Assembly: GCA_024644865.1 (NCBI GenBank)
Contig: JAHEGZ010000007.1
Span: 19,677 to 83,676, forward strand
Origin: Aurantimicrobium sp.
Lineage (GTDB): Bacteria; Actinomycetota; Actinomycetes; Actinomycetales; Microbacteriaceae
DNA: 64,000 bases
Direction of reading: 5' to 3'
The stretch's first letter is position 1. Each line of letters opens with the position of its first letter. The notes under the pieces were generated by a model. It made no database searches and was not told the DNA's origin. It was given only the letters and a program-made list of their open reading frames with translations. This document shows positions 1-64,000 of the stretch, in pieces. Made by a program: the position numbers and the translations under genes.

Positions 1-788
1 TGCTTGCGCAGCTTGGCCATGCGGGTGTTGATGCGACGGCGGTCGAGCTCAATCTTGGTCTCACCCGGACCACGAGAACCCATGCCCGCACCAGCGGCGC
101 CGACCTGCCCACCGGCCTGGCGAGACATCGACTCACCCCAACCGCGCAGACGCGGAAGGAGGTACTCGAGCTGTGCAAGTTCGACCTGCGCCTTGCCTTC
201 ACGACTCTTGGCGTGCTGGCTGAAAATGTCGAGAATCACTGCCGTGCGATCGATGACCTTGACCTTGACCGCGTCTTCGAGAGTTCGGCGTTGACTGGGT
301 GCGAGTTCCGTGTCGGCGATCACCGTGTCGGCCCCGACCTCCCACACAATGTTCTTGAGTTCTTCGACTTTTCCGCGGCCCAGGTAGGTGGCCGGGTCGG
401 GCAAGGGGCGCATTTGCATAACTCCATCGAGCACCTCGGCGCCGGCGGTCTCGGCGAGCGCAGCGAGTTCGCGCAACGAGTTCTCGCCATCAACGACGGC
501 ACCCTTGGGATAGACGCCAATGAGTACAACCTTCTCGAGGCGCAGTTGCCGGTATTCAACCTCGGTAACGTCTTCAAGCTCGGTCGATAGGCCGGCGACT
601 CGGCGCAGAGAAGCTCGCTCTTCGCGGTCGAACTGATCGCCATCCGTGTTTCGCACATCGTCGCGGTCGATCTCGCCGTTGTCAGCCAGCGCTTGCGCCT
701 TGCCACTTCTAAAAATCGAAACAGGCGCCTTTTCGCCAGCAGCGCGGGCCAGGATGCGGTCGACGATGTCGTCGGAGTCTTTTGTCAT
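1..788 (-). CDS. hflX: GTPase HflX, N-terminal part (3' end lies beyond the window edge)
   Basis: Open-ended ORF, so absent from the ORF track. My reverse-strand translation from ATG 788-786 reads MTKDSDDIVDRILARAAGEK...LEKVVLIGVYPKG...IADTELAPSQRRTLEDAVKVKVIDRTAVILDIFSQHAKSREGKAQVELAQLEYLLPRLRGWGESMSRQAGG...GPGETKIELDRRRI. This is the HflX N-domain and linker signature. Its position next to the dapF-miaA block fits actinobacterial synteny. Confidence 0.85.
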   Translation of the reverse strand, partial: MTKDSDDIVDRILARAAGEKAPVSIFRSGKAQALADNGEIDRDDVRNTDGDQFDREERASLRRVAGLSTELEDVTEVEYRQLRLEKVVLIGVYPKGAVVDGENSLRELAALAETAGAEVLDGVMQMRPLPDPATYLGRGKVEELKNIVWEVGADTVIADTELAPSQRRTLEDAVKVKVIDRTAVILDIFSQHAKSREGKAQVELAQLEYLLPRLRGWGESMSRQAGGQVGAAGAGMGSRGPGETKIELDRRRINTRMAKLRK

Positions 789-975
789 TGGTACTAAAGG
801 TAATGCCTCTGTCCACCGAGCACGCGGTTCAATGTCAGTCCACCGATGATAAAATGAGACCAAGTTCCAGAGTCACAGTGCCAAGTACCTAGCTTGCTGT
901 GCGGCAACCCGATCCATCGACCGGGTGCTCTAGGGGAAGAACCGGTCGCGAGTGTTCTCTCGCGGCAAGCTCGAT

Positions 976-1003
976 GGAGGTTTCGCACCTCCGCGAAGGA
1001 GGT
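976..1003 (+). promoter_or_regulatory. Decoy-SD / anti-SD / true-SD triple element in the leader of the 1012 ORF
   Basis: GGAGGT (976-981) ttcgc ACCTCC (987-992) gcgaa GGAGGT (998-1003), then 8 nt, then ATG 1012. The central hexamer is perfectly complementary to both flanking hexamers. A separate hairpin CGCGAG-tgttct-CTCGCG lies at 947-964. Confidence 0.4.
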
Positions 1004-1011
1004 CAGCACCC

Positions 1012-1419
1012 ATGCCCAACGACGAGTACTTTGAGGCCCGCTCTATTTGGGGCCTGATGCCGATTCAGGAACAGCTCAGTTGGACTCAGGTGTTCCTGGA
1101 CTACCCACCGCGCTTCCTTGGCGTGATTGGAATGCTCGCGACGCAGGCGCAGTTTGGTAATGGCAAGCCGACCATCCACAGTAGTTGGATTCGAGAGGCA
1201 GAGTCATTCTCACAAGCAGGTTTCAGCCCACTTCTCTACGCCTTCGTGCGCGAACGAACGAAGGTCGAAGCGAGGCCACTCAATGTGCTCACCTGGGAGG
1301 TCCTGCCACGAGCCCTGTCCGAAGGATGGCGCCTGTCCAAAGCCGTTGATCTGCTCAACGAGCAAGGTAGGCACGCACTTGAACGTCGACTCAGGGCTAC
1401 ACTTGGCGGGAATGGATGA
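1012..1419 (+). CDS. hypothetical protein (135 aa)
   Basis: ATG 1012 is preceded by GAAGGAGG (995-1002). The in-frame upstream extension to 952 has no SD. No recognisable motif, no TM segment. Confidence 0.5.
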   Translation: MPNDEYFEARSIWGLMPIQEQLSWTQVFLDYPPRFLGVIGMLATQAQFGNGKPTIHSSWIREAESFSQAGFSPLLYAFVRERTKVEARPLNVLTWEVLPRALSEGWRLSKAVDLLNEQGRHALERRLRATLGGNG

Positions 1420-1466
1420 CCCACCAATGGTGCATTCACGAAAACGAACACAAGGGGGAAATATCT

Positions 1467-2012
1467 ATGTCAGACGAGAAGAATGGGGCTGCTCCCGCAG
1501 CGCCTGCCGGATGGTACCCGGGAGAAGGCGACAACAACACAGAGCGTTACTGGGACGGCGTCGCCTGGACAGAAACTCGCATCCGCAAATCTAAGTCAAG
1601 CGGCAAGTTCGCGAGTCTGCTAAAAACGAGAAAAGGAAAAATTGCCGCAGGCGTAATCGGACTCGCGGCCGTTGCGGCAGTGGGCGTTGTAATCGTAGTT
1701 TCAACCTCAGGCCCCAATGTTCTCGAAAAAGCGCTCGCGACCTGTTCACTCACGGGTGCGGCCGGTGTTTCGCTTGGGGACGGCGGTAAGTCACTCACAG
1801 TAAATACAAAAGGCAACGACGACACGGACGGCGCAAGCATCGAGGACCTAACGTGTGTGCTCGGGGCGGTCGAAACGTCAGACAGTGTCATCGCGAGAAT
1901 GAATACAACTCGGGCCCTTGATGGTGTCCAACAAGGATCGTGGAAGAACTTAGAAGCGAGCTGGAGCTACCACCCGGATTCCGGCTTCAATCTTGTTCTA
2001 ACAGAGAAGTAG
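1467..2012 (+). CDS. DUF2510-type membrane protein
   Basis: ATG 1467 is preceded by AAGGGGGA. The N-terminus GWYPGEGDNNTERYWDGVAWTE matches the DUF2510 motif (GWYPDP..RYWDG..WT). One TM helix (IAAGVIGLAAVAAVGVVIVV) is followed by an extracytoplasmic domain of about 110 aa. Confidence 0.65.
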   Translation: MSDEKNGAAPAAPAGWYPGEGDNNTERYWDGVAWTETRIRKSKSSGKFASLLKTRKGKIAAGVIGLAAVAAVGVVIVVSTSGPNVLEKALATCSLTGAAGVSLGDGGKSLTVNTKGNDDTDGASIEDLTCVLGAVETSDSVIARMNTTRALDGVQQGSWKNLEASWSYHPDSGFNLVLTEK

Positions 2013-2046
2013 GCGTCGATAGGCGATTCTGCCCTACCCTCGAATC

Positions 2047-2676
2047 ATGAGTGATTCACCCAACGAGGCCGTTGAGCACTACTTCTCGGCGAACCCAGCG
2101 GGTGAGTTTCGCACCTTGGAGATTCAGGTCACCTTGGCCGGGCGAGACATTACCGTGGAGACTTCGGGCGGCATCTTCAGCCCGGATCACGTCGATGCTG
2201 GCACCGAAGCCCTTCTGATGCACGTTCCTGCTCCCCCCGAGCGGGGAAACCTGCTGGATATCGGTTGCGGATGGGGGCCGATTGCGCTCTCACTGGCCAT
2301 CGAGTCTCCTGAGGCAACGGTGTTTGCGGTCGATGTGAATGAACGCGCGATTGAATTGACCTCACGCAATGCTCGTCGAGTCGGGTTAACGAATGTCGTC
2401 ACAGGCAATGCTGAGGGCGTGCCCGAAAGTGTCACATTCGATGCGATTTGGTCAAACCCACCCATCCGAGTCGGCAAGGCCGAGCTTCACGCAATCATGC
2501 AGACCTGGATTCCCCGCCTCAATCCTGGCGCGAGCGCGTTCTTGGTGGTCGCTAAACACCTGGGTGCCGATTCGTTTGAGAAATGGCTCAGGACGGAATT
2601 CGGCAGCACACACGAAGTCACGCGCTCGGCCAATCACAAAGGTTTTCGAGTGCTCGAAGTGCGTAAAAGCAATTAA
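2047..2676 (+). CDS. class I SAM-dependent methyltransferase (RsmC/RsmD-like small-domain N-methyltransferase)
   Basis: 209 aa. LLDIGCGWGPI is SAM-binding motif I. WSNPPIRVGK is an NPP-type motif IV. Confidence 0.8.
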   Translation: MSDSPNEAVEHYFSANPAGEFRTLEIQVTLAGRDITVETSGGIFSPDHVDAGTEALLMHVPAPPERGNLLDIGCGWGPIALSLAIESPEATVFAVDVNERAIELTSRNARRVGLTNVVTGNAEGVPESVTFDAIWSNPPIRVGKAELHAIMQTWIPRLNPGASAFLVVAKHLGADSFEKWLRTEFGSTHEVTRSANHKGFRVLEVRKSN

Positions 2677-2796
2677 GCGCTTGCTGTACCACAACTGGTT
2701 CTGAGTTACACGCTGTGAGGAGCCTGAGCGGGCGTAGCATAAAAAGCGCCCACTAACGTGTTTCCCCCAACCTTGCGGTGCGGCCTGAGGACATCA

Positions 2797-3048
2797 ATGA
2801 GTATGCACCACAGCGGTATCTCGCCTACCCCCGGTAGACACAACGCGAACGATTCGTTGCGCGCTTTTGGCGAGCGCATCCGTGAGGTTCGCCTGATGCG
2901 AGGTCTTACTCAAATTGAGCTCGCACAGAATGCTGGCGTCGACCGCAAGACGATTAGCCGCATCGAGAACTCGAGATTCTCACCCTCGCTCATCAACGTG
3001 TATGCGATTGCAGACGCGCTAGAGATTGACCCGAAAGAACTGCTCTAG
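2797..3048 (+). CDS. XRE-family helix-turn-helix transcriptional regulator
   Basis: LRAFGERIREVRLMRGLTQIELAQNAGVDRKTISRIENSRFSPSLINVYAIADALEIDPKELL is a canonical HTH_3 domain. ATG 2797 has GAGGA 5 nt upstream; the longest ORF starts at 2758. Confidence 0.8.
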   Translation: MSMHHSGISPTPGRHNANDSLRAFGERIREVRLMRGLTQIELAQNAGVDRKTISRIENSRFSPSLINVYAIADALEIDPKELL

Positions 3049-4610
3049 AGCGTGCCGCTAGCGCCCGACTGTCCGCTCGGATCACTCGAGTCGTGGCGTT
3101 CGTCGATGACGGTCTCGATCGGGCCCGTGTCAGAGCGTGTGGGCAGCTCAGAACGGTGAGCCTCATATCCCACACGGGAACGTGCATCCCCGGGCAGAAG
3201 TTGAGCTGAAACCATGCGTGCCATGTTGTCTCGTCCGCCTGCCAAGAACAACGCGACAGCTTTTGCGCGGTAGTCGGATGCTCGCGCGGACTCGTCAGGT
3301 TCGGCATCGCAAATCTGAGCGAGGAGCAGGTGTGCCTCAGCATTCTCTTCGACGAAGCCGTAGAGGTCAGCGACATCAATGACGCGACGAGCAAGCCCTC
3401 GGGCTTGTTCCGTATGCCCCAGACCGAGTGCGATTTTGGCGACAACGTTCAAGTGAGCAACGCGCTTCTCGTAGTCTTCGCCCCATTCCTCGGGGAGCAT
3501 GCTGGCTAGAGCAGAGTTGGCCTGCTCAAACGCGTCGTTGGAAACGAAATACTCCGCCAGGCGCAGTCGAGCAATCCTGCGGTGAATAGGAAAGCCTTGC
3601 GCTTCACAACGTTCTACAACGGACCAGAGCAGCGCTTCGGCCTCGAAGTCTTTGCCCTCGGCAAAAAGGTTTCCGGCGACGTTGATGTCGCTCACAACGA
3701 GTCGGGCGTCGTTTCCGGTTGATTTGAAGTACGCACGAATGCGTCGTGCGATGTCGTCAGCCTCGGCAAACTCACCCAAGGCGCGAAGCGCATCAACAAT
3801 CAGGGCGTCAATGTCTGCCATGAGTTCGTAGTTATCAAGCTGTGCGTAATACACTCGTGCCTCGCGCAGCAATGGGAGGGCCTCTTGATAGCGGGCGGCC
3901 TCTTGAAGCGTCCAGCCGACACGATACTTGGAGAACATGACTCGCTCTGTCGCCTCGAGGAACTCAAAGAGATCGACGTTTTCACGCAAGTTTTCAAGTG
4001 CTTCGTCGACAAGCCCCATCTTGATCAGTGACTGTGCTAACCTGTCGCGCACTCGGCCAAAGCTCCAACTCTCTTCTTCGTCTTGGAACTCAGTAAGCGC
4101 ACTTGCGTAGGCCTCGCGCGCCTCGGCGTAACGGTTCAGACTCTCGAGCAATTCGCCCTTCTCAAAAAGAGCGCGCCCGGCTTTCGAGCCGGCGTCTCCT
4201 GACTTGTAGAGTCGGGATGCGCTGTCGAACATGTCTAGGGCATCGGCCTTCTTTCCCATCGCGCTCAAGGTCTGAGCGCACCAAAACTCCACGTCGGCCA
4301 ACCAGGTTTCTCGCGCCGAGACACGGTAAAGGTCCATCGCTGAACGGAGCACCCCGAGAGCCTCGCTATACCGGTCACCGTTGTACAGGCAGATGCCTTG
4401 GTGATACATGGCCATGCCGCGGTCAAGTTCGTTATCGGCAGCTACGAAGAGGTCGGCCTCGGCGGCATGGAACGCAGCCGCCTGATCGAACTCTTCGCGG
4501 TTGAAGGCGTAGTGAGCGAGCCCGCGCAATGCATCTGCGCGCTCTTGCACATCTACGCTCTTGGTTTTCTCCCAGAGCTCTGCTTCAGTCGGCATTTCTT
4601 CGTGATCCAT
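3045..4610 (-). CDS. tetratricopeptide-repeat protein, 521 aa, no other domain
   Basis: ATG 4610 is preceded by GGGGGAG. The protein is all-helical with many TPR-like units (EALGVLRSAMDLY, YAEAREAYASALTEF, YQEALPLLREARVYY, FEQANSALASML). No HTH, P-loop or TM segment is seen. Its stop codon overlaps the stop of the XRE gene (3045-3048). Confidence 0.7.
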   Translation of the reverse strand: MDHEEMPTEAELWEKTKSVDVQERADALRGLAHYAFNREEFDQAAAFHAAEADLFVAADNELDRGMAMYHQGICLYNGDRYSEALGVLRSAMDLYRVSARETWLADVEFWCAQTLSAMGKKADALDMFDSASRLYKSGDAGSKAGRALFEKGELLESLNRYAEAREAYASALTEFQDEEESWSFGRVRDRLAQSLIKMGLVDEALENLRENVDLFEFLEATERVMFSKYRVGWTLQEAARYQEALPLLREARVYYAQLDNYELMADIDALIVDALRALGEFAEADDIARRIRAYFKSTGNDARLVVSDINVAGNLFAEGKDFEAEALLWSVVERCEAQGFPIHRRIARLRLAEYFVSNDAFEQANSALASMLPEEWGEDYEKRVAHLNVVAKIALGLGHTEQARGLARRVIDVADLYGFVEENAEAHLLLAQICDAEPDESARASDYRAKAVALFLAGGRDNMARMVSAQLLPGDARSRVGYEAHRSELPTRSDTGPIETVIDERHDSSDPSGQSGASGTL

Positions 4611-4811
4611 GGCACTCCCCCAATTCGCAAGCGGACATTCAGTGTCCACCCACCGACCGACAGTGAAGCACTGCGACACCCCTCACGAGGACGACTTTCA
4701 CCGTGGGCGAACAAGTGTCAGACGTCGAAGCTACCCTTACGCGTGAGCCAAGTATCATTGGGACAATCGTGGTCTATGGCTCTTGGCTCAGTCCACGAAA
4801 ATGGGGGAAAA

Positions 4812-5729
4812 ATGTATCGAGCGATTGCCGCCAATAAGCGAACAACGATTCTGCTGATTGTGGGCTATGTCTTTTTGGTCGTGGGTCTAGGGACTTGGGC
4901 ATCACTGGCCTTGAACTCCCCGTGGCCGGCCATCATCATCATCGGTATCGCGGCGGCCTGGGTCAGCGTTTCTCTTGCCAAAGGCGTGAAACTCGCTCAG
5001 TACCTTGCCGATTGGACACCTGTTTCGCGGGCCGACGAGAGAGACCTGTATGTGACGGTAGAAAACCTCGCGATTCGAAACGGGATGCCAATGCCGATCG
5101 TGTGCATATCCGACGAACCGGACATCAATGCGTTCGCCGTCGGCATGAGCCCGAAGAAGGCGATTGTGGGCATCACGACCGGGGCGCTTGCAACCCTCGA
5201 CGGCACCGAACTTGAAGCAGTTATGTCCCACGAGATGAGCCACATCAAGAACTACGACACTCGAGTAAAAATGGTCATCATTGCACTGATTGGATCGATG
5301 TCGTTTCTTGCCATGTTGTGTTGGGCTTTTGTGATCGCAGCCCTGTCGGGCGAACAAAATGAGCGAAGAAAGGGAGATGACAACAGCGCTGCCCTCATGG
5401 TTGCCGTAGCAGTTGTTGCTGTCATCCCAGCCATCATTTTCTCGATATTGGCGTGGGTACTCGGACCCCTATTCAGTGCAGCCATTTCACGTCAGCGAGA
5501 ATACTTGGCTGATGCCACCGGAGTGGAGATGACTCGTTACCCGGACGGCATGATTAGCATGCTCCGTAAGATACAAGCCCAAGAAAAAGGAATCGCAGCA
5601 CACGGCATGGCCATCGGCGCCCTCTACTTGCACAATGAAAGTCGGGGACTCAAGGATTTGTTCTCAGCGACTCATCCACCCACTCAAAAACGCATCGATC
5701 GCGTTCAAGAGCTGTCCCGGTCGATCTAA
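4812..5729 (+). CDS. htpX: M48-family zinc metalloprotease, HtpX-like
   Basis: ATG 4812 is preceded by GGGGGAAAA. Two N-terminal TM helices, the HEMSHIKNYD zinc motif (HExxH), two more TM helices, and a downstream REYLADATG glutamate. The ORF-track entry 4398-5729 is an unstopped upstream extension. Confidence 0.85.
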   Translation: MYRAIAANKRTTILLIVGYVFLVVGLGTWASLALNSPWPAIIIIGIAAAWVSVSLAKGVKLAQYLADWTPVSRADERDLYVTVENLAIRNGMPMPIVCISDEPDINAFAVGMSPKKAIVGITTGALATLDGTELEAVMSHEMSHIKNYDTRVKMVIIALIGSMSFLAMLCWAFVIAALSGEQNERRKGDDNSAALMVAVAVVAVIPAIIFSILAWVLGPLFSAAISRQREYLADATGVEMTRYPDGMISMLRKIQAQEKGIAAHGMAIGALYLHNESRGLKDLFSATHPPTQKRIDRVQELSRSI

Positions 5730-6550
5730 TTACTAAAGGGGCAACCGGGCCCAGCTGGGAACAAGTGACCGCACGCGTTGTTGAGGCGCATCACCTGAAC
5801 CATCCCGTTGGCATCCTGAAGAGTTCCCGTTCCGGAATCCTTTAGCTGACCGCTTGACACTACGCCGAGCACTCGGCCGAAGTTGTCGACCAGCGGTCCA
5901 CCGGAGTTACCCTCGTTGGCCGCAGCGTCGGTTTCGTAATACTTCTCGTGAACTGCCGAGACAATCCCGAATGTGGCATAGTTTTCACGCCCGAGCGGGT
6001 TACCGACGATGATCGCCCAGCCACCAATGCGCGCCTGCGGCGCTGGCTCGAGGGCTGGGAACTCAGCGGTGAGGTCAATCCGCGCCATGTCTACTCGGTT
6101 TTCAGGGTCGCTTCCCTTCCAAACCTTTGGATCTTTTGCAACGAGCGTGCCCTGATATTTGCGGCCTTGATACTCAACGTCTACCTTTGTTGCCTCGTCG
6201 CAGCCATCAAAAACGTGTGCGGCCGAAATCACGATGGTCTTTACCCCATCCGGTTTCGGGATATCAACAGCAACTCCCGTTCCCATGAAGTCGCCGCAGT
6301 AGACCACAAATGTTGATTTCGAGACCTTTTCAACAACATCGGGGACATTCGGTTGAGCCTGCCAAACCAGGAAGCCCTGCCAACTTCCCAGGGCAATCAC
6401 GGCAACTAAACCGAGGGTGGTGAGCCCGAAGACCCATCGAGAAACTGAGCGTCGATGCCACCTATGAACGTCAACCCGTTCACTGCTGGAAATGTCGGCC
6501 CAGTAACCGTCTGTGTCCAAGCTGTTCCGAAGAATGCGTCTTTTACCCAT
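5726..6550 (-). CDS. membrane-anchored trypsin-like (S1/PA clan) serine protease
   Basis: SD GAGGAAAG lies 6 nt before ATG 6550. N-terminal TM anchor WVFGLTTLGLVAVIALG. Triad candidates are SAAHVF (His), DMARIDL (Asp) and GNSGGPLVD (Ser). Confidence 0.8.
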   Translation of the reverse strand: MGKRRILRNSLDTDGYWADISSSERVDVHRWHRRSVSRWVFGLTTLGLVAVIALGSWQGFLVWQAQPNVPDVVEKVSKSTFVVYCGDFMGTGVAVDIPKPDGVKTIVISAAHVFDGCDEATKVDVEYQGRKYQGTLVAKDPKVWKGSDPENRVDMARIDLTAEFPALEPAPQARIGGWAIIVGNPLGRENYATFGIVSAVHEKYYETDAAANEGNSGGPLVDNFGRVLGVVSSGQLKDSGTGTLQDANGMVQVMRLNNACGHLFPAGPGCPFSN

Positions 6551-6573
6551 GATCTACTTTCCTCAATTGCCTG

Positions 6574-7809
6574 TCACTGCGAAACCATGACGATTCGGTT
6601 TTTCTTACCTCGCGCCTCGACGTACTTTCCGTTTTGGTCCCAATCGTTGTAAGGACCTTTTCCGCCGCCGACGCAAACGATCTTCGACTTAACACCGGCT
6701 TGCTTGAGAACCCCGGCGAAGGCCTGCGCGCGGGCAAGACTGAGATGTGCATCCGCGGCGTTACCGAATTTGTACTGGGCTTTATCAACACCGGACGCGA
6801 CAAATCCCGTGATGGACATCACCCCGGTGCAGTCTGGCTTCAAGGCGATTTGTGCCGCAATTTTCTTTGCACTTGCAGCCGCTGCGCCTGCGTCAATAAA
6901 GGTTGCCGTATTGGGAGCGAATCGCGCGCCATCATCTTCGGTGATTACTGCAGAAAGACAGGGATCTGGCAATGCTTTAGCCGCTGTGACCGGGATTGAG
7001 CCCTTCGCTGGCTGAGTATCCGTTACCTCACGCTGGATGGTTCCAACGTGGCCATTTGATGCCTCGACGATGCCCGTCCAGAAAGACTCCAGACTGTCGA
7101 TGCTCTGTTGGTTGAGTGACGGGGCTGACTTACTGACATGGCCGAGTCCGATGAAATCTACGGTGGCCCCTTTGAGGTCGGGTAATCCTCCGTTGGCTTT
7201 TAGCTGTGCCACGACTCCGTTAACCGTGTTCAGAGGCGGTATGCCGTCTTTTTGCATTGGCCAGGGGGCAGTGGTTTGCAGTGCATTCGATAAGACGACG
7301 ATGTGCTTTGTCGAACCGGCATTGTTAGCGTCGAACGAATCGGCGGCCACTCGAAGACCCTTGAGCACATCAAGCTCGGGGTCAATGGTAACTGACGGGT
7401 CAACTGTGACCGACGGATCACCAATTGCACAGTCATAGACATCCTCGGTGCGGTTGATGGCATAGGTCTGGTCGTTTTCGACATCGACAGAAGGCTGGTT
7501 GCCGTCGATGTCCGTGTATGTGGCAACTCCGGGAGTCCCGTCTGCCAAGACGACAGAAAGCCTGCTCCCGCCGTGGCCCATGGCTGCCTGCACGTTCGGC
7601 GTAATGGCCGGAATGAGATCTCGGAAGTTAACAAAGCTGGTCGTTGGAGCGATGACCAGTGCTACTTCGTTCTTCTTAGCGGCGTCATTGGCATCAGCCG
7701 AGAGTAGCTCTTGGCACTTGGGCGGAGTTGGCGGCACACAGGCAGTCAGCCCAACGGCAGCAATACCAACGAGAGTTGCAAGGGTGAGGCCCCTGATGAC
7801 CTTATGCAT
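6574..7809 (-). CDS. lipoprotein with C-terminal OmpA-like peptidoglycan-binding domain and a possible degenerate vWA-like middle domain
   Basis: Start MHKVIRGLTLATLVGIAAVGLTAC carries a signal peptide plus lipobox (LTAC). The C-terminus ARFAPNTATFID...ITGFVASG...LSLARAQAFAGVLKQAGV...NRIVMV follows the OmpA_C pattern. The middle has alternating beta-alpha elements (VALVIAPTTS, HIVVLSNALQT, VDFIGLG) without an intact DxSxS MIDAS motif. ATG 7809 overlaps the upstream stop by 8 nt (ATGCATAA). Confidence 0.65.
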   Translation of the reverse strand: MHKVIRGLTLATLVGIAAVGLTACVPPTPPKCQELLSADANDAAKKNEVALVIAPTTSFVNFRDLIPAITPNVQAAMGHGGSRLSVVLADGTPGVATYTDIDGNQPSVDVENDQTYAINRTEDVYDCAIGDPSVTVDPSVTIDPELDVLKGLRVAADSFDANNAGSTKHIVVLSNALQTTAPWPMQKDGIPPLNTVNGVVAQLKANGGLPDLKGATVDFIGLGHVSKSAPSLNQQSIDSLESFWTGIVEASNGHVGTIQREVTDTQPAKGSIPVTAAKALPDPCLSAVITEDDGARFAPNTATFIDAGAAAASAKKIAAQIALKPDCTGVMSITGFVASGVDKAQYKFGNAADAHLSLARAQAFAGVLKQAGVKSKIVCVGGGKGPYNDWDQNGKYVEARGKKNRIVMVSQ

Positions 7810-9022
7810 CTTCGTCACCGGCGGCCTTATCTGCGTTCGGGCGGCCAAACTTGCTCTTGTATTTGGCGCGAATCTTGGCGACGCGACCCGGTGAGGCATC
7901 ACCAACACCGGTCAGGTACGCCGCCGAAAACTCAACATTTCCGATCTGGTTCACGAGCGCCCTGCGATACGTACTCTTTGCTGCGTTGGCCAATTCTTCA
8001 CGAGCAGAGTTGACGGCGTCAGTGAAACCTGCCTCGGCAACGTCGAGGGATGCCTGAATTGCTGGGATCTGAGATTGCGCCTGCGCCAAACGCATTTTGG
8101 AACGCAATTCGCGTTTTCTCGACTTTTCCAGAGCAAAAAGTAGTCGCGAATAGATGGTTTCGTGGGGGTTGTGGCGAGCCGCAGAAAGCAGAAGCCAGGT
8201 GCCCAAGCCAATCAGCATGAAGAAGTTTCCGAAGGTGAGCGAGTCGTGCAGAAAAGAAGGCATGTGCCGATCGAGCGCCTGAAAATAGTTCATTCGGAGA
8301 GAAGTGAGCACGAGGGCGAAGCCAATCCACACAACAAACAAGACGATTGCCTCAATCGCATTCACAATCTTGCGCGGGTGTTTGTGCATCATCAAACTGA
8401 TTCGACTGCCGATGAAGTGCGGAAACACGAGCTGGACACCCACTGTCGGGAGCGTGAAGATGATGGCTTCGACCATCTTGAACCCGTGAATCTTCAAGAA
8501 GGAGTTGTAGATGATGCCCAGGTCAACTCCGCCCACAATGACGAAAATCAGGTAAGGCATGGCCAGACGAAGTGCTCCGTTGAACAGTGACGTTTGCTCG
8601 GGTGGGGTGCCCTTCCAAATAAGTCCGTGTTTTCCGGGTTTGTCGCCCTTCAGAATTTCACGCTGCTCCTCGAGCTCATTCTCGCGAGCAGCGATGTCAT
8701 CCTCAATCGCCTTGTGCTCCTGAGCGGCGTCGATGATTTCGGCTTCGGCCTTGAGCAGGGCGTGGCGCTGCTGAAGAGCGGCACGCCGACCACGGTCGAG
8801 AAGTCGAACCTGCACGAGAGACAGTCGGTCATCAACTGCTCGTTCATAAGGCATCTGCTCGAGACCGTTCTCTGAGAAGAGGAACTCGTCGTAAGCGCCC
8901 GACATGCGGTCTTGATCTGCGGCAGTCGCGGAAGCCGCAAGCAGTTCGTTGTCATCAACTGAATTTGCCAATTCAGGCATTGCGAGCGGACCATAGGTTT
9001 TGTCACGCCTATTGCGAGCCAT
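7802..9022 (-). CDS. 4-TM membrane protein with N- and C-terminal coiled-coil regions (hypothetical)
   Basis: 406 aa. A charged heptad-like stretch lies around residues 70-125 (RRAALQQRHALLKAEAEIIDAAQEHKAIEDDIAARENELEEQREIL). Four hydrophobic helices span roughly residues 150-285. A second helical, charged region follows (EKSRKRELRSKMRLAQAQSQIPAIQASLDVAEAG...). The start ATG shares one nucleotide with the upstream stop (TAATG). Confidence 0.6.
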   Translation of the reverse strand: MARNRRDKTYGPLAMPELANSVDDNELLAASATAADQDRMSGAYDEFLFSENGLEQMPYERAVDDRLSLVQVRLLDRGRRAALQQRHALLKAEAEIIDAAQEHKAIEDDIAARENELEEQREILKGDKPGKHGLIWKGTPPEQTSLFNGALRLAMPYLIFVIVGGVDLGIIYNSFLKIHGFKMVEAIIFTLPTVGVQLVFPHFIGSRISLMMHKHPRKIVNAIEAIVLFVVWIGFALVLTSLRMNYFQALDRHMPSFLHDSLTFGNFFMLIGLGTWLLLSAARHNPHETIYSRLLFALEKSRKRELRSKMRLAQAQSQIPAIQASLDVAEAGFTDAVNSAREELANAAKSTYRRALVNQIGNVEFSAAYLTGVGDASPGRVAKIRAKYKSKFGRPNADKAAGDEDA

Positions 9023-9636
9023 TATTTGCGCACCTTTCGAACGAGCGGCGGATCATCGTGGTCGAATCCTTCGACTTCAACGAGGGGAATCGACTCCATG
9101 GCAGGAATCTCGGCCTGAACCGAAGAGACGTCTCGCACACCAGCGTTCGCTCGCGCCCGAGTGTAAATAGCAGCAATTTGCGAGTAATAGCGAACCCATG
9201 TTTCCAGCGCCTGCTCTGCAATTTGAATCGTTCCTCGGCCCTTCGTAACGTTCGCACGCCACTGGGCTTCGAGATTTGATACCTGAGCTTCGAGGCGCCC
9301 CAAACGCAGACCGTTCTGGTGCTGAACGCGAGGTGACGTGCTCCGGTCATTGGCCAGAAGTTCGATTTCTTCAGTTGCCTTGCGGAGCCCGACAAGGATT
9401 CGCTCGTTGCCGGTTTGATCAGGCCCTACTTGATTGATCAACCACGCATTGACATTGTGCTGTCCTCGCTGTGCCTCACTTGCGGCCCGAATAAGCGAGT
9501 GAGTGGCTGTCACGTCGAGAAGGGCCCCGTATTTTCTAGCGTCAGCTTTGCCTAATCTCACCCATTTTTGGGCCTTATAAGTACTCACTTCATTGGGCGC
9601 GGCAGGCGGCGCGCTTGAGTCTTTACGACGAGCCAA
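9022..9636 (-). CDS. hypothetical soluble helical protein (204 aa)
   Basis: The ORF track begins at GTG 9672. However, TTG 9636 is preceded by AAAGGGGGGA with a 5-nt spacer, so I prefer it as the start. No TM segment. Helical or coiled stretch: LRLGRLEAQVSNLEAQWRANV. No recognisable family. Confidence 0.5.
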   Translation of the reverse strand: MARRKDSSAPPAAPNEVSTYKAQKWVRLGKADARKYGALLDVTATHSLIRAASEAQRGQHNVNAWLINQVGPDQTGNERILVGLRKATEEIELLANDRSTSPRVQHQNGLRLGRLEAQVSNLEAQWRANVTKGRGTIQIAEQALETWVRYYSQIAAIYTRARANAGVRDVSSVQAEIPAMESIPLVEVEGFDHDDPPLVRKVRK

Positions 9637-9792
9637 AGTAATCCCCCCTTTATTGCAGGGCACTAAGCCCACCTGTAACTCGAAGTGTGGCGTGTGCGAC
9701 TGACAACGAGAGCAGAATTTCAGGTTATCCCAAATATGCCCCCACGCCTATTGGGGCGCAGCTGCAACAACGCGTAGTGATTACGCGAATAA

Positions 9793-10710
9793 CTAAGCGA
9801 GTTCGACGGTGCCCGTGTAAACGAGCGCCGCGGGACCAGAGAGCGCGACGTGTTCACCCTCTTCGGTGGGGAACATTCGCACCGCAAGAGTGCCCCCAGG
9901 AACATCCACGCGCCAATGATTGGGAGCGCCCGCACCGGCCCAGTGCCGAGTTGCCAGGGCTGCAGCGACCACGCCCGTGCCACAGCTCAGCGTCTCGCCA
10001 CTGCCGCGCTCGTGCACGCGCATGCGGATGTGGCCGACGCCGTCGGTAACCAGCGGATCGCTTGGTACGACGAGTTCAATATTCGCGCCCTCGGGAGCAA
10101 CGGGATCAAGCTGCGGAATCACGGTCAGGTCTGCGTTCTCAAGTTCGTTGGCGTCGCTGAGGGCGATGACCACGTGCGGGTTACCCACGTTGATACCCAA
10201 CCCGGGGCGGGCAACCGAAACGTTCTTGACGCGAACAAGGGGATCGAAGTCGTCGAACTTCCAGCGGCCCATGTCGACCTGAAATCCGGATGCATTCTGT
10301 TGAACATCCCGAACGCCGGCACGCGTACCGATGGCCAGGGTTTCGCCTTGGCCCAGGCTGGCCAAACCGCTCTCGAGCAAGAATTTGGCGAAGACGCGTA
10401 CGCCGTTGCCGCACATTTCGCTGACGCTGCCATCAGCGTTGTAGTAGTCCATGAACCACTCGGCCGCAGGTTCTTCAGTCAGAGCCCGGGCACCAGCACC
10501 ATCAGCCACGACGACACCCTTGGCGTCGCGACGGTTGAGCCTGCTCGAGCGAACCGCACGAATGATGCCGTCTGCACCCACACCAAAGTGTCGGTCGGCG
10601 AGTGCTGCCATCTGGTCGGCAGTCAGCACAATCTCACCCTCAGGGTCTGCGAACAGCAAGAAGTCGTTGCCGGTGCCGTGACCCTTGGTGAAGTGCAGTG
10701 AGAGTGCCAT
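9793..10710 (-). CDS. dapF: diaminopimelate epimerase
   Basis: [25 protein letters not shown]..., [10 protein letters not shown] and [13 protein letters not shown] contain the two catalytic Cys motifs of DapF. Confidence 0.95.
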
Positions 10711-10725
10711 GTCTCAAGCCTATTG

Positions 10726-10829
10726 CTTTGATTTCGCAGGTCGGCTGTCACATGGCCCGGGGTTCGGCGGGCATTGTGGGCGAGGCCATGTGGGCGGGGC
10801 CATGTGGGCACCGGCCGAAGAAATCAAAG
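10726..10829. repeat. nested inverted repeats plus a 14-bp tandem direct repeat in the miaA-dapF spacer
   Basis: CTTTGATTTC (10726-10735) pairs with GAAATCAAAG (10820-10829), which overlaps the miaA stop. CACATGGCCC (10749-10758) pairs with GGGCCATGTG (10797-10806), or in 9 of 10 positions with GGCCATGTG (10784-10792). GGCCATGTGGGC is repeated at 10784-10795 and 10798-10809. Confidence 0.6.
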
Positions 10830-11732
10830 ATTGTGCAGGGACGTGGCACCCGCCGGCAACCACGTGATGTCGGCGTAGCGCTTGAACCAGCTCACCTGGC
10901 GGCGTGCGTATCGACGCGTCAACGCCTGGGTTTCAGCGATGGCCTCAGCCTCGGTTTGAGTTCCTGCCAGCTGTGCAAGAGCCTGTGCGTATCCGATTGC
11001 TCGGCGAGCGGTTACCCCGCGTTCAATGCCTGCCGGGATGAGCCCGCGCACCTCCTCGAGCAAGCCGTCGGCCCACATGCGCTCTACCCGGCGGTCGAGG
11101 CGCTCAACGAGCGCGTCACGGGCGTCTGTGAGGCCGTAGATGGCACTCTCGCGCCAGTAAACGGGTTCTTCGGGCAGTGTTCCCAGTGCGGCCGTGTCGC
11201 CCGTCATTTCGATGACCTCGAGGGCACGCAACACTCGTCGAGAATTCTGCGAATCGATGCGCGCGGCCGCCTCAGGGGCGAGTTCCTTCAAGCGGGCAAA
11301 CATGAGTCCAGGGCCCTGTTCGGCAAGTTCTGACTCAAGTCGCTCGCGAACGGCATCATCGTGACCCGGAAACTCGAAATCAAACAGCACGCTCGAGACA
11401 TAGAGACCCGACCCTCCGACCAAGATGGGCGTCGCTCTGCGAGCAATGATGTCGTCGATGACTGCGCGCGCCTGCACCTGGTAGGCCGCGACCGAGGCCT
11501 CCTCGGTGACATCGAGAACATCCAGCATGTGGTGCGGCACACCAGCGCGTTCGGCAATCGAGAGCTTGGCGGTGCCGATGTCCATGCCCCGATACAGCTG
11601 CATCGCGTCGGCGTTGACGATTTCGGAAGCACCACCCTCATCCTGGATGCGCCGCGCCACCTCCAGCGACAACTGCGACTTGCCCGTGCCGGTGGCCCCG
11701 ACAATGGCAATCAGCGGATTACCGCTCGCCAT
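10824..11732 (-). CDS. miaA: tRNA dimethylallyltransferase
   Basis: [20 protein letters not shown]-loop, followed by the MiaA-typical PHHMLDV and ILVGGSGLY motifs. Confidence 0.95.
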
Positions 11733-13368
11733 CGTTCACGTCGTAGATCGGCGTCGTGGCAGCGCGCAAGCTCGGCAGTCCGAGGTTGGTTGCGCCCGCA
11801 CGAGCGGAACCGCCAACACCCGTTCCCGCACCGCCCACAGTCGGAACACCGCAGGATTCAGCCTCTGCCCGATCCCAGGCGTCGCCGGCAATAGTGCGAC
11901 GCACCTTGAGTGGTGAGCCATCGACTGAGTCGGCAACCAGGTGGAACGAGGCGGCGTCGGTAACCGTGACCGTGACCAGGTCGCCAGGGCGGGGAATCTC
12001 ACTGCCCTCGGGCACGTCAAAGTGCACCAGGCGCGAGTCACGGGCGCGACCGCTCATGCGGTGGCGGGCGGCATCTTTGCGGCCTTCGCCATTGGCAACA
12101 AGCACCTCAACCTCGCGGCCGATCTGTGCCTGATTTTCTTCCAGGCAGATTTGGTTTTGCAGAGCGACCAGTCGCTCAAAACGCTCCTGAACAACCTCTT
12201 TGGGAATCTGGTCATCCATCTCGGCCGCCGGGGTTCCCGGGCGCTTGGAGTACTGGAACGTGAACGCAGTAGCAAAGCGAGCCTCGCGAACGACGCGCAG
12301 GGTCTCTTCGAAGTCATCCTCGGTCTCGCCGGGGAATCCCACAATGATGTCAGTGCTGATCGCCGCATCAGGGATGGCTGCCCGAACTCGCTCGAGAATG
12401 CCCAAGAACTTCTCGCTGCGGTACGATCGCCGCATTGCCTTGAGAATGCGGTCGGAACCCGACTGCAACGGCATGTGCAGCTGTGGCATGACCGCGGGGG
12501 TCTCGGCCATGGCTGCGATGACATCGTCGGTGAAGGCCGCCGGGTGGGGGCTGGTGAAACGGATGCGCTCAATGCCGTCGATCGCCCCGGCCGCGCGCAG
12601 AAGTTTGCCGAACGCCTCGCGGTCGCCGAACTCGACGCCGTAGGTGTTGACGTTCTGCCCGAGCAGGGTGACCTCGATTGCGCCGTCGGCGACAAGAGCT
12701 TCAACCTCGCGAAGCACGTCGCCGGGTCGACGATCCATCTCTTTTCCACGCAGGGCGGGGACGATGCAGAACGTGCAGGTGTTGTTGCAACCGACCGAAA
12801 TCGAGACCCACCCGCTATAGGTCGAATCGCGCTTTGTGGGCAGAGTCGAGGGGAATGTCTCGAGAGATTCGAGAATCTCAATCTCAGCCTCTTCGTTGTG
12901 ACGTGCCCGCTCGAGCAGGCCGGGCAGTGCGCCCATGTTGTGTGTTCCAAAGACCACATCAACCCACGGGGCCTTCTTGAGAATGACCTCTTTGTCTTTT
13001 TGGGCGAGGCATCCGCCCACGGCAATCTGCATGCCCTCTTGCCCGCGCTTGACCGAAGCGAGGTGCCCAAGCGTTCCGTAGAGGCGGTTATCAGCGTTCT
13101 CGCGCACGGCGCAGGTGTTCAGAACAACAACATCTGGATGCTCTTCAGCGACGTCGACCGCGTCGGGATCCAGCTCGAGGGCAGAGGCTGCAGCCCGCTC
13201 GAACTTGATGTAACCCGCGGCCTCCATGGCACCGGCCAGGCGCTCAGAGTCGTGCACGTTCATCTGGCAGCCGAACGTGCGCACCTCATAGGTGCGCTGG
13301 CGACCTGATTCGTCGTGCGCTACATCACTCGGAGCGATGAAAGTGGGCTGCTCAGTTGTGCGGGTCAT
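11719..13368 (-). CDS. miaB: tRNA-2-methylthio-N6-dimethylallyladenosine synthase (radical SAM)
   Basis: [12 protein letters not shown] and LNTCAVRE (UPF0004 Cys residues), [12 protein letters not shown] (radical-SAM CxxxCxxC), and a C-terminal TRAM region. Confidence 0.95.
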
Positions 13369-13380
13369 AACCCCACAAGT

Positions 13381-13683
13381 TTACGCGTCGGTGGCAGGGT
13401 CTTTAGGTGTCGCGCCTGCTGCATCGGCAGCGGCCTGCTTTGCTTTGTCGGCCTTTTCAGCGGCCGGGCTCAGGTAGGTCTGGTAAAGCCCGTACAGGGC
13501 AACAATGATGCCGATGTAGAGGCAGAAATACCCGACTAACAGGAACGGCATCTGAATCGGACCAGGAACGGCGTAACCAATTCCTCCGACGACGAAGGCG
13601 AGCCCCAACAAAATAACGGTCGCGGTGATGAACTTTTTAGCTCGCGGTGAACGGGGGGTGCGCGGGGGGCGGGTTGAAGCCAT
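13381..13683 (-). CDS. small 2-TM membrane protein (hypothetical)
   Basis: 100 aa with two hydrophobic helices (FITATVILLGLAFVVGGIGYAV, PFLLVGYFCLYIGIIVALYGL). It lies between recX and miaB with tight spacing. Confidence 0.6.
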   Translation of the reverse strand: MASTRPPRTPRSPRAKKFITATVILLGLAFVVGGIGYAVPGPIQMPFLLVGYFCLYIGIIVALYGLYQTYLSPAAEKADKAKQAAADAAGATPKDPATDA

Positions 13684-13687
13684 GCGG

Positions 13688-14314
13688 CTAGCCTACTGGC
13701 GGGTACTCGCTGAATGCGGCGTGAATCGCCTCACGAACGACACCGCTGGGGTACCCGCGACGCGAGAGAAAACCGTGCAATCGGCGCTCAGCCGTTACCC
13801 GGTCAAAACGCTGCACTGACGGGGCACGCTTCAGCGCCTGGTCGATGGCGCGGTTGAGTTCGTCGCCTTGGTCGATGTTGGCCAATGCCTCATCGATGGC
13901 TGACTGCCCGAGATTTCGTTTGCGCAATTCGAGAGCGATCGCGCTTCGACCCTGACCCTTACGAAGAACTAGTCGACCCACTACCTGCTCAGCCAAGCGA
14001 AAGTCGTCAACATAGCCGAGGTGCTCGACCTTGCCCAGAATCTCGTCAACGGCGTTCTCGTCGAGGTCGCGCTCACGCAACCACAAGCGAACCTCGTGAG
14101 CCGACATGTCGGCCATGGCAAGCTTGCGCAGCAACGACTCATAAACCTCGTCAGGGCTTGCCGCCGCGAGTTCCGACGAGCGTTCAGACTCGCCTTCAGC
14201 CGCGAGCTCCACCTCAGGCTCCGCTGTCTTGAACACAGGACCTGCCGTGGGCTCCTCAGAAGGAACCCACGGCAGGTATGTGACGTTAGACATTCGCTTT
14301 GCGACCTGAGTCAC
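13688..14314 (-). CDS. recX: recombination regulator RecX
   Basis: Immediately downstream of recA. Helical repeat region with RecX-typical segments (RSAIALELRKRNLGQSAIDEAL, ERRLHGFLSRRGYPSGVVREAI). Confidence 0.9.
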   Translation of the reverse strand: MTQVAKRMSNVTYLPWVPSEEPTAGPVFKTAEPEVELAAEGESERSSELAAASPDEVYESLLRKLAMADMSAHEVRLWLRERDLDENAVDEILGKVEHLGYVDDFRLAEQVVGRLVLRKGQGRSAIALELRKRNLGQSAIDEALANIDQGDELNRAIDQALKRAPSVQRFDRVTAERRLHGFLSRRGYPSGVVREAIHAAFSEYPPVG

Positions 14315-14334
14315 CCGTGAGTCGGAAAACCGAC

Positions 14335-15417
14335 CTAGGAAGCGACCGCGTCGGACTCGGTTGCCAGTGCGGGCGGCGCAAGGGGTGCCGTCGCCGGAGC
14401 AGCAACGGCCGGCTCTTCACCCTTGACTACACCGAGCTTGACGAGCAGCTTCTGTTCGATCTCAGCAGCGATGTCGGGGTTCTCGAGCAGGAAGTTACGC
14501 GAGTTCTCTTTGCCCTGACCGAGCTGCTCGGCTTCGTAGGTGTACCAGGCGCCAGACTTCTTGACGATTCCGTGGTCAACACCGTAGTCAATAAGGCTGC
14601 CCTCGCGCGAGATGCCGGTGCCGTACAGAATGTCGAACTCTGCCTGTTTGAAGGGTGGCGCCATCTTGTTCTTGACGACCTTGACGCGGGTGCGGTTACC
14701 GACAGCTTCAGTGCCGTCCTTGAGAGTCTCAATGCGACGAATGTCGAGACGAACCGAAGCGTAGAACTTGAGCGCCTTACCGCCAGCGGTGGTTTCGGGG
14801 CTACCGAAGAAGACACCGATCTTTTCGCGCAGCTGGTTGATGAAGATCATGGAGGTGTTGGTCTGGCTCAGTCCACCGGTGAGCTTGCGCAGAGCCTGTG
14901 ACATGAGGCGAGCCTGGAGGCCGACGTGTGCGTCACCCATTTCACCCTCGATTTCAGCGCGGGGAACTAGCGCGGCAACCGAGTCGATGACAATGAGGTC
15001 GATCGAACCCGAGCGAACGAGCATGTCGGCGATTTCGAGTGCCTGCTCACCCGTGTCGGGCTGAGAAACCAGAAGAGCATCAATGTCGACACCAAGTTTG
15101 CGAGCGTACTCGGGGTCGAGTGCGTGCTCTGCGTCAATGAAGGCAGCGATGCCGCCGGCGCGCTGCACGTTGGCGATGGCGTGCAGGGTGAGAGTGGTTT
15201 TACCCGAGGACTCTGGTCCGTAGATTTCGATGATGCGACCACGGGGAAGACCACCGATGCCCAGCGCCACATCGAGGGCGATTGAACCGGTGGGAATGAC
15301 CTCGACGGGAGCTCGTTCATCGCTACCGAGGCGCATAACTGAACCCTTACCGAACTGACGGTCGATCTGGGCGAGGGCTGTTTCTAGTGCTTTTTCGCGG
15401 TCAGCGGCTGATGCCAT
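14335..15417 (-). CDS. recA: recombinase RecA
   Basis: [16 protein letters not shown] (Walker A), [22 protein letters not shown], and full-length RecA-like sequence. Confidence 0.98.
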
Positions 15418-15678
15418 GGCCGGCTCCTTTTCTACTCGAGGTGGTGGTCGCCTATAGGCTGCCGGGCTGCTGCCTCGCTACCGGCCGGCCTGCCATCTCT
15501 TGAGAGGTGATCTCAAAAGATGTGGGGCGGGACGGGCGCTGTGCAGTGCTTCCGACAAGGCGGATGCTCCGGGTTGAACACGAGTAACCGTAGGTGGCGC
15601 CTCTGACGGTGAAGTCAGATTCGCCACGAACGAGGAAAGCTCGTGACAACTGGTGCATGTGTAGGAGGCTACACCTTT

Positions 15679-15694
15679 TCGAATATTTCTTCGA
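15679..15694. promoter_or_regulatory. candidate LexA (SOS) box in the recA upstream region
   Basis: TCGAATATTTCTTCGA matches the actinobacterial consensus TCGAAC-N4-GTTCGA at 14 of 16 positions. Both mismatches fall on the innermost half-site bases. It lies about 260 nt upstream of the recA ATG. Confidence 0.35.
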
Positions 15695-15718
15695 ATGCGA
15701 GAGTCGGCGTGTCGGAGG

Positions 15719-15976
15719 TTACTCAGGCCAATTCGAAGCGACGGGCGCATCGTCTTTTTTGGGCTCAGGCAGACCGACCCCGTGCCAGCGCGACTCAGGG
15801 ACTTCGGCGGCGCGACACAGTGCCAGCCACACGGTGCGCGCAGGAATCCCCGACTTCAGTGCGGCATGTGCCGTGCGCTCCCCCAGTTCGGCAATTACCA
15901 GATCGTCGACTACGACGCGACCGTATGCCTCGCCAAATTCAGTACTGACCGCGTACCAAAACTCACTGATACGCAT
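15719..15976 (-). CDS. DUF3046 domain protein
   Basis: MRISEFWYAVSTEFGEAYGRVVVDDLVIAELGERTAHAAL... This small protein is conserved directly upstream of recA in actinobacteria (the position of Rv2738c in M. tuberculosis). Confidence 0.8.
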   Translation of the reverse strand: MRISEFWYAVSTEFGEAYGRVVVDDLVIAELGERTAHAALKSGIPARTVWLALCRAAEVPESRWHGVGLPEPKKDDAPVASNWPE

Positions 15977-16015
15977 GACCGGACTCCGAGTGAGAAGGCG
16001 AAGCGAGCCTGGGGA

Positions 16016-16327
16016 CTACTTGCTGGCGCGCAGGTAGTCGGCGACGAATTCGTCGGGAACAGTGTCGGGGATGCGCGAAATGGGCTGCATTCCCTCGAGC
16101 GCACCGAGGCGATCAGCAACTTCGCCCATGATGACTGATATGGGAGTGTCAAGAGCGTCGGCTACGGCAGCGAGAATTTCGCTGGATGCCTCTTTCTGCC
16201 CTCGCTCGACCTCGCTGAGGTAGCCCAGTGCCACACTCGCCTTGCTGGCCACCTGACGAAGCGTGCGACCTTTTTGCAAGCGGAAGTCGCGGAGAACATC
16301 ACCAATTTCGTGACGAACGAGAATCAT
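16016..16327 (-). CDS. clgR: ClgR-like XRE-family transcriptional regulator
   Basis: MILVRHEIGDVLRDFRLQKGRTLRQVASKASVALGYLSEVERGQKEASSEILAAVADAL is an HTH_3 domain. Its position between cinA/pgsA and recA matches clgR (Rv2745c). The ATG at 16327 is preferred over the longer ORF. Confidence 0.75.
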   Translation of the reverse strand: MILVRHEIGDVLRDFRLQKGRTLRQVASKASVALGYLSEVERGQKEASSEILAAVADALDTPISVIMGEVADRLGALEGMQPISRIPDTVPDEFVADYLRASK

Positions 16328-16469
16328 AATTTCTCTTACCTTTCTTCCGATTGAGATGACTCTAGGGTATCGAGAGCCTCTGACACACACGGTAGCAACG
16401 TGTTTCTGTGCAAGTCGTGTGAGTCAGGGATGAAAACGCCATCTCCGCGTAAAAAATTCCGGTCCGTGG

Positions 16470-16970
16470 CTACTTTTCTAGGGCAGTCAATACGTCGGAA
16501 AGGAGCTCGAGAGCGGCGATGCTCGAGCTCGTACGAATGGCGTCGCGGTCACCATCCAGCAATAATTCGCGGTGCCACCTACCGAACGGCGTGGTTACGG
16601 CCACGAACACGACACCCGGCGCCTTTCCGTCTTGGCCATCTGGCCCGGCAACACCCGTTGTGGCCACGCCAAAATCAGCGCCAATCGTGTCGCGAACACC
16701 ATCGGCCATCTGCATGGCGACCTCGGCGTCAACCGTCCCGACGCGGTCGAGCAGATTCTCGTCGACTCCGAGAGCCTCGTGTTTGACCTGCGTGGCATAG
16801 GCCACGACTCCCCCTCGAACAGTGGCGGATGCGCCGGGAACGCTAGTGAGCGCCGTCATGACGAGGCCGCCGGTGAGCGATTCGGCAACCGCAACCGTGC
16901 GGCGTGAGCGAATCAGGCGCTCGACAAGATCAGCGACCGCGTTGCGTCCTTCGGCAGAAGAAGTGGGCAT
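16470..16970 (-). CDS. cinA: CinA C-terminal-domain protein (nicotinamide-nucleotide amidohydrolase PncC type)
   Basis: VAVAESLTGGLVMTALTSVPGAS...GGVVAYATQVKHEALGV...VATTGVAGPDG are CinA_C motifs. Confidence 0.85.
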   Translation of the reverse strand: MPTSSAEGRNAVADLVERLIRSRRTVAVAESLTGGLVMTALTSVPGASATVRGGVVAYATQVKHEALGVDENLLDRVGTVDAEVAMQMADGVRDTIGADFGVATTGVAGPDGQDGKAPGVVFVAVTTPFGRWHRELLLDGDRDAIRTSSSIAALELLSDVLTALEK

Positions 16971-16974
16971 GAAC

Positions 16975-17589
16975 TCAGTGTGACGCAGACGACGAGCGGT
17001 TGTGAAGCCACGCTTCAACCAGATACATCACGCCGGTCACCACGGTGAGCGCCAAGGCGATAGTCATGAGCACCAGGTTGACCGTGTTCATCCACTCACC
17101 CCAGAGTGCTTGCAACGGCAGCAAAGCCGAGGTGATGGCGAGGAACTGGAAGATGGTCTTGAGCTTGCCCCCTCGTGACGCGGGAATCACGCGCTTGCTC
17201 AGCACAGCGAACCGGAAGACCGTAATGCCGACCTCTCGAACGAGAATCAGAATCGTGACCCACCACGGCAATTCGCCCGTGAGTGACAGACCGATGAGCG
17301 CACCGCCAGTGAGCACTTTGTCGGCGATGGGGTCGAGAATTTTTCCCAGGTCGGTGACGAGGTTGTAGCGGCGCGCAATCCAGCCGTCAACTCCGTCGGT
17401 GGCCATGCCCACGACAAATAGCCCGGCCGCCCACCAGCGCGCGGGGTCCGCCGGAGAGTCGTGCGAGATGAGGAGCAGCCAAATGAAAGCCGGCGCAAAG
17501 AGGATGCGCACAATCGTGATGATGTTGGGAGCGCTCCAGTTGCTCACCGTGGCAGGCTGGCCCTTTACCGCAGGCGCGTCGGATGCCAC
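16975..17589 (-). CDS. pgsA: CDP-diacylglycerol--glycerol-3-phosphate 3-phosphatidyltransferase
   Basis: CDP-alcohol phosphatidyltransferase motif DGVDGWIARRYNLVTDLGKILDPIADK, plus multiple TM helices. Confidence 0.9.
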   Translation of the reverse strand: MASDAPAVKGQPATVSNWSAPNIITIVRILFAPAFIWLLLISHDSPADPARWWAAGLFVVGMATDGVDGWIARRYNLVTDLGKILDPIADKVLTGGALIGLSLTGELPWWVTILILVREVGITVFRFAVLSKRVIPASRGGKLKTIFQFLAITSALLPLQALWGEWMNTVNLVLMTIALALTVVTGVMYLVEAWLHNRSSSASH

Positions 17590-17591
17590 GG

Positions 17592-20270
17592 CTAGTCGCG
17601 GCCCGTCAGGCCCCAGGCGTCTTCGTCGCCCTCCGCCTCTACTTCTTCGAGCCCCGCCATGGTTTCTTCGCGATCTTGCGCAATGACGTCGAATGACGGA
17701 CGCGTGAGCGCGGGCGCTGAAGTCGGCGCTGCGACAGGCGCTGCCGGGGCATCCATTCCGCGAAGCTTGGCGAGGACGCCGGGAAGCTGATCCTGAGAGA
17801 CGAGCACGTCGCGGGCCTTCGAGCCCTCTGAAGGCCCGACGATTTCCCGCGACTCCATGAGGTCCATCAAGCGTCCGGCCTTGGCGAAACCGACACGAAG
17901 CTTGCGCTGGAGCATGGACGTTGAGCCGAACTGGGTTGAAACGACCAGCTCAACGGCTTGCACCAGCAGATCGAGGTCATCCCCGATGTCTGCGTCGATC
18001 TCTTTGCGTTCAACCACGGCAGCCACGTCGTTGCGGTACTCAGGCTGTGCTTGTCGCGTGACGTGAGCGACGACCTTGTGGATCTCGGCCTCGCTCACCC
18101 AAGCTCCTTGAACGCGAATGGGCTTGTTCGTGCCCATCGGCAGGAACAGCGCGTCACCCTGACCGATGAGCTTGTCTGCTCCGGGCTGGTCGAGAATAAC
18201 GCGAGAGTCAGTGACGCTCGTGACAGCGAATGCTAGACGGCTGGGCACGTTGGCCTTGATCAGACCGGTAACGACATCAACACTGGGGCGCTGCGTTGCC
18301 AACACCAGGTGAATTCCGGATGCGCGCGCTAACTGAGTAATGCGAACCACGGAGTCTTCAACATCGCGCGGGGCAACCATCATGAGGTCTGCCAGCTCAT
18401 CGACAACGACGAGCAGGTACGGATACGGACGCAGGACGCGCTCACTGCCGGCAGGCAAGACGATTTCGTTGTTGGTGACCGCGCGATTGAAGTCGTCGAT
18501 GTGCTTAAACCCGAAGCTCGCCAGGTCGTCGTAGCGCATGTCCATCTCTTTGACGACCCACTGCAGCGCTTCGGCTGCTTTCTTGGGGTTCGTGATGATG
18601 GGCGTGATCAGGTGCGGAACACCGGTGTAGGGGGCAAGCTCCACACGCTTGGGGTCAATGAGCACCATGCGAACCTCGGCTGGTGTCGCACGCATCAGGA
18701 TGCTCACCAGCATCGAATTCACAAAACTCGACTTACCTGAACCGGTCGAACCCGCCACCAAAAGGTGAGGCATCTTGGCGAGGTTCGCCACAACGAATCC
18801 GCCTTCGACGTCTTTTCCGACGCCGACGGTCATCGGGTGTTCACTCTTGGTCGCCACGTTGGAACACATGACGTCACCGAGTGTGACAATCTCACGGTCG
18901 GTGTTGGGAATCTCGACGCCGATGGCACTCTTTCCGGGGATTGGCGAAAGAATGCGCACCTCGTTCGAGGCAACCGCGTAGGCCAAGTTCTTGGACAGAG
19001 CCGTCACACGCTCGACCTTAACACCCGGGCCAAGCTCAATCTCGTAGCGAGTAACCGTAGGGCCACGACTGAAACCGGTGACCTTGGCGTCGACACCGAA
19101 TTGGTCGAGCACCATGGTTATGGCGCGCACAGCATCGTCGTTGGCGGCAGATCGAGCCTTCGCGGGCGGACCAGCAGCAAGAACGTGCATCGCCGGCAGT
19201 CGATACGGGCCCGAGGCGGTCGCGGTCGCGGTCGGAGTGAGCGGCGCAATCTCAGCAGTGGCCTGCGGAACATCGATGGGAGCCGTTGCGACGTCATCTT
19301 GAGCCGATACGTCGATGCCGGTCTGGACGCCGTAGGCATCCACCGCTTCTTCTGCCTGGTTGAGCTCGACGGCCAGCTCAGCTGGGTCGAACTCACGCGT
19401 GGGCATGAGGTCTTGATCGCGAATGACGGGGCTGTCGAAGGCCGGATCTTCTTCACGGCGCGAGGAATTACGACGCCACCATGGAAGTTTGCTGGCCTCT
19501 TCAAGATCGAGCTCGTCGCTGGCGTCGGTCTCTTCGGTGGATGCGGATCCGCCGACAAGATATGCCCACAGCTCACGCAGGCGACGCCCGATGCGCGTCG
19601 GAGGAGTCTTGGTCATGATCAGCAGAGACAGGAAAGCGAAGGCGAACATGACTGCGCCCGAACCCCACTGGGTGATGACTGCGGCTAGCGGGCCAGCAAC
19701 GAGCCATCCCAACAAACCGCCCGCCTGAGCCAGGGCTTGAAGACCGTCGGCAGGTGCAGGTTGACCGCCAAACAAGTGTGCAAGCCCTGAGACGGCCAGG
19801 AGGAACAGCACGACACCAACGCCAATGCGGTTGTTGTCAGTGACCGAGCTCGGGTGACGAAACAACCAGACAGCCAGCAGAATCATGACCACCGGAAGGC
19901 CGAACGCGATGACTCCGAAAAGACCGCCGAATGTGTATGCGCTCACGAGCTGAGCCCAGGGCGCTGCTACCAAGAACCACTGGATGACCGCTCCGGCGAT
20001 GGCCAGCAATACGAGTGCGAACGGAACTCCGTCGCGGCGCTCTTCGCGCGAGAAACGCTCGGGGCCGAGCATTCGTGCTGCGCCGCCGGCGACGTGCGCC
20101 AGGGTCATCCAAACTTTGGCAAAGCCGGTGTACTCGCGATCGCCGGGATTACTCGAGCCACTCGATGATTTTGCGGTACTCGAGGAACGCACGGTCGGAC
20201 GTTTGGGCGCGCTCGAACCACCGCGCGAGCGCGCGGGAGTGCGTGACGATTTCTTCGTGCCCGAAGCCAT
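17592..20270 (-). CDS. ftsK: DNA translocase FtsK
   Basis: N-terminal TM domain, linker, motor domain with [12 protein letters not shown] (Walker A) and [13 protein letters not shown] (Walker B), and a C-terminal gamma domain ([24 protein letters not shown]). Confidence 0.95.
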
Positions 20271-20332
20271 GCCTCTACGGTACGCACGGGCACCGACAAT
20301 GCCCGGGATTACGCGGGAGTGTTAGGAAATGG

Positions 20333-21976
20333 CTACTTCGTGACGACCCACGCCGTGGCGTCGGAGTCGAGCTTTCCATCGACCAGCGGAGCACTCACAA
20401 CGACTACCTCTCCGGCGGGTAGCGCCACCGGATCAGCTCCGAAGTTGGTGATAGAGCGCCATCCGTTACCGCGGTCAAAGTCGATGACGTGACCGCCGTC
20501 GAGAGCACCCCAGCTGAACTCTTCGCCGCTGAGCAACTGCTTGCGAGCGCCGACCGCTGTGCGGTACATCTCAAGCGTCGAAGAGGCATCTACTGATTCC
20601 TTTTCGACCGAATACTCGGCGAACCACGCCGGCTGGGGCAGGTGGGAACCACCTGAGCCAAAGCCGAACGATGAACCCGTGCTTGTCCAGGGCAGGGGTA
20701 CACGGCATCCGTCGCGGCCCTTGTTGACTCGCAAGTTGCGTTCCCACTGCGGGTCTTGAATCGCATCGAGTGGGATGTCCCAGACCTCGTGCAGACCGAG
20801 CTCTTCCCCCTGATAAACGTAGGACGCGCCGGGCAGCGCCAGCTGAAGAAGGCTTGCGGCACGAGCCCGCTTGGTGCCGAGATCCATGTCGAGCACGTCC
20901 CCGCCGTTCTCGCTGAGCAACCACTGAACGCGATCGGTTCCCTCAGGCAGTCCAAAACGTGTGGCGTGTCGAACCTTGTCATGGTTCGAGAGCACCCAGG
21001 TCGAAGACGAGCCAACCTCGGCGGCCAGCTTCACGTTGAAGTCGATGTGACCGCGATACGCCTCGGCATCCCATGGGGACTCGAGCAGGTCGAAGTTGAA
21101 CGCCTGACCGAGCTCGTCAGGCTTCGCGTACAGAACGCGACGCTCGGCACGAACGTACGCCTCAGCCACGGCAACGCGGGGCGGGTCGTACTCATTGAAT
21201 ACCTCGCGCCACTCACGATAGATCTGGTGCACGTCGTTGCGATCAAAGAGCGGGTCGTCACCCGAGAGCGGGTTCTCAAAGTCGACGATGGCTGGTTTGC
21301 TCCGCAGCGGCTCGCTGAGGTCCTTCTTGAGGGCGTGCGCAACATCGATTCGGAAACCGTCAACGCCGCGGTCTGACCAGAAGCGCAGAGTCCTCTTGAA
21401 ATCTTCGTGCACCTCGGGGTTGTCCCAGTTGAAGTCAGGCTGCTCAGGCGCGAACAAGTGGCAGTACCACTGACCAGGGGTTCCGTCTGGATTTGTGATT
21501 CGAGTCCAGGCTCGGGGTGCGAAGTGCGACGGCCAGTCCGATGGTGGCTCGTCGCCATTCGGGCCCTTGCCATCGCGGAAGATGTAACGATTTCGAGCGG
21601 GCGAACCTGGCTCCGAAGCCAGCGCCTCCTGGAACCACACGTGACGGTCAGATGAATGATTCGGCACAATGTCGACGAAAACCCGAATGTCTCGCTCGTG
21701 AAGGGCGGCCAACATCTCATCAAAATCTGCCAGTGTGCCCAGCTTGGGATCGACATCGCGGTAATCGTCAACGTCGTATCCACCGTCGGCAAGTGCCGAG
21801 GGGTAGAACGGGCTGAGCCACACAGCGTCAAGCCCCAGCGACGCGAGGTAATCCGCACGCGAGGTGATTCCCTTGAGATCGCCGATGCCGTCGCCGTTCG
21901 AGTCTGCGAAGCTACGCGGGTAGATCTGATATATGACGGCTTGACGCCACCAGTTTTTGTCATTGCTCAGGGTCAT
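20333..21976 (-). CDS. GH13 alpha-glucosidase (oligo-1,6-glucosidase / AglA-like), paralog B
   Basis: WWRQAVIYQIYPRSFADSNGDGIGDL, DIVPNHSS, GVDGFRIDVAHAL and FNFDL are GH13 conserved regions. ATG 21976 overlaps the upstream stop (ATGA). Confidence 0.9.
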   Translation of the reverse strand: MTLSNDKNWWRQAVIYQIYPRSFADSNGDGIGDLKGITSRADYLASLGLDAVWLSPFYPSALADGGYDVDDYRDVDPKLGTLADFDEMLAALHERDIRVFVDIVPNHSSDRHVWFQEALASEPGSPARNRYIFRDGKGPNGDEPPSDWPSHFAPRAWTRITNPDGTPGQWYCHLFAPEQPDFNWDNPEVHEDFKRTLRFWSDRGVDGFRIDVAHALKKDLSEPLRSKPAIVDFENPLSGDDPLFDRNDVHQIYREWREVFNEYDPPRVAVAEAYVRAERRVLYAKPDELGQAFNFDLLESPWDAEAYRGHIDFNVKLAAEVGSSSTWVLSNHDKVRHATRFGLPEGTDRVQWLLSENGGDVLDMDLGTKRARAASLLQLALPGASYVYQGEELGLHEVWDIPLDAIQDPQWERNLRVNKGRDGCRVPLPWTSTGSSFGFGSGGSHLPQPAWFAEYSVEKESVDASSTLEMYRTAVGARKQLLSGEEFSWGALDGGHVIDFDRGNGWRSITNFGADPVALPAGEVVVVSAPLVDGKLDSDATAWVVTK

Positions 21977-23625
21977 GCGGACTGAATCCAGACGGTCGTG
22001 TTCTTCGGTACGAGGTTGCCCTTCAGCGGACGGCTGGCCAAGAGGATTTGGCCGGCGGGAGCGGGAACCTTCTTTGCGCCAAAGTTGGTAAAGCACTGCC
22101 ATCCATTGGGGCGAGAAAAGTGCAATGTCTTGGCCGGACTCTCAATCCACTCCAGCTGTTCTTCACTCTGCAGCTGCTTGCGCAGCGCGATCGCCGAACG
22201 GTAGAGCTCGAGCGTCGATCCGTGCACGCCGTCTTCGGCCTCGACGGAGTAATCCCCGAACCACTCAGGTTGCGGCAGATGCGATCCGTTGGACCCAAAT
22301 CCATACGATGAACCCTCTTGCGTCCACGGCAGTGGAACGCGACAACCGTCGCGGCCCTTGCGTGTCTTTCCGTCGCGAATCCAAATCGGATCTTGCAAGT
22401 CTTTGTCTTGGAGGTCTGCGACCTCAGGAAGACCAAGTTCTTCGCCTTGGTAAATGTAGGTGCATCCGGGAAGCGCGAGCAGCAACATGGTGGCTGCGCG
22501 GGCGCGACGCAGTCCCAGCGTGTATTTGACCTGCGGAACTGTTCCATCGGTCATCAGCCAATTCGCATAGTTGGTGCCCTTGGGCAGTCCGTAGCGGGTA
22601 GCGTGACGAACCTCATCATGGCTCGAGAGCACCCACGTCGACGACGAACCCGCAGACTGAGCCAAAGACAGGGCATTCGAAATGCTTTCTTTGAACTTCT
22701 TGGCTCGCCAAGGCTGGTGCAGAATATCGAAGTTGATCGCCTGACCGAGCTCTTCGGGGCTGGCATACAACGGGCGGCGATATAGCGGGGCATTTGCCTC
22801 TGCGATTGCCACGCGAGGCGGGTCATACTCGTTGAAGACCTTGCGCCACTCACGATAGACCTGGTGCAGCTCTTCACGATCGAAGATCGTTTTGAGAATC
22901 GCCTCACCCGTGATGGGGTAATCGAACGACTTGATGCTCGGCATCGGTTCGCTCATGTCTTTCTTGAGCGCGTGTGCCACGTCAACGCGGTAGCCGTCTA
23001 CTCCCCGATCGGCCCAGAACCGAAGTGTCTTGATGAAGTCGTCGTAAACGTCTTGGTTATCCCAGTTGAAGTCGGGCTGTTCGGGTGCGAAAAGGTGCAG
23101 GTACCACTGACCCGGCTTTCCATCTGACTCAGTGACACGAGTCCAGCCGCGAGGCCCAAAGTGGGAAATCCAGTCGGATGGCGGCTCTTCTCCGTTTTCG
23201 CCTTTTCCATCGCGGAAGATGTAACGATCACGGGCTGCGGATCCCGGGCCGGCTTTGAGAGCCTCTTGGAACCACGGGTGCTGATCAGACGAGTGGTTCG
23301 GAACGATGTCAACGAAGACGCGGATGCCGACGGAGTGAAGTGACTCGAGCATCTCGTCGAAATCTTCGAGTGTGCCCAATCGCGGATCGACGTTGCGGTA
23401 ATCCGCAACGTCATATCCGCCGTCGGCCAGAGGCGACGGATAAAACGGGCTGAGCCAGACAGCATCGATGCCCAGCTTGTGCAGGTAGTCAACACGAGAA
23501 GTGATTCCCTTGATGTCGCCGAGTCCATCTCCGTTGACATCGGCGAAGCTTCGCGGGTAGATCTGGTAGATCGTGGCCTGGCGCCACCAATTGGCGTCGC
23601 CTTTCAAGAATGTGTGTTGAGCCAT
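21973..23625 (-). CDS. GH13 alpha-glucosidase, paralog A
   Basis: WWRQATIYQIYPRSFADVNGDGLGDI, DIVPNHSS and GVDGYRVDVAHAL. Collinear and highly similar to the downstream paralog along its full length. Confidence 0.9.
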   Translation of the reverse strand: MAQHTFLKGDANWWRQATIYQIYPRSFADVNGDGLGDIKGITSRVDYLHKLGIDAVWLSPFYPSPLADGGYDVADYRNVDPRLGTLEDFDEMLESLHSVGIRVFVDIVPNHSSDQHPWFQEALKAGPGSAARDRYIFRDGKGENGEEPPSDWISHFGPRGWTRVTESDGKPGQWYLHLFAPEQPDFNWDNQDVYDDFIKTLRFWADRGVDGYRVDVAHALKKDMSEPMPSIKSFDYPITGEAILKTIFDREELHQVYREWRKVFNEYDPPRVAIAEANAPLYRRPLYASPEELGQAINFDILHQPWRAKKFKESISNALSLAQSAGSSSTWVLSSHDEVRHATRYGLPKGTNYANWLMTDGTVPQVKYTLGLRRARAATMLLLALPGCTYIYQGEELGLPEVADLQDKDLQDPIWIRDGKTRKGRDGCRVPLPWTQEGSSYGFGSNGSHLPQPEWFGDYSVEAEDGVHGSTLELYRSAIALRKQLQSEEQLEWIESPAKTLHFSRPNGWQCFTNFGAKKVPAPAGQILLASRPLKGNLVPKNTTVWIQSA

Positions 23626-23628
23626 ATC

Positions 23629-23640
23629 TGAATCGTTTCG
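23629..23640. promoter_or_regulatory. candidate LacI-type operator half-palindrome just upstream of the GH13 genes
   Basis: TGAATCGTTTCG matches the generic LacI/GalR palindrome TGAAACGTTTCA at 10 of 12 positions. It sits in an AT-rich stretch (tatctatatttcgtcagg) 3 nt from the ATG. Confidence 0.25.
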
Positions 23641-23756
23641 TATCTATATTTCGTCAGGATTTCGCTTGTGTACCCGGGTTGCCGTCTCGCGACCCGGGCA
23701 CAGCGGAGCAGACCCAGACTGGCGGGCCTACTCCAACAGCGTTGTTGGGGAGGGTG

Positions 23757-24668
23757 TTACTTGACCGAACCCATCGTCACACCGCGCATCAGGGTGCGCT
23801 GGAAGATGAAGAAGAAGATGATCGACGGAAGCGAACCGAGGAGTGCTGCGGCAGCACGCGCGGTCGGGTCGGTCGTCCACTGTCCGGTGGTGATGGCGAG
23901 TCCCAGTGTCACTGTTTGGTTGTCGTTAGAAGGCAACAGAACAAGTGGAAGTAGGAACTCGTTCCAGGTGTAGATGAAGAAGAACGTGGCCAGCACGAAC
24001 AGCGTCGGGCGCAGAATGGGCAGCACAACGCTAGCGAAGATGCGCCACGTGCTCGCGCCGTCGATTCGAGCAGCCTCAAGCAGTTCCATCGGGAACTCTT
24101 CGAGCACGGCCGTCAGCATGTACGTTCCGAACGCCACTGAAGCAACACCCGTGATGATGATGACCGAGACGAGAGAGTCGTAGGTCTTGGTGGCCTTGGC
24201 CATGTTGTACCAGGGGTAGATCATGGCTTCCTGCGGAATGGTGAAGGCCACCATAAAAGTAGCCAAAATCCAGAAGCGACCGCGGATGCGACCAATACCC
24301 AGCGCAAACGCCGTTAGGGCGCTCAGCGCCACGCCGATGATGGTTGAGCCCAGGCTCAGAATCACCGAGTTCATGAGCTTCTGGGGGAAGTTGACATCGT
24401 TCCAGAACTTGATGATGTTCGTCAGATTGATGCCCTTAGGCAGACCCAGGGGGCCAGTGGCGATGAACTCTGCCTCGTTTTTAAACGCATTAATGAGCGC
24501 CATGTAGAACGGGAACAGCCAACCGATGACCACCAAAAGAAGAACGATAAAGAGAATCCACGACCCTGCGGACTTCTTTTTAAGCTCGGTCTTGCGCGCC
24601 TTGATCGGCTTGGGTTCTTTGAGCACAATGAACGAGCCGTCTTGCGCGACTTCTACGATTTCACTCAT
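23757..24668 (-). CDS. carbohydrate ABC transporter permease (MalG-like)
   Basis: Six TM helices and the EAA loop EAARIDGASTWRIFASVVLPILRP. Confidence 0.9.
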   Translation of the reverse strand: MSEIVEVAQDGSFIVLKEPKPIKARKTELKKKSAGSWILFIVLLLVVIGWLFPFYMALINAFKNEAEFIATGPLGLPKGINLTNIIKFWNDVNFPQKLMNSVILSLGSTIIGVALSALTAFALGIGRIRGRFWILATFMVAFTIPQEAMIYPWYNMAKATKTYDSLVSVIIITGVASVAFGTYMLTAVLEEFPMELLEAARIDGASTWRIFASVVLPILRPTLFVLATFFFIYTWNEFLLPLVLLPSNDNQTVTLGLAITTGQWTTDPTARAAAALLGSLPSIIFFFIFQRTLMRGVTMGSVK

Positions 24669-25636
24669 CGCTGCTTAGCTCCCTCGTTGATGCGGTTCTG
24701 GACGTAAAGGATGACGATGGCCAAGATGGTCAGCAGCACCGCGAGCACTGTGGCAATCGCGGCACCGTAACCGACCTTGGTGGTGGTGAAGAACTGGAAC
24801 CACGAGAAGAATGCAGGCACCTGAGTTGCGGTACCCGGTCCACCCTGGGTCATCACGTAGATGGGCGCGAAAACCTTCAGGGCTGCGACGGTCGTGGTCA
24901 AGAGCACGACACCGATCTCGGGGCCAAGCTGCGGAAGGGTGATGACACGGAAGCGCTGCAACCAGCTTGCTCCGTCAATCTGGGCCGCCTCAGAAAGCGA
25001 GGGGTCAATGCGAGCCATGCCCGACATGAAAATAACGATGGTGTACCCGATCTGAATCCAGACCATGATGACCGAGACTGACCAAAAAGCGAGGTTTGCA
25101 TCACCGAGCCAGTTGGGCTGAGTGTCCGAGCCAATTTCTCGCAGGAAGGTGTTAATCACACCGGTCGAGGGGTCGAGCAACCAGACCCACATGATTCCGG
25201 TGATGGTCAGCGGAACGATCTGAGGAAGGTAAAGACCGCCGCGCATGAAGGCCGACGCAGTATTTCCAAATCGGGGAGCGACATAGTCAAAGATCAGGGC
25301 ACCGATGAAGACGCCCAACAGAGTGGGAACAATCGACATGGCACCGATAAACATGAACGCGTGAAGGAAGGACTCCCAGAATTCACCGTCTGCAAAAAGG
25401 GTGCCGTAGTTTTTGAAACCGACCCACTTAGGGGTGCCAAGGCCGTTCCATTTGGTGAAGCTGAGGTAAATGTTCCAAATGAAGGCGACACCGATGACAC
25501 CCAGGAAGAGCACCAGACCGGGGACAACAAACCATACAAAGCTGCGGGTGTCATTGATGCCCTTGATTCGCGGGGCCTTCAGCTTGACCGGCTTTGAGAC
25601 CGGCTTGGTTGCCGCTCGTGGTGATGCACTCGACAT
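24665..25636 (-). CDS. carbohydrate ABC transporter permease (MalF-like)
   Basis: EAA loop EAAQIDGASWLQRFRVITLPQLGP. ATG 25636 is preceded by AAAGGAGA. Confidence 0.9.
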   Translation of the reverse strand: MSSASPRAATKPVSKPVKLKAPRIKGINDTRSFVWFVVPGLVLFLGVIGVAFIWNIYLSFTKWNGLGTPKWVGFKNYGTLFADGEFWESFLHAFMFIGAMSIVPTLLGVFIGALIFDYVAPRFGNTASAFMRGGLYLPQIVPLTITGIMWVWLLDPSTGVINTFLREIGSDTQPNWLGDANLAFWSVSVIMVWIQIGYTIVIFMSGMARIDPSLSEAAQIDGASWLQRFRVITLPQLGPEIGVVLLTTTVAALKVFAPIYVMTQGGPGTATQVPAFFSWFQFFTTTKVGYGAAIATVLAVLLTILAIVILYVQNRINEGAKQR

Positions 25637-25680
25637 CGAATCTCCTTTGTCACACCCTCGTGAGTAATTCAGTATTAGGG

Positions 25681-25720
25681 AGAATCCGGGCGGGGGCAAG
25701 AGCGCCCCCACCCGGATTCT
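25681..25720 (-). terminator. strong intercistronic stem-loop between the binding-protein and permease genes (partial terminator or mRNA stabiliser)
   Basis: AGAATCCGGGCGGGGGC aagagc GCCCCCACCCGGATTCT forms a 17-bp stem with one mismatch. No clear U-tract follows on the transcribed strand. Confidence 0.5.
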
Positions 25721-25749
25721 GTGTCTAGCTAACTACCTAGAACGAACCG

Positions 25750-27030
25750 TTACGGCTTGTTCTTGTCGTAGAACTCCTGAAGAGTCTTGACGTAGGCAGC
25801 GGCGTCGCCATCCGAGAACAGCTTCTGGCCAGCAGCGAGCTGAACCTCGAAGTAACCGGGGACGGGCCAGTCGGGGTACATACCCAGACCGTCCTGCTTG
25901 ACGATCTCAGCGAAGACGGTGTACGACTTTACGGTCGTCTTGTTCGTCAGTGCCGAAACGTCAGCAGCCAGCGGGAGTCCGCCGTTCTCGCCGAGCATGT
26001 TCTGGTACTTCTTGCTGAGGATCATGTTGATGAACTCAGCTGCGAGGTCCTTGTTCTTGGACTTCGAGGGGATGACCAGGAGGTTACCGGCCGAACCAAC
26101 GGACTGACCGCCGGTTGCAGGCATCTGGAACTTGCCCCAGTTGAAGGCAGCCTTGTCAGCCATGCCCTGGTCGAGCCAGGTACCACCGAAGATGAGCGGG
26201 CAGGTCTTGCCCTTCTGGAACTCGGCAACAGCGTTGTCAGCGGAAATACCGGCAACGTTCTTGGGGAAGTAGCCAGCCTTGAGCCAGTTGCTGATGGTGG
26301 TAGCCGACTTGGTCCATTCGTTTGCCCAGTCAATGGGGTGCTCGAAGAACTGGAAGTCCTTGACGAAGGTCTGACCGGTCGATGCGTTAGCAAGAGTCAG
26401 TCCGTAAGCGAGGTGAACGTTCTGGTAGTCCTTAGCACCGATGCACTGGGTCAGACCCTTTGCCTTCAGCGAGCCAAGAAGAGTCTCGAGCTCAGCAGCC
26501 GAGGTGGGGACAGCCCAACCGTTAGCGTCGAAGACGTCTTTGTTGTAGAACCACGATGCGTACTCACCGTAGGTGGAGACACCGTAGAGGTCACCCTTAC
26601 CCATGAGGCCGTCAGTGTAACGACCGTAGAGGAGAGCCGACTCGGGGAGGATGTCAGACCACTTGTACTTAGCCGAGTAGTCGTTGAGGTTGGTCAGAAG
26701 ACCGGCCTGGGAAGCCGAACCAGCGGTTGCGTTTCCCTTGTTCCACTCAGCGAGGTCCGGAGCCTTGTCGGAGTCGAGGATTGCGTTACCCGACTTCTGG
26801 ATCTGGTCCCAGGTCTTGAGTTCGAACTTGACCTTTACGTTGGGGTGTGCCGCTGCGAGCTCGTCGAGAGCAGCCTTCCACGTGGTTGCCATGGCGGTGT
26901 CTTTCTCGTACCACCAGACATTGAACGTGTCGCTGCCACCGGCGGAACATGCCGTGAGGCCACCGAGTGCGAGTGCGCCGGCAGCTGCGATAGCTGCGAC
27001 GCGGAGCCCGCGCTTAGTCGTGTGCTTCAT
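25750..27030 (-). CDS. ABC transporter extracellular sugar-binding lipoprotein
   Basis: MKHTTKRGLRVAAIAAAGALALGGLTAC gives a signal peptide plus lipobox, followed by a family-1 solute-binding fold. ATG 27030 is preceded by GAAAGG. Confidence 0.9.
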   Translation of the reverse strand: MKHTTKRGLRVAAIAAAGALALGGLTACSAGGSDTFNVWWYEKDTAMATTWKAALDELAAAHPNVKVKFELKTWDQIQKSGNAILDSDKAPDLAEWNKGNATAGSASQAGLLTNLNDYSAKYKWSDILPESALLYGRYTDGLMGKGDLYGVSTYGEYASWFYNKDVFDANGWAVPTSAAELETLLGSLKAKGLTQCIGAKDYQNVHLAYGLTLANASTGQTFVKDFQFFEHPIDWANEWTKSATTISNWLKAGYFPKNVAGISADNAVAEFQKGKTCPLIFGGTWLDQGMADKAAFNWGKFQMPATGGQSVGSAGNLLVIPSKSKNKDLAAEFINMILSKKYQNMLGENGGLPLAADVSALTNKTTVKSYTVFAEIVKQDGLGMYPDWPVPGYFEVQLAAGQKLFSDGDAAAYVKTLQEFYDKNKP

Positions 27031-27236
27031 GTAGGTTTTACCTTTCTCATTGGCGACGGAGTTGTCGCGCAACTTCATTGGTGCTTCAAGGTGTTTCGAC
27101 GCAGTCTGTCGACGCGCGTCGATACAAGTGAATAATTTAGTCCCCTCGATGGACTGCACGCAACCAGGTAAGGCATGCGTGTCGCGATTGTGACCTTTTT
27201 GTAATCAGGAATATACGATTTGGTCGACGTGGCGCT

Positions 27237-28274
27237 CTAGCGGCGTGGAACCGGGCCTGTGCTTCCGCGGTCGGTAAAGACAGCATCCCCCAGGAAATGG
27301 CGCACTTCTGCGCTGCTGCCCGTCAGCTGATCGGCCAGGAATCGAGCGGCCGTAGTCGCCAGCAGAGCACTATCGACACCAATCGAGGTCTGTGCGGGGA
27401 ATGTCGTTTCGGCAGCTTCTGCCGATATACCCAATTGCAGAAGTGAGAAGTCTTCAGGGATGCGCAACCCGCGCGAGACGATAGCTTCAATGGCACCGAT
27501 GACGGCGGGCTGGTTGAATCCGATGAGGGCTGTGGGTGGGGTGGCGCTGCTCAGCATGAGTTCCATGGCTTCTTTGCCGGCTCGAATGTTCGCTGGCACG
27601 CGCTCGATGTCGAGAGTGACTCCAGCCTCATGTGCGGCCGCAACGAGGTTTTGCTCGGTGCGAACGACAGGACCGTATCCGGCCGTGAACATGTCTTCGG
27701 TAAGACCGATGACCGCGATGTGGCGATGTCCTTCGCCGGCGAGGTGGTGGATGGCCATGGGACCCCACTGACTGAAGTCAGCGTCGACCCAGGAGAACTC
27801 AGTCTCGTTGTCGGTGCGACCGATGAGCACGAAGGGGGTTCGGGTGGACTGCAAAACTTCAATGCGAGGGTCTTCTCGCCGCACCTCCATGAGGACCACC
27901 CCGTCGATAAGCCCCTGCGAAACTATGCGACGAAGTGAATCAAGGTCTTCGATGGGGTTGGGCCACATCAGGAGCTGGTATCCGGCGCGCGCGAGAACCT
28001 CAGTGGCCGCCTGCACATACTCAAAGTCGGAAGACTCGAAACCGCGCTCCCCCACGGGGAACGACAATGCCACGAGACCAGAGCGGCGACCGGCCAGGCC
28101 CTGCGCCATGGCGTTCGGCGTGTAGTTGAGCTCAGCCATTGCATCCATGATGCGTTTGCGCGTCTCGTCAGAGATGGAGCGCTCGCCCGTCAGTGCGTAG
28201 GTGACGGTGCTCGCGGAGACGCCCGCGAGACGCGCCACATCGGCACGTGTCGCATTTCGCTTTTGACCAGACAT
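27237..28274 (-). CDS. LacI-family transcriptional regulator
   Basis: ATRADVARLAGVSASTVTYALTGERSISDETRKRIMDAMAELNYTPNAMAQGL is a LacI HTH, followed by a periplasmic-binding-protein-like sugar-binding core. Confidence 0.9.
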   Translation of the reverse strand: MSGQKRNATRADVARLAGVSASTVTYALTGERSISDETRKRIMDAMAELNYTPNAMAQGLAGRRSGLVALSFPVGERGFESSDFEYVQAATEVLARAGYQLLMWPNPIEDLDSLRRIVSQGLIDGVVLMEVRREDPRIEVLQSTRTPFVLIGRTDNETEFSWVDADFSQWGPMAIHHLAGEGHRHIAVIGLTEDMFTAGYGPVVRTEQNLVAAAHEAGVTLDIERVPANIRAGKEAMELMLSSATPPTALIGFNQPAVIGAIEAIVSRGLRIPEDFSLLQLGISAEAAETTFPAQTSIGVDSALLATTAARFLADQLTGSSAEVRHFLGDAVFTDRGSTGPVPRR

Positions 28275-28303
28275 CACGAAGCTAAAGATAGAACAAAAAA
28301 GTC

Positions 28304-29989
28304 TTAGGCCTCGATAACCAGCGGCACAATCATGGGTCGACGACGGTAGCCCTTGTTGACCCACTGCCCGACTGTGCGACGAACCACCTGCGAGAGTGCG
28401 TGCGAGTCGCGCGTTCCGTTGGCGGCCGCATCGGCGAGTGCCCGGGCGATATCTGGCTTGATTTCATCGAATACGGAGTCGTCTTCAGCGAATCCTTTGG
28501 CATGAATCTCGGGGCCCACGATGATGCGGCCGGTAGCTGCATCCACCACCACGATGATCGAGATGAACCCTTCTTCGGCGAGAATGCGACGGTCTTTGAG
28601 ATCGTTGTCGGTGATCTGACCGACGGCGGCACCGTCAACGTAGACGAACCCGAGGTCGAGCTGGCCCACGATTTTGGCGACACCGTTGCGCAGGTCGACG
28701 ACGGTTCCGTCATCGGCGAGCACAGTGTTTTCGCGGGGCACGCCTGTCTCCATGGCCAACTTGGCGTTCGCGAAGAGGTGTCGGTACTCACCGTGCACGG
28801 GCATCACGTTCTTGGGCTTGAGGATGTTGTAGCAGTACAACAGCTCTCCCGCAGCCGCGTGACCCGAGACGTGCACCTTGGCGTTGCCCTTGTGCACGAC
28901 GTTGGCGCCGAGCTTGGTCAGCCCATCGATGACTCGGTACACCGCGTTCTCGTTGCCCGGAATCAGGCTCGAGGCCAGGATGACCGTGTCGCCGGCACCA
29001 ATCTCAATCTGGTGTTCGAGGTTAGCCATGCGAGCAAGCACAGCCATGGGCTCACCCTGTGAACCGGTGGACATGTACACCACCTGATCGTCAGGCAGGT
29101 CGACGGCTTTCTTGTAGTCGATGAGCAGCCCCTCAGGCACGTTCAGGTAACCCATGTCGGCGGCGATACCCATGTTGCGAACCATGGATCGACCCAGCAG
29201 AGCAACGCGGCGACCGTTGGCGGCGGCCGCGTCGAGCACCTGCTGCACGCGGTGCACGTGTGACGAGAAGCTCGCCACAATGACACGGCGCTTCGAACGA
29301 TGAATCACGCTCTCGAGCACTGGCCCGATGTCTTTTTCAAGCGGGGTGAAACCGGGAACATCGGCGTTTGTCGAGTCAGGGAGGAAGAGGTCGATACCCT
29401 CCTCACCCAAACGAGCGAATGCGCGCAAGTCGGTCAGGCGCCCGTCGAGGGGTAACTGGTCCATCTTGAAGTCACCGGTGTGCAGCACGAGACCGGCCTC
29501 AGTGCGGATGGCCACGGCGAGGGCATCCGGAATCGAGTGGTTTACCGCGATGAACTCGAGGTTGAACGGGCCGAACTGCTCGCGCTGACCCTCGGCGACG
29601 GTGAACGTGTAGGGCTGGATGCGGTGCTCTTTGAGCTTGGCCTCGACCAGCGCAAGCGTGAGTGCTGAGCCAACGAGCGGAATGTCTTGGCGAAGACGCA
29701 GCAGGTACGGCACAGCGCCGATGTGGTCTTCGTGACCGTGCGTGAGCACAACTGCAAGCACGTCGTCGAGACGATCTTTGATCGGGCTGAAGTCGGGCAA
29801 AATCAGGTCGACGCCCGGCTGGGTCTCTTCGGGAAAGAGAACGCCACAGTCAACAACGAGCAACTTGCCGTTGATTTCGTAGACGGCCATGTTGCGTCCG
29901 ACTTCGCCGAGCCCGCCCAGAGGGATGATTCGTAAAGTACCTGCCTCGAGCGCGGGCGGGTCATAAATGTCGTTGGGCATGTTCCTCAA
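28304..29989 (-). CDS. rnj: ribonuclease J
   Basis: Metallo-beta-lactamase motif VVLTHGHEDHIGAVPYLL, beta-CASP region, and C-terminal domain. 561 aa. Confidence 0.95.
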   Translation of the reverse strand: MRNMPNDIYDPPALEAGTLRIIPLGGLGEVGRNMAVYEINGKLLVVDCGVLFPEETQPGVDLILPDFSPIKDRLDDVLAVVLTHGHEDHIGAVPYLLRLRQDIPLVGSALTLALVEAKLKEHRIQPYTFTVAEGQREQFGPFNLEFIAVNHSIPDALAVAIRTEAGLVLHTGDFKMDQLPLDGRLTDLRAFARLGEEGIDLFLPDSTNADVPGFTPLEKDIGPVLESVIHRSKRRVIVASFSSHVHRVQQVLDAAAANGRRVALLGRSMVRNMGIAADMGYLNVPEGLLIDYKKAVDLPDDQVVYMSTGSQGEPMAVLARMANLEHQIEIGAGDTVILASSLIPGNENAVYRVIDGLTKLGANVVHKGNAKVHVSGHAAAGELLYCYNILKPKNVMPVHGEYRHLFANAKLAMETGVPRENTVLADDGTVVDLRNGVAKIVGQLDLGFVYVDGAAVGQITDNDLKDRRILAEEGFISIIVVVDAATGRIIVGPEIHAKGFAEDDSVFDEIKPDIARALADAAANGTRDSHALSQVVRRTVGQWVNKGYRRRPMIVPLVIEA

Positions 29990-30016
29990 TTGGGGATAAC
30001 AGGTGCCCGTGAATTG

Positions 30017-30994
30017 CTAGCGCGTAGTGCCAGCAATCTTCGGGAGGGCACCGCCGGCCGCAGCATTGCGGTCGGGACGGAAGTTGGAGAAATCGACGCC
30101 GGGAATGTCGCCAACGAGCGAAATCTCGTCTTCGATCATCGCGGCCTCCCATTCTTCGGGACCAACCAGGGGCAATCGAACCCGCGGGCTCGAAATACGG
30201 CCGAGGCCGTGTAGAACGTACTTGGCGGCGACAGTGCCGGGAACGTGCGTCATGATGGCGCGCACGAGGGGTTCAAGCTTCTTGTGCTGCTCGGTCGCCG
30301 CGTGCAGGTCGCCGCGGTTCACAGCGTCGATCATCACGCGGTACGGAGCCGGAGCAACGTTCGCGGTCACGCCGATGAGCCCGACAGCACCGATGGCCAG
30401 GTGCGGCAACACGTTTGCATCGTCACCCGAGAAGTACATGAGGTCGGTCTGGTTAATGACACGGCTGACCTCGCTGAAGTCACCCTTTGCGTCTTTGACC
30501 GCGAGGATGTTGGGGTGCTTGGCCAGGCGCAAGAACGTTTCGTACTTAACCGGGATTCCCGAGCGACCAGGGATGTCATAAATGATGACCGGCAGATCGC
30601 TGGCATCAGCAACCATGCGGAAGTGAGTGAGCACACCGGCCTGAGTCGGCTTGTTGTAGTAGGGCGTAACGATCATGATCGCGTCGGCGCCGGCCTTTTC
30701 GCTCTTCTTGACCAGCTCGATGGCGTGTGCGGTCTCGTTCGACGGACCGCCCATGATGATCTTGGCGCGCCCGGCAGCAACCTTCTTGCCAACCTCAACG
30801 AGCTTGACCTTTTCGGCATCCGTCAGGGTGCTGGTTTCACCGGTCGTACCCGTGACGACAATGCCGTCGGCACCGTTGACGATGAGGTCGTCAATGAGGC
30901 GTTCGACATCGTTCCACGCCACTTCGCCATCGGCGTTCATGGGCGTGACGAGAGCGACCAGTACCTGGCCAAAGGGGTTTTCGCGCTGAGTCAC
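30017..30994 (-). CDS. dapA: 4-hydroxy-tetrahydrodipicolinate synthase
   Basis: ALVTPMNADGEV, VVTGTTGETSTLT, YYNKP, and the catalytic Lys context ILAVKDAKGD. Confidence 0.95.
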   Translation of the reverse strand: MTQRENPFGQVLVALVTPMNADGEVAWNDVERLIDDLIVNGADGIVVTGTTGETSTLTDAEKVKLVEVGKKVAAGRAKIIMGGPSNETAHAIELVKKSEKAGADAIMIVTPYYNKPTQAGVLTHFRMVADASDLPVIIYDIPGRSGIPVKYETFLRLAKHPNILAVKDAKGDFSEVSRVINQTDLMYFSGDDANVLPHLAIGAVGLIGVTANVAPAPYRVMIDAVNRGDLHAATEQHKKLEPLVRAIMTHVPGTVAAKYVLHGLGRISSPRVRLPLVGPEEWEAAMIEDEISLVGDIPGVDFSNFRPDRNAAAGGALPKIAGTTR

Positions 30995-31024
30995 CCGTTA
31001 AGGCTATCGGATAGTGCGTGCGCC

Positions 31025-32584
31025 CTAGCGCCCGAGCATGTTCTTGAGGGCTTCGAGCTCTTCGGGAGTCGGAGCAGTCTTGGGCGCTCCCCCGCCGAGG
31101 CCAAAGCCCGAGCCTCCGCCGGTCGAGCCGGTCGGCGTGCCAGCGGCGAGCGCAGCGTTCTCGGCTGCGCGCTTGGCCGGGTTGCCCGACTTCGAGCCCT
31201 TCTTCTTTGTGTTCTTGCTCTTGCCGCCGCCGTGACTCATAGCCTGCAGTCCTTGCATGCCGGGCATTTGAGGAACACCGCCCTTGGCCATGGTCTTCAT
31301 CATCTTGGCGGCCTGCTCGAAGCGATTGACCAGAGCGTTGACGTCGGTGACGGTCATGCCCGAACCTCTCGCGATGCGCAGGCGACGCGATCCGTTGAGC
31401 AGCTTGGTGTTACGACGCTCCCCAGGAGTCATCGACTGAATGATGGCCTCGGTGCGAGTGAGCTCTTTGTCGTCGAAGTTGTCGAGCTGCTCTTTCATCT
31501 TGTTCGCTCCGGGGAGCATGCCCATCAGCCCCTTGAAGGAGCCCATCTTCTTGATCTGCTGCATCTGCTCGAGGAAGTCTTCGAGCGTGAAGCTGTCGGT
31601 GGCGATTTTGGCGGCGGCCTTGGCGGCCTCTTCTTCGTCGAAGACCGACTGCGCCTGTTCGATCAGGGTGAGAATGTCACCAAGGTCGAGGATGCGGCTG
31701 GCCATGCGGTCGGGGTAAAACGGTTCGAAGTCATCGAGGGTTTCACCGGTCGAGGCAAAGAGAATCGGGCGCTGGGTGACCGAGACAACGGAGAGAGCGG
31801 CTCCACCGCGGGCGTCACCGTCGAGCTTCGAGAGCACGACACCGGTGAAGTCGACACCCTCTTGGAATGCCTTTGCAGTATTGACGGCGTCTTGACCGAT
31901 CATGGCGTCGATGACGAACAGCACCTCGTCGGGGTCGGTCGCCTTGCGGATGTCAGCTGCCTGCTTCATCAGCTCGGCATCCACACCCAGACGACCGGCG
32001 GTGTCGATGATGACGACGTCATACTGCTTGTCGGTTGCAAACTTGATTGAGTTCTTGGCGACCTTGACCGGGTCACCCACGCCGTTGCCGGGCTCGGGTG
32101 AGTACACGGCCACGCCGGCGTTCTTGGCAACAACCTCGAGCTGGGTTACGGCATTGGGTCGCTGAAGGTCACAGGCCACCAAAAGGGGGGTGTGCTTTTC
32201 TTTCGCCAGCCACTTGGCGAGCTTTCCGGCGAGGGTGGTCTTACCAGCACCCTGCAGACCGGCGAGCATGATGACGGTCGGTGGCTTCTTCGCGAACTCG
32301 AGGCGGCGCTGCTGCCCGCCCAGGATGGCAACGAGCTCCTCGTTCACGATTTGAACGACCTGCTGAGCGGGATTCAACGCCTTGTTGACGTCATCACTGA
32401 GCGCGCGCTCTCGCACGGTGGCCGTGAATACTTTGACCACGTCGAGCGAGACGTCGGCGTCGAGCAGAGCCCGTCGAATTTCGCGAACGGTTCCGTCGAC
32501 ATCGGCCGCGCTGAGCTTGCCCTTGCTGCGCAGGTTTTTGAGCGCGTCTGTCAGACGCGACGAGAGATCTCCGAAGGTTGCCAT
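31025..32584 (-). CDS. ffh: signal recognition particle protein Ffh
   Basis: NG domain (MLAGLQGAGKTT, DTAGRL, SKLDGDARGG) and a Met-rich M domain. Confidence 0.97.
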   Translation of the reverse strand: MATFGDLSSRLTDALKNLRSKGKLSAADVDGTVREIRRALLDADVSLDVVKVFTATVRERALSDDVNKALNPAQQVVQIVNEELVAILGGQQRRLEFAKKPPTVIMLAGLQGAGKTTLAGKLAKWLAKEKHTPLLVACDLQRPNAVTQLEVVAKNAGVAVYSPEPGNGVGDPVKVAKNSIKFATDKQYDVVIIDTAGRLGVDAELMKQAADIRKATDPDEVLFVIDAMIGQDAVNTAKAFQEGVDFTGVVLSKLDGDARGGAALSVVSVTQRPILFASTGETLDDFEPFYPDRMASRILDLGDILTLIEQAQSVFDEEEAAKAAAKIATDSFTLEDFLEQMQQIKKMGSFKGLMGMLPGANKMKEQLDNFDDKELTRTEAIIQSMTPGERRNTKLLNGSRRLRIARGSGMTVTDVNALVNRFEQAAKMMKTMAKGGVPQMPGMQGLQAMSHGGGKSKNTKKKGSKSGNPAKRAAENAALAAGTPTGSTGGGSGFGLGGGAPKTAPTPEELEALKNMLGR

Positions 32585-32608
32585 AGCCCCACTAGCCTAA
32601 CGAAGGAG

Positions 32609-33819
<1,211 letters not shown>

Positions 33820-33820
<1 letters not shown>

Positions 33821-36800
33821 CAGGCAACGACCTCAGTGGATTCGACAGCCTCAACAACTTTTTCAACCTTCTCGGCATCAGGCTGCACGCGCTGACCGAC
33901 CACGGCAGAGACACCGTCTTGGCGCATTGAGACGCCGTAGAGGGCATCGGCGATTTCCATCGTGCGCTTCTGGTGCGTGATGACGATGAGCTGCGAGGAC
34001 TGTCGCAGGTCTTGGAAGATCGTGAGCAGGCGACCCAGGTTGGCGTCGTCGAGGGCTGCCTCAACCTCGTCCATGATGTAGAAGGGCGAAGGGCGCGCCT
34101 TGAAGATGGCGATGAGCAGGGTAACAGCAGCCAGCGAACGCTCACCACCCGAGAGCAGGCTCAGACGCTCGATTTTCTTACCGGCGGGCTTGACTGAAAC
34201 TTCGATGCCCGTGGTGAGCAGGTCGTCGGGGTTGGTTAGAGCGAGGTAGCCCGAGCCGCCGGGGAACAGAACCGGAAGAACCTGTTCGAAGGCAACCTTC
34301 GTGTCTTCGAAGGCCGACTCGAAGACCGTCTGCATGGTGGCATCCACGTCTTCGATGATCGAGAGCAAGTCTTTCTTCGTGTTGTTCAAGTCGGTGAGCT
34401 GCTCGGTCAAGAAGGTGTGACGCTGCTCGAGTGCGGCGAACTCTTCGAGAGCCAGCGGGTTCACGCGACCGAGCTGACCGAGCTTGCGCTCCGCCTTGTC
34501 GAGGCGGGCCTGCTGCTCGGAACGAGCGAACGGGATTGGGTCGCCCTCGGCTTGCGGAATGAGCTGGTCGGGGCCGTACTCAGCGATGAGCACCTCTTCG
34601 ACCAGACCGAGTTCGGCTCCGGCGCGCTCGAGGTAGCTCGACAAGGCCAGTTTCTTTTCGTAAATCTGAAGCTCGAGTCCGTGCACATTCTCGGTGATGG
34701 CGTGCAGGCGTTCGCGAAGAGTCGACTCTTCTTGGCGAAGTTGTGTGAGCTCGGCATTGGCCGCCTGACGGTCGGCCTCGCGCTGAACCAGAACCAGGCG
34801 AGCTTCGGCAACCGATCGGTCGATCGAGTCAAGAACCGGCGGGATGTCATCGGCAACAGCCTGAGCCGAGTCGATCTGACGACGACGAATGACCGCGCGA
34901 CGGGCTGCCTCTTGCGCCGCGTGACGCTCAGAGTCGAGCTGTTCGCGCAATGATTCAACGCGCAGCTCCTCGGCACGAACGCGTTCACGAGCGGTTTCGA
35001 GGTCAAGGCGGGCCTGAACCTCTGCCTCACGCTGAGTCTCAAGCTCGACGAACGAGGTCTCACGCGCAGAGGCATCGAGGACCGGGCGCTCCGCCGCCTC
35101 GAGCAGGGCAAGAGCCTGCCCGGCAGTCGCAACCTCGGTCGTCGCCGTGGCAACGCGCTCGGCCGCCAGTGAAAGACCGGCCTGGATGCGCTCGCACTCG
35201 GCAATCGCTGCTTCGGCTTGTGCGCGGGCGCGGTTGTGCGCCTCTGAGCGAGCGGCCAGCTGGGCATCAAAGGCACGTAGGGCGGTCAGAGCCGCGGATG
35301 CGCGCTCCTTCGCTACCTCGGCCTCAGCACGCTGATCGGCCAAAGCGAAGCGCGCCTTATCGCTCAGCGAAGCTACCTCGTCCAGACGTGCCTGGGCAGC
35401 ATCGCGGTCAGCTACGAGTTCGATACGGCTGCGCTTGGCACCACTGCCACCGCGCAAGACGTAACGGGTGAGCACGTCGCCGTCTTTGGTAATAACGGTG
35501 ACGTCTCGGTCGAGTGATTTATAGGTCGATTTCCATGCGGACTGAGCAGCAGCGATGTCATCAGCCACGACAGTGTCGGCAAGCAGCGCGAGCAATCCGG
35601 CGGGTGCTTTGACAACGGACAGGGCGGGAACCACTCCCGGGGCAGCCGGCGGTTCGGAGATGGCGCGCGAGGCGTCGGCAACGATGATCTCGACGCGGCC
35701 GAGTTCGTCGCTGCTCGCATTTGCCAGAGCGTTGGCGGCGGCATCCATGTCGTCGGCAAGCACTGCATCGGCCAGCGAGCCCAGGGCAGCAGCAATGGCT
35801 GCTTCGTAGCCGGGCTGAACGGTGACGTGTTCGGCGACGAGGCCACGAATACCGGCCAGCTTGGCAGCAACCAGTGCGGCCGATCCGTCTTTTTGGTCGA
35901 GCGCCATCGAGAGGGCACCCGTGCGAGCCGAGAGAGCGTCACGCTCACGCTCAAGGGCGTGCAGTTCGTCACGCAGACGATCCATTTCGGCGTCTGCCGC
36001 GACAACGGCCTGCTGTGCCGACTCGTACGCGGCGTTGAGACCCGATTGGTCTACTTCGGTCGATTCTGACTCGGCCTCAACCGCAGCGAGGGTCGAGTTC
36101 GCGGTGTCACGGCGTTCGGTGGCGGCATCTAGTGCGGCCTGCTGACGACTAACTTCACCCTCGACGGCGGCGAGCGTTGAGCGTGCAGACTCCACCGCAC
36201 CACGTGCGGAAGCCAAATCAAGGTCGTGCTGAGACACGAGGGCGCTCTGGGCAGCGATCTGCTCGTCAATATGGTCGAGGCGGGCGCGGGCATCCACGGT
36301 TAGGGCTTGGGCGGTTTGCCAGGCGGTGTCAGCCGTGATCACGGCTTGACGAAGCAGGGCCACTTCGGCGTCACCGGCGTCGATCATCTGCTGCGAGATG
36401 CCCGAACCCAGCGGCGTCATCTCGGTGTCAGAACCGAGCAAAGCCAGGCGCTGGTTGGCCAACGTGTAGAGACCGCGCAACCGCTCCTGCACTGATTCCA
36501 GAGCGAACACGGTGGCTCGAGCGGCCTCGACCTCAGTGACCGACTGACCAGCCTCGAGGTGACGAACGCGCAGGGTGGTGCGCTCGAGTTGCTCCTGCAG
36601 AACGATGCGCTCAGTGTGGCGCTCCGCCTCAGACTTGTTGTGCGCCTCGAGCGCGGTGCGCAGAGTCACGACATCATCGGCGAGGATACGGGCGCGAGCG
36701 TCGCGAACCTCAGCTTGAATACCTTGGGCTTCGCGGGCAATCTCGGCCTGAGCGCCCAGTGGCTTGAGCTGACGGCGAACCTCTCCAGCCAGGTCGCTCA

Positions 36801-37371
36801 GACGAGTGAGGTTCGCCTCCATGGCTTCGAGCTTGCGCACGGTCTTTTCTTTACGGCGACGGTGCTTGAGAATTCCGGCGGCCTCTTCGATGAAGCCGCG
36901 CCGATCTTCGGGGCTGGCCTGCAGTACGTTGTCGAGTCTGCCCTGACCGACGATGACGTGCATCTCTTTACCCAGGCCCGAGTCACTGAGCAGCTCTTGA
37001 ACGTCGAGCAGACGACACTGTTCACCGTTGATGGCGTACTCGCTCTGCCCGTTTCGAAACAGGGTGCGGCTGATGGTCACTTCGCTGTACTCGATAGGCA
37101 GGGCCCCGTCAGAGTTATCGATCGTCAGCTGAACCTCGGCGCGGCCGAGCGGTCCGCGAGTTGTCGTGCCGGCGAAGATGACGTCTTCCATCTTTCCGCC
37201 GCGCAAGGTTTTGGCACCCTGCTCGCCCATGACCCAGGCGAGGGCATCCACGACGTTCGACTTGCCCGAGCCGTTTGGACCGACAACCGCGGTGACACCG
37301 GGCTCGAAAGCAAAGGTGGTGGGTTGAGCAAACGACTTGAAGCCTTTGAGCGTCAAGCTTTTTAAGTACAC
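33820..37371 (-). CDS. smc: chromosome segregation protein SMC
   Basis: 1183 aa. N-terminal Walker A GPNGSGKSN, long coiled coils, a hinge, a C-terminal signature LSGGE, and Walker B FYIMDEVEAALD. Confidence 0.97.
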
Positions 37372-37417
37372 GTCGTTGGCTCCTGAGATTCGCAGTGCAA
37401 AGGCACTGCCCTCAAAT

Positions 37418-38197
37418 TTAGTGGATGCTCGACCAGAACGTGTTCAGCGCTGCGCCCACTTCGTGCGGGAAGTCGACAACCGCCAAATGGCGCCCACCCT
37501 CGACGACGAAGAGCTTTGCATTGGGGAGACCGGCCATGAGCTCGCGTACCGCGTCGGCACTAATGCTCGGGTCGTGGTCACCGGCGATGACCAGGGTCGG
37601 CACAGTGACCTCGGTGAGCTGCTCGCGCACGTCATAAGCGCTCAAAGCCTCACAGCATTTCGCGTACGACTCGGCGTCGACATCGAGAAGAATATCCATG
37701 AGGGTTTCCACCCACGGGCCGTCTTCGGCAATGAACTTCGGGGAGAACCAGCGCGGGGGCAGGTCGGTGACCATGGCGGCGGTTCCGTGTTCGCGAACGG
37801 TGGCACAGCGGTCGGCCCACGACTCGTTCGTGCCGAGCTTCGCGGCCGAGAACATGACAGCCGTCGAGCCCAACCGGTCACCGTGATGGATGCCCAACTC
37901 CAGCGCAATCGCTCCGCTAATGCTTACCCCGGCGTAGTCGAACTTCTCGACACCGAGATTGTCGGCGATGCGCACGAGTTCGTCGGCGATCTCTCGGAGG
38001 GTGAATCCTGTGGTGGCAACGTCGGAGTCACCGTGCCCGGGCAAATCCCAGGTGACCGGTTGAATGTCGGCAGAAAAGTAGGGCAAGGCCCGCGCCCACA
38101 TCAACGAAGAACTGCCGAGCGAGGAGCCGAGAAAAACCACGCGACCCGAGGCGTCGAAGTCGTCGGGCAAGCGGTAGCTGATTTCGGGTCCTGCCAT
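37418..38197 (-). CDS. alpha/beta hydrolase, 3-oxoadipate enol-lactonase-like
   Basis: VVFLGSSLGSS, nucleophile elbow AGVSISGAIAL, PTLVIAGDHDP, and a C-terminal His (GGRHLA). Confidence 0.7.
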   Translation of the reverse strand: MAGPEISYRLPDDFDASGRVVFLGSSLGSSSLMWARALPYFSADIQPVTWDLPGHGDSDVATTGFTLREIADELVRIADNLGVEKFDYAGVSISGAIALELGIHHGDRLGSTAVMFSAAKLGTNESWADRCATVREHGTAAMVTDLPPRWFSPKFIAEDGPWVETLMDILLDVDAESYAKCCEALSAYDVREQLTEVTVPTLVIAGDHDPSISADAVRELMAGLPNAKLFVVEGGRHLAVVDFPHEVGAALNTFWSSIH

Positions 38198-38961
38198 CAG
38201 TGCTCGTTTTCGAGCTCGTGACGAATCGACTCAGAAGCAGCCTGCAACACCTCGACGAGTCGAGGAATATCCAAGTGGGTCAGGTGAGCAACAACGCCGA
38301 GAGCAGCGACCGCGCGACCACCGCGAAGGATAGGTACTGCGACCGATCCGTTGCCCGCAGTGCTCTCTTGACGGGTGAGCGCGTAACCGCGCTCGCGAGT
38401 CTCGTCGAGCTCTTTCTTGAGCTTGACCGGATCGACAATCGAATACGGCGTTGTGCGCTCGAGCGGGCGCTCAAGGTACTTCTCGATTGCGGCAGGGGTC
38501 TGCCACGCCAACAGGACCTTGCCCACACCAGTCGTGTGCAAAGGCAGGTGTCCGCCAGCGCGAGCACCGGTGTGTACCGAGCGCTCACCGCCGAGACGAT
38601 CGACGTAGAGAGCCTGACCGCGGTCGAGCACGGCGAGGGTGATGTTCTCACCGGTTTCTTCGTAGAGACGGGCGAGCGTCGGCAGCGCACGGTGACGCAG
38701 CTGGTCGCTCACCGGAGCAAGCTGGCCGATCGACCACATGCGGGTTCCGATGCGGTACTTGCGGTCTGACCCGCGCACGAGGAATCCGCCCGTGACGAGC
38801 TCGGCCACGACTCGGTGGGTGCTCGACATCGGCAGCAGCGACTTCTTCGAAATCTCGGAAAGCGTCAGCGCACGGCGACGCTCGTTGAAGCATCCGAGAA
38901 CCGCGATTGCACGGCCAATCGAAGAGATGGGCGCACCGGCGGTTGTGCGTGCTGGACTCAT
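38197..38961 (-). CDS. IclR-family transcriptional regulator
   Basis: N-terminal winged HTH (LTLSEISKKSLLPMSSTHRVVAELV) plus an IclR effector domain (HTTGVGKVLLA). 254 aa. Confidence 0.9.
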   Translation of the reverse strand: MSPARTTAGAPISSIGRAIAVLGCFNERRRALTLSEISKKSLLPMSSTHRVVAELVTGGFLVRGSDRKYRIGTRMWSIGQLAPVSDQLRHRALPTLARLYEETGENITLAVLDRGQALYVDRLGGERSVHTGARAGGHLPLHTTGVGKVLLAWQTPAAIEKYLERPLERTTPYSIVDPVKLKKELDETRERGYALTRQESTAGNGSVAVPILRGGRAVAALGVVAHLTHLDIPRLVEVLQAASESIRHELENEH

Positions 38962-39069
38962 GAACTACGACCCTTCAGGGGGCTGAAAACGGATGTTCCA
39001 ATGAGCGGAACACTACTCCGCATCCTGCTCGATAACAAAATCGAGGGCGCTTGTGGCAAAAAGCAGCTT

Positions 39070-39921
39070 CTAAGCCGGGGTGACACCGAAGGCTTCGGCG
39101 AGCTTTTGGATCTTCTCGGCGCGACCCAGACGAGGCAGGTCACTTCCGTCTCGAATCACGCGACCGCGTGACTCGAAGTCGGCCAGGAAGTCTTGGGCCC
39201 AGGAGACGTCGGATCGGGTCGGGCTAATCGCTTCGTTGATGACCGGAATCTGCTCAAGATCGAGGCATAACTTTCCGGTGAGTCCGAGGGCCACGGCCAG
39301 TTCTGACTTCTCACGAAGGATGGGATGGCTAGTTCCTACCGTCGGCCCATCAATCGGGCCGGGCAGGTCACCAATGCGGCTGGCAACGACCAGACGAGAA
39401 CGCGGATAGGCCATGGCCAGGTCATCCACGCTCGTGCCGGTGTCGCGGCGGTAATCACCGCTTCCGAATGCCAGACGGAAGACCCCACGAGCACAGGCGA
39501 TATTGCGGGCCTCCTCGATACCCAGGGCGGACTCGATCAGCGCCAGAACGGGGGTTGCGCCACCGAGTCGATCAAAGGTCTCAGTGACGTGGCTGGCGTC
39601 GTCGACCTTAGCCAGCATCACGCCCAGGAGACCTGGAGCACCGCGGAGCCCGTCGATGTCGTGTGACCAGAACGAGCTGGTGCGGTCGTTGATGCGCACC
39701 CATCCGGTTCCGCCGTTTTCGAGAAAGGCGCGCACGTCGGCGAGCGCCTGCGGTTTGTCTTTGGGGTCGACCGCATCTTCGATGTCGAGAATGATCTGGT
39801 CGGCGCGCGAATTCTCAGCGACGGCGAAGCGCTCTGGATGCGTTCCCGAGACAAGTAGCCAGGATCGCGAAATCTCAGGGGCTACCCGAGGGCGAGAAGA
39901 AGAAGACACGCTCGTCATCAT
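39070..39921 (-). CDS. HpcH/HpaI aldolase / citrate lyase beta subunit (CitE)-like lyase
   Basis: RSWLLVSG, DQIILDIEDAV, VRIN, and ALIESALGIEEA are CitE-like motifs. Confidence 0.8.
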   Translation of the reverse strand: MMTSVSSSSRPRVAPEISRSWLLVSGTHPERFAVAENSRADQIILDIEDAVDPKDKPQALADVRAFLENGGTGWVRINDRTSSFWSHDIDGLRGAPGLLGVMLAKVDDASHVTETFDRLGGATPVLALIESALGIEEARNIACARGVFRLAFGSGDYRRDTGTSVDDLAMAYPRSRLVVASRIGDLPGPIDGPTVGTSHPILREKSELAVALGLTGKLCLDLEQIPVINEAISPTRSDVSWAQDFLADFESRGRVIRDGSDLPRLGRAEKIQKLAEAFGVTPA

Positions 39922-40010
39922 AACGACGCGCGTCGACGCCTTGCTCCCCCGCAGTTTCGATGCCTGCTATCGCATCGGCGCAAGGGGCCCGAAAAAACTA
40001 AACTCACATC

Positions 40011-40796
40011 GTGGCCGAAAAACCTGCACCAACGCGCTCCGTTACCGGACGCGCACTCGCTGTGCTCGACACGTTCGACGCCACACACCGACGCCAATCG
40101 CTCGCGGCAATATCCCGGCGTTCTGGGTTGCCCCTCACGACGGTGCACCGGCTCGTGCACGAACTTGAAAACCAATCGGCGCTCGTTCGGGGTTCGGACG
40201 GCGACTACGAAATCGGAAGCAAGATCTGGCGGTTGGGCATCCTCGCCTCTGTGCACTCCGAGCTTCGCGAAGTGGCTCTGCCCTACATGGAAGACGTGTA
40301 CCAACTGGGAAACGACGCCGTGCAGATTGCCGTGCTTGACGGGCTGCGCTGTCTGGTGGTCGACCGTATTGCCGGCTCGCGCACCATGGAAGTACTGAGT
40401 AAACCGGGATCTCGCCTGCCCCTCCACGCCACCGGCGTGGGCAAGGTGTTGCTCGCGTTCGGTGACAAAGATCTTCAGGATGCCGTGCTGGGCTCACTCG
40501 ACAAGTTCACTGACCAGACCATCACCGACGCCGGCAAACTCGCGACGCAACTGCAGACGATTCGGGTCCAGGGTTTTGCCCAGACGTACGAGGAGCTCGA
40601 TGCCGGTGCATCCTCGATTGCCGTGCCGCTGCGCGGCAAGGGCGGAAAAGTTATTGCGGCCCTGGGAATCGTGGCACCCGCCGGCGTGCGCGACATCGGC
40701 AAAATGGTGCCCGTCATGCAGGTCACCGGCGCCGCCCTGTCGAAGAAACTCGTCGAGGCCGGTCTCGGTGACGCGTCTCGACTGCCCACCGACTAA
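40011..40796 (+). CDS. IclR-family transcriptional regulator
   Basis: RALAVLDTF...LAAISRRSGLPLTTVHRLVHELE gives the HTH, followed by an IclR effector domain (LHATGVGKVLLAF). It is divergent from the CitE-like gene and upstream of the lig operon. Confidence 0.9.
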   Translation: MAEKPAPTRSVTGRALAVLDTFDATHRRQSLAAISRRSGLPLTTVHRLVHELENQSALVRGSDGDYEIGSKIWRLGILASVHSELREVALPYMEDVYQLGNDAVQIAVLDGLRCLVVDRIAGSRTMEVLSKPGSRLPLHATGVGKVLLAFGDKDLQDAVLGSLDKFTDQTITDAGKLATQLQTIRVQGFAQTYEELDAGASSIAVPLRGKGGKVIAALGIVAPAGVRDIGKMVPVMQVTGAALSKKLVEAGLGDASRLPTD

Positions 40797-40902
40797 TCTC
40801 CGGTCACAGATTAGCCTTCCGGTATCCGGAATGCTTGTTGGTTTTCTGCAGGCGAATGCTGTTGCCTAGACACAGGCTTATTTGCGCATTCAAAGGAGAA
40901 CC

Positions 40903-41586
40903 ATGGCTCGCGTCGTTCGAGGCACACCCCGCACCCCGCTCGAGATTGTTGACGGTCTCGCCAAGCTCGGCGTCGCCACTGTTCATGAGGCACAGGGCCG
41001 CATCGGCCTGCTGGATGTTCGACTGCGCCCGATCTTCCCGGCGATGATTGCGGGCAACGCGCTAACCTGCGAGGTCGCCCCCGGTGACAACTGGATGATT
41101 CACGTGGCCGTCGAGCAGGCTCAGCCCGGCGACATTCTCGTGGTGACACCCACCAGCCCCTGCGACGACGGCTACCTCGGCGACCTGCTGGCCGAGAGCC
41201 TCATGGCCCACGGCGTGCGCGGGCTGGTCATCGACGCCGGTGTTCGCGACGTCGCCACCCTCACCGAGATGGGGTTCCCCGTCTGGGCCAAGACCATCGG
41301 CGCGCAGGGCACCGTCAAAGAGACGGTCGCCAACGTGCAGACTCCGATCGTGATTGCGAACCAAGCAGTTCGCCCCGGTGACGTCATCGTCGCTGACATT
41401 GACGGCGTCGTCGTGGTTCGCCGCGAAGACGCCGCTGAGGTGCTCAAGAAAGCTCAGGAGCGTGAAGCCAACGAGGCGGGCAAGCGCCAGCGTCTGGCGA
41501 CCAAAGAACTCGGTCTCGACATCTACAACATGCGCGAAAAGCTCGCCGCTAAGGGACTGGTCTACGAGGACTACCAGGGTGAATAA
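40903..41586 (+). CDS. ligK: 4-carboxy-4-hydroxy-2-oxoadipate aldolase / oxaloacetate decarboxylase
   Basis: AAAGGAGA precedes ATG 40903. [51 protein letters not shown] and [14 protein letters not shown] closely parallel Sphingobium LigK (RraA fold). Confidence 0.9.
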
Positions 41587-42679
41587 CTCTCAGGTCGCCG
41601 TCGACTGCGTGGTCATGCGCGGTGGAACATCCAAGGGGCTCTACTTCATGGAGAGCGACTTGCCGCGCGAGCGCGAAGCCCGCGACCGCTTTCTGCTCGC
41701 CGCCATGGGTTCACCCGATGTGCGCGAGATCGATGGGCTCGGAGGCGGACACCCGCTGACGTCAAAGGTCGCCGTGGTGAGCAAGTCTGCTCGCGAGGGC
41801 ATCGATGTTGACTATCTGTTCTTGCAGGTGTGGCCCGATCGCGCCGAGGTAAGTGATACCCAGAACTGCGGCAACATTCTTGCCGGCGTTGGTCCGTTCG
41901 CCATCGAAAAGGGTCTTGTCGCCGCCCAGGATGGCATTACTCCGGTTGCCATCTTCATGGTCAACACCGACTCGAAGGCCACCGCGTTCGTCGAGACGCC
42001 CGGTGGCGTTGTGAACTACGCGGGTTCCGCTCGCATCGATGGCGTGCCCGGAACACACGCTCCGATCAACATCAACTTTGAAGATGTCGCCGGTTCCAGC
42101 TGCGGTGCGCTGCTGCCAACCGGCAACGTGATCGACACCGTGAACGGCGTCGAGGTGACCTGTGTCGACAACGGAATGCCCGTGGTGTGTCTGAACGCGT
42201 CTGACTTTGGCATCACCGGATATGAGACCCCCGCCGAACTCGAGGCAAACACCGAACTCAAAACTCGAGTCGAAGAGATTCGCCTGGCAGTCGGCCCGCT
42301 GATGAACCTCGGTGACGTCACGAACAAGACCGTGCCCAAGATGAGCCTGCTCGCCAAAGCACAAGATGGTGGACTGCTCAGCACGCGCACGTTCATTCCC
42401 CACCGCGTCCACGAGTCCATCGGAGTACTCGGCGCTGTTTCCGTCGCCACGGCATGCATGCTCGAGGGCAGTGTGGCCGCCAATATCGCCGGGCTTGAAA
42501 CCGTGGGATCGAGCCTCGAGGTGGAGGTTGAACACCCCACCGGCTTCTTCACGGTGACCATGGAGGTCGACAACTCGTCCGGCACCCCCGTCGTCACCAA
42601 ATCAGCTCTGCTGCGCACCGCCCGCATGCTCATGTCGGGTTCCGTTTATGTCCTCGAATCCGCTTGGGAGAACAAGTAA
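41579..42679 (+). CDS. ligU: 4-oxalomesaconate tautomerase / delta-isomerase (PrpF family, LigU/GalD type)
   Basis: GTG 41579 overlaps the ligK stop by 8 nt. [16 protein letters not shown] and [15 protein letters not shown] are PrpF-family motifs. The ORF-track entry 41354-42679 is an upstream read-through of the ligK frame overlap. Confidence 0.8.
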
Positions 42680-43699
42680 ATGATCATCGACTGCCACGGT
42701 CACTACACGACCGCACCTGAGGCGCACAATCAGTGGCGCATCGACCAGCTCGCTGCGTTCAAGGCAGGCCAGCCCAGCCCGGCATATCCCGAAATCTCGG
42801 ATGAGGTCATCATCGAGTCGATCGAGAAGAACCAGCTCAAGCTGATTACCGAGCGTGGCTCAGACCTGACGATTTTCTCGCCGCGCGCATCCGCAATGGG
42901 ACACCACGAGGGCGACCAGCGCATCAGCCTGGAGTGGACGGTCGCGTGCAACAACCTCATCAAGCGCGTTGTTGACCTCTTTCCCGACACTTTTGTTGGC
43001 GTGGCCCAGCTCCCCCAGTCGCCCGGCGCGGACCTCACCGCCACCATCGCCGAGATGGAGCGTTGCATCAACGAGCTCGGCTTCATCGGCGTGAACCTCA
43101 ACCCCGACCCCAGCGGCGGAATGTGGCAGACCAAGCCGCTGACCGACAAGTCGTGGTATCCCCTGTACGAGAAGATGGTAGAACTCGACGTGCCCGCGAT
43201 GATTCACGTGTCGGCTTCGTGCAACGAGAATTTCCACGCCACCGGCGCGCACTACATGAACGCCGACACCACGGCTTTCATGCAGCTAATCCAGGGCAAC
43301 CTGTTCGCTGACTTCCCGACACTGAAGTTCATCATTCCTCACGGCGGCGGAGCTGTTCCCTACCACTGGGGTCGTTACCGCGGTCTGGCAGACATGCTCA
43401 AGCAGCCCAACCTGTCGACCCACCTCATGAACAACGTGTTCTTCGACACCTGCGTGTACCACCAGCCCGGCATCGACCTGCTGGTTGAGGTTATCGACAA
43501 CAAGAACATCCTGTTTGGCTCGGAGATGATCGGTGCCGTTCGCGGCATCGACCCCACCACCGGCCAGTACTTCGATGACACCAAACGCTACATCGACGCC
43601 GCGAAGATCAGCGACGCTCAACGCGAGGCCATTTTCGAGGGGAACACCCGCAAGGTCTTCTCTCGCCTGAACAAGAAACTCGTGGAGGCCGGAAAATGA
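42680..43699 (+). CDS. ligJ: 4-oxalomesaconate hydratase (amidohydrolase_2 family)
   Basis: MIIDCHGHYT and WYPLYEKMVELDVPAMIHVS closely parallel Sphingobium LigJ. Confidence 0.9.
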   Translation: MIIDCHGHYTTAPEAHNQWRIDQLAAFKAGQPSPAYPEISDEVIIESIEKNQLKLITERGSDLTIFSPRASAMGHHEGDQRISLEWTVACNNLIKRVVDLFPDTFVGVAQLPQSPGADLTATIAEMERCINELGFIGVNLNPDPSGGMWQTKPLTDKSWYPLYEKMVELDVPAMIHVSASCNENFHATGAHYMNADTTAFMQLIQGNLFADFPTLKFIIPHGGGAVPYHWGRYRGLADMLKQPNLSTHLMNNVFFDTCVYHQPGIDLLVEVIDNKNILFGSEMIGAVRGIDPTTGQYFDDTKRYIDAAKISDAQREAIFEGNTRKVFSRLNKKLVEAGK

Positions 43700-44586
43700 G
43701 CCCAGCATTCGTAAAAGACGCCGACTGGCTCGACTGGCACCCGAATCCCAGCAAGCCGACGTTTGTGGTTCCGGCCGGTGCGGTGGATGCCCACTGCCAC
43801 GTGTTCGGTCCGGGCGATGTATTCCCGTTCGCACCCGAGCGCAAATACACCCCCTGCGACGCCAGCTGGGAGCAGCTGTTCGCGCTGCGCGACTTCCTCG
43901 GATTTGAGAAGAATGTCGTTGTTCAGGCGACCTGCCACGGTTCAGACAACTCGGCGCTTCTCGACGTGCTCGAGCGAGCCGACGGCAAGGCCCGCGGCGT
44001 TGTCACCGTCAAATCAGACATCAGCGTCGAAGAACTCGAACGGATGCACGCACTGGGTGTTCGCGGCGTTCGGTTCAACTACGTCAAGCGCTTGGTCGAC
44101 CCCAAGCCCGATGACTACTACCGCGCAATCATCGAGAAGATTCGCCCGTTGGGATGGCACGTGGTGCTCTACTTCGAGCCCGCCGACCTTCGCGAAAAAA
44201 AGGACTTCTTCAACTCGCTGAACATCCCGCTCGTCATCGATCACATGGGTCGACCCGACGTGACCAAGCCTGTCGACAATGAGGAGTTCGAGTTGTTCCT
44301 CGACTTCATGCGCGGCAACCCCGACATCTGGTGCAAGGTCAGCTGCCCCGACCGCTTGACGGTCAGCGGCTCCCCCCTGTACTCGGATGTCATCCCGTTC
44401 GCCAAGAAGATCGTCGAGGAGTTCCCCGACCGCGTTCTCTGGGGTACGGACTGGCCCCACCCGAACATGAAGAAGGAGATGCCCGATGACGGCATCCTCG
44501 TCGACTACGTTCCGTCGATTGCGACGACCCCCGAGCTGCAGCAAAAGCTGCTCGTCACCAACCCGAACAACCTGTACTGGAGCTAA
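43696..44586 (+). CDS. ligI: 2-pyrone-4,6-dicarboxylate hydrolase
   Basis: Amidohydrolase fold with VDAHCHVFGP, IDHMGRP and WGTDWPHP. Confidence 0.85.
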   Translation: MSPAFVKDADWLDWHPNPSKPTFVVPAGAVDAHCHVFGPGDVFPFAPERKYTPCDASWEQLFALRDFLGFEKNVVVQATCHGSDNSALLDVLERADGKARGVVTVKSDISVEELERMHALGVRGVRFNYVKRLVDPKPDDYYRAIIEKIRPLGWHVVLYFEPADLREKKDFFNSLNIPLVIDHMGRPDVTKPVDNEEFELFLDFMRGNPDIWCKVSCPDRLTVSGSPLYSDVIPFAKKIVEEFPDRVLWGTDWPHPNMKKEMPDDGILVDYVPSIATTPELQQKLLVTNPNNLYWS

Positions 44587-44588
44587 TC

Positions 44589-44987
44589 ATGAAGCCCAAT
44601 TTTGAGCCGTTCAATGACATTCCCGGCACGACCATCTTCACCATCGAGAAGGCGCGTGAGGGATTCCACCTCAACCAGTTCTGCATGAGCCTGCGCACGG
44701 AAGAGAACCGCAAACGATTTCTGGCCGACGGTCCGGCATACCTAGCTGAATGGCCCATGACGGACGAGCAAAAGCAGGCCGTCATCGACCGTGACTTCCA
44801 GAAGATGCTCGACCTCGGTGGAAACGTTTACTTTCTGTCGAAGATTTTCGCCTCTGAAGGAATGTCATACGTGCAGGCGGTCAGCACCATGACCGACATG
44901 AGCGCTGAGGAATACCAGGCGATGATGGTGGCCGGTGGCCGCAACATCGAAGGATGGCGCTCCAAGAAGGAACGAGGAGAAGCGTAA
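44589..44987 (+). CDS. ligA: protocatechuate 4,5-dioxygenase alpha subunit
   Basis: DIPGTTIFTIEKAREGFHLNQFCMSL...GGNVYFLSKIF parallels LigA. Confidence 0.9.
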   Translation: MKPNFEPFNDIPGTTIFTIEKAREGFHLNQFCMSLRTEENRKRFLADGPAYLAEWPMTDEQKQAVIDRDFQKMLDLGGNVYFLSKIFASEGMSYVQAVSTMTDMSAEEYQAMMVAGGRNIEGWRSKKERGEA

Positions 44988-45832
44988 TGGCCAAGATTGT
45001 TGCTGGAATTACGACCAGTCACGTCCCCGCCGTCGGCCACGCTGTCGACGCAGGTAAAGAGAAAGAGCCCTACTGGGCTCCCATGTTCGAGGGCTACGAG
45101 TTCTCGAAGCAGTGGGTGAAAGACAACCCCGCCGATGTCGACATCATCGTCTACAACGACCACGCGTCGTACTTCGGTATGGAGATCATGCCCACCTTTG
45201 CGATGGGCATCGCCGACAACTACGCCATCTGTGACGAGGGATACGGTCGTCGCCCCATCCCCGACGTCGAGGGCGCACCCGAACTGTCGACACACATCGC
45301 GGCATCGCTCATCACCGACGACTTCGACATGACGATTCTCAACGTGCTCGAGGTTGACCACGGTTTGACCGTGCCGATGTCGCTGATGTACGGCACCCCC
45401 GAGAAGTGGCCGACCAAGGTCATCCCGCTGCCCGTCAACGTGGTGATGAACCCTCAGCCTTCCGGCGAGCGCTGCCTGTCGCTCGGCAAGGCCATCAAGC
45501 GCGCGGTCGAGAGCTTCGACGGCGATGTGAAGGTACGCATCTGGGGAACCGGTGGCATGAGCCACCAGATTCAGGGTGCACGCGCGGGCCTCATCAACCT
45601 CCCTTGGGACATCCAGTTCATGGATGACCTCATCAACCAGCCCGAGGTGCTGCAGTACAAGCCACACCTCGAGTACATGATTGAGGCGGGCTCTGAGGGC
45701 GTTGAGCTCATCATGTGGCTGATCATGCGTGGCGCCCTCGGCGACAAGGTCAATGAGGTCTACCGCTTCAACCACGTGCCCGCATCGAACACCTCGGTCG
45801 GCCACCTGATCCTCACTCCCAAGGAAGACTAA
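44987..45832 (+). CDS. ligB: protocatechuate 4,5-dioxygenase beta subunit
   Basis: MAKIVAGITTSHVPAVG...IIVYNDHASYFGMEIMPTFAMG parallels LigB. The ATG shares one nucleotide with the ligA stop (TAATG). Confidence 0.9.
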   Translation: MAKIVAGITTSHVPAVGHAVDAGKEKEPYWAPMFEGYEFSKQWVKDNPADVDIIVYNDHASYFGMEIMPTFAMGIADNYAICDEGYGRRPIPDVEGAPELSTHIAASLITDDFDMTILNVLEVDHGLTVPMSLMYGTPEKWPTKVIPLPVNVVMNPQPSGERCLSLGKAIKRAVESFDGDVKVRIWGTGGMSHQIQGARAGLINLPWDIQFMDDLINQPEVLQYKPHLEYMIEAGSEGVELIMWLIMRGALGDKVNEVYRFNHVPASNTSVGHLILTPKED

Positions 45833-45834
45833 GC

Positions 45835-46785
45835 ATGACCGTCAATCTCGCAGTTGTTGGCCTCGGTGCCTTCGGCCAGAAGCACCTAGACGCCCTGGCA
45901 AACATCCCTGACGCCAAGATTCAGTATGTGGCTCACAGCCGCCAGAACATTGCTGATGAGGTAGCCGAGAAGTACGGCGCCAAGGCCGGCTTTGACAGCT
46001 ACACCGAGCTGCTCAAGCAGCCCGATCTCGACGGTGTTCTGCTGGCCACCCCCACCCAGATGCACCACGCACAGACCATCGAGGGACTGCGCGCGGGCAA
46101 GCACGTCATGGTTGAGATTCCCATGGGTGACAACCTGGCCGGCGTTCAAGAGATCGTGGATGTTCAGCGCGAGACGGGCAAGATTGCCATGGCAGGGCAC
46201 ACCCGCCGTTTCAACCCGTCGCACCAGTACGTTCACAACCTCATCACCGCTGGCGAGTTCAACATTCAGCAGATGGATGTGCAAACGTACTTCTTCCGTC
46301 GTACGAACATGAACGCCATGGGCAACCCTCGCTCATGGACTGACCACTTGCTGTGGCACCACGCCGCTCACACGGTCGACCTGTTCGCGTACCAGACCGG
46401 CGAGAAGATCGTGAAGGCCAACGCGATTCAAGGGCCGAAGCATCCTGAGCTCGGCATCGCGATGGACATGTCGATTCAGCTCAAGACTGAGTCGGGCAAG
46501 ATCTGCACCTTGTCGCTGTCGTTCAACAACGACGGCCCGCTGGGAACGTTCTTTAGGTACATCGGTGACACCAACACGTTTATCGCTCGCTACGACGACC
46601 TGTTCACGGGCAAAGAAGAGCAGATTGACGTGTCGAAGGTGGCTGTGTCGATGAACGGCATCGAACTCCAAGACCGTGAGTTTGTGAGCGCAATCGTCGA
46701 GGGCCGCGAGCCCAACTCGAGCGTGGCTCAGGTTTTGCCCTGCTACGTGGTACTCGACGAACTGCAGCAGCAGCTCGAGTACTAG
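45835..46785 (+). CDS. ligC: 4-carboxy-2-hydroxymuconate-6-semialdehyde dehydrogenase (Gfo/Idh/MocA family)
   Basis: VVGLGAFGQKHLDAL...ATPTQMHHAQTIEGLRAGKHVMVEIP parallels LigC. Confidence 0.85.
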   Translation: MTVNLAVVGLGAFGQKHLDALANIPDAKIQYVAHSRQNIADEVAEKYGAKAGFDSYTELLKQPDLDGVLLATPTQMHHAQTIEGLRAGKHVMVEIPMGDNLAGVQEIVDVQRETGKIAMAGHTRRFNPSHQYVHNLITAGEFNIQQMDVQTYFFRRTNMNAMGNPRSWTDHLLWHHAAHTVDLFAYQTGEKIVKANAIQGPKHPELGIAMDMSIQLKTESGKICTLSLSFNNDGPLGTFFRYIGDTNTFIARYDDLFTGKEEQIDVSKVAVSMNGIELQDREFVSAIVEGREPNSSVAQVLPCYVVLDELQQQLEY

Positions 46786-47489
46786 CTCTTCGCGTGCGGG
46801 ATCTTCTTGCTGTGCATGATGCGCCCGTGTGTGAACTGGATGGGCGCGAGCATCGTGCTCTCGAAGCCGCTCTCGCTGAGCAGCTCGACGACGTCTTGCA
46901 TGTCCATTTGGCGACGCTTGAAGTTGACTGAGGTGTCGGCGAGATAGTTCTGCGCCGTCTGCGCGGTGCTGGTCTCGAAGGTGCGCAGGATTTCTTGGTG
47001 CATCCAGTCGGCCTGACCAAGTGTTTCGGCGGCCCAGAGAGCGTCGACGAGAACGTTGGCGATGCCGTTGTCGAGCAGGCTTCGCAACAGAGTGCGAGCC
47101 GCGGCCTGCCCGGGAATATCTGAGATCACCTCGACGTCAGCCTGATCGGCGAGTAGCTCGGCCAGGCGGGCTGCACCAGGTCCGGATGCGGTCAATACCA
47201 GATCGTAGAAAGCAACGTCGGTAAAAGTGCCGGCGGGCAAAACCTCGGCCAGGCTGCGCTTGAGCGCGGGGGTTCCGGGGGTGAGGTCGGCGTAGACGGC
47301 ACCAGCGGCAAGGGCATCCGCGTTCTCACGCGCGGTTTTCAGCGCCTGAATCGGCGAGGTCGCCGAGAACACCACCTGTGCGTCAGCAATCGTGTCGACG
47401 AGCTGAGCGCCGCTAGCCGTGAGCGCACCAATAAACCGATCGAGGTCGGGGTGTGCCCCGAGTATGGCGATGCGCGGGGTGTCAGTCAT
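46782..47489 (-). CDS. hypothetical protein, possibly NAD(P)-binding/DUF1932-like with a degenerate Rossmann motif
   Basis: 235 aa. The N-terminus IAILGAHPDLDRF resembles a Rossmann beta1-loop but lacks GxGxxG. The C-terminal half is helical. It is convergent with ligC, with a 4-nt overlap. Confidence 0.45.
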   Translation of the reverse strand: MTDTPRIAILGAHPDLDRFIGALTASGAQLVDTIADAQVVFSATSPIQALKTARENADALAAGAVYADLTPGTPALKRSLAEVLPAGTFTDVAFYDLVLTASGPGAARLAELLADQADVEVISDIPGQAAARTLLRSLLDNGIANVLVDALWAAETLGQADWMHQEILRTFETSTAQTAQNYLADTSVNFKRRQMDMQDVVELLSESGFESTMLAPIQFTHGRIMHSKKIPHAKS

Positions 47490-47515
47490 GGCTCAATTCT
47501 CTCGTATCGACGCGA

Positions 47516-48280
47516 CTAGCGACTCTCGTCGAGCTCTTTTGAAATGGATGCAGCCGCTTGGGTGAGCGTGGCAACCAGGCGATTCGTGTCGAGCCGCGCA
47601 AGGTGCACGACCACGCCTACCGCAGCGACACACTTGTCTCCGCGCATGATGGGAACAGCGATCGACCCACTCCCGGCGGTCATCTCTTGACGGGTAATCG
47701 AGTACCCGCGAACCCGCACCTCGGCCAGGTCAGCGCGCAGCGCTGCTGGGTCAACAATCGATTGCGGCATGGGCTTGACCAGCGGAGTGGTCAGGTAGCG
47801 CTCAATGGCGGCCGGCGACTGGTACGCCAGAAGCACCTTGCCGACACCGGTCGTGTGCAGGGGCAAGTGACCACCCGCGCGACTAATCGTGGGCACACTT
47901 CGCTCACCTACCAAACGGTCGACGTAGAGCGCCTGACCGCGGTCGAGAACCGCGAGGGTGACGTTCTCGCCGGTCTCTTCATAGAGACGAGCAAGCGTCG
48001 GCAGAGCGCTCTCGCGCAGACGGTCACTCAGCGGTGCGTGCTGCGCGATCGTCCAAAGTCGGGTGCCCACGCGAAACTTGCGGTCGGCACCCTTGCTCAA
48101 GAATCCGCCCTCGACCAGGGTTGCCACAATGCGGTGGCAGGTCGACATGGGCAGCTTGGTCAGCTCGGCGATTTCGGTCAGCGTGAGGTCGTGGTGGTTC
48201 GGATCGAAGCAGCCAAGGATCTCCATCGCGCGCTCGAGAAGGGCAGTTGGCGCCCCGGTTTGTGCTCGTGCCGGACTCAT
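47516..48280 (-). CDS. IclR-family transcriptional regulator (PobR-like position, divergent from pobA)
   Basis: 254 aa. It aligns without gaps to the IclR gene at 38197-38961, with long identical runs. Confidence 0.9.
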   Translation of the reverse strand: MSPARAQTGAPTALLERAMEILGCFDPNHHDLTLTEIAELTKLPMSTCHRIVATLVEGGFLSKGADRKFRVGTRLWTIAQHAPLSDRLRESALPTLARLYEETGENVTLAVLDRGQALYVDRLVGERSVPTISRAGGHLPLHTTGVGKVLLAYQSPAAIERYLTTPLVKPMPQSIVDPAALRADLAEVRVRGYSITRQEMTAGSGSIAVPIMRGDKCVAAVGVVVHLARLDTNRLVATLTQAAASISKELDESR

Positions 48281-48388
48281 GACCCGCTCCCTCGACGAAA
48301 TTTCATGCTATGGAAGTTTATCCTTGTTTGCCCTTGAGTCGCACGAATAAATAGAGGTACGCACTCCCCCTCAATCAAAGGTTTAGCA

Positions 48389-49576
48389 ATGACCCAGAAA
48401 CTCCGCACCCAGGTCGGCATCGTTGGATCCGGTCCCGCAGGTCTTCTTTTGGCCCATCTCCTCCAGCGCGCTGGCATCGACTCGATTGTGATCGATCCTC
48501 GCACTCGTGAAGACATCGAGGGCACCGTCAAGGCCGGAATTCTCGAGAGCCCCGCAGTTGAGGTTCTCGTCGAGACCGGTGTTTCGACTCGCGAGCGCGT
48601 CGAGCCGATGAAGCACGACGGCGTTGAATTCCACTTCGACGGTCAGGCACACCGCTTTGACTTCCCCAAACTGACGGGCAAGTCGGTCTACCTGTTCCCG
48701 CAGCACGAAGTGCTCAAAGACCAGATTGCCGCGCGCATCCGCGATGGCGTTTCGCCGCTGTTCGGCTACACCGCCGAAAAGGTTGTCGACGGCCCCAACG
48801 GCCCGATGATTGTCGGCAAGAACGACACTGGCGAAGCGTTTGAAATCGAAGCGGACTTCGTGGTTGGTGCCGATGGCTCGGCCAGTATCACCCGCGAGTA
48901 CGTCACCGGCAGCAAGACAAGCGGCTTCTTCCGCGAGTACCCCTTCGGCTGGTACGGAATCCTGGTCGAAGCTCCGCCGAGCTCCGAGGAACTCATCTAC
49001 AGCCGCTCTGACGACGGATTCGTACTCATCTCGACCCGCGACGAGCACATTCAGCGCATGTACTTCCAGTGCGACCCGAACATGGACGTCAACTCGGTCA
49101 GCGACGAGCAGATCTGGGACAAGCTACAGGCCGGCGTGACGAGTGAACTCAAGCGTGGAAACATCTTCCGCAAGGACGTGCTTAAGTTCCGCAGCTACGT
49201 GCACAACAGCCTGCGCAAGAACCGCGTTCTGCTCGCTGGCGACGCCGCGCACACCGTGCCGCCGACCGGCGCCAAGGGGCTGAACCTCGCCGTATCCGAC
49301 GTGCTGTGGGCCAACCGTGCCCTGCGCGAGTTCTACCGCACCGGTTCGGAGCACCTGCTCGACTCCTACCAGGAAGACGCGTACAAGCGCATCTGGAAGG
49401 CCGCTCACTACTCGTACATGATGACCACGATGCTGCACTTGGCACCCGAGGCTTCCGAGTTCGACAAACAGCGTCAGATTGCCGAGCTCTACATGTACAC
49501 CCAGTCAGAGGCCGGCCAGAAGTTCATCGCCGAGGGTTACGTCGGCTGGGAATACGGCGCCGACGACTGGCGCTAG
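48389..49576 (+). CDS. pobA: 4-hydroxybenzoate 3-monooxygenase
   Basis: VGIVGSGPAGLLLAHLL, VVGADGSASITRE and LAGDAAHTVPPTGAKGLNLA. Length and sequence are typical of PobA. Confidence 0.95.
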   Translation: MTQKLRTQVGIVGSGPAGLLLAHLLQRAGIDSIVIDPRTREDIEGTVKAGILESPAVEVLVETGVSTRERVEPMKHDGVEFHFDGQAHRFDFPKLTGKSVYLFPQHEVLKDQIAARIRDGVSPLFGYTAEKVVDGPNGPMIVGKNDTGEAFEIEADFVVGADGSASITREYVTGSKTSGFFREYPFGWYGILVEAPPSSEELIYSRSDDGFVLISTRDEHIQRMYFQCDPNMDVNSVSDEQIWDKLQAGVTSELKRGNIFRKDVLKFRSYVHNSLRKNRVLLAGDAAHTVPPTGAKGLNLAVSDVLWANRALREFYRTGSEHLLDSYQEDAYKRIWKAAHYSYMMTTMLHLAPEASEFDKQRQIAELYMYTQSEAGQKFIAEGYVGWEYGADDWR

Positions 49577-49591
49577 CCTCCAATGCTCCAA

Positions 49592-49636
49592 CTCAGGGCG
49601 TTCATCCATTCGGATGGGCGCCCTGAGCCTTTTATA
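49592..49636 (+). terminator. rho-independent terminator after pobA
   Basis: CTCAGGGCG (49592-49600) pairs with CGCCCTGAG (49619-49627). An inner CATCC/GGATG pairing extends the stem. CCTTTTAT follows. Confidence 0.6.
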
Positions 49637-49649
49637 TGCAGCCGAGTCG

Positions 49650-50372
49650 TTAGGAAAGATGAGTCTTAAGAAATCTCACGCTGCGCGCCCACGCGTCGTC
49701 TCGAGCGGCGCGGTCGAATCGGGCGAGGTTGGTGTCGTTGAAGAACGCGTGCTGCACGCCCGAGTAGACGTGAGATTCAAAGTCGATGCCCGATGTTTGC
49801 ATCGCCGACTCAACGCGCGGGAAATCATCCATGATGGGTGGATCGATTTCGCCATAGAACGCCAGCACAGGGCAAGAAATCTGCGCGATCTTCTCGTCGG
49901 TGGGCGCGGTGCCATAGAAGGGCACTGCCGCGACCACGCGAGAGTCTTGCGCCGCAAGTGCGTAAGCATAGGTGCCCCCGAAACAGAACCCGAGAACCGC
50001 GATGCGGGAGGGCCCTTGCTCCTCGAGGGCGTCAACCACGTTCGTGAGCATGTCGAGGGCGACAGCGGCGAACTCGGGCGCACGAACAGGAGCCAGCGAC
50101 TCGCGCAGGAACGTCTGGTTGGCCAAGCGCTTAGCCTCGTCGGGTTCGACCATCATGGCCATCAGTTCAACGCCGAGAGCGGGCGTCACGCCCACCGAAC
50201 TCAATAGGTCAGGAGCGATAACCGTGAACCCAGACGCCGCATAGCGATCGGCCACCTGACAGATGTGTTCAACCAGACCCCAGATTTCGTGGATGAGCAC
50301 GATTGTGCCCAGAGATTGGCCGGCAGGTTCAGCGCGATAAACCTCAACCCCGCCCAGAATCTCACGACTCAT
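49650..50372 (-). CDS. dienelactone hydrolase family protein
   Basis: IVLIHEIWGL, and the nucleophile elbow with Cys, VLGFCFGGTYA (the DLH G-x-C-x-G). Confidence 0.8.
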   Translation of the reverse strand: MSREILGGVEVYRAEPAGQSLGTIVLIHEIWGLVEHICQVADRYAASGFTVIAPDLLSSVGVTPALGVELMAMMVEPDEAKRLANQTFLRESLAPVRAPEFAAVALDMLTNVVDALEEQGPSRIAVLGFCFGGTYAYALAAQDSRVVAAVPFYGTAPTDEKIAQISCPVLAFYGEIDPPIMDDFPRVESAMQTSGIDFESHVYSGVQHAFFNDTNLARFDRAARDDAWARSVRFLKTHLS

Positions 50373-51298
50373 AGCTCTTCTCCTGCAAACTCGACTAGCT
50401 CAGCGGCTCGACGGAGCAAGGTTACCAACCACTTCGTGGCCGGGTCATTTGTTTTTGACGGATGCCAGTGCGCCGCCTCAACGAGTGTCGGGGGCGAAAG
50501 TGGAGTTTCTACAACGCGGATGTGCAGCTGATCCTGATACGCAAGTGCCAAACGCTCTGGCACATAACCCACAAATGGGGTGCCACTCACGACGAAGGGC
50601 ACGGGCAAAAAGCCCTGTACCGAGATCGCGACGCGCGGAACGATTCCAGCCGAGGTGAACATGTCATCCACGTGAGTGTGAATGGTTTCACCGAAGTTCG
50701 AGCGAACGTGACGCATCTCCTGCAGGTCTTCAACGGTAAGGGTGCCGTTGACAACCCGCTCGTTGGCCGCATCCACAATGCAAACAAATCGATCGCTAAA
50801 GAGCGACTGCTTCTTGCCGGGCACTCCCCTGCCCGTGCCAGCGATGATGACATCGCGGCGAAGCAAGTCGTTCGGCGAGACGACCGCGTCAACCGGCAGG
50901 GAATCGAACTCCACATGGATGCCCGGAGCCTGTTCGGCCAGCAAATCGAGCAACACGCCCGTCATTTGAGCAAGAACGTAGTCGGATGCCGAAATGAAGA
51001 ACGTTCGCGTGCTGGTCGCAGGGTCAAAAATCGGCGAAAGCTCGAGAACACGGGAAATTTCAACCATGGCCTCATCGACCAGTGGAACCAGCGACTGCGC
51101 TTTCTCGGTGAGGTCAAATGTACGACCGTTGCGCACCAAAATCGGGTCGTCATACTGCTGGCGAAGGCGAGCTAGTGCTCCGCTGACAGCTGGCTGGGTC
51201 ATCCCGATGAGCTCGCCCGCGCGCGTCAGATTTTTCTCTTTGAGAATGGCGTCGAGCACGACGATGAGGTTGACGTCGACCTTGCGTAAATCGGTCAC
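50369..51298 (-). CDS. LysR-family transcriptional regulator
   Basis: The N-terminal HTH LNLIVVLDAILKEKNLTRAGELIGMTQPAVSGALARLR plus a LysR substrate-binding domain. Confidence 0.9.
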   Translation of the reverse strand: MTDLRKVDVNLIVVLDAILKEKNLTRAGELIGMTQPAVSGALARLRQQYDDPILVRNGRTFDLTEKAQSLVPLVDEAMVEISRVLELSPIFDPATSTRTFFISASDYVLAQMTGVLLDLLAEQAPGIHVEFDSLPVDAVVSPNDLLRRDVIIAGTGRGVPGKKQSLFSDRFVCIVDAANERVVNGTLTVEDLQEMRHVRSNFGETIHTHVDDMFTSAGIVPRVAISVQGFLPVPFVVSGTPFVGYVPERLALAYQDQLHIRVVETPLSPPTLVEAAHWHPSKTNDPATKWLVTLLRRAAELVEFAGEEL

Positions 51299-51351
51299 GA
51301 ATCATCACCTCCAGCCCTTTGAGCCTAGCCAAGGTGAACCTTGTGCGTGAG

Positions 51352-52737
51352 CTAAGAGCGAGGCATCGCTCCGGCCCAAACGGCACGAACATTGGTGAAC
51401 TCGTGCATTCCCTCGATCGACAGCTCACGACCGTAACCGCTGAGCTTGACGCCACCGAAGGGAAGACGGGGATCTGAGACAACAACGCCGTTGATGAACA
51501 GTGCCCCCGAGTTGATGCCCTTGCCGAGTTCGAGACCGGCGTTCATGTCGGCCGTCCAGATGGATGCTGCCAGGCCGTACTGTGACGCATCAGCGAGCTC
51601 GATTGCCTCCTTCGCACCCTCGGCCTTGACGATAGCCATCACGGGACCGAATGTCTCTTGATTGAACACTGGCATTTCGCGAGTGACATCCGCCAAAACA
51701 GTAGGGGCGTAGTAGTTACCAGGGCCGTCGATGCGGTGGCCGCCGGTGATAAGGCGAGCACCCATCGCGAGAGATTCCTGCACTTGACGGTCAATGTCGT
51801 CGACGAACGACGGCTTTGCCAGCGGGCCAATCTTGGTGTCCTCAGAAAGCGGGTCGCCAATCGTGAGGGCAGCAACGGCCTCGCCCACGCGCGATTCGAA
51901 GTCAGCGATGACGGACGAGTCAACCACAAAACGCTTGGCGCACAGGCAGCTCTGGCCGGTGTTCACAAAGCGGGCACGAACGGCTAGCGGGGTAATTGCG
52001 GGAACATCAGCGTCACCAAGAATGACGAAGGGGTCGCTGCCACCGAGTTCAAGAACTGTTTTCTTGAGTGCGCGACCTGCCGCCTCGGCGACCTGAGCAC
52101 CCGCACCTTCGCTGCCCGTCAGCGTGACGGCGGCAACGCGGTCATCGGCGATGATGTCGTTCACCATCGAGTGCTTGGTTAGCACGAGCGTGCGGAACAG
52201 GCCCTGCGGGTATCCGGCCCTCTCGAAAATGCTCTCAATTGCCAGCGCAGCTCCCGTGACGTTAGACGCGTGCTTGAGTAAACCGCCGTTGCCCGAGGTC
52301 AGTGCCGGGGCAGCAAAGCGAATGACCTGCCAATAAGGAAAGTTCCACGGCATTACTGCAAGTACAACGCCGATGGGCTCATAGGCCACGAACGAGGTGA
52401 CGGCCTCGGTCTTGACCTCTTTATTGGCCAGGAACTCGGCGGCGTGATCGGCGTAGTAGTCACAGGTCACGGCACACTTGAGCACCTCAGCGCGGGCTTC
52501 GGTGATGGGTTTTCCCATTTCTAGTGAAATCATGCGCGCGTGGTCTTCGACCTCGTCACGAAGAATCTTGGCAACATTGCGCAACAAGGATGCGCGGTGC
52601 GCAATCTCAGTCGTGCGCCACTGCTTCTGGGCATCCGCCGTTTGTTGCAGTGCCGCGTTGAGACCTGCTTCGTCGAGACCGGGGTACTCAGCCAGCTTCT
52701 CGCCAGTGGCCGGATTGATCGTGGTGATGGCGCTCAC
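51352..52737 (-). CDS. NAD(P)-dependent aldehyde dehydrogenase (succinate-semialdehyde dehydrogenase-like)
   Basis: MPWNFPYWQ, VTLTGSEGAG, catalytic Glu in ELGGSDP, and catalytic Cys in GQSCLCAKRF. Confidence 0.9.
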   Translation of the reverse strand: MSAITTINPATGEKLAEYPGLDEAGLNAALQQTADAQKQWRTTEIAHRASLLRNVAKILRDEVEDHARMISLEMGKPITEARAEVLKCAVTCDYYADHAAEFLANKEVKTEAVTSFVAYEPIGVVLAVMPWNFPYWQVIRFAAPALTSGNGGLLKHASNVTGAALAIESIFERAGYPQGLFRTLVLTKHSMVNDIIADDRVAAVTLTGSEGAGAQVAEAAGRALKKTVLELGGSDPFVILGDADVPAITPLAVRARFVNTGQSCLCAKRFVVDSSVIADFESRVGEAVAALTIGDPLSEDTKIGPLAKPSFVDDIDRQVQESLAMGARLITGGHRIDGPGNYYAPTVLADVTREMPVFNQETFGPVMAIVKAEGAKEAIELADASQYGLAASIWTADMNAGLELGKGINSGALFINGVVVSDPRLPFGGVKLSGYGRELSIEGMHEFTNVRAVWAGAMPRS

Positions 52738-53702
52738 AGGCGGTCCTCGCTGTAGGTGCGGCGAGCGCGCGGCACTCGGTACTCGGGGTTAGGGCTGTCG
52801 CAAGGGCCAACCGTGTTACGAATGGTGCCGAGACCCTCGATGGTCATCTCGACAACGTCGCCAACCTGAAGGGGCGCGGGAGTGTCGTACTGCTTGCTCC
52901 GGCTCCAGTGCTCGCTCATGGCTCCCATTCCCGCCGTTCCTGAGGCGATGACATCGCCCGGCCCAACGTTCGCGCCGCGCGAGGCGTGCGAAAGCAGCTC
53001 TTCGAACGACCACGACATGCTGGCGACCGAGTCACGACCGTATTCCACGCCGTTGACCTTGACGACCATCTCAAGGTCAAGTCGGTCACCCTTGCGGTAT
53101 TGCTCGAGCTCGTCGGGAGTCGTGATCCACGGCCCGAGAGTGTTAGCGAAGTCTTTGCCCTTGTTGGGGCCGAGACCAACCTGCATCTCGCGGCCCTGAA
53201 TGTCACGAGCTGACCAGTCGTTGAAGATGCTGTAGCCAGCGATGTAGTCGCCCGCCTCTTCAGCGGTGATGTTTCGGGCCATCTTTTTGACGATGATGCA
53301 CGCTTCGAGTTCGAAGTCGAGGCGCTGCGTCAGTGGCGGGGTCGGCACGGTGTCGGTTGCACCATAGAGCGACCACGGATTCATGAAGTAGAAACCGGGA
53401 GCATCAAACCATGCCTCGGGAATTGTTCCGTCGCCATCGAACGACTTCTTCATTCCTGCTACGTGAGCCTCGAAGGTGAGGTAGTCGCGCATGGCACGCG
53501 GCTCCACCGGAGGCAAGAAAGTCACCTCTTCGATGGGCATGCGGTGACGACGGCCGGCACCGGACTCCAGGGCGTTGCGCTCTTCGATAGGCAGGTTGAG
53601 AATTTCGAGCACACTGAGCGCGGTATCCACTTTCTGAACCTTGTCATTGAAGATGACACAAACCAATGGCATGCCCTGGTGCAGGTAGCGACCGATCTTC
53701 AT
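52734..53702 (-). CDS. fumarylacetoacetate hydrolase (FAH) family protein
   Basis: Metal-site pattern DFELEACIIV ... SIFNDWSARD, and GDVIASGT. 322 aa. Confidence 0.85.
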   Translation of the reverse strand: MKIGRYLHQGMPLVCVIFNDKVQKVDTALSVLEILNLPIEERNALESGAGRRHRMPIEEVTFLPPVEPRAMRDYLTFEAHVAGMKKSFDGDGTIPEAWFDAPGFYFMNPWSLYGATDTVPTPPLTQRLDFELEACIIVKKMARNITAEEAGDYIAGYSIFNDWSARDIQGREMQVGLGPNKGKDFANTLGPWITTPDELEQYRKGDRLDLEMVVKVNGVEYGRDSVASMSWSFEELLSHASRGANVGPGDVIASGTAGMGAMSEHWSRSKQYDTPAPLQVGDVVEMTIEGLGTIRNTVGPCDSPNPEYRVPRARRTYSEDRL

Positions 53703-53705
53703 GGT

Positions 53706-53999
53706 TTAGAAGTCCAGCGTCTCGTAGAAGTCGCGGTTGCGAACCTCAAGTGCGGGAATGGCCTGCCCGAGTGCCCACTCTTTGAAGTGGTCGTACTCTG
53801 CATGCGCCTTGAAGGCTGCCTCGTCGGTGTAGACCTCGAAAATACGGAACGTGTTGGGCTCAGCTGGGTCTTGATAGGCCTGGTAGTAGATGTTGCCCTC
53901 CTCGGTGCGTGAAGCAGGCGAGAGGTGCTTAAGAGCCTCAGCTACCGTGTGGGCTTCGCCCTCTTTAGCGACCCAGGTCGCTGCGCAAACAAATGCCAT
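53706..53999 (-). CDS. antibiotic-biosynthesis-monooxygenase (ABM) domain protein
   Basis: 97 aa with a ferredoxin-like ABM pattern (NIYYQAYQDPAEPNTFRIFEVYTDEAAFKAH). Confidence 0.75.
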   Translation of the reverse strand: MAFVCAATWVAKEGEAHTVAEALKHLSPASRTEEGNIYYQAYQDPAEPNTFRIFEVYTDEAAFKAHAEYDHFKEWALGQAIPALEVRNRDFYETLDF

Positions 54000-54112
54000 G
54001 ATGGCTGTCCTTTCTTGGGCCCCAGCGGGGCGGTAATTCGAATGTAGGCGGTGTGGTGCGGTTGTTGTTATCGCAGGCGCGAATAGGTCTTATCGCCGGC
54101 AATTGAGCTCGA

Positions 54113-54607
54113 TTACTCTGCTTCCTCGATCAGCCAGCCCTCGATTGTTCCCGAGTTCTCGAATTCGGCGGTGTTGATCACTCGACGTGCGTCATCGAGG
54201 ATGTTGAGGAAGTCGGTGTTGAGGAAAGCCATAATGAGTGCCTGCGACAGCTCGAGAGGCTGCTCGTTAGCACCGAGAACGAGAATGTTGGCATCAGCGT
54301 GCTGGCGGGCATCCGTTACTGCGGACACGCTCACCCCGGCAATCGCGCGGCCGCCACGAACCTTATTGGCAACGATGGTTTCAGCAGAACCCGAGCCACC
54401 CACGACAACTCCCCTCGACATGACGGTGTTGTCTTCGTCTTGCACGACGGCGTGACCGACACGAATCGAATACACGGGGTAGTCATCTTCGTGGTCATAC
54501 TCGGGGGCACCGTGCCAGCGCACCTCGTAACCTGCCTCGGCCAGCCACGCTTCGAGCGTGCGGGCGCGCTCGTATCCGAGGTAGTCCGCTCCGAGGTGAA
54601 CAAGCAT
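54113..54607 (-). CDS. RpiB/LacA/LacB-family sugar-phosphate isomerase (actinobacterial RpiB-like, with substitutions)
   Basis: LGADYLGYE and VVGGSGSAETIVANKV resemble M. tuberculosis RpiB (GADHAGYE, GGSGNGEQIAANKV). The glutamate base is retained. The His of GADH is replaced by Tyr. Confidence 0.7.
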   Translation of the reverse strand: MLVHLGADYLGYERARTLEAWLAEAGYEVRWHGAPEYDHEDDYPVYSIRVGHAVVQDEDNTVMSRGVVVGGSGSAETIVANKVRGGRAIAGVSVSAVTDARQHADANILVLGANEQPLELSQALIMAFLNTDFLNILDDARRVINTAEFENSGTIEGWLIEEAE

Positions 54608-54627
54608 GAAGGCTCCTTGAGGGTGAT

Positions 54628-56004
54628 TTACAGCTGCCAGTGGTTCTTGTTGATGGTGGATGGGTCTTTCGCGAGGTAGCGAACGAAACGGCCCTCCGGA
54701 TCGCGCGCAGCAATGATGTCTTGCAGCTTCGCGAAGTTAGCGTCTGCCATGAACTTGAGTTGACGGTTGGTCATGTCGCTGTCACCGAGATATTGACCCA
54801 CTGTGACCGATTGCGCAGCAACCATCGCCTCGTTGAGCCACGCGCGGTTACGGGCATCGTTTGCCGAGTCTTCATACGCGAGGTACGTCGCGATGTATGC
54901 GGGAGCCTGAAGTGAGAACGCCATGTCAGGCAGCTCACGCATGAGTCCGTTGCCGAACCAGATAGTGAATGCATCGGGCTCAGGCGACGTTGTGAACACT
55001 GGAGTCAATGCCTCAATGATGTCTTCTGCCTCGCCGTCGACCCAGACGTTATCGGCGTAATAGCGCCAGTTCTCTGGGTTCATGCGTAGCTGATCTTCGC
55101 GCTGCTCGGCGAGCGACGACTCATAGACCTTGTTTTCGAAGGCGCGATCGATGATCGGGCAAGTCTGCAACGGGGCAAGAGCCTCTTTCGCTGCCTCAAC
55201 CGAGTCAGACAGGGCGACACCGGTGACCACGTACACGCGCTGACGCGGTTCGCCATTCACCGAGGGCGGACACAGGCTGACACAGACGATTTCGACGTCT
55301 GGTGAGATCGTGGGCTCGACCTCGTACATCCACGTCATTACCTCTTGGAAGTCGGCGATGTCGTAGACCTGAACGCTGTGGAAAAGGTGGTTGAAGCGGG
55401 GGCGAGTCTTGAGGTGGAACTTGGTGACGATACCGGGGAACGATGGCCCGGCACCGCGAGCAGCCCAGTACAGGTCGGAGTTCTGGGTCGCGTCTGCACG
55501 CACCAACTCGCCGTCAGCTGTGACCACGTCGATTGCAACGACGGATTCGGCGGCCCACCCCCAACCGCGCTGGCACCAGCCCTGGCCGCCTTGCAACAAG
55601 AAGCCGCCGATCCCCACGGGAGGGCAGTGCCCGCCATTGAAAAATCGTCCGCGCTCGGCTAGGAACGGATCGAGAACGTTTCCGCCCTCAATAGCCGGGC
55701 CACCCGAGACGATTCCGGTGGCTTCGTCGTACTCAGCGGAATTGAGATTGCCGAGGTCGATGAGCAGGGTGTTGTTCTGCACCGACCACACCGCCCACGA
55801 GTGACCTCCCGAACGAACCGCGACCGCAAGGCCGTTCTCTTTGGCGAAGCGAACGCCGGCGACAACATCCTGCTCATTCTCGGCAACCAGAACGGCGCTC
55901 GGAAGACGATCGGTCGGGCGGCGGTGATTGAACACGCGCGAAAAGGCGGCTTCAACGAAGCCCTCATCGCTGGGAACGTAAAACTTGCCTGTGAAGCCGC
56001 TCAT
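54628..56004 (-). CDS. FAD-linked oxidase (VAO/PCMH fold, berberine-bridge / 6-hydroxy-D-nicotine-oxidase-like)
   Basis: FAD_binding_4 pattern AVLVAENEQDVVAGVRFAKENGLAVAVRSGGHS, where the His is the typical covalent-FAD site, plus LYWAARGAGPSF. ATG 56004 overlaps the upstream stop (ATGA). 458 aa. Confidence 0.85.
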   Translation of the reverse strand: MSGFTGKFYVPSDEGFVEAAFSRVFNHRRPTDRLPSAVLVAENEQDVVAGVRFAKENGLAVAVRSGGHSWAVWSVQNNTLLIDLGNLNSAEYDEATGIVSGGPAIEGGNVLDPFLAERGRFFNGGHCPPVGIGGFLLQGGQGWCQRGWGWAAESVVAIDVVTADGELVRADATQNSDLYWAARGAGPSFPGIVTKFHLKTRPRFNHLFHSVQVYDIADFQEVMTWMYEVEPTISPDVEIVCVSLCPPSVNGEPRQRVYVVTGVALSDSVEAAKEALAPLQTCPIIDRAFENKVYESSLAEQREDQLRMNPENWRYYADNVWVDGEAEDIIEALTPVFTTSPEPDAFTIWFGNGLMRELPDMAFSLQAPAYIATYLAYEDSANDARNRAWLNEAMVAAQSVTVGQYLGDSDMTNRQLKFMADANFAKLQDIIAARDPEGRFVRYLAKDPSTINKNHWQL

Positions 56005-56765
56005 CCGAGAACCGACCCTCCTCCATCTACAACCAGGTTGATGCCCGTGATCCACGAGGCTTCATCTGAGGCCAAGAACAGCGCCGCATTGACGACATCT
56101 TCGGGCTGACCGACACGACCCAGCGGGATGCGTGCGATGTTGTCTTTGAACGGCTGCGGGCCGCTCTCCACCAACCACGCGGTCGACGGCGTGACGGTGA
56201 AGCCCGGGCTCACGCAGACCACTCTGATCTTGTGCGGTCCACCCTCAACGGCGAGCTGTTGAGTGAGATTGATAACGCCAGCCTTGGCGGTTCCGTGGGC
56301 GTTCTGCGGCATGAACTCGACACCTCGGGTTCCGGCGATGGAACCAACATTGACGATGACGCCCTGCGTCTTTTTGAGGTGCGGCCAGGCAGCTTTGCAC
56401 GCATAGAACACGAGATTGAGCTCGTTGTTCATGACGTAATCCCAGTCGTCAATGGACAACTCGTCGACAGCACCGAACTTGGGGTGCGAGGCGTTGTTGT
56501 AGAGCACGTCAATGCGGCCGTAAACCTCGACCGCGGCGTCAATCCACTTCTGTGACTCGGCAGCGTTCGACAGGTTAACCGGAGCAAAGTTCGTGATCTC
56601 TCCGCCGGCGTCACGAACGAGACGAACGGTCTCCTCGGAACCCTCAGCTACGAGGTCACAGCCGACAACTTTCGCTCCCTCGGCCGCAAAACGCAGGGCG
56701 GCCTCGCGCCCCATGCCCCCACCAATGCCCGTGATGAGCACTACTTTGTGGTCCATTCGTCCCAT
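56001..56765 (-). CDS. short-chain dehydrogenase/reductase family protein with His in place of the catalytic Tyr
   Basis: VVLITGIGGGMGREAA (TGxxxGxG), NNAS, VNVGSIAG, then AHGTAKAGV where classical SDRs have Y-x-x-x-K. Confidence 0.85.
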   Translation of the reverse strand: MGRMDHKVVLITGIGGGMGREAALRFAAEGAKVVGCDLVAEGSEETVRLVRDAGGEITNFAPVNLSNAAESQKWIDAAVEVYGRIDVLYNNASHPKFGAVDELSIDDWDYVMNNELNLVFYACKAAWPHLKKTQGVIVNVGSIAGTRGVEFMPQNAHGTAKAGVINLTQQLAVEGGPHKIRVVCVSPGFTVTPSTAWLVESGPQPFKDNIARIPLGRVGQPEDVVNAALFLASDEASWITGINLVVDGGGSVLG

Positions 56766-56807
56766 GACGAAACTCCTCGTTAGCTCCAGTAATGGCTTCG
56801 CAAATGG

Positions 56808-57749
56808 CTAGACCGGGGGTGCGACGAACAGCCCACGATCGACGTCATTGAATGATTCTCGAGCGATGAGCTCGGTGAACTCGTTGGCCGTGCCCCACTG
56901 GTCTTGGGTGGTGACCTTGGTCACATCCAGCACGCTCGGGTGCCACGCGTCTTCGTCTTCAATAACAGCCAGCTCGGTGGTGTACTCCACAGTGTTGCGA
57001 GCCGGTGAGAGAAAGTATGCAAACGTGTTGTCGCCGGCATTGTGACGGCCCGGGCCCCACACCATGCGAGTGCCACTGCGCAGAATCTTCCCGCAGCCGC
57101 GCATCCACTCTTCAACACCACGCATCTCAAAGGACATGTGGTGCAGTGATGCATGCGGACCCTGAGCGATGGCCATTGAGTGGTGAGCCGGATTGCAACG
57201 CAGGAAGTGCATGATCGGGCCCATGTGCGGGTGAGCAAGAGTGTCGCTGATGGCAAAGTCAAGGTGCTCGATGTACCAGTTGGTGGTGGCTTCGAGGTTG
57301 GTGGTGTTGAAAACGATGTGTGAGAGCTTGACCGGAATCGGCTCACGCTCGGCAACCGGACGACTCTTGCGCAGATCCACATCGGCCGAAACCTCAACCG
57401 TGCGACCGTCGTGATCGAAGAAACGAACACCGTAGCCGCCACCGAACTGGGTGAGCTCCTGAGGGCCGTGCACGAACTTCACACCCTGAGCACTCAAGCG
57501 CTCGTATAGTGCGTCGACATCGGCACGGGATGCAGCACCCCACGCCGCCACATCAATTCGCTTCTCACCCTTGCGCAGGCGCACGACGTACGGCTCGGGC
57601 GAGCCCTCAGCGGCCAGGTAGGCGGTGTCGCCGTCGCGGTGCACCTCGGTGAGCCCCCAGTTCTTCGAGAAGAAAGCAAGCTCCGTGTCGAAATCTTCGA
57701 CTGCGAGGGCGAGGTAACGCAGGTGTGTCAGCTGGCGCTGGGTCATCAT
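56808..57749 (-). CDS. two-domain VOC-superfamily extradiol ring-cleavage dioxygenase
   Basis: Two glyoxalase/VOC modules (LRYLALAVEDFD..., LSHIVFNTTNLEATTNWY...) and a His-rich active-site region (HHSMAIAQGPHASLHHMSFE). A start at 57749 is preferred over 57812. Confidence 0.8.
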   Translation of the reverse strand: MMTQRQLTHLRYLALAVEDFDTELAFFSKNWGLTEVHRDGDTAYLAAEGSPEPYVVRLRKGEKRIDVAAWGAASRADVDALYERLSAQGVKFVHGPQELTQFGGGYGVRFFDHDGRTVEVSADVDLRKSRPVAEREPIPVKLSHIVFNTTNLEATTNWYIEHLDFAISDTLAHPHMGPIMHFLRCNPAHHSMAIAQGPHASLHHMSFEMRGVEEWMRGCGKILRSGTRMVWGPGRHNAGDNTFAYFLSPARNTVEYTTELAVIEDEDAWHPSVLDVTKVTTQDQWGTANEFTELIARESFNDVDRGLFVAPPV

Positions 57750-57842
57750 TGAACTCCTTGGATGCGTGCACGACTGTGCGAAGGTCTCGTTCGAGAATAT
57801 GCGCGTAACCACGACCCGGGTATAGCCCGGAGTGAATAGTAA

Positions 57843-59069
57843 CTATCGCGCCGAGACAGTGTTTGCGCGTCGACCCGAAAATCGTCCAAAAATAACTGCC
57901 GTTACGACACAGGCGGACGAAAGCCCCGCGACGATGGCCAGCGAAACCAGCGCGTTTGAACTCACCAAACCGACGCAGGTTGCCGCCACGGCCGCCACAA
58001 GGAATTGCACGCTTCCCATCAACGCCAAGGCGGTGCCACTGGCAAAGCGAACCTCAGTCATCGCCAAGGCAGTTGCCGGTCCAAAAAAGAACCCCATCGC
58101 CGTCGCCAAGACAAACATGGCCGGCAAGACCGTGAATACGGAGACTGCATTGGTGAACAGAATGACCGCGAGGACGACAATGGCGACGACCTGCATGACG
58201 ACGCCAACGAGGAGGATGGCTCGAGGCGCGACTCGTTTTGCCAGTTGCGCGCTCAGAAAGCTGGTCACGATGATGCCCGTTCCGTTGACGGCAAAGACGG
58301 AAGCATATGTACCGGATGACAGATGAAGATTTGTTTGCACGATGAATGACGACGACGAGATGTACGCAAAGAGACACCCGAACGCGCACCACAAAACGAC
58401 CGCGTTCGTGAGGTAAGCACGGTTCGTCAGAATGAGCCGCGCATTTCTCAGGGTCGTCTTCAGCCCGCCTCCGTGACGAGATTCCCGAGGCAGGGATTCG
58501 GGCACGAATGCCGCAATCAAAATCGTTGCAACGGTTGCAAAAACCGCGAGTCCGACGAAAATGGTGCGCCAACCGCCCAGCCCCAGAAGGAGAGTGCCGC
58601 CTATTGGCCCGATGATGGGCCCGATGCTCACCGTCATTCCGAGAATCGAAAATGGTCGAGTCGCCCCAACGCCCGCCGTGAGATCAGCCACCACTGCCCG
58701 CCCGTTAACGATGCCGGAAGCGGCAGTGAGCCCCATCACAAAACACAGAATGATCAACACGTTGGCATTAGGAGCAACGGAAGCAAAGACCGATGCCAGC
58801 GCGACGAGAATTCCTCCACAGAGAAGAACACCCCTCCGGCCAAATCTGTCCGACAGCGATCCGAGAACGAGTTGGCCAAGCGCCATCCCGAGGGTGAAGG
58901 CCGAAAGCGTGATTTCGATGTGCGCCGGCGCTACGTTCAGGTCGGCCGCCATGCCGGGAAGAGCCGGCAGGTAGGCGTCCGTGCCGAACGGACCGAGCAT
59001 CCCCATGAATCCGAGAGCAAAAAGCATCACTCCTGAGAGTGCGAGTGGTCGTGGCGCGGTCATAGGCAC
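57843..59069 (-). CDS. MFS transporter (Bcr/CflA drug-resistance type)
   Basis: 12 predicted TM helices and MFS motif A (GSLSDRFGRRGVLL). Confidence 0.9.
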   Translation of the reverse strand: MPMTAPRPLALSGVMLFALGFMGMLGPFGTDAYLPALPGMAADLNVAPAHIEITLSAFTLGMALGQLVLGSLSDRFGRRGVLLCGGILVALASVFASVAPNANVLIILCFVMGLTAASGIVNGRAVVADLTAGVGATRPFSILGMTVSIGPIIGPIGGTLLLGLGGWRTIFVGLAVFATVATILIAAFVPESLPRESRHGGGLKTTLRNARLILTNRAYLTNAVVLWCAFGCLFAYISSSSFIVQTNLHLSSGTYASVFAVNGTGIIVTSFLSAQLAKRVAPRAILLVGVVMQVVAIVVLAVILFTNAVSVFTVLPAMFVLATAMGFFFGPATALAMTEVRFASGTALALMGSVQFLVAAVAATCVGLVSSNALVSLAIVAGLSSACVVTAVIFGRFSGRRANTVSAR

Positions 59070-59103
59070 AGCATAGGGACAGGGGTGTTGTTAAGCTGGC
59101 GAC

Positions 59104-60012
59104 ATGGCTTTTGCCGGAAAAGACTTGAATCTGCTGGTCGCCCTGCGCGCATTGCTCGAAGAAGAGAACGTGACCCGCGCCGGCGATCGCATTGCGATGG
59201 GTCAATCGTCGATGAGCACAGCACTTTCGCGCCTGCGAACTCAGTTTGGCGACGAGCTCCTGGTGCGCGTTGGTCGCGATTACGAGCTCACTCCGATGGC
59301 AAAAATGTTGCTGCCCCAGGTTCAGCTCGCGATTCCCCTCATCGAAAAAGCGCTCGGCAGTGGTGGGCCTTTCGAGCCAGCAACGACCACTCGACAATTC
59401 ACCATGATGATGTCGGATTTCGCCTCTCTGGAGATGACACCGGCCTTTGAAAAAGCCCTCGCAATCGCCCCGGGCATCGAGATCAACGTCATTCCACTCC
59501 CGGCAAACCCCACGGACAGTGCTCGGGACATGCTCAAGCACGATTTCATTCTTGCCGTTCCGGGAATTGGGATCGACGGCGAACACGTCGAGCTCTTTAC
59601 CGACCGCTACGTGTGCTTGGTCGACCCCGACAACTCAGCACTCGTCAATAACACGTTGAGCTGGGATGCCTTTACCGAACTCCCTCAGGCAGTCCACGAT
59701 TTTGGGCAGGCTCACCTGACCCCTGCCGATCGCAAGCTGCGCGAATTGGGCTTCACTCGCGCAGCGCACGTCAAAGCATCCAGTTTCATGCCCCTTCCGG
59801 CAATCGTTGCCGGCACCGACATGGTGGCGGTTGTCCCCAAGCGCCTTGCCGACCGACTTGGTCCGGCCACTGGCACCATCGGCGTTGAGGCACCGTTTGG
59901 TGAAGTGCCGATCATCGAGACCCTCTACTGGCACCCGGTACACAACTCTGACCCAGCTCACGTCTGGATGCGCAATCACCTGATCGAGCACGCTGGCAGG
60001 TCAGCACAGTAG
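59104..60012 (+). CDS. LysR-family transcriptional regulator
   Basis: LNLLVALRALLEEENVTRAGDRIAMGQSSMSTALSRLR is the HTH. The gene is divergent from the MFS gene with a 34-bp spacer. Confidence 0.9.
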   Translation: MAFAGKDLNLLVALRALLEEENVTRAGDRIAMGQSSMSTALSRLRTQFGDELLVRVGRDYELTPMAKMLLPQVQLAIPLIEKALGSGGPFEPATTTRQFTMMMSDFASLEMTPAFEKALAIAPGIEINVIPLPANPTDSARDMLKHDFILAVPGIGIDGEHVELFTDRYVCLVDPDNSALVNNTLSWDAFTELPQAVHDFGQAHLTPADRKLRELGFTRAAHVKASSFMPLPAIVAGTDMVAVVPKRLADRLGPATGTIGVEAPFGEVPIIETLYWHPVHNSDPAHVWMRNHLIEHAGRSAQ

Positions 60013-60134
60013 CGTCCAGGGGCACTATGTGCTTGGCACATAGTTGTTATTGCCTCGGGTGACTTCCCCGCGCCTGTGCCGAGTCATAGCGTTACTGCAG
60101 ACACGCAAAGTTGCGCGATTGGAGAGCTGCTCAA

Positions 60135-61259
60135 ATGACTGTCAAGAATGTGCTCGTTGTCGGTGGCGGCATCACCGGGACCGTGGCGGCCGTTGCCCTC
60201 GCCCAAAAAGGCGTCAAGGTCACGCTCGTCGAGATTTCACCCCAGTGGTTTGGTGTCGGCCACGGCATCACCGTTCAGGGCAATGCACTTCGCGTTTTCC
60301 AGCAGATCGGGGCACTCGACGGCATGCTCGAGCACGGTCTCGGCTTCGACAACCTCACTCTCTTCCACGCAGACGGCCATGTCATCAATGCGATGGATGC
60401 CCCCAAGATGGGTGGGCCCGACCTGCCCTCGACCATGGGCGCTCTACGATCCGACCTGCAGACTGTGTTGGTCGACATGATTCACGACCTCGGCGTCGAG
60501 GTTCGCCTGGGCACGTCGATGGAGAAGTTCGAGAACAAGGCCGACTCAGTTGACGTGACTTTCAATGACGGCCGTGTCGAGAACTTCGATTTGGTCATTG
60601 CAGCCGACGGCATTAAGTCCAAAACCCGCAAGATGCTCGGCAGCAAGCACGACAAGAAGCAAACGGGCCTGGGAATTTGGCGCGTTGTCACCAAGCGCAC
60701 CCCCGACATGACTTGCTCGGCCGTGTGCTACTTCGGTGACGAATACAAGGCTGGCTACACGCCCATCTCGGAAGACCTCTGCTACGCGTACGTGCTGACC
60801 AAGCCTGAGCGCCCCGACAACGGCCTGTCTGACGCTCAAGAGATGAAGCGACTACTGTCGAGCTACCACGGTCACTTCGATTTCATTCGAGAGAACATCC
60901 GAGAAGACGACTTCATGAACTTTCAACCGATCGAGTGGCTGTTCATCGATGACGAGCCCTGGCACCAGGGCCGCGTCATTGCCATCGGTGACGCCGTTCA
61001 CGCCTGCCCGCCGCTCATCGCTCAGGGAGCAGCCCAGTGCTCGGAAGACGCCTATGTGCTCGTTGACTACATCACCCGCGAGGGCGACATGGAGCAGCTA
61101 CTGACTGAGTACACCAAGGTGCGCAAGGAGCGCGTCAAGATCGTGGTGGATGCATCACTGCAGCTTGTCGAGTGGGAAATCCACCCCGAGACCCCGGGCG
61201 CAAACCCGGGAATGCTTATGGGCCAGGCAATGGGTGCGCTGACCGCACCCGCGTTCTAA
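60135..61259 (+). CDS. group-A FAD-dependent aromatic monooxygenase
   Basis: VLVVGGGITGTVAAVAL (GxGxxG), LVIAADGIKSKTR (DG motif) and AIGDAVHACPPLIAQGAAQCSEDA (GD motif). Confidence 0.85.
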   Translation: MTVKNVLVVGGGITGTVAAVALAQKGVKVTLVEISPQWFGVGHGITVQGNALRVFQQIGALDGMLEHGLGFDNLTLFHADGHVINAMDAPKMGGPDLPSTMGALRSDLQTVLVDMIHDLGVEVRLGTSMEKFENKADSVDVTFNDGRVENFDLVIAADGIKSKTRKMLGSKHDKKQTGLGIWRVVTKRTPDMTCSAVCYFGDEYKAGYTPISEDLCYAYVLTKPERPDNGLSDAQEMKRLLSSYHGHFDFIRENIREDDFMNFQPIEWLFIDDEPWHQGRVIAIGDAVHACPPLIAQGAAQCSEDAYVLVDYITREGDMEQLLTEYTKVRKERVKIVVDASLQLVEWEIHPETPGANPGMLMGQAMGALTAPAF

Positions 61260-61267
61260 GGATCACC

Positions 61268-61825
61268 ATGACTGCGGAAATGCCCTCGGGCAATGTGCCT
61301 CGCCGTGTCGTGACCGGTCACGACGAGAACGGCGTGTCAATCGTTCTCTCCGACGGCATAGTTCCCGTTCACCGGGTGATGCCGCAAGACGGCGTTGGGT
61401 TCTACGAGATATGGAACACCGAGGGTGCACCCGCGCCGGTTTCTCGCGTTGAGCCGAACGAGCCCACCGAACGCACTTTGCGTGTGCCCCCGCCGGAAAA
61501 GGGCACCAAGATTCGCATCAACGAGTTCTTTCCGGGGTTCATCAACGAGCTCGGCAACCAGTCGCCGATTCACCGCACCGAATCCATTGACTACGGAATC
61601 GTGCTCGAGGGTGAGATTTTTCTGGTCCTCGATGACAGCGAAGTACTGCTCAAGGCTGGCGATGTTGTCGTGCAGCGCGGCACCGACCACGCCTGGGCAA
61701 ACCGTAGCGACAAGGTTTGTCGCGTTGCGTTCATCTTGGTCGATGGCGAGTTCACCCAAGACCTGCTCGAGGTGCTACCCGACGACGTGCAGAACAAGCT
61801 CATGCACAACGGACCGCACGACTGA
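61268..61825 (+). CDS. cupin-domain protein
   Basis: IDYGIVLEGEIFLVLDD...LKAGDVVVQRGTDHAWAN is a cupin beta-barrel motif. A start at 61268 is preferred over the longer ORF, which overlaps the preceding gene. Confidence 0.7.
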   Translation: MTAEMPSGNVPRRVVTGHDENGVSIVLSDGIVPVHRVMPQDGVGFYEIWNTEGAPAPVSRVEPNEPTERTLRVPPPEKGTKIRINEFFPGFINELGNQSPIHRTESIDYGIVLEGEIFLVLDDSEVLLKAGDVVVQRGTDHAWANRSDKVCRVAFILVDGEFTQDLLEVLPDDVQNKLMHNGPHD

Positions 61826-62244
61826 TGAGCATGCACTTTGACCACGTTGGTCTCAACGTGGCCGACATCGAGGCTCAGGCGTCTTGGTACGAAAAGGCGT
61901 TTGGGCTGCACCGCACACATCCGTTCACTGTTCCCCCGATTGAGATGACCGGAATCTTCTTGATTGACGGTCACGGGATCGCCATCGAGCTCGTTCACCG
62001 ACCGAACAACTTCGCCGGCATGGATGCGCCCAACCCGGCGGTTGCCGCCCTGACCCGCGGATGGGGTCACCTCTGCTTGCGCGTTGACCATGTGGATGCG
62101 CTCTACGAGCACCTGCTCTCAGTCGGCGCCGAAAGCGCCATGGCTCCGCAGGACTCTCCCGAGCCCGGCGTGCGGTTTGCCTGGGTGCGCGACCCCGAGG
62201 GCAACCTCATCGAGTTCCACGATCGAAAGACTCCAGTGATCTAA
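61825..62244 (+). CDS. VOC / glyoxalase-family protein
   Basis: MSMHFDHVGLNVADIEAQASWYEKAFGL...GHLCLRVDHVDALYEHL...DPEGNLIEFH. The ATG shares a nucleotide with the upstream stop. Confidence 0.8.
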   Translation: MSMHFDHVGLNVADIEAQASWYEKAFGLHRTHPFTVPPIEMTGIFLIDGHGIAIELVHRPNNFAGMDAPNPAVAALTRGWGHLCLRVDHVDALYEHLLSVGAESAMAPQDSPEPGVRFAWVRDPEGNLIEFHDRKTPVI

Positions 62245-63059
62245 TGGCCGCGAAATCCGCCCCCCTCACCCTGCCTGGCCTTGCCGGGAAGATTGTTGTC
62301 ATCACGGGTGCTGCCCGCGGTCAGGGATGCGCCGAGGCGCTCGTTCTCTTGGCCTCTGGAGCCCATGTCATTGCCACCGACCTCAATGATGCCTGCCCAT
62401 CCACGCTCGAAAAGGCAGCCGCCAAGCTGCCCGGTGAACTGCACTACGCACAACTTGATGTCACCAGCGAAGCCGACTGGAGCGCCCTGGCCCAGTTCCT
62501 CAAAAAGGAGTTCAAGCAGGTACACGGACTGGTCAACAATGCCGGCATCCCCTTCCGCGGTCGCATTGGCGAAATCTCGCGTGTCGACTGGGACAAAGTG
62601 TTCTCGATCAACGTCACCGGTGCCATGCTCGGCATTCAGGCGATTGCGCCGCTGATGCGCAAAGGCGCATCCATCGTCAACATCGGTTCGTCTGCCGGAC
62701 TGAACGCTCACCACACCGTTGCCTACACGGCGAGCAAATGGGCGGTGCGCGGATTGACACACGTAACCGCGACCGAGTTTGGACCCCGAGGCATTCGCAC
62801 CAACATCGTGCACCCCGGCTACATCGAAACCGAGATGATGGCCGCCGCACCGGCGATCATGACGGATGCCCAACTCACGCTCACACCTCTCGAGCGCACG
62901 GGTCAACCCGAAGAGGTTGCCGCGGTGGTTGCCTTCTTGCTGAGCGATTCGGCGGCCTACGTCAATGGAGCCGAGATACCCGTCGACGGCGGATTCACCT
63001 CCTCAGCCGGAGTCAAGTACATGTCCGACATCATCAAAGCCTCCCAGCAAAAGAAGTAA
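62244..63059 (+). CDS. short-chain dehydrogenase/reductase (classical)
   Basis: VVITGAARGQGCAEA, NNAG, NIGSSAG, and AYTASKWAVRGLT (YxxxK). Confidence 0.9.
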   Translation: MAAKSAPLTLPGLAGKIVVITGAARGQGCAEALVLLASGAHVIATDLNDACPSTLEKAAAKLPGELHYAQLDVTSEADWSALAQFLKKEFKQVHGLVNNAGIPFRGRIGEISRVDWDKVFSINVTGAMLGIQAIAPLMRKGASIVNIGSSAGLNAHHTVAYTASKWAVRGLTHVTATEFGPRGIRTNIVHPGYIETEMMAAAPAIMTDAQLTLTPLERTGQPEEVAAVVAFLLSDSAAYVNGAEIPVDGGFTSSAGVKYMSDIIKASQQKK

Positions 63060-63069
63060 GGATCTCTCC

Positions 63070-64000
63070 ATGTTTATGTACTTCCCGACCAACTACGTAT
63101 GGAGTCTGTCGGTCGTTGCGACCCTCAATAACGGCGGCCTCATCGACGAAGTTGACCGTGCCTGCCGCCCGGTTCTCGAGGCATCACAGAATGGTGATGA
63201 CGCCGGCACGGAAGAGCTGTACGCAGCCTGGAAGGCCGTCGCCGACCGCCTGATCGCTTCGGCCGAAGACGACGAAAAGCGCGGTCGCCTGATTGGGGCA
63301 GGCGACAAGTTCTACCGCTCGAGCCTCTACGTCTCGCAGGCCGAGCGCCTGCAGTCGCCCAAGTGGGCCGGTCGGAACGCTGCTTACCAGCAGAGCATCG
63401 ACCTGCTGCTCAAGCACGTAGAACTCAGCGGGATTCCGCTGACCAAGATTGACATTCCATACGAGGGAACGCACCTGCCGGCCTACTACTACCGGGCGGA
63501 AAGCCTCGACGGCAAGCCAACTCCCGTTGTCATTCAGCTCAACGGCCTCGACTCCACCAAAGAGATGATGTACTACTCGGGCTTCCCACAAATGCTCGCC
63601 CGTCGCGGCATCTCGACCATCATGGTCGACCATGGTGGTACCGGGGAGGCGCTCCGCCTGCGCAACATCAAGGCTCGCGTCGACACCGAGGCATTCATCT
63701 CGCCCATCATCGATTGGGTCGAAAATCAGACTGAGCTCGCCCGGGACAAGGTGGGTGTCGTCGGTTGGTCGCTTGGTGGCTACTACGCACCGCGCACGGC
63801 AGCCTTCGAAAAGCGCGTCAAGCTTGCGGTTGCGTGGGGTGCCAACCACAACTGGGCTGAGGTTCAGCAGGGGCGACGCAATCGCGAGGGAGAAAACCCC
63901 GTACCGCACTACTGGGACCACGTCTTCTGGGTCTGGGGCGTCGACAACATTGATGACTTTATGGAGGTCACCAAAGACATGCACCTCAACGGTGTCGTCG
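63070..64000 (+). CDS. alpha/beta hydrolase with N-terminal helical domain (C-C hydrolase/FrsA-like); 3' end beyond the window
   Basis: Open-ended ORF not in the track. My translation from ATG 63070 reads MFMYFPTNYVWSLSVVATLNNGG...PVVIQLNGLDSTKEMMYY...VGVVGWSLGGYYAPR, where GWSLGG is a G-x-S-x-G nucleophile elbow at about residue 235. Confidence 0.7.
   Translation, partial: MFMYFPTNYVWSLSVVATLNNGGLIDEVDRACRPVLEASQNGDDAGTEELYAAWKAVADRLIASAEDDEKRGRLIGAGDKFYRSSLYVSQAERLQSPKWAGRNAAYQQSIDLLLKHVELSGIPLTKIDIPYEGTHLPAYYYRAESLDGKPTPVVIQLNGLDSTKEMMYYSGFPQMLARRGISTIMVDHGGTGEALRLRNIKARVDTEAFISPIIDWVENQTELARDKVGVVGWSLGGYYAPRTAAFEKRVKLAVAWGANHNWAEVQQGRRNREGENPVPHYWDHVFWVWGVDNIDDFMEVTKDMHLNGVV

Follow-up and report, generated by a model that had tools for sequence, protein, structure and literature searches.

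The anti-phage sensor of Zorya, ZorA/ZorB, is a membrane complex tied to peptidoglycan via an OmpA-like domain (PMC11946911), vWA proteins coupled to TolQ/ExbB have been proposed to act as "force transducers" (PMC12204202), and operons combining FtsZl1, vWA, and OmpA proteins have been reported (Makarova and Koonin 2010, PMC2875224). Here, we analyzed a four-gene operon (g1 to g4; Table 1) within a 64,000-nucleotide stretch of DNA from an Aurantimicrobium sp. (the window), and our tentative best reading is that its products make up a trans-envelope module not described before, with the g1-g2-g3 triad as its core. Zorya and the module have in common an OmpA-like wall link, long helices that extend into the cytoplasm, and partners that are soluble there, and sensing of envelope perturbation is the proposed logic of both. 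However, no homology of g2 to ZorA/MotA was detectable, ZorB is an Asp-bearing plug-helix protein whereas g3 is a vWA lipoprotein, and the module, whose host is monoderm, lacks a ZorC/ZorD-like nuclease or helicase. The combination of OmpA-like wall binding with a vWA-fold protein that is exported and has a multi-TM partner likewise resembles the TolQ/ExbB-vWA and Tol-Pal systems, as does a TPR gene near the module in the window, although the related locus L002 lacks it. These systems are found in diderms, and the module further differs in that g2 is unlike TolQ/ExbB in both sequence and fold, while g3 has neither an SHLS motif nor a trans-pore helix.

Other parallels concern individual components. 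With its N-terminal anchor, predicted wall-facing HtrA-family domain, and neighboring genes for a membrane protein and a cytoplasmic partner, g4 resembles the protease of the DegS-RseA-RseP sigma-E pathway, yet it has no PDZ domain, scores far under the NCBIfam HtrA/DegS cut-offs, and lies outside the conserved core. The window also lacks a sigma/anti-sigma pair, and the earlier note had listed none in the operon, but a sigma link is conceivable for the wider family, in which one distant locus carries an ECF-sigma-like gene in the position of g1, overlapping a g2 homolog with an N-terminal extension. FtsZl1-vWA-OmpA and BatA/BatB operons similarly mix exported or membrane vWA, OmpA-like, and cytoplasmic coiled-coil proteins, but the module encodes neither an FtsZ-like GTPase nor a MoxR ATPase, and g3 is a single lipoprotein that fuses vWA and OmpA domains and has a degenerate MIDAS. 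Finally, deeply diverged alleles at one locus between conserved flanks also occur in replacement flexible genomic islands and in polymorphic surface receptors such as Myxococcus TraA/TraB, and TraA/TraB-type receptors pair a surface-exposed protein with an OmpA-domain function, as the module does. In contrast to these, the variable unit of the module consists of two genes, one for a membrane protein and one for a lipoprotein, both from unassigned families, without glycosyltransferases or a PA14-type receptor.

Table 1 Position and main characteristics of the operon genes and associated features, in window coordinates.
Feature	Coordinates	Strand	Characteristics
g1	9022..9636	-	~204 aa; soluble, cytoplasmic (predicted); TTG start after AAAGGGGGGA
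g2	7802..9022	-	406 aa; four TM helices; family-less membrane protein
g3	6574..7809	-	411 aa; exported lipoprotein (predicted), lipobox LTAC
g4	5726..6550	-	274 aa; N-terminally anchored HtrA-like serine protease, no PDZ domain
Hypervariable cassette	6580..8860	-	g2 from ~residue 55 and all of g3; conserved flanks
Intergenic dapF-g1	9637..9792	-	Presumed location of promoter and leader
htpX	4812..5729	+	M48 membrane metalloprotease; NCBIfam HtpX, E 1e-69

The four genes form a genuine, conserved, and tightly coupled operon. All four ORFs are encoded on the minus strand in the order g1 to g4 (span 9636/9672..5726), and each of the junctions on which the earlier note had based its coupling claim was verified: g1 and g2 meet at a TAATG (g1 stop at 9024-9022, g2 start at 9022-9020), g2 and g3 overlap through ATGCATAA (7809-7802), and a 23-nt spacing containing the Shine-Dalgarno sequence GAGGAAAG separates g3 from g4. 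Comparison of related loci indicated that operon structure and translational coupling are kept. The four genes include no ATPase, nuclease, or kinase, as previously noted. Alignment of upstream regions provided just one TAnnnT-like element, spotted by eye; g1 leader folds were not more stable than those of shuffled sequences, and no internal promoter or terminator signal within the operon exceeded the shuffle expectation. At the other end, the convergent htpX overlaps the end of g4 by 4 nt. An XRE-type HTH gene also adjoins the operon.

The two first genes encode proteins for which no family could be named, in line with the initial reading. Neither g1 nor g2 matched Pfam, NCBIfam, PADLOC, or PHROGs, and profiles compared to PDB sequences yielded nothing but coiled-coil noise for g1 and no match for g2; the PADLOC check of the locus, also without a match, assigned no characterized defense system. 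The start of g1 is ambiguous, with a longest ORF of 216 aa from a GTG at 9672 and a 213-aa product reported by gene callers on identical metagenome contigs. This protein, first described as helical and soluble, contains no hydrophobic segment (maximum 19-residue Kyte-Doolittle value of 0.82), which bears out its solubility, and it displays no DNA-binding or sigma-like signature in Pfam, NCBIfam, and PDB profile searches. The AF2 model of g2 (a monomer; pLDDT 82, pTM 0.60) includes four TM helices, the number that had been proposed, at 146-176, 183-212, 218-250, and 256-282, flanked by long helices of ~70 residues each (58-125 and 286-360) and with external loops of just ~5-6 residues, and had no Foldseek match in PDB and BFVD at E<=1e-3. 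With 130 representatives out of 1.84 billion, the g2 family is a small one; throughout it, D38, P201, R243, and Y352 are invariant and the acidic residue D167 of TM1 stays D or E; the N-terminal acidic motif of g2 (D38, SGAYDEFLFSE) is conserved.

For g3, the proposed lipoprotein with an OmpA-like C-terminus stood (lipobox LTAC; PDB profile of OmpA-like 6u83, E 3.4e-6), whereas a vWA fold at the N-terminus had been overlooked. In the AF2 model (pLDDT 88), the vWA-fold domain (~residues 45-260; MIDAS degenerate) precedes the OmpA-like peptidoglycan-binding domain (~residues 290-411). The best structural match of the vWA domain is BatB (3ibs, Foldseek E 2.5e-5), and further Foldseek matches of g3 include integrin I domains as well as OprF, MotB-C, and YfiB. 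The anchor type of g3 differs by allele. The similarity of g4 to Trypsin_2 (E 1.2e-20) and to HtrA/DegP structures (E ~1e-11) agrees with the trypsin-like protease initially described, and all full-length homologs share its catalytic candidates (H112, D154, and the serine within GNSGGP) without exception, along with a conserved cytoplasmic tail motif (D12..W17). Cysteines are conserved in g3 (Cys32, 127, 284, and 327) and as pairs in g4, and the conserved pairs point to export of both proteins. Predicted topology, including an outward-facing g4, agrees with the initial assignment of g1 to the cytoplasm, g2 to the membrane, and g3 and g4 to the wall side.

The tests that the earlier note had named as able to refute its proposal did not do so. 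In particular, the quartet also occurs outside its source genome: 58 distinct loci of Luna-cluster (Rhodoluna-type) Microbacteriaceae, which are small actinobacteria from freshwater, share this arrangement of genes, with junctions that overlap or nearly abut and with at least six different kinds of left flank. Wherever the sequence leaves room, g1 is upstream of g2 (44/44 loci), and g3 follows g2 in 48/48. Beyond this narrow clade, the module is restricted to scattered distant actinobacterial contigs, in which remote relatives of g2 likewise have g1 homologs as neighbors (hmmsearch E 1e-13 to 7e-8). The complete triad, with such a remote g2, is kept in L025, L026, and L028, while L029, with g1-like and g3-like genes, is triad-like by gene sizes and order alone; overall, the triad persists at <20% g2 identity. 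Meanwhile, g4 is present in 38 of the 42 Luna-type loci with room for it, missing from the other 4, and missing from all distant relatives that keep the triad. Since these distant relatives consist of g1, g2, and g3 alone, the protease is a lineage-specific addition, and the "proteolytic output" of the earlier note is not a core property. A convergent htpX adjoins the module in 21/58 loci (it is absent from L001, L004, and L010) and is a frequent neighbor, as well as a candidate, not proven, component. Distant triads are located next to Cas6/Cas1/Cas2 and next to a PLD-DEAD-DUF3427 helicase, an ADP-ribosylglycohydrolase, and a PIN gene, a tentative association with defense genes seen in a handful of contigs. 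No phage-encoded or plasmid-borne relatives were found.

Comparison of closely related loci revealed that the center of the operon is hypervariable. Between the window and L002, nucleotide identity is 40-55% in the cassette versus 75-80% in dapF, miaA, and g4, and pairs of Rhodoluna loci follow the same cassette-versus-flank pattern. Amino-acid identities for g1, g2, g3, g4, and htpX are 98, 65, 50, 96, and 100% between L052 and L057, 98, 66, 49, 95, and 97% between L012 and L015, and 94, 61, 52, 90, and 94% between L013 and L016, with 94, 57, 54, and 88% for g1 to g4 between L008 and L037, where htpX is absent. Break points are sharp, just within the g2 start and shortly before the g3 stop, and variation is even along the whole of g3 and includes the cytoplasmic coiled-coil parts of g2. 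Phylogenies are incongruent, as the g2 of L012 is nearest to that of L013 (80%), yet the L012 flanks are nearest to those of L015. Similarly, identity matrices of g1, g4, and htpX are mutually correlated (r=0.91-0.98), with correlations of ~0 to g2 and g3. The g2 core and g3 are deeply diverged alleles that travel together and are swapped by recombination between otherwise near-identical strains. Being exchanged together, they are therefore probably a co-adapted protein pair, and allele exchange suggests negative frequency-dependent selection on the outward part, most plausibly by phages.

We tentatively propose that the operon encodes a new trans-envelope module involved in wall sensing and phage interaction. 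In such a module, g2 would sit in the cytoplasmic membrane, its four TM helices bearing a conserved carboxylate in a buried position as well as a Pro-His motif and an Arg, and its two ~70-residue helices would reach into the cytoplasm, where g1 may dock as a soluble partner on the near-invariant N-terminal acidic motif. Outside, a lipid-anchored g3 would hold peptidoglycan through its OmpA-like domain and contact a protein or ligand through its metal-independent vWA domain, and the triad has been joined by g4, an HtrA-like protease anchored in the membrane, in the Luna cluster. A wall disturbance or binding event would then shift g3 relative to the membrane, g2 would relay this shift to the cytoplasmic stalk and g1, and g4 may process g3 or its bound ligand.

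Phage sensing at the envelope or anti-phage defense, with a logic like that of Zorya ZorAB in the absence of homology, is favored here over a housekeeping role. A somewhat less likely alternative is that the module has a housekeeping function as a surface structure or as a tether between wall and membrane, which would fasten the membrane to the thin wall or maintain envelope integrity in these ultramicrobacteria, and that it serves as a phage receptor whose g2-g3 part is a replacement flexible island varying to evade phages. The hypervariability is equally expected for such a receptor, and g3 is predicted to be wall-bound and exposed and varies evenly from end to end, although this would not account for the variable cytoplasmic parts of g2. 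Also in favor of this alternative, the frequent htpX neighbor is a membrane-protein quality-control protease, and two results speak for it and against the favored reading: PADLOC is unmatched, and no effector (nuclease, NADase, or pore toxin) is recognizable among the module products. The favored reading is likewise weakened by the lack of matches to phage-encoded or plasmid-borne relatives. A physiological role would fit as well given that the Luna-cluster isolate MWH-Ta3, the carrier of locus L001, keeps the module in a very small genome (whole-genome record of 1.54 Mb). Movement of the module among at least six genomic contexts, its confinement to a narrow clade and scattered contigs, and the defense-type neighborhoods of some distant triads all argue against a tether.

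It is unlikely that the module mediates DegS-RseA-like envelope-stress signaling, in which misfolded wall or secreted proteins would trigger cleavage by g4 (perhaps with HtpX) and free g1 from g2 for action in the cytoplasm: some family members manage without the protease, g1 lacks any DNA-binding or sigma-like signature, g2/g3 hypervariability is left unexplained, and the short external loops of g2 would make poor site-1 substrates. Nevertheless, such a pathway would be consistent with a membrane-anchored HtrA/DegS-family protease with an intact triad and a conserved cytoplasmic tail, with the ECF-sigma-like gene replacing g1 at one distant locus, and with the adjoining htpX and XRE-type HTH genes. 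Less probable still is an ion-driven, stator-like machine comparable to MotAB, TolQR-Pal, or TolQ-vWA, in which a g2 oligomer conducting protons or cations via its buried carboxylate would force, or be gated by, the peptidoglycan-anchored g3. The family-wide conservation of the TM1-embedded D/E, Pro-His, and Arg, the combination in g3 of a MotB-C-resembling OmpA-like domain with a vWA domain, and the proposed coupling of TolQ-like motors to vWA proteins (PMC12204202) are compatible with this idea, but g2 is unmatched in Pfam and PADLOC libraries that include MotA_ExbB and ZorA models, its fold is likewise without a Foldseek match, g3 is lipid-anchored and lacks an Asp-bearing trans-pore helix, and a monoderm host has no outer membrane to energize. 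Conservation of gene order and overlapping junctions in 58 loci across many contexts, retention of the triad in highly diverged relatives, and swapping of g2 and g3 as one unit argue strongly against accidental co-transcription of four unrelated envelope genes, which is thus very improbable.

Taken together, these results identify the strain-variable g2-g3 cassette, absent from the earlier note, as the main new result and the most informative property of the module, with a swapping of g2 and g3 that resembles a phage arms race.

The four-gene operon is a real feature, and all four open reading frames lie on the minus strand exactly where the earlier note had placed them (ORF check). Its organization is of the co-transcription type: g1 (soluble protein) and g2 (four-TM protein) have one base in common between stop and start codons, the start of g3 (vWA-OmpA lipoprotein) overlaps the stop of g2, and a 23-nt gap with GAGGAAAG inside separates g3 from g4 (HtrA-like protease). 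The start of g1 is ambiguous, with a TTG codon after AAAGGGGGGA and a GTG codon that opens the longest ORF, and gene callers assign 213 aa to g1 on identical metagenome contigs. The M48 protease gene htpX (NCBIfam E 1e-69) is convergent with g4, whose end it overlaps by 4 nt, while dapF, miaA, and miaB lie upstream of the operon. Within the operon, no promoter-like or terminator-like sites were found beyond shuffle expectation, and an Rfam scan upstream of g1 returned no match. A structured leader or riboswitch upstream of g1 was rejected, as leader folds from five loci were no more stable than their shuffles (z 0 to -2.5). Elsewhere in the window, a SAM-IV riboswitch unrelated to the operon (Rfam RF00634, 67.6 bits vs. 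38 for gathering) extends over the start of an ORF, and a TPR protein gene (TPR_12, SNAP-like, and MalT-like TPR) sits between htpX and an XRE-type HTH gene. This TPR gene is present in identical metagenome contigs (L022) and missing from the related locus L002, and thus represents a lineage-specific insertion beside the module.

Features of the operon and its surroundings (window coordinates)
Feature	Position	Strand	Description
g1	9022..9636	minus	Soluble protein, 204 aa from TTG 9636
g1, alternative start	9672	minus	GTG, longest ORF
g1/g2 junction	9024-9020	minus	TAATG
g2	7802..9022	minus	Four-TM protein
g2/g3 junction	7809-7802	minus	ATGCATAA
g3	6574..7809	minus	vWA-OmpA lipoprotein
g4	5726..6550	minus	HtrA-like protease
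Low-identity block	~8860..6580		Most of g2 and g3
htpX	4812..5729	plus	M48 protease gene
TPR protein gene	3045-4679	minus	544 aa
XRE-type HTH gene	2758-3048
ORF	952-1419		Start overlapped by SAM-IV riboswitch
SAM-IV riboswitch	864-977	plus	RF00634

The g2 family is small, with 130 representatives (50% identity) out of 1.84 billion, and its named sources include Rhodoluna, Microbacteriaceae, Micrococcales, Actinomycetota MAGs, and isolate MWH-Ta3 (L001), the last deposited under its isolate name as a 1.54-Mb genome record. One g2-bearing contig was binned as Methylophilaceae; this locus (L017, RFOR01000004.1) carries a Rhodoluna-type g1-g2-g3 set that is 98-100% identical to L062, with a g3 ORF reading through to 650 aa, and was probably mis-binned from an actinobacterium. 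Searches of phages (IMG/VR) and plasmids (PLSDB) yielded no relative of g2 or g3. Scans of genomes and metagenomes supplied 58 distinct Luna-type loci for comparing gene order, with the loci that have room for the gene in question as denominators. The quartet recurs well outside its source genome: g1 precedes g2 in 44/44 loci, g3 follows g2 in 48/48, and g4 follows g3 in 38/42, with junctions that are throughout either overlaps or gaps of ≤27 nt. Left flanks vary by lineage and include dapF, prs, purL, a gene for a rhodanese or methyltransferase, a RecB-like helicase, or an island that combines a cytoplasmic VWA protein with a DSPc phosphatase, an HDAC-like gene, and a regulator resembling NrtR. 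In two Rhodoluna MAGs, the module comes directly after this island (L012, positions 1199-7203, and the same region of L013), which encodes the VWA protein with an intact DxSxS, the phosphatase, a member of the histone deacetylase family, a chaperone-like TY-Chap3 protein, and an NrtR-like Nudix regulator. It is missing from L015 despite near-identical flanks and looks like a separate conflict-type cassette.

More distant relatives, with 17-28% g2 identity, were examined in their contigs. In L025, L026, and L028, homologues of g1 (hmmsearch E 1e-13 to 7e-8) and g3 (E 1e-34 to 4e-19) adjoin g2 and no protease is present; L029 matches the triad by gene sizes and order alone, and in L032 an OmpA-domain gene comes after a g2 relative. 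Because distant relatives keep the triad without the protease, we consider g1, g2, and g3 the conserved core, and g4 a lineage-specific addition. The earlier note had described the operon correctly if incompletely, and its emphasis on a proteolytic output was not supported as a core property. Neither an ECF sigma factor nor an anti-sigma domain was detected in the window (Pfam, NCBIfam), and only the distant locus L027 has an ECF-sigma-like ORF in place of g1. There (positions 1016-3494), this ORF (Sigma70_r4_2) overlaps the beginning of a g2 homologue of 636 aa that is longer at the N-terminus by ~300 residues, with additional hydrophobic segments in this extension, and an OmpA protein comes next; L027 is a possible sigma/anti-sigma version of the module. 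Separately, the 699-aa metagenomic protein P0277 is a weak g2 relative (E 2.7e-4) with a g2-like N-terminal half, an extra TM helix, and an exported C-terminal domain whose 'VDISGS' (DISGS) motif resembles by look an intact vWA MIDAS. P0277 was rejected as a 'Rosetta stone' g2-g3 fusion, since neither the g3 HMM nor Pfam matched the exported domain, and it remains a lead.

Comparison of locus pairs with near-identical flanks revealed g2 and g3 sequences that are very different, flanked by conserved g1, g4, and htpX. Nucleotide identity in sliding windows is ~90-95% across g1, falls to 45-60% inside the first ~150 nt of g2, stays low until ~60 nt short of the g3 stop, and recovers to 80-100% over g4 and htpX. 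In 15 Rhodoluna pairs, the g1, g4, and htpX identity matrices intercorrelate (r=0.91-0.98), vs. a correlation of ~0 between these genes and g2 or g3, and of 0.50 between g2 and g3. Nearest neighbours do not agree either: in L012, g2 shares 80% identity with that of L013, while the flanks are closest to L015. This incongruence excludes mere fast evolution of g2 and g3 and indicates that recombination in the conserved flanks exchanges alleles, with g2 and g3 exchanged jointly. All genes are similar in the control pairs L004/L006 and L015/L063. Most of these loci are MAG or metagenome contigs, and the pattern repeats in independent assemblies, on contigs of 20-136 kb. Inside the cassette, an N-terminal motif of g2 (residues 15-55) stays at 95-97%, g3 varies evenly over both of its domains, and the g3 anchor differs by allele class, being either a TM anchor or a lipobox.

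Amino-acid identity (%) of module genes and htpX between paired loci carrying the module
Pair	g1	g2	g3	g4	htpX
L052 vs L057	98	65	50	96	100
L012 vs L015	98	66	49	95	97
L013 vs L016	94	61	52	90	94
L014 vs L061	95	59	50	91	95
L008 vs L037	94	57	54	88	n/a
Window vs L002 (dapF, 85)	62	47	41	85	69

A convergent htpX abuts or overlaps the last module gene in 21/58 loci (the observation covers the window, L002, L012-L016, L018-L020, and L052-L064), and its pairwise identities follow those of g1 and g4 (r=0.92-0.98, six Rhodoluna loci). The gene may travel with the module or may simply share a stable site. Between L015 and L063/L064, g1, g2, g3, and htpX are 94-98% identical and g4 only 85%, so that g4, too, may at times be exchanged without g2 and g3.

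The earlier note could name no family for g1 or g2, and indeed neither could be placed in one with Pfam, NCBIfam, PADLOC, or PHROGs, nor did Pfam assign a family to any of ten distant g2 relatives. The g1 protein has no hydrophobic segment. Membership in PspA/IM30/ESCRT-III was rejected for g1, as Pfam and NCBIfam gave no match and a 20-sequence profile searched against the PDB returned coiled-coil noise only (E≥0.034), and a sigma or HTH protein was rejected because NCBIfam matches reached only E ~0.01-0.06, far under cut-off. The AF2 model of g2 (pLDDT 82, pTM 0.60) is all-helical, with short helices at residues 24-49, a helix at 58-125, four TM helices at 146-282 connected by loops of 5-6 residues, and a helix at 286-360. 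Both long helices are likely cytoplasmic, since the inner loop and N-terminus are basic. Residues D38, P201, R243, and Y352 are invariant family-wide, D45, G205, N285, and T366 nearly so, and D167, the carboxylate of TM1, does not vary within the close set and is D or E in distant members. No structural match was found for the g2 model in the PDB or BFVD (Foldseek, E≤1e-3), and its profile gave at most coiled-coil noise against PDB sequences.

Both proteins predicted to face outward bear out what had been read from the sequence, namely an OmpA-like C-terminus in lipoprotein g3 and intact His/Asp/Ser residues in g4. The g3 protein begins with a lipoprotein signal (LTAC), its conserved cysteines indicating export, and its AF2 model (pLDDT 88) comprises two domains. 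The N-terminal one has a vWA/Rossmann-like alpha-beta fold, with Foldseek matches to BatB (3ibs, E 2.5e-5), integrin I domains, vWF A1, CLCA1, and TFIIH p44, all at probability 1.0. Pfam VWA did not match g3, and the MIDAS (DxSxS ... T ... D) is degenerate in the alignment, with A-P-T-x-x where DxSxS is expected and L-S-N-G, including the invariant N175, at the distal Asp. The C-terminal domain has an OmpA_C-like fold with LSxxRA and NR.V motifs, a PDB profile match to 6u83 (E 3.4e-6), and Foldseek matches to OprF, OmpA, MotB-C, and YfiB (target TM-score 0.55-0.70); among its residues, R360 and R405 are invariant and N404 is nearly invariant. Pfam OmpA scores 18.3 on the window g3, under the gathering threshold of 27.2, and is recorded for many homologues. 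We conclude that g3 contains a predicted wall-binding domain. In OmpA-like domains, the Asp of an Asp/Arg pair, located in a GHTD motif, binds meso-DAP. The corresponding g3 stretch, aligned by eye, reads G-F-V-A-S-G, with A338 and S339 nearly invariant. An altered binding pocket is plausible, because Microbacteriaceae have B-type peptidoglycan. For its part, g4 consists of a cytoplasmic tail that is conserved (RDTNGIW-like), a single TM helix, and a trypsin-fold domain of the HtrA/DegP/DegS type (Trypsin_2, E 1.2e-20; PDB HtrA/DegP, E ~1e-11), in which H112, D154, and GNSGGP are invariant across full-length homologues. It is related to the HtrA family by this domain and differs from it in having no Pfam-detectable PDZ, the protein ending ~40 residues past the catalytic Ser, and in scoring far under family cut-offs (best NCBIfam score 67 bits vs. 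416).

With the predicted topology of the module proteins, a mechanism can be sketched. In this scheme, g2 and g3 would form a co-adapted physical pair, g1 would bind the invariant N-terminus of g2, and a change at wall-bound g3 would be passed via g2 into the cytoplasm. The outward part would be under negative frequency-dependent selection, with phages as its most plausible source. We tentatively favour a role in phage sensing at the envelope or in phage defence. Some distant triads adjoin CRISPR-Cas, PLD-DEAD-DUF3427 helicase, ADP-ribosylglycohydrolase, or PIN genes, and these neighbours, from a handful of contigs and without statistics, lean towards a conflict role. In PADLOC-DB 2.0 (systems to 2023), no defence-system component was recognized: g1 and g3 had no match, g2 reached only PD-Lambda-1 (E=0.049), and g4 matched only the protease part of RT-Protease_XI (3e-7). 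A more specific and rather doubtful version proposes a new class of envelope immune sensors in monoderms, which would sense phage attack at the wall and relay it to the cytoplasm through g1. The g3 vWA receptor on peptidoglycan and its co-adapted four-TM coiled-coil transducer, g2, would then constitute an exchangeable specificity cassette whose ancient alleles circulate among strains, Zorya-like in function and built from parts unrelated to Zorya.

Other readings attribute less to immunity. The module could be a housekeeping tether that phages target, which would fit both the predicted wall-binding domain and phage-driven selection on its outward part; set against the conflict-type neighbours of distant triads, we regard it as somewhat unlikely. 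A regulated-proteolysis stress pathway would give the intact catalytic triad of g4 a central place, but is improbable for a module whose distant members lack the protease. Least probable of these rivals is an ion-driven stator-like device. The idea of a wall-anchored membrane complex is common to the module, Zorya ZorAB, and MotAB/TolQR-Pal, but g2 fails every membership test for a MotA_ExbB, ExbB, TolQ, or ZorA stator subunit (no Pfam-A model at E<0.1, no PADLOC Zorya model, and no stator among the top 50 Foldseek matches in the PDB), and g3 has no plug helix. As a MotB/ExbD/TolR/ZorB partner, g3 was rejected for want of a trans-pore helix with a conserved Asp, its N-terminus being a lipoprotein signal peptide or, in some alleles, a plain TM anchor with no such residue.

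By the evidence available, the operon is an undescribed system with a proposed function. Literature on vWA/OmpA/trypsin anti-phage systems, Zorya-like actinobacterial systems, and Rhodoluna islands yielded thematic neighbours only, including TolQ-coupled vWA transducers (PMC12204202) and FtsZl1-vWA-OmpA operons (PMC2875224), and no description of its composition, in which a cytoplasmic adaptor is combined with a four-TM coiled-coil protein, a vWA-OmpA lipoprotein, and in some cases an HtrA-like protease. Its interest lies in novel families, the allele-exchange signature, and experimental tractability. Two of the three core proteins, g1 and g2, represent families without sequence relatives in any library searched, and g2 is also without a structural relative. 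Strain-level exchange of g2 and g3 within 96-100% identical flanks marks a locus under strong frequency-dependent selection, and this signature makes the finding directly testable. The host group, ultrasmall freshwater Actinobacteria, is abundant, yet its interactions with phages and the biology of its envelope are poorly understood. Should the module prove to be a wall-breach sensor, a Zorya-type principle would reach monoderms via non-homologous parts; should it be a phage receptor complex, it would identify a main host-range determinant in these bacteria.
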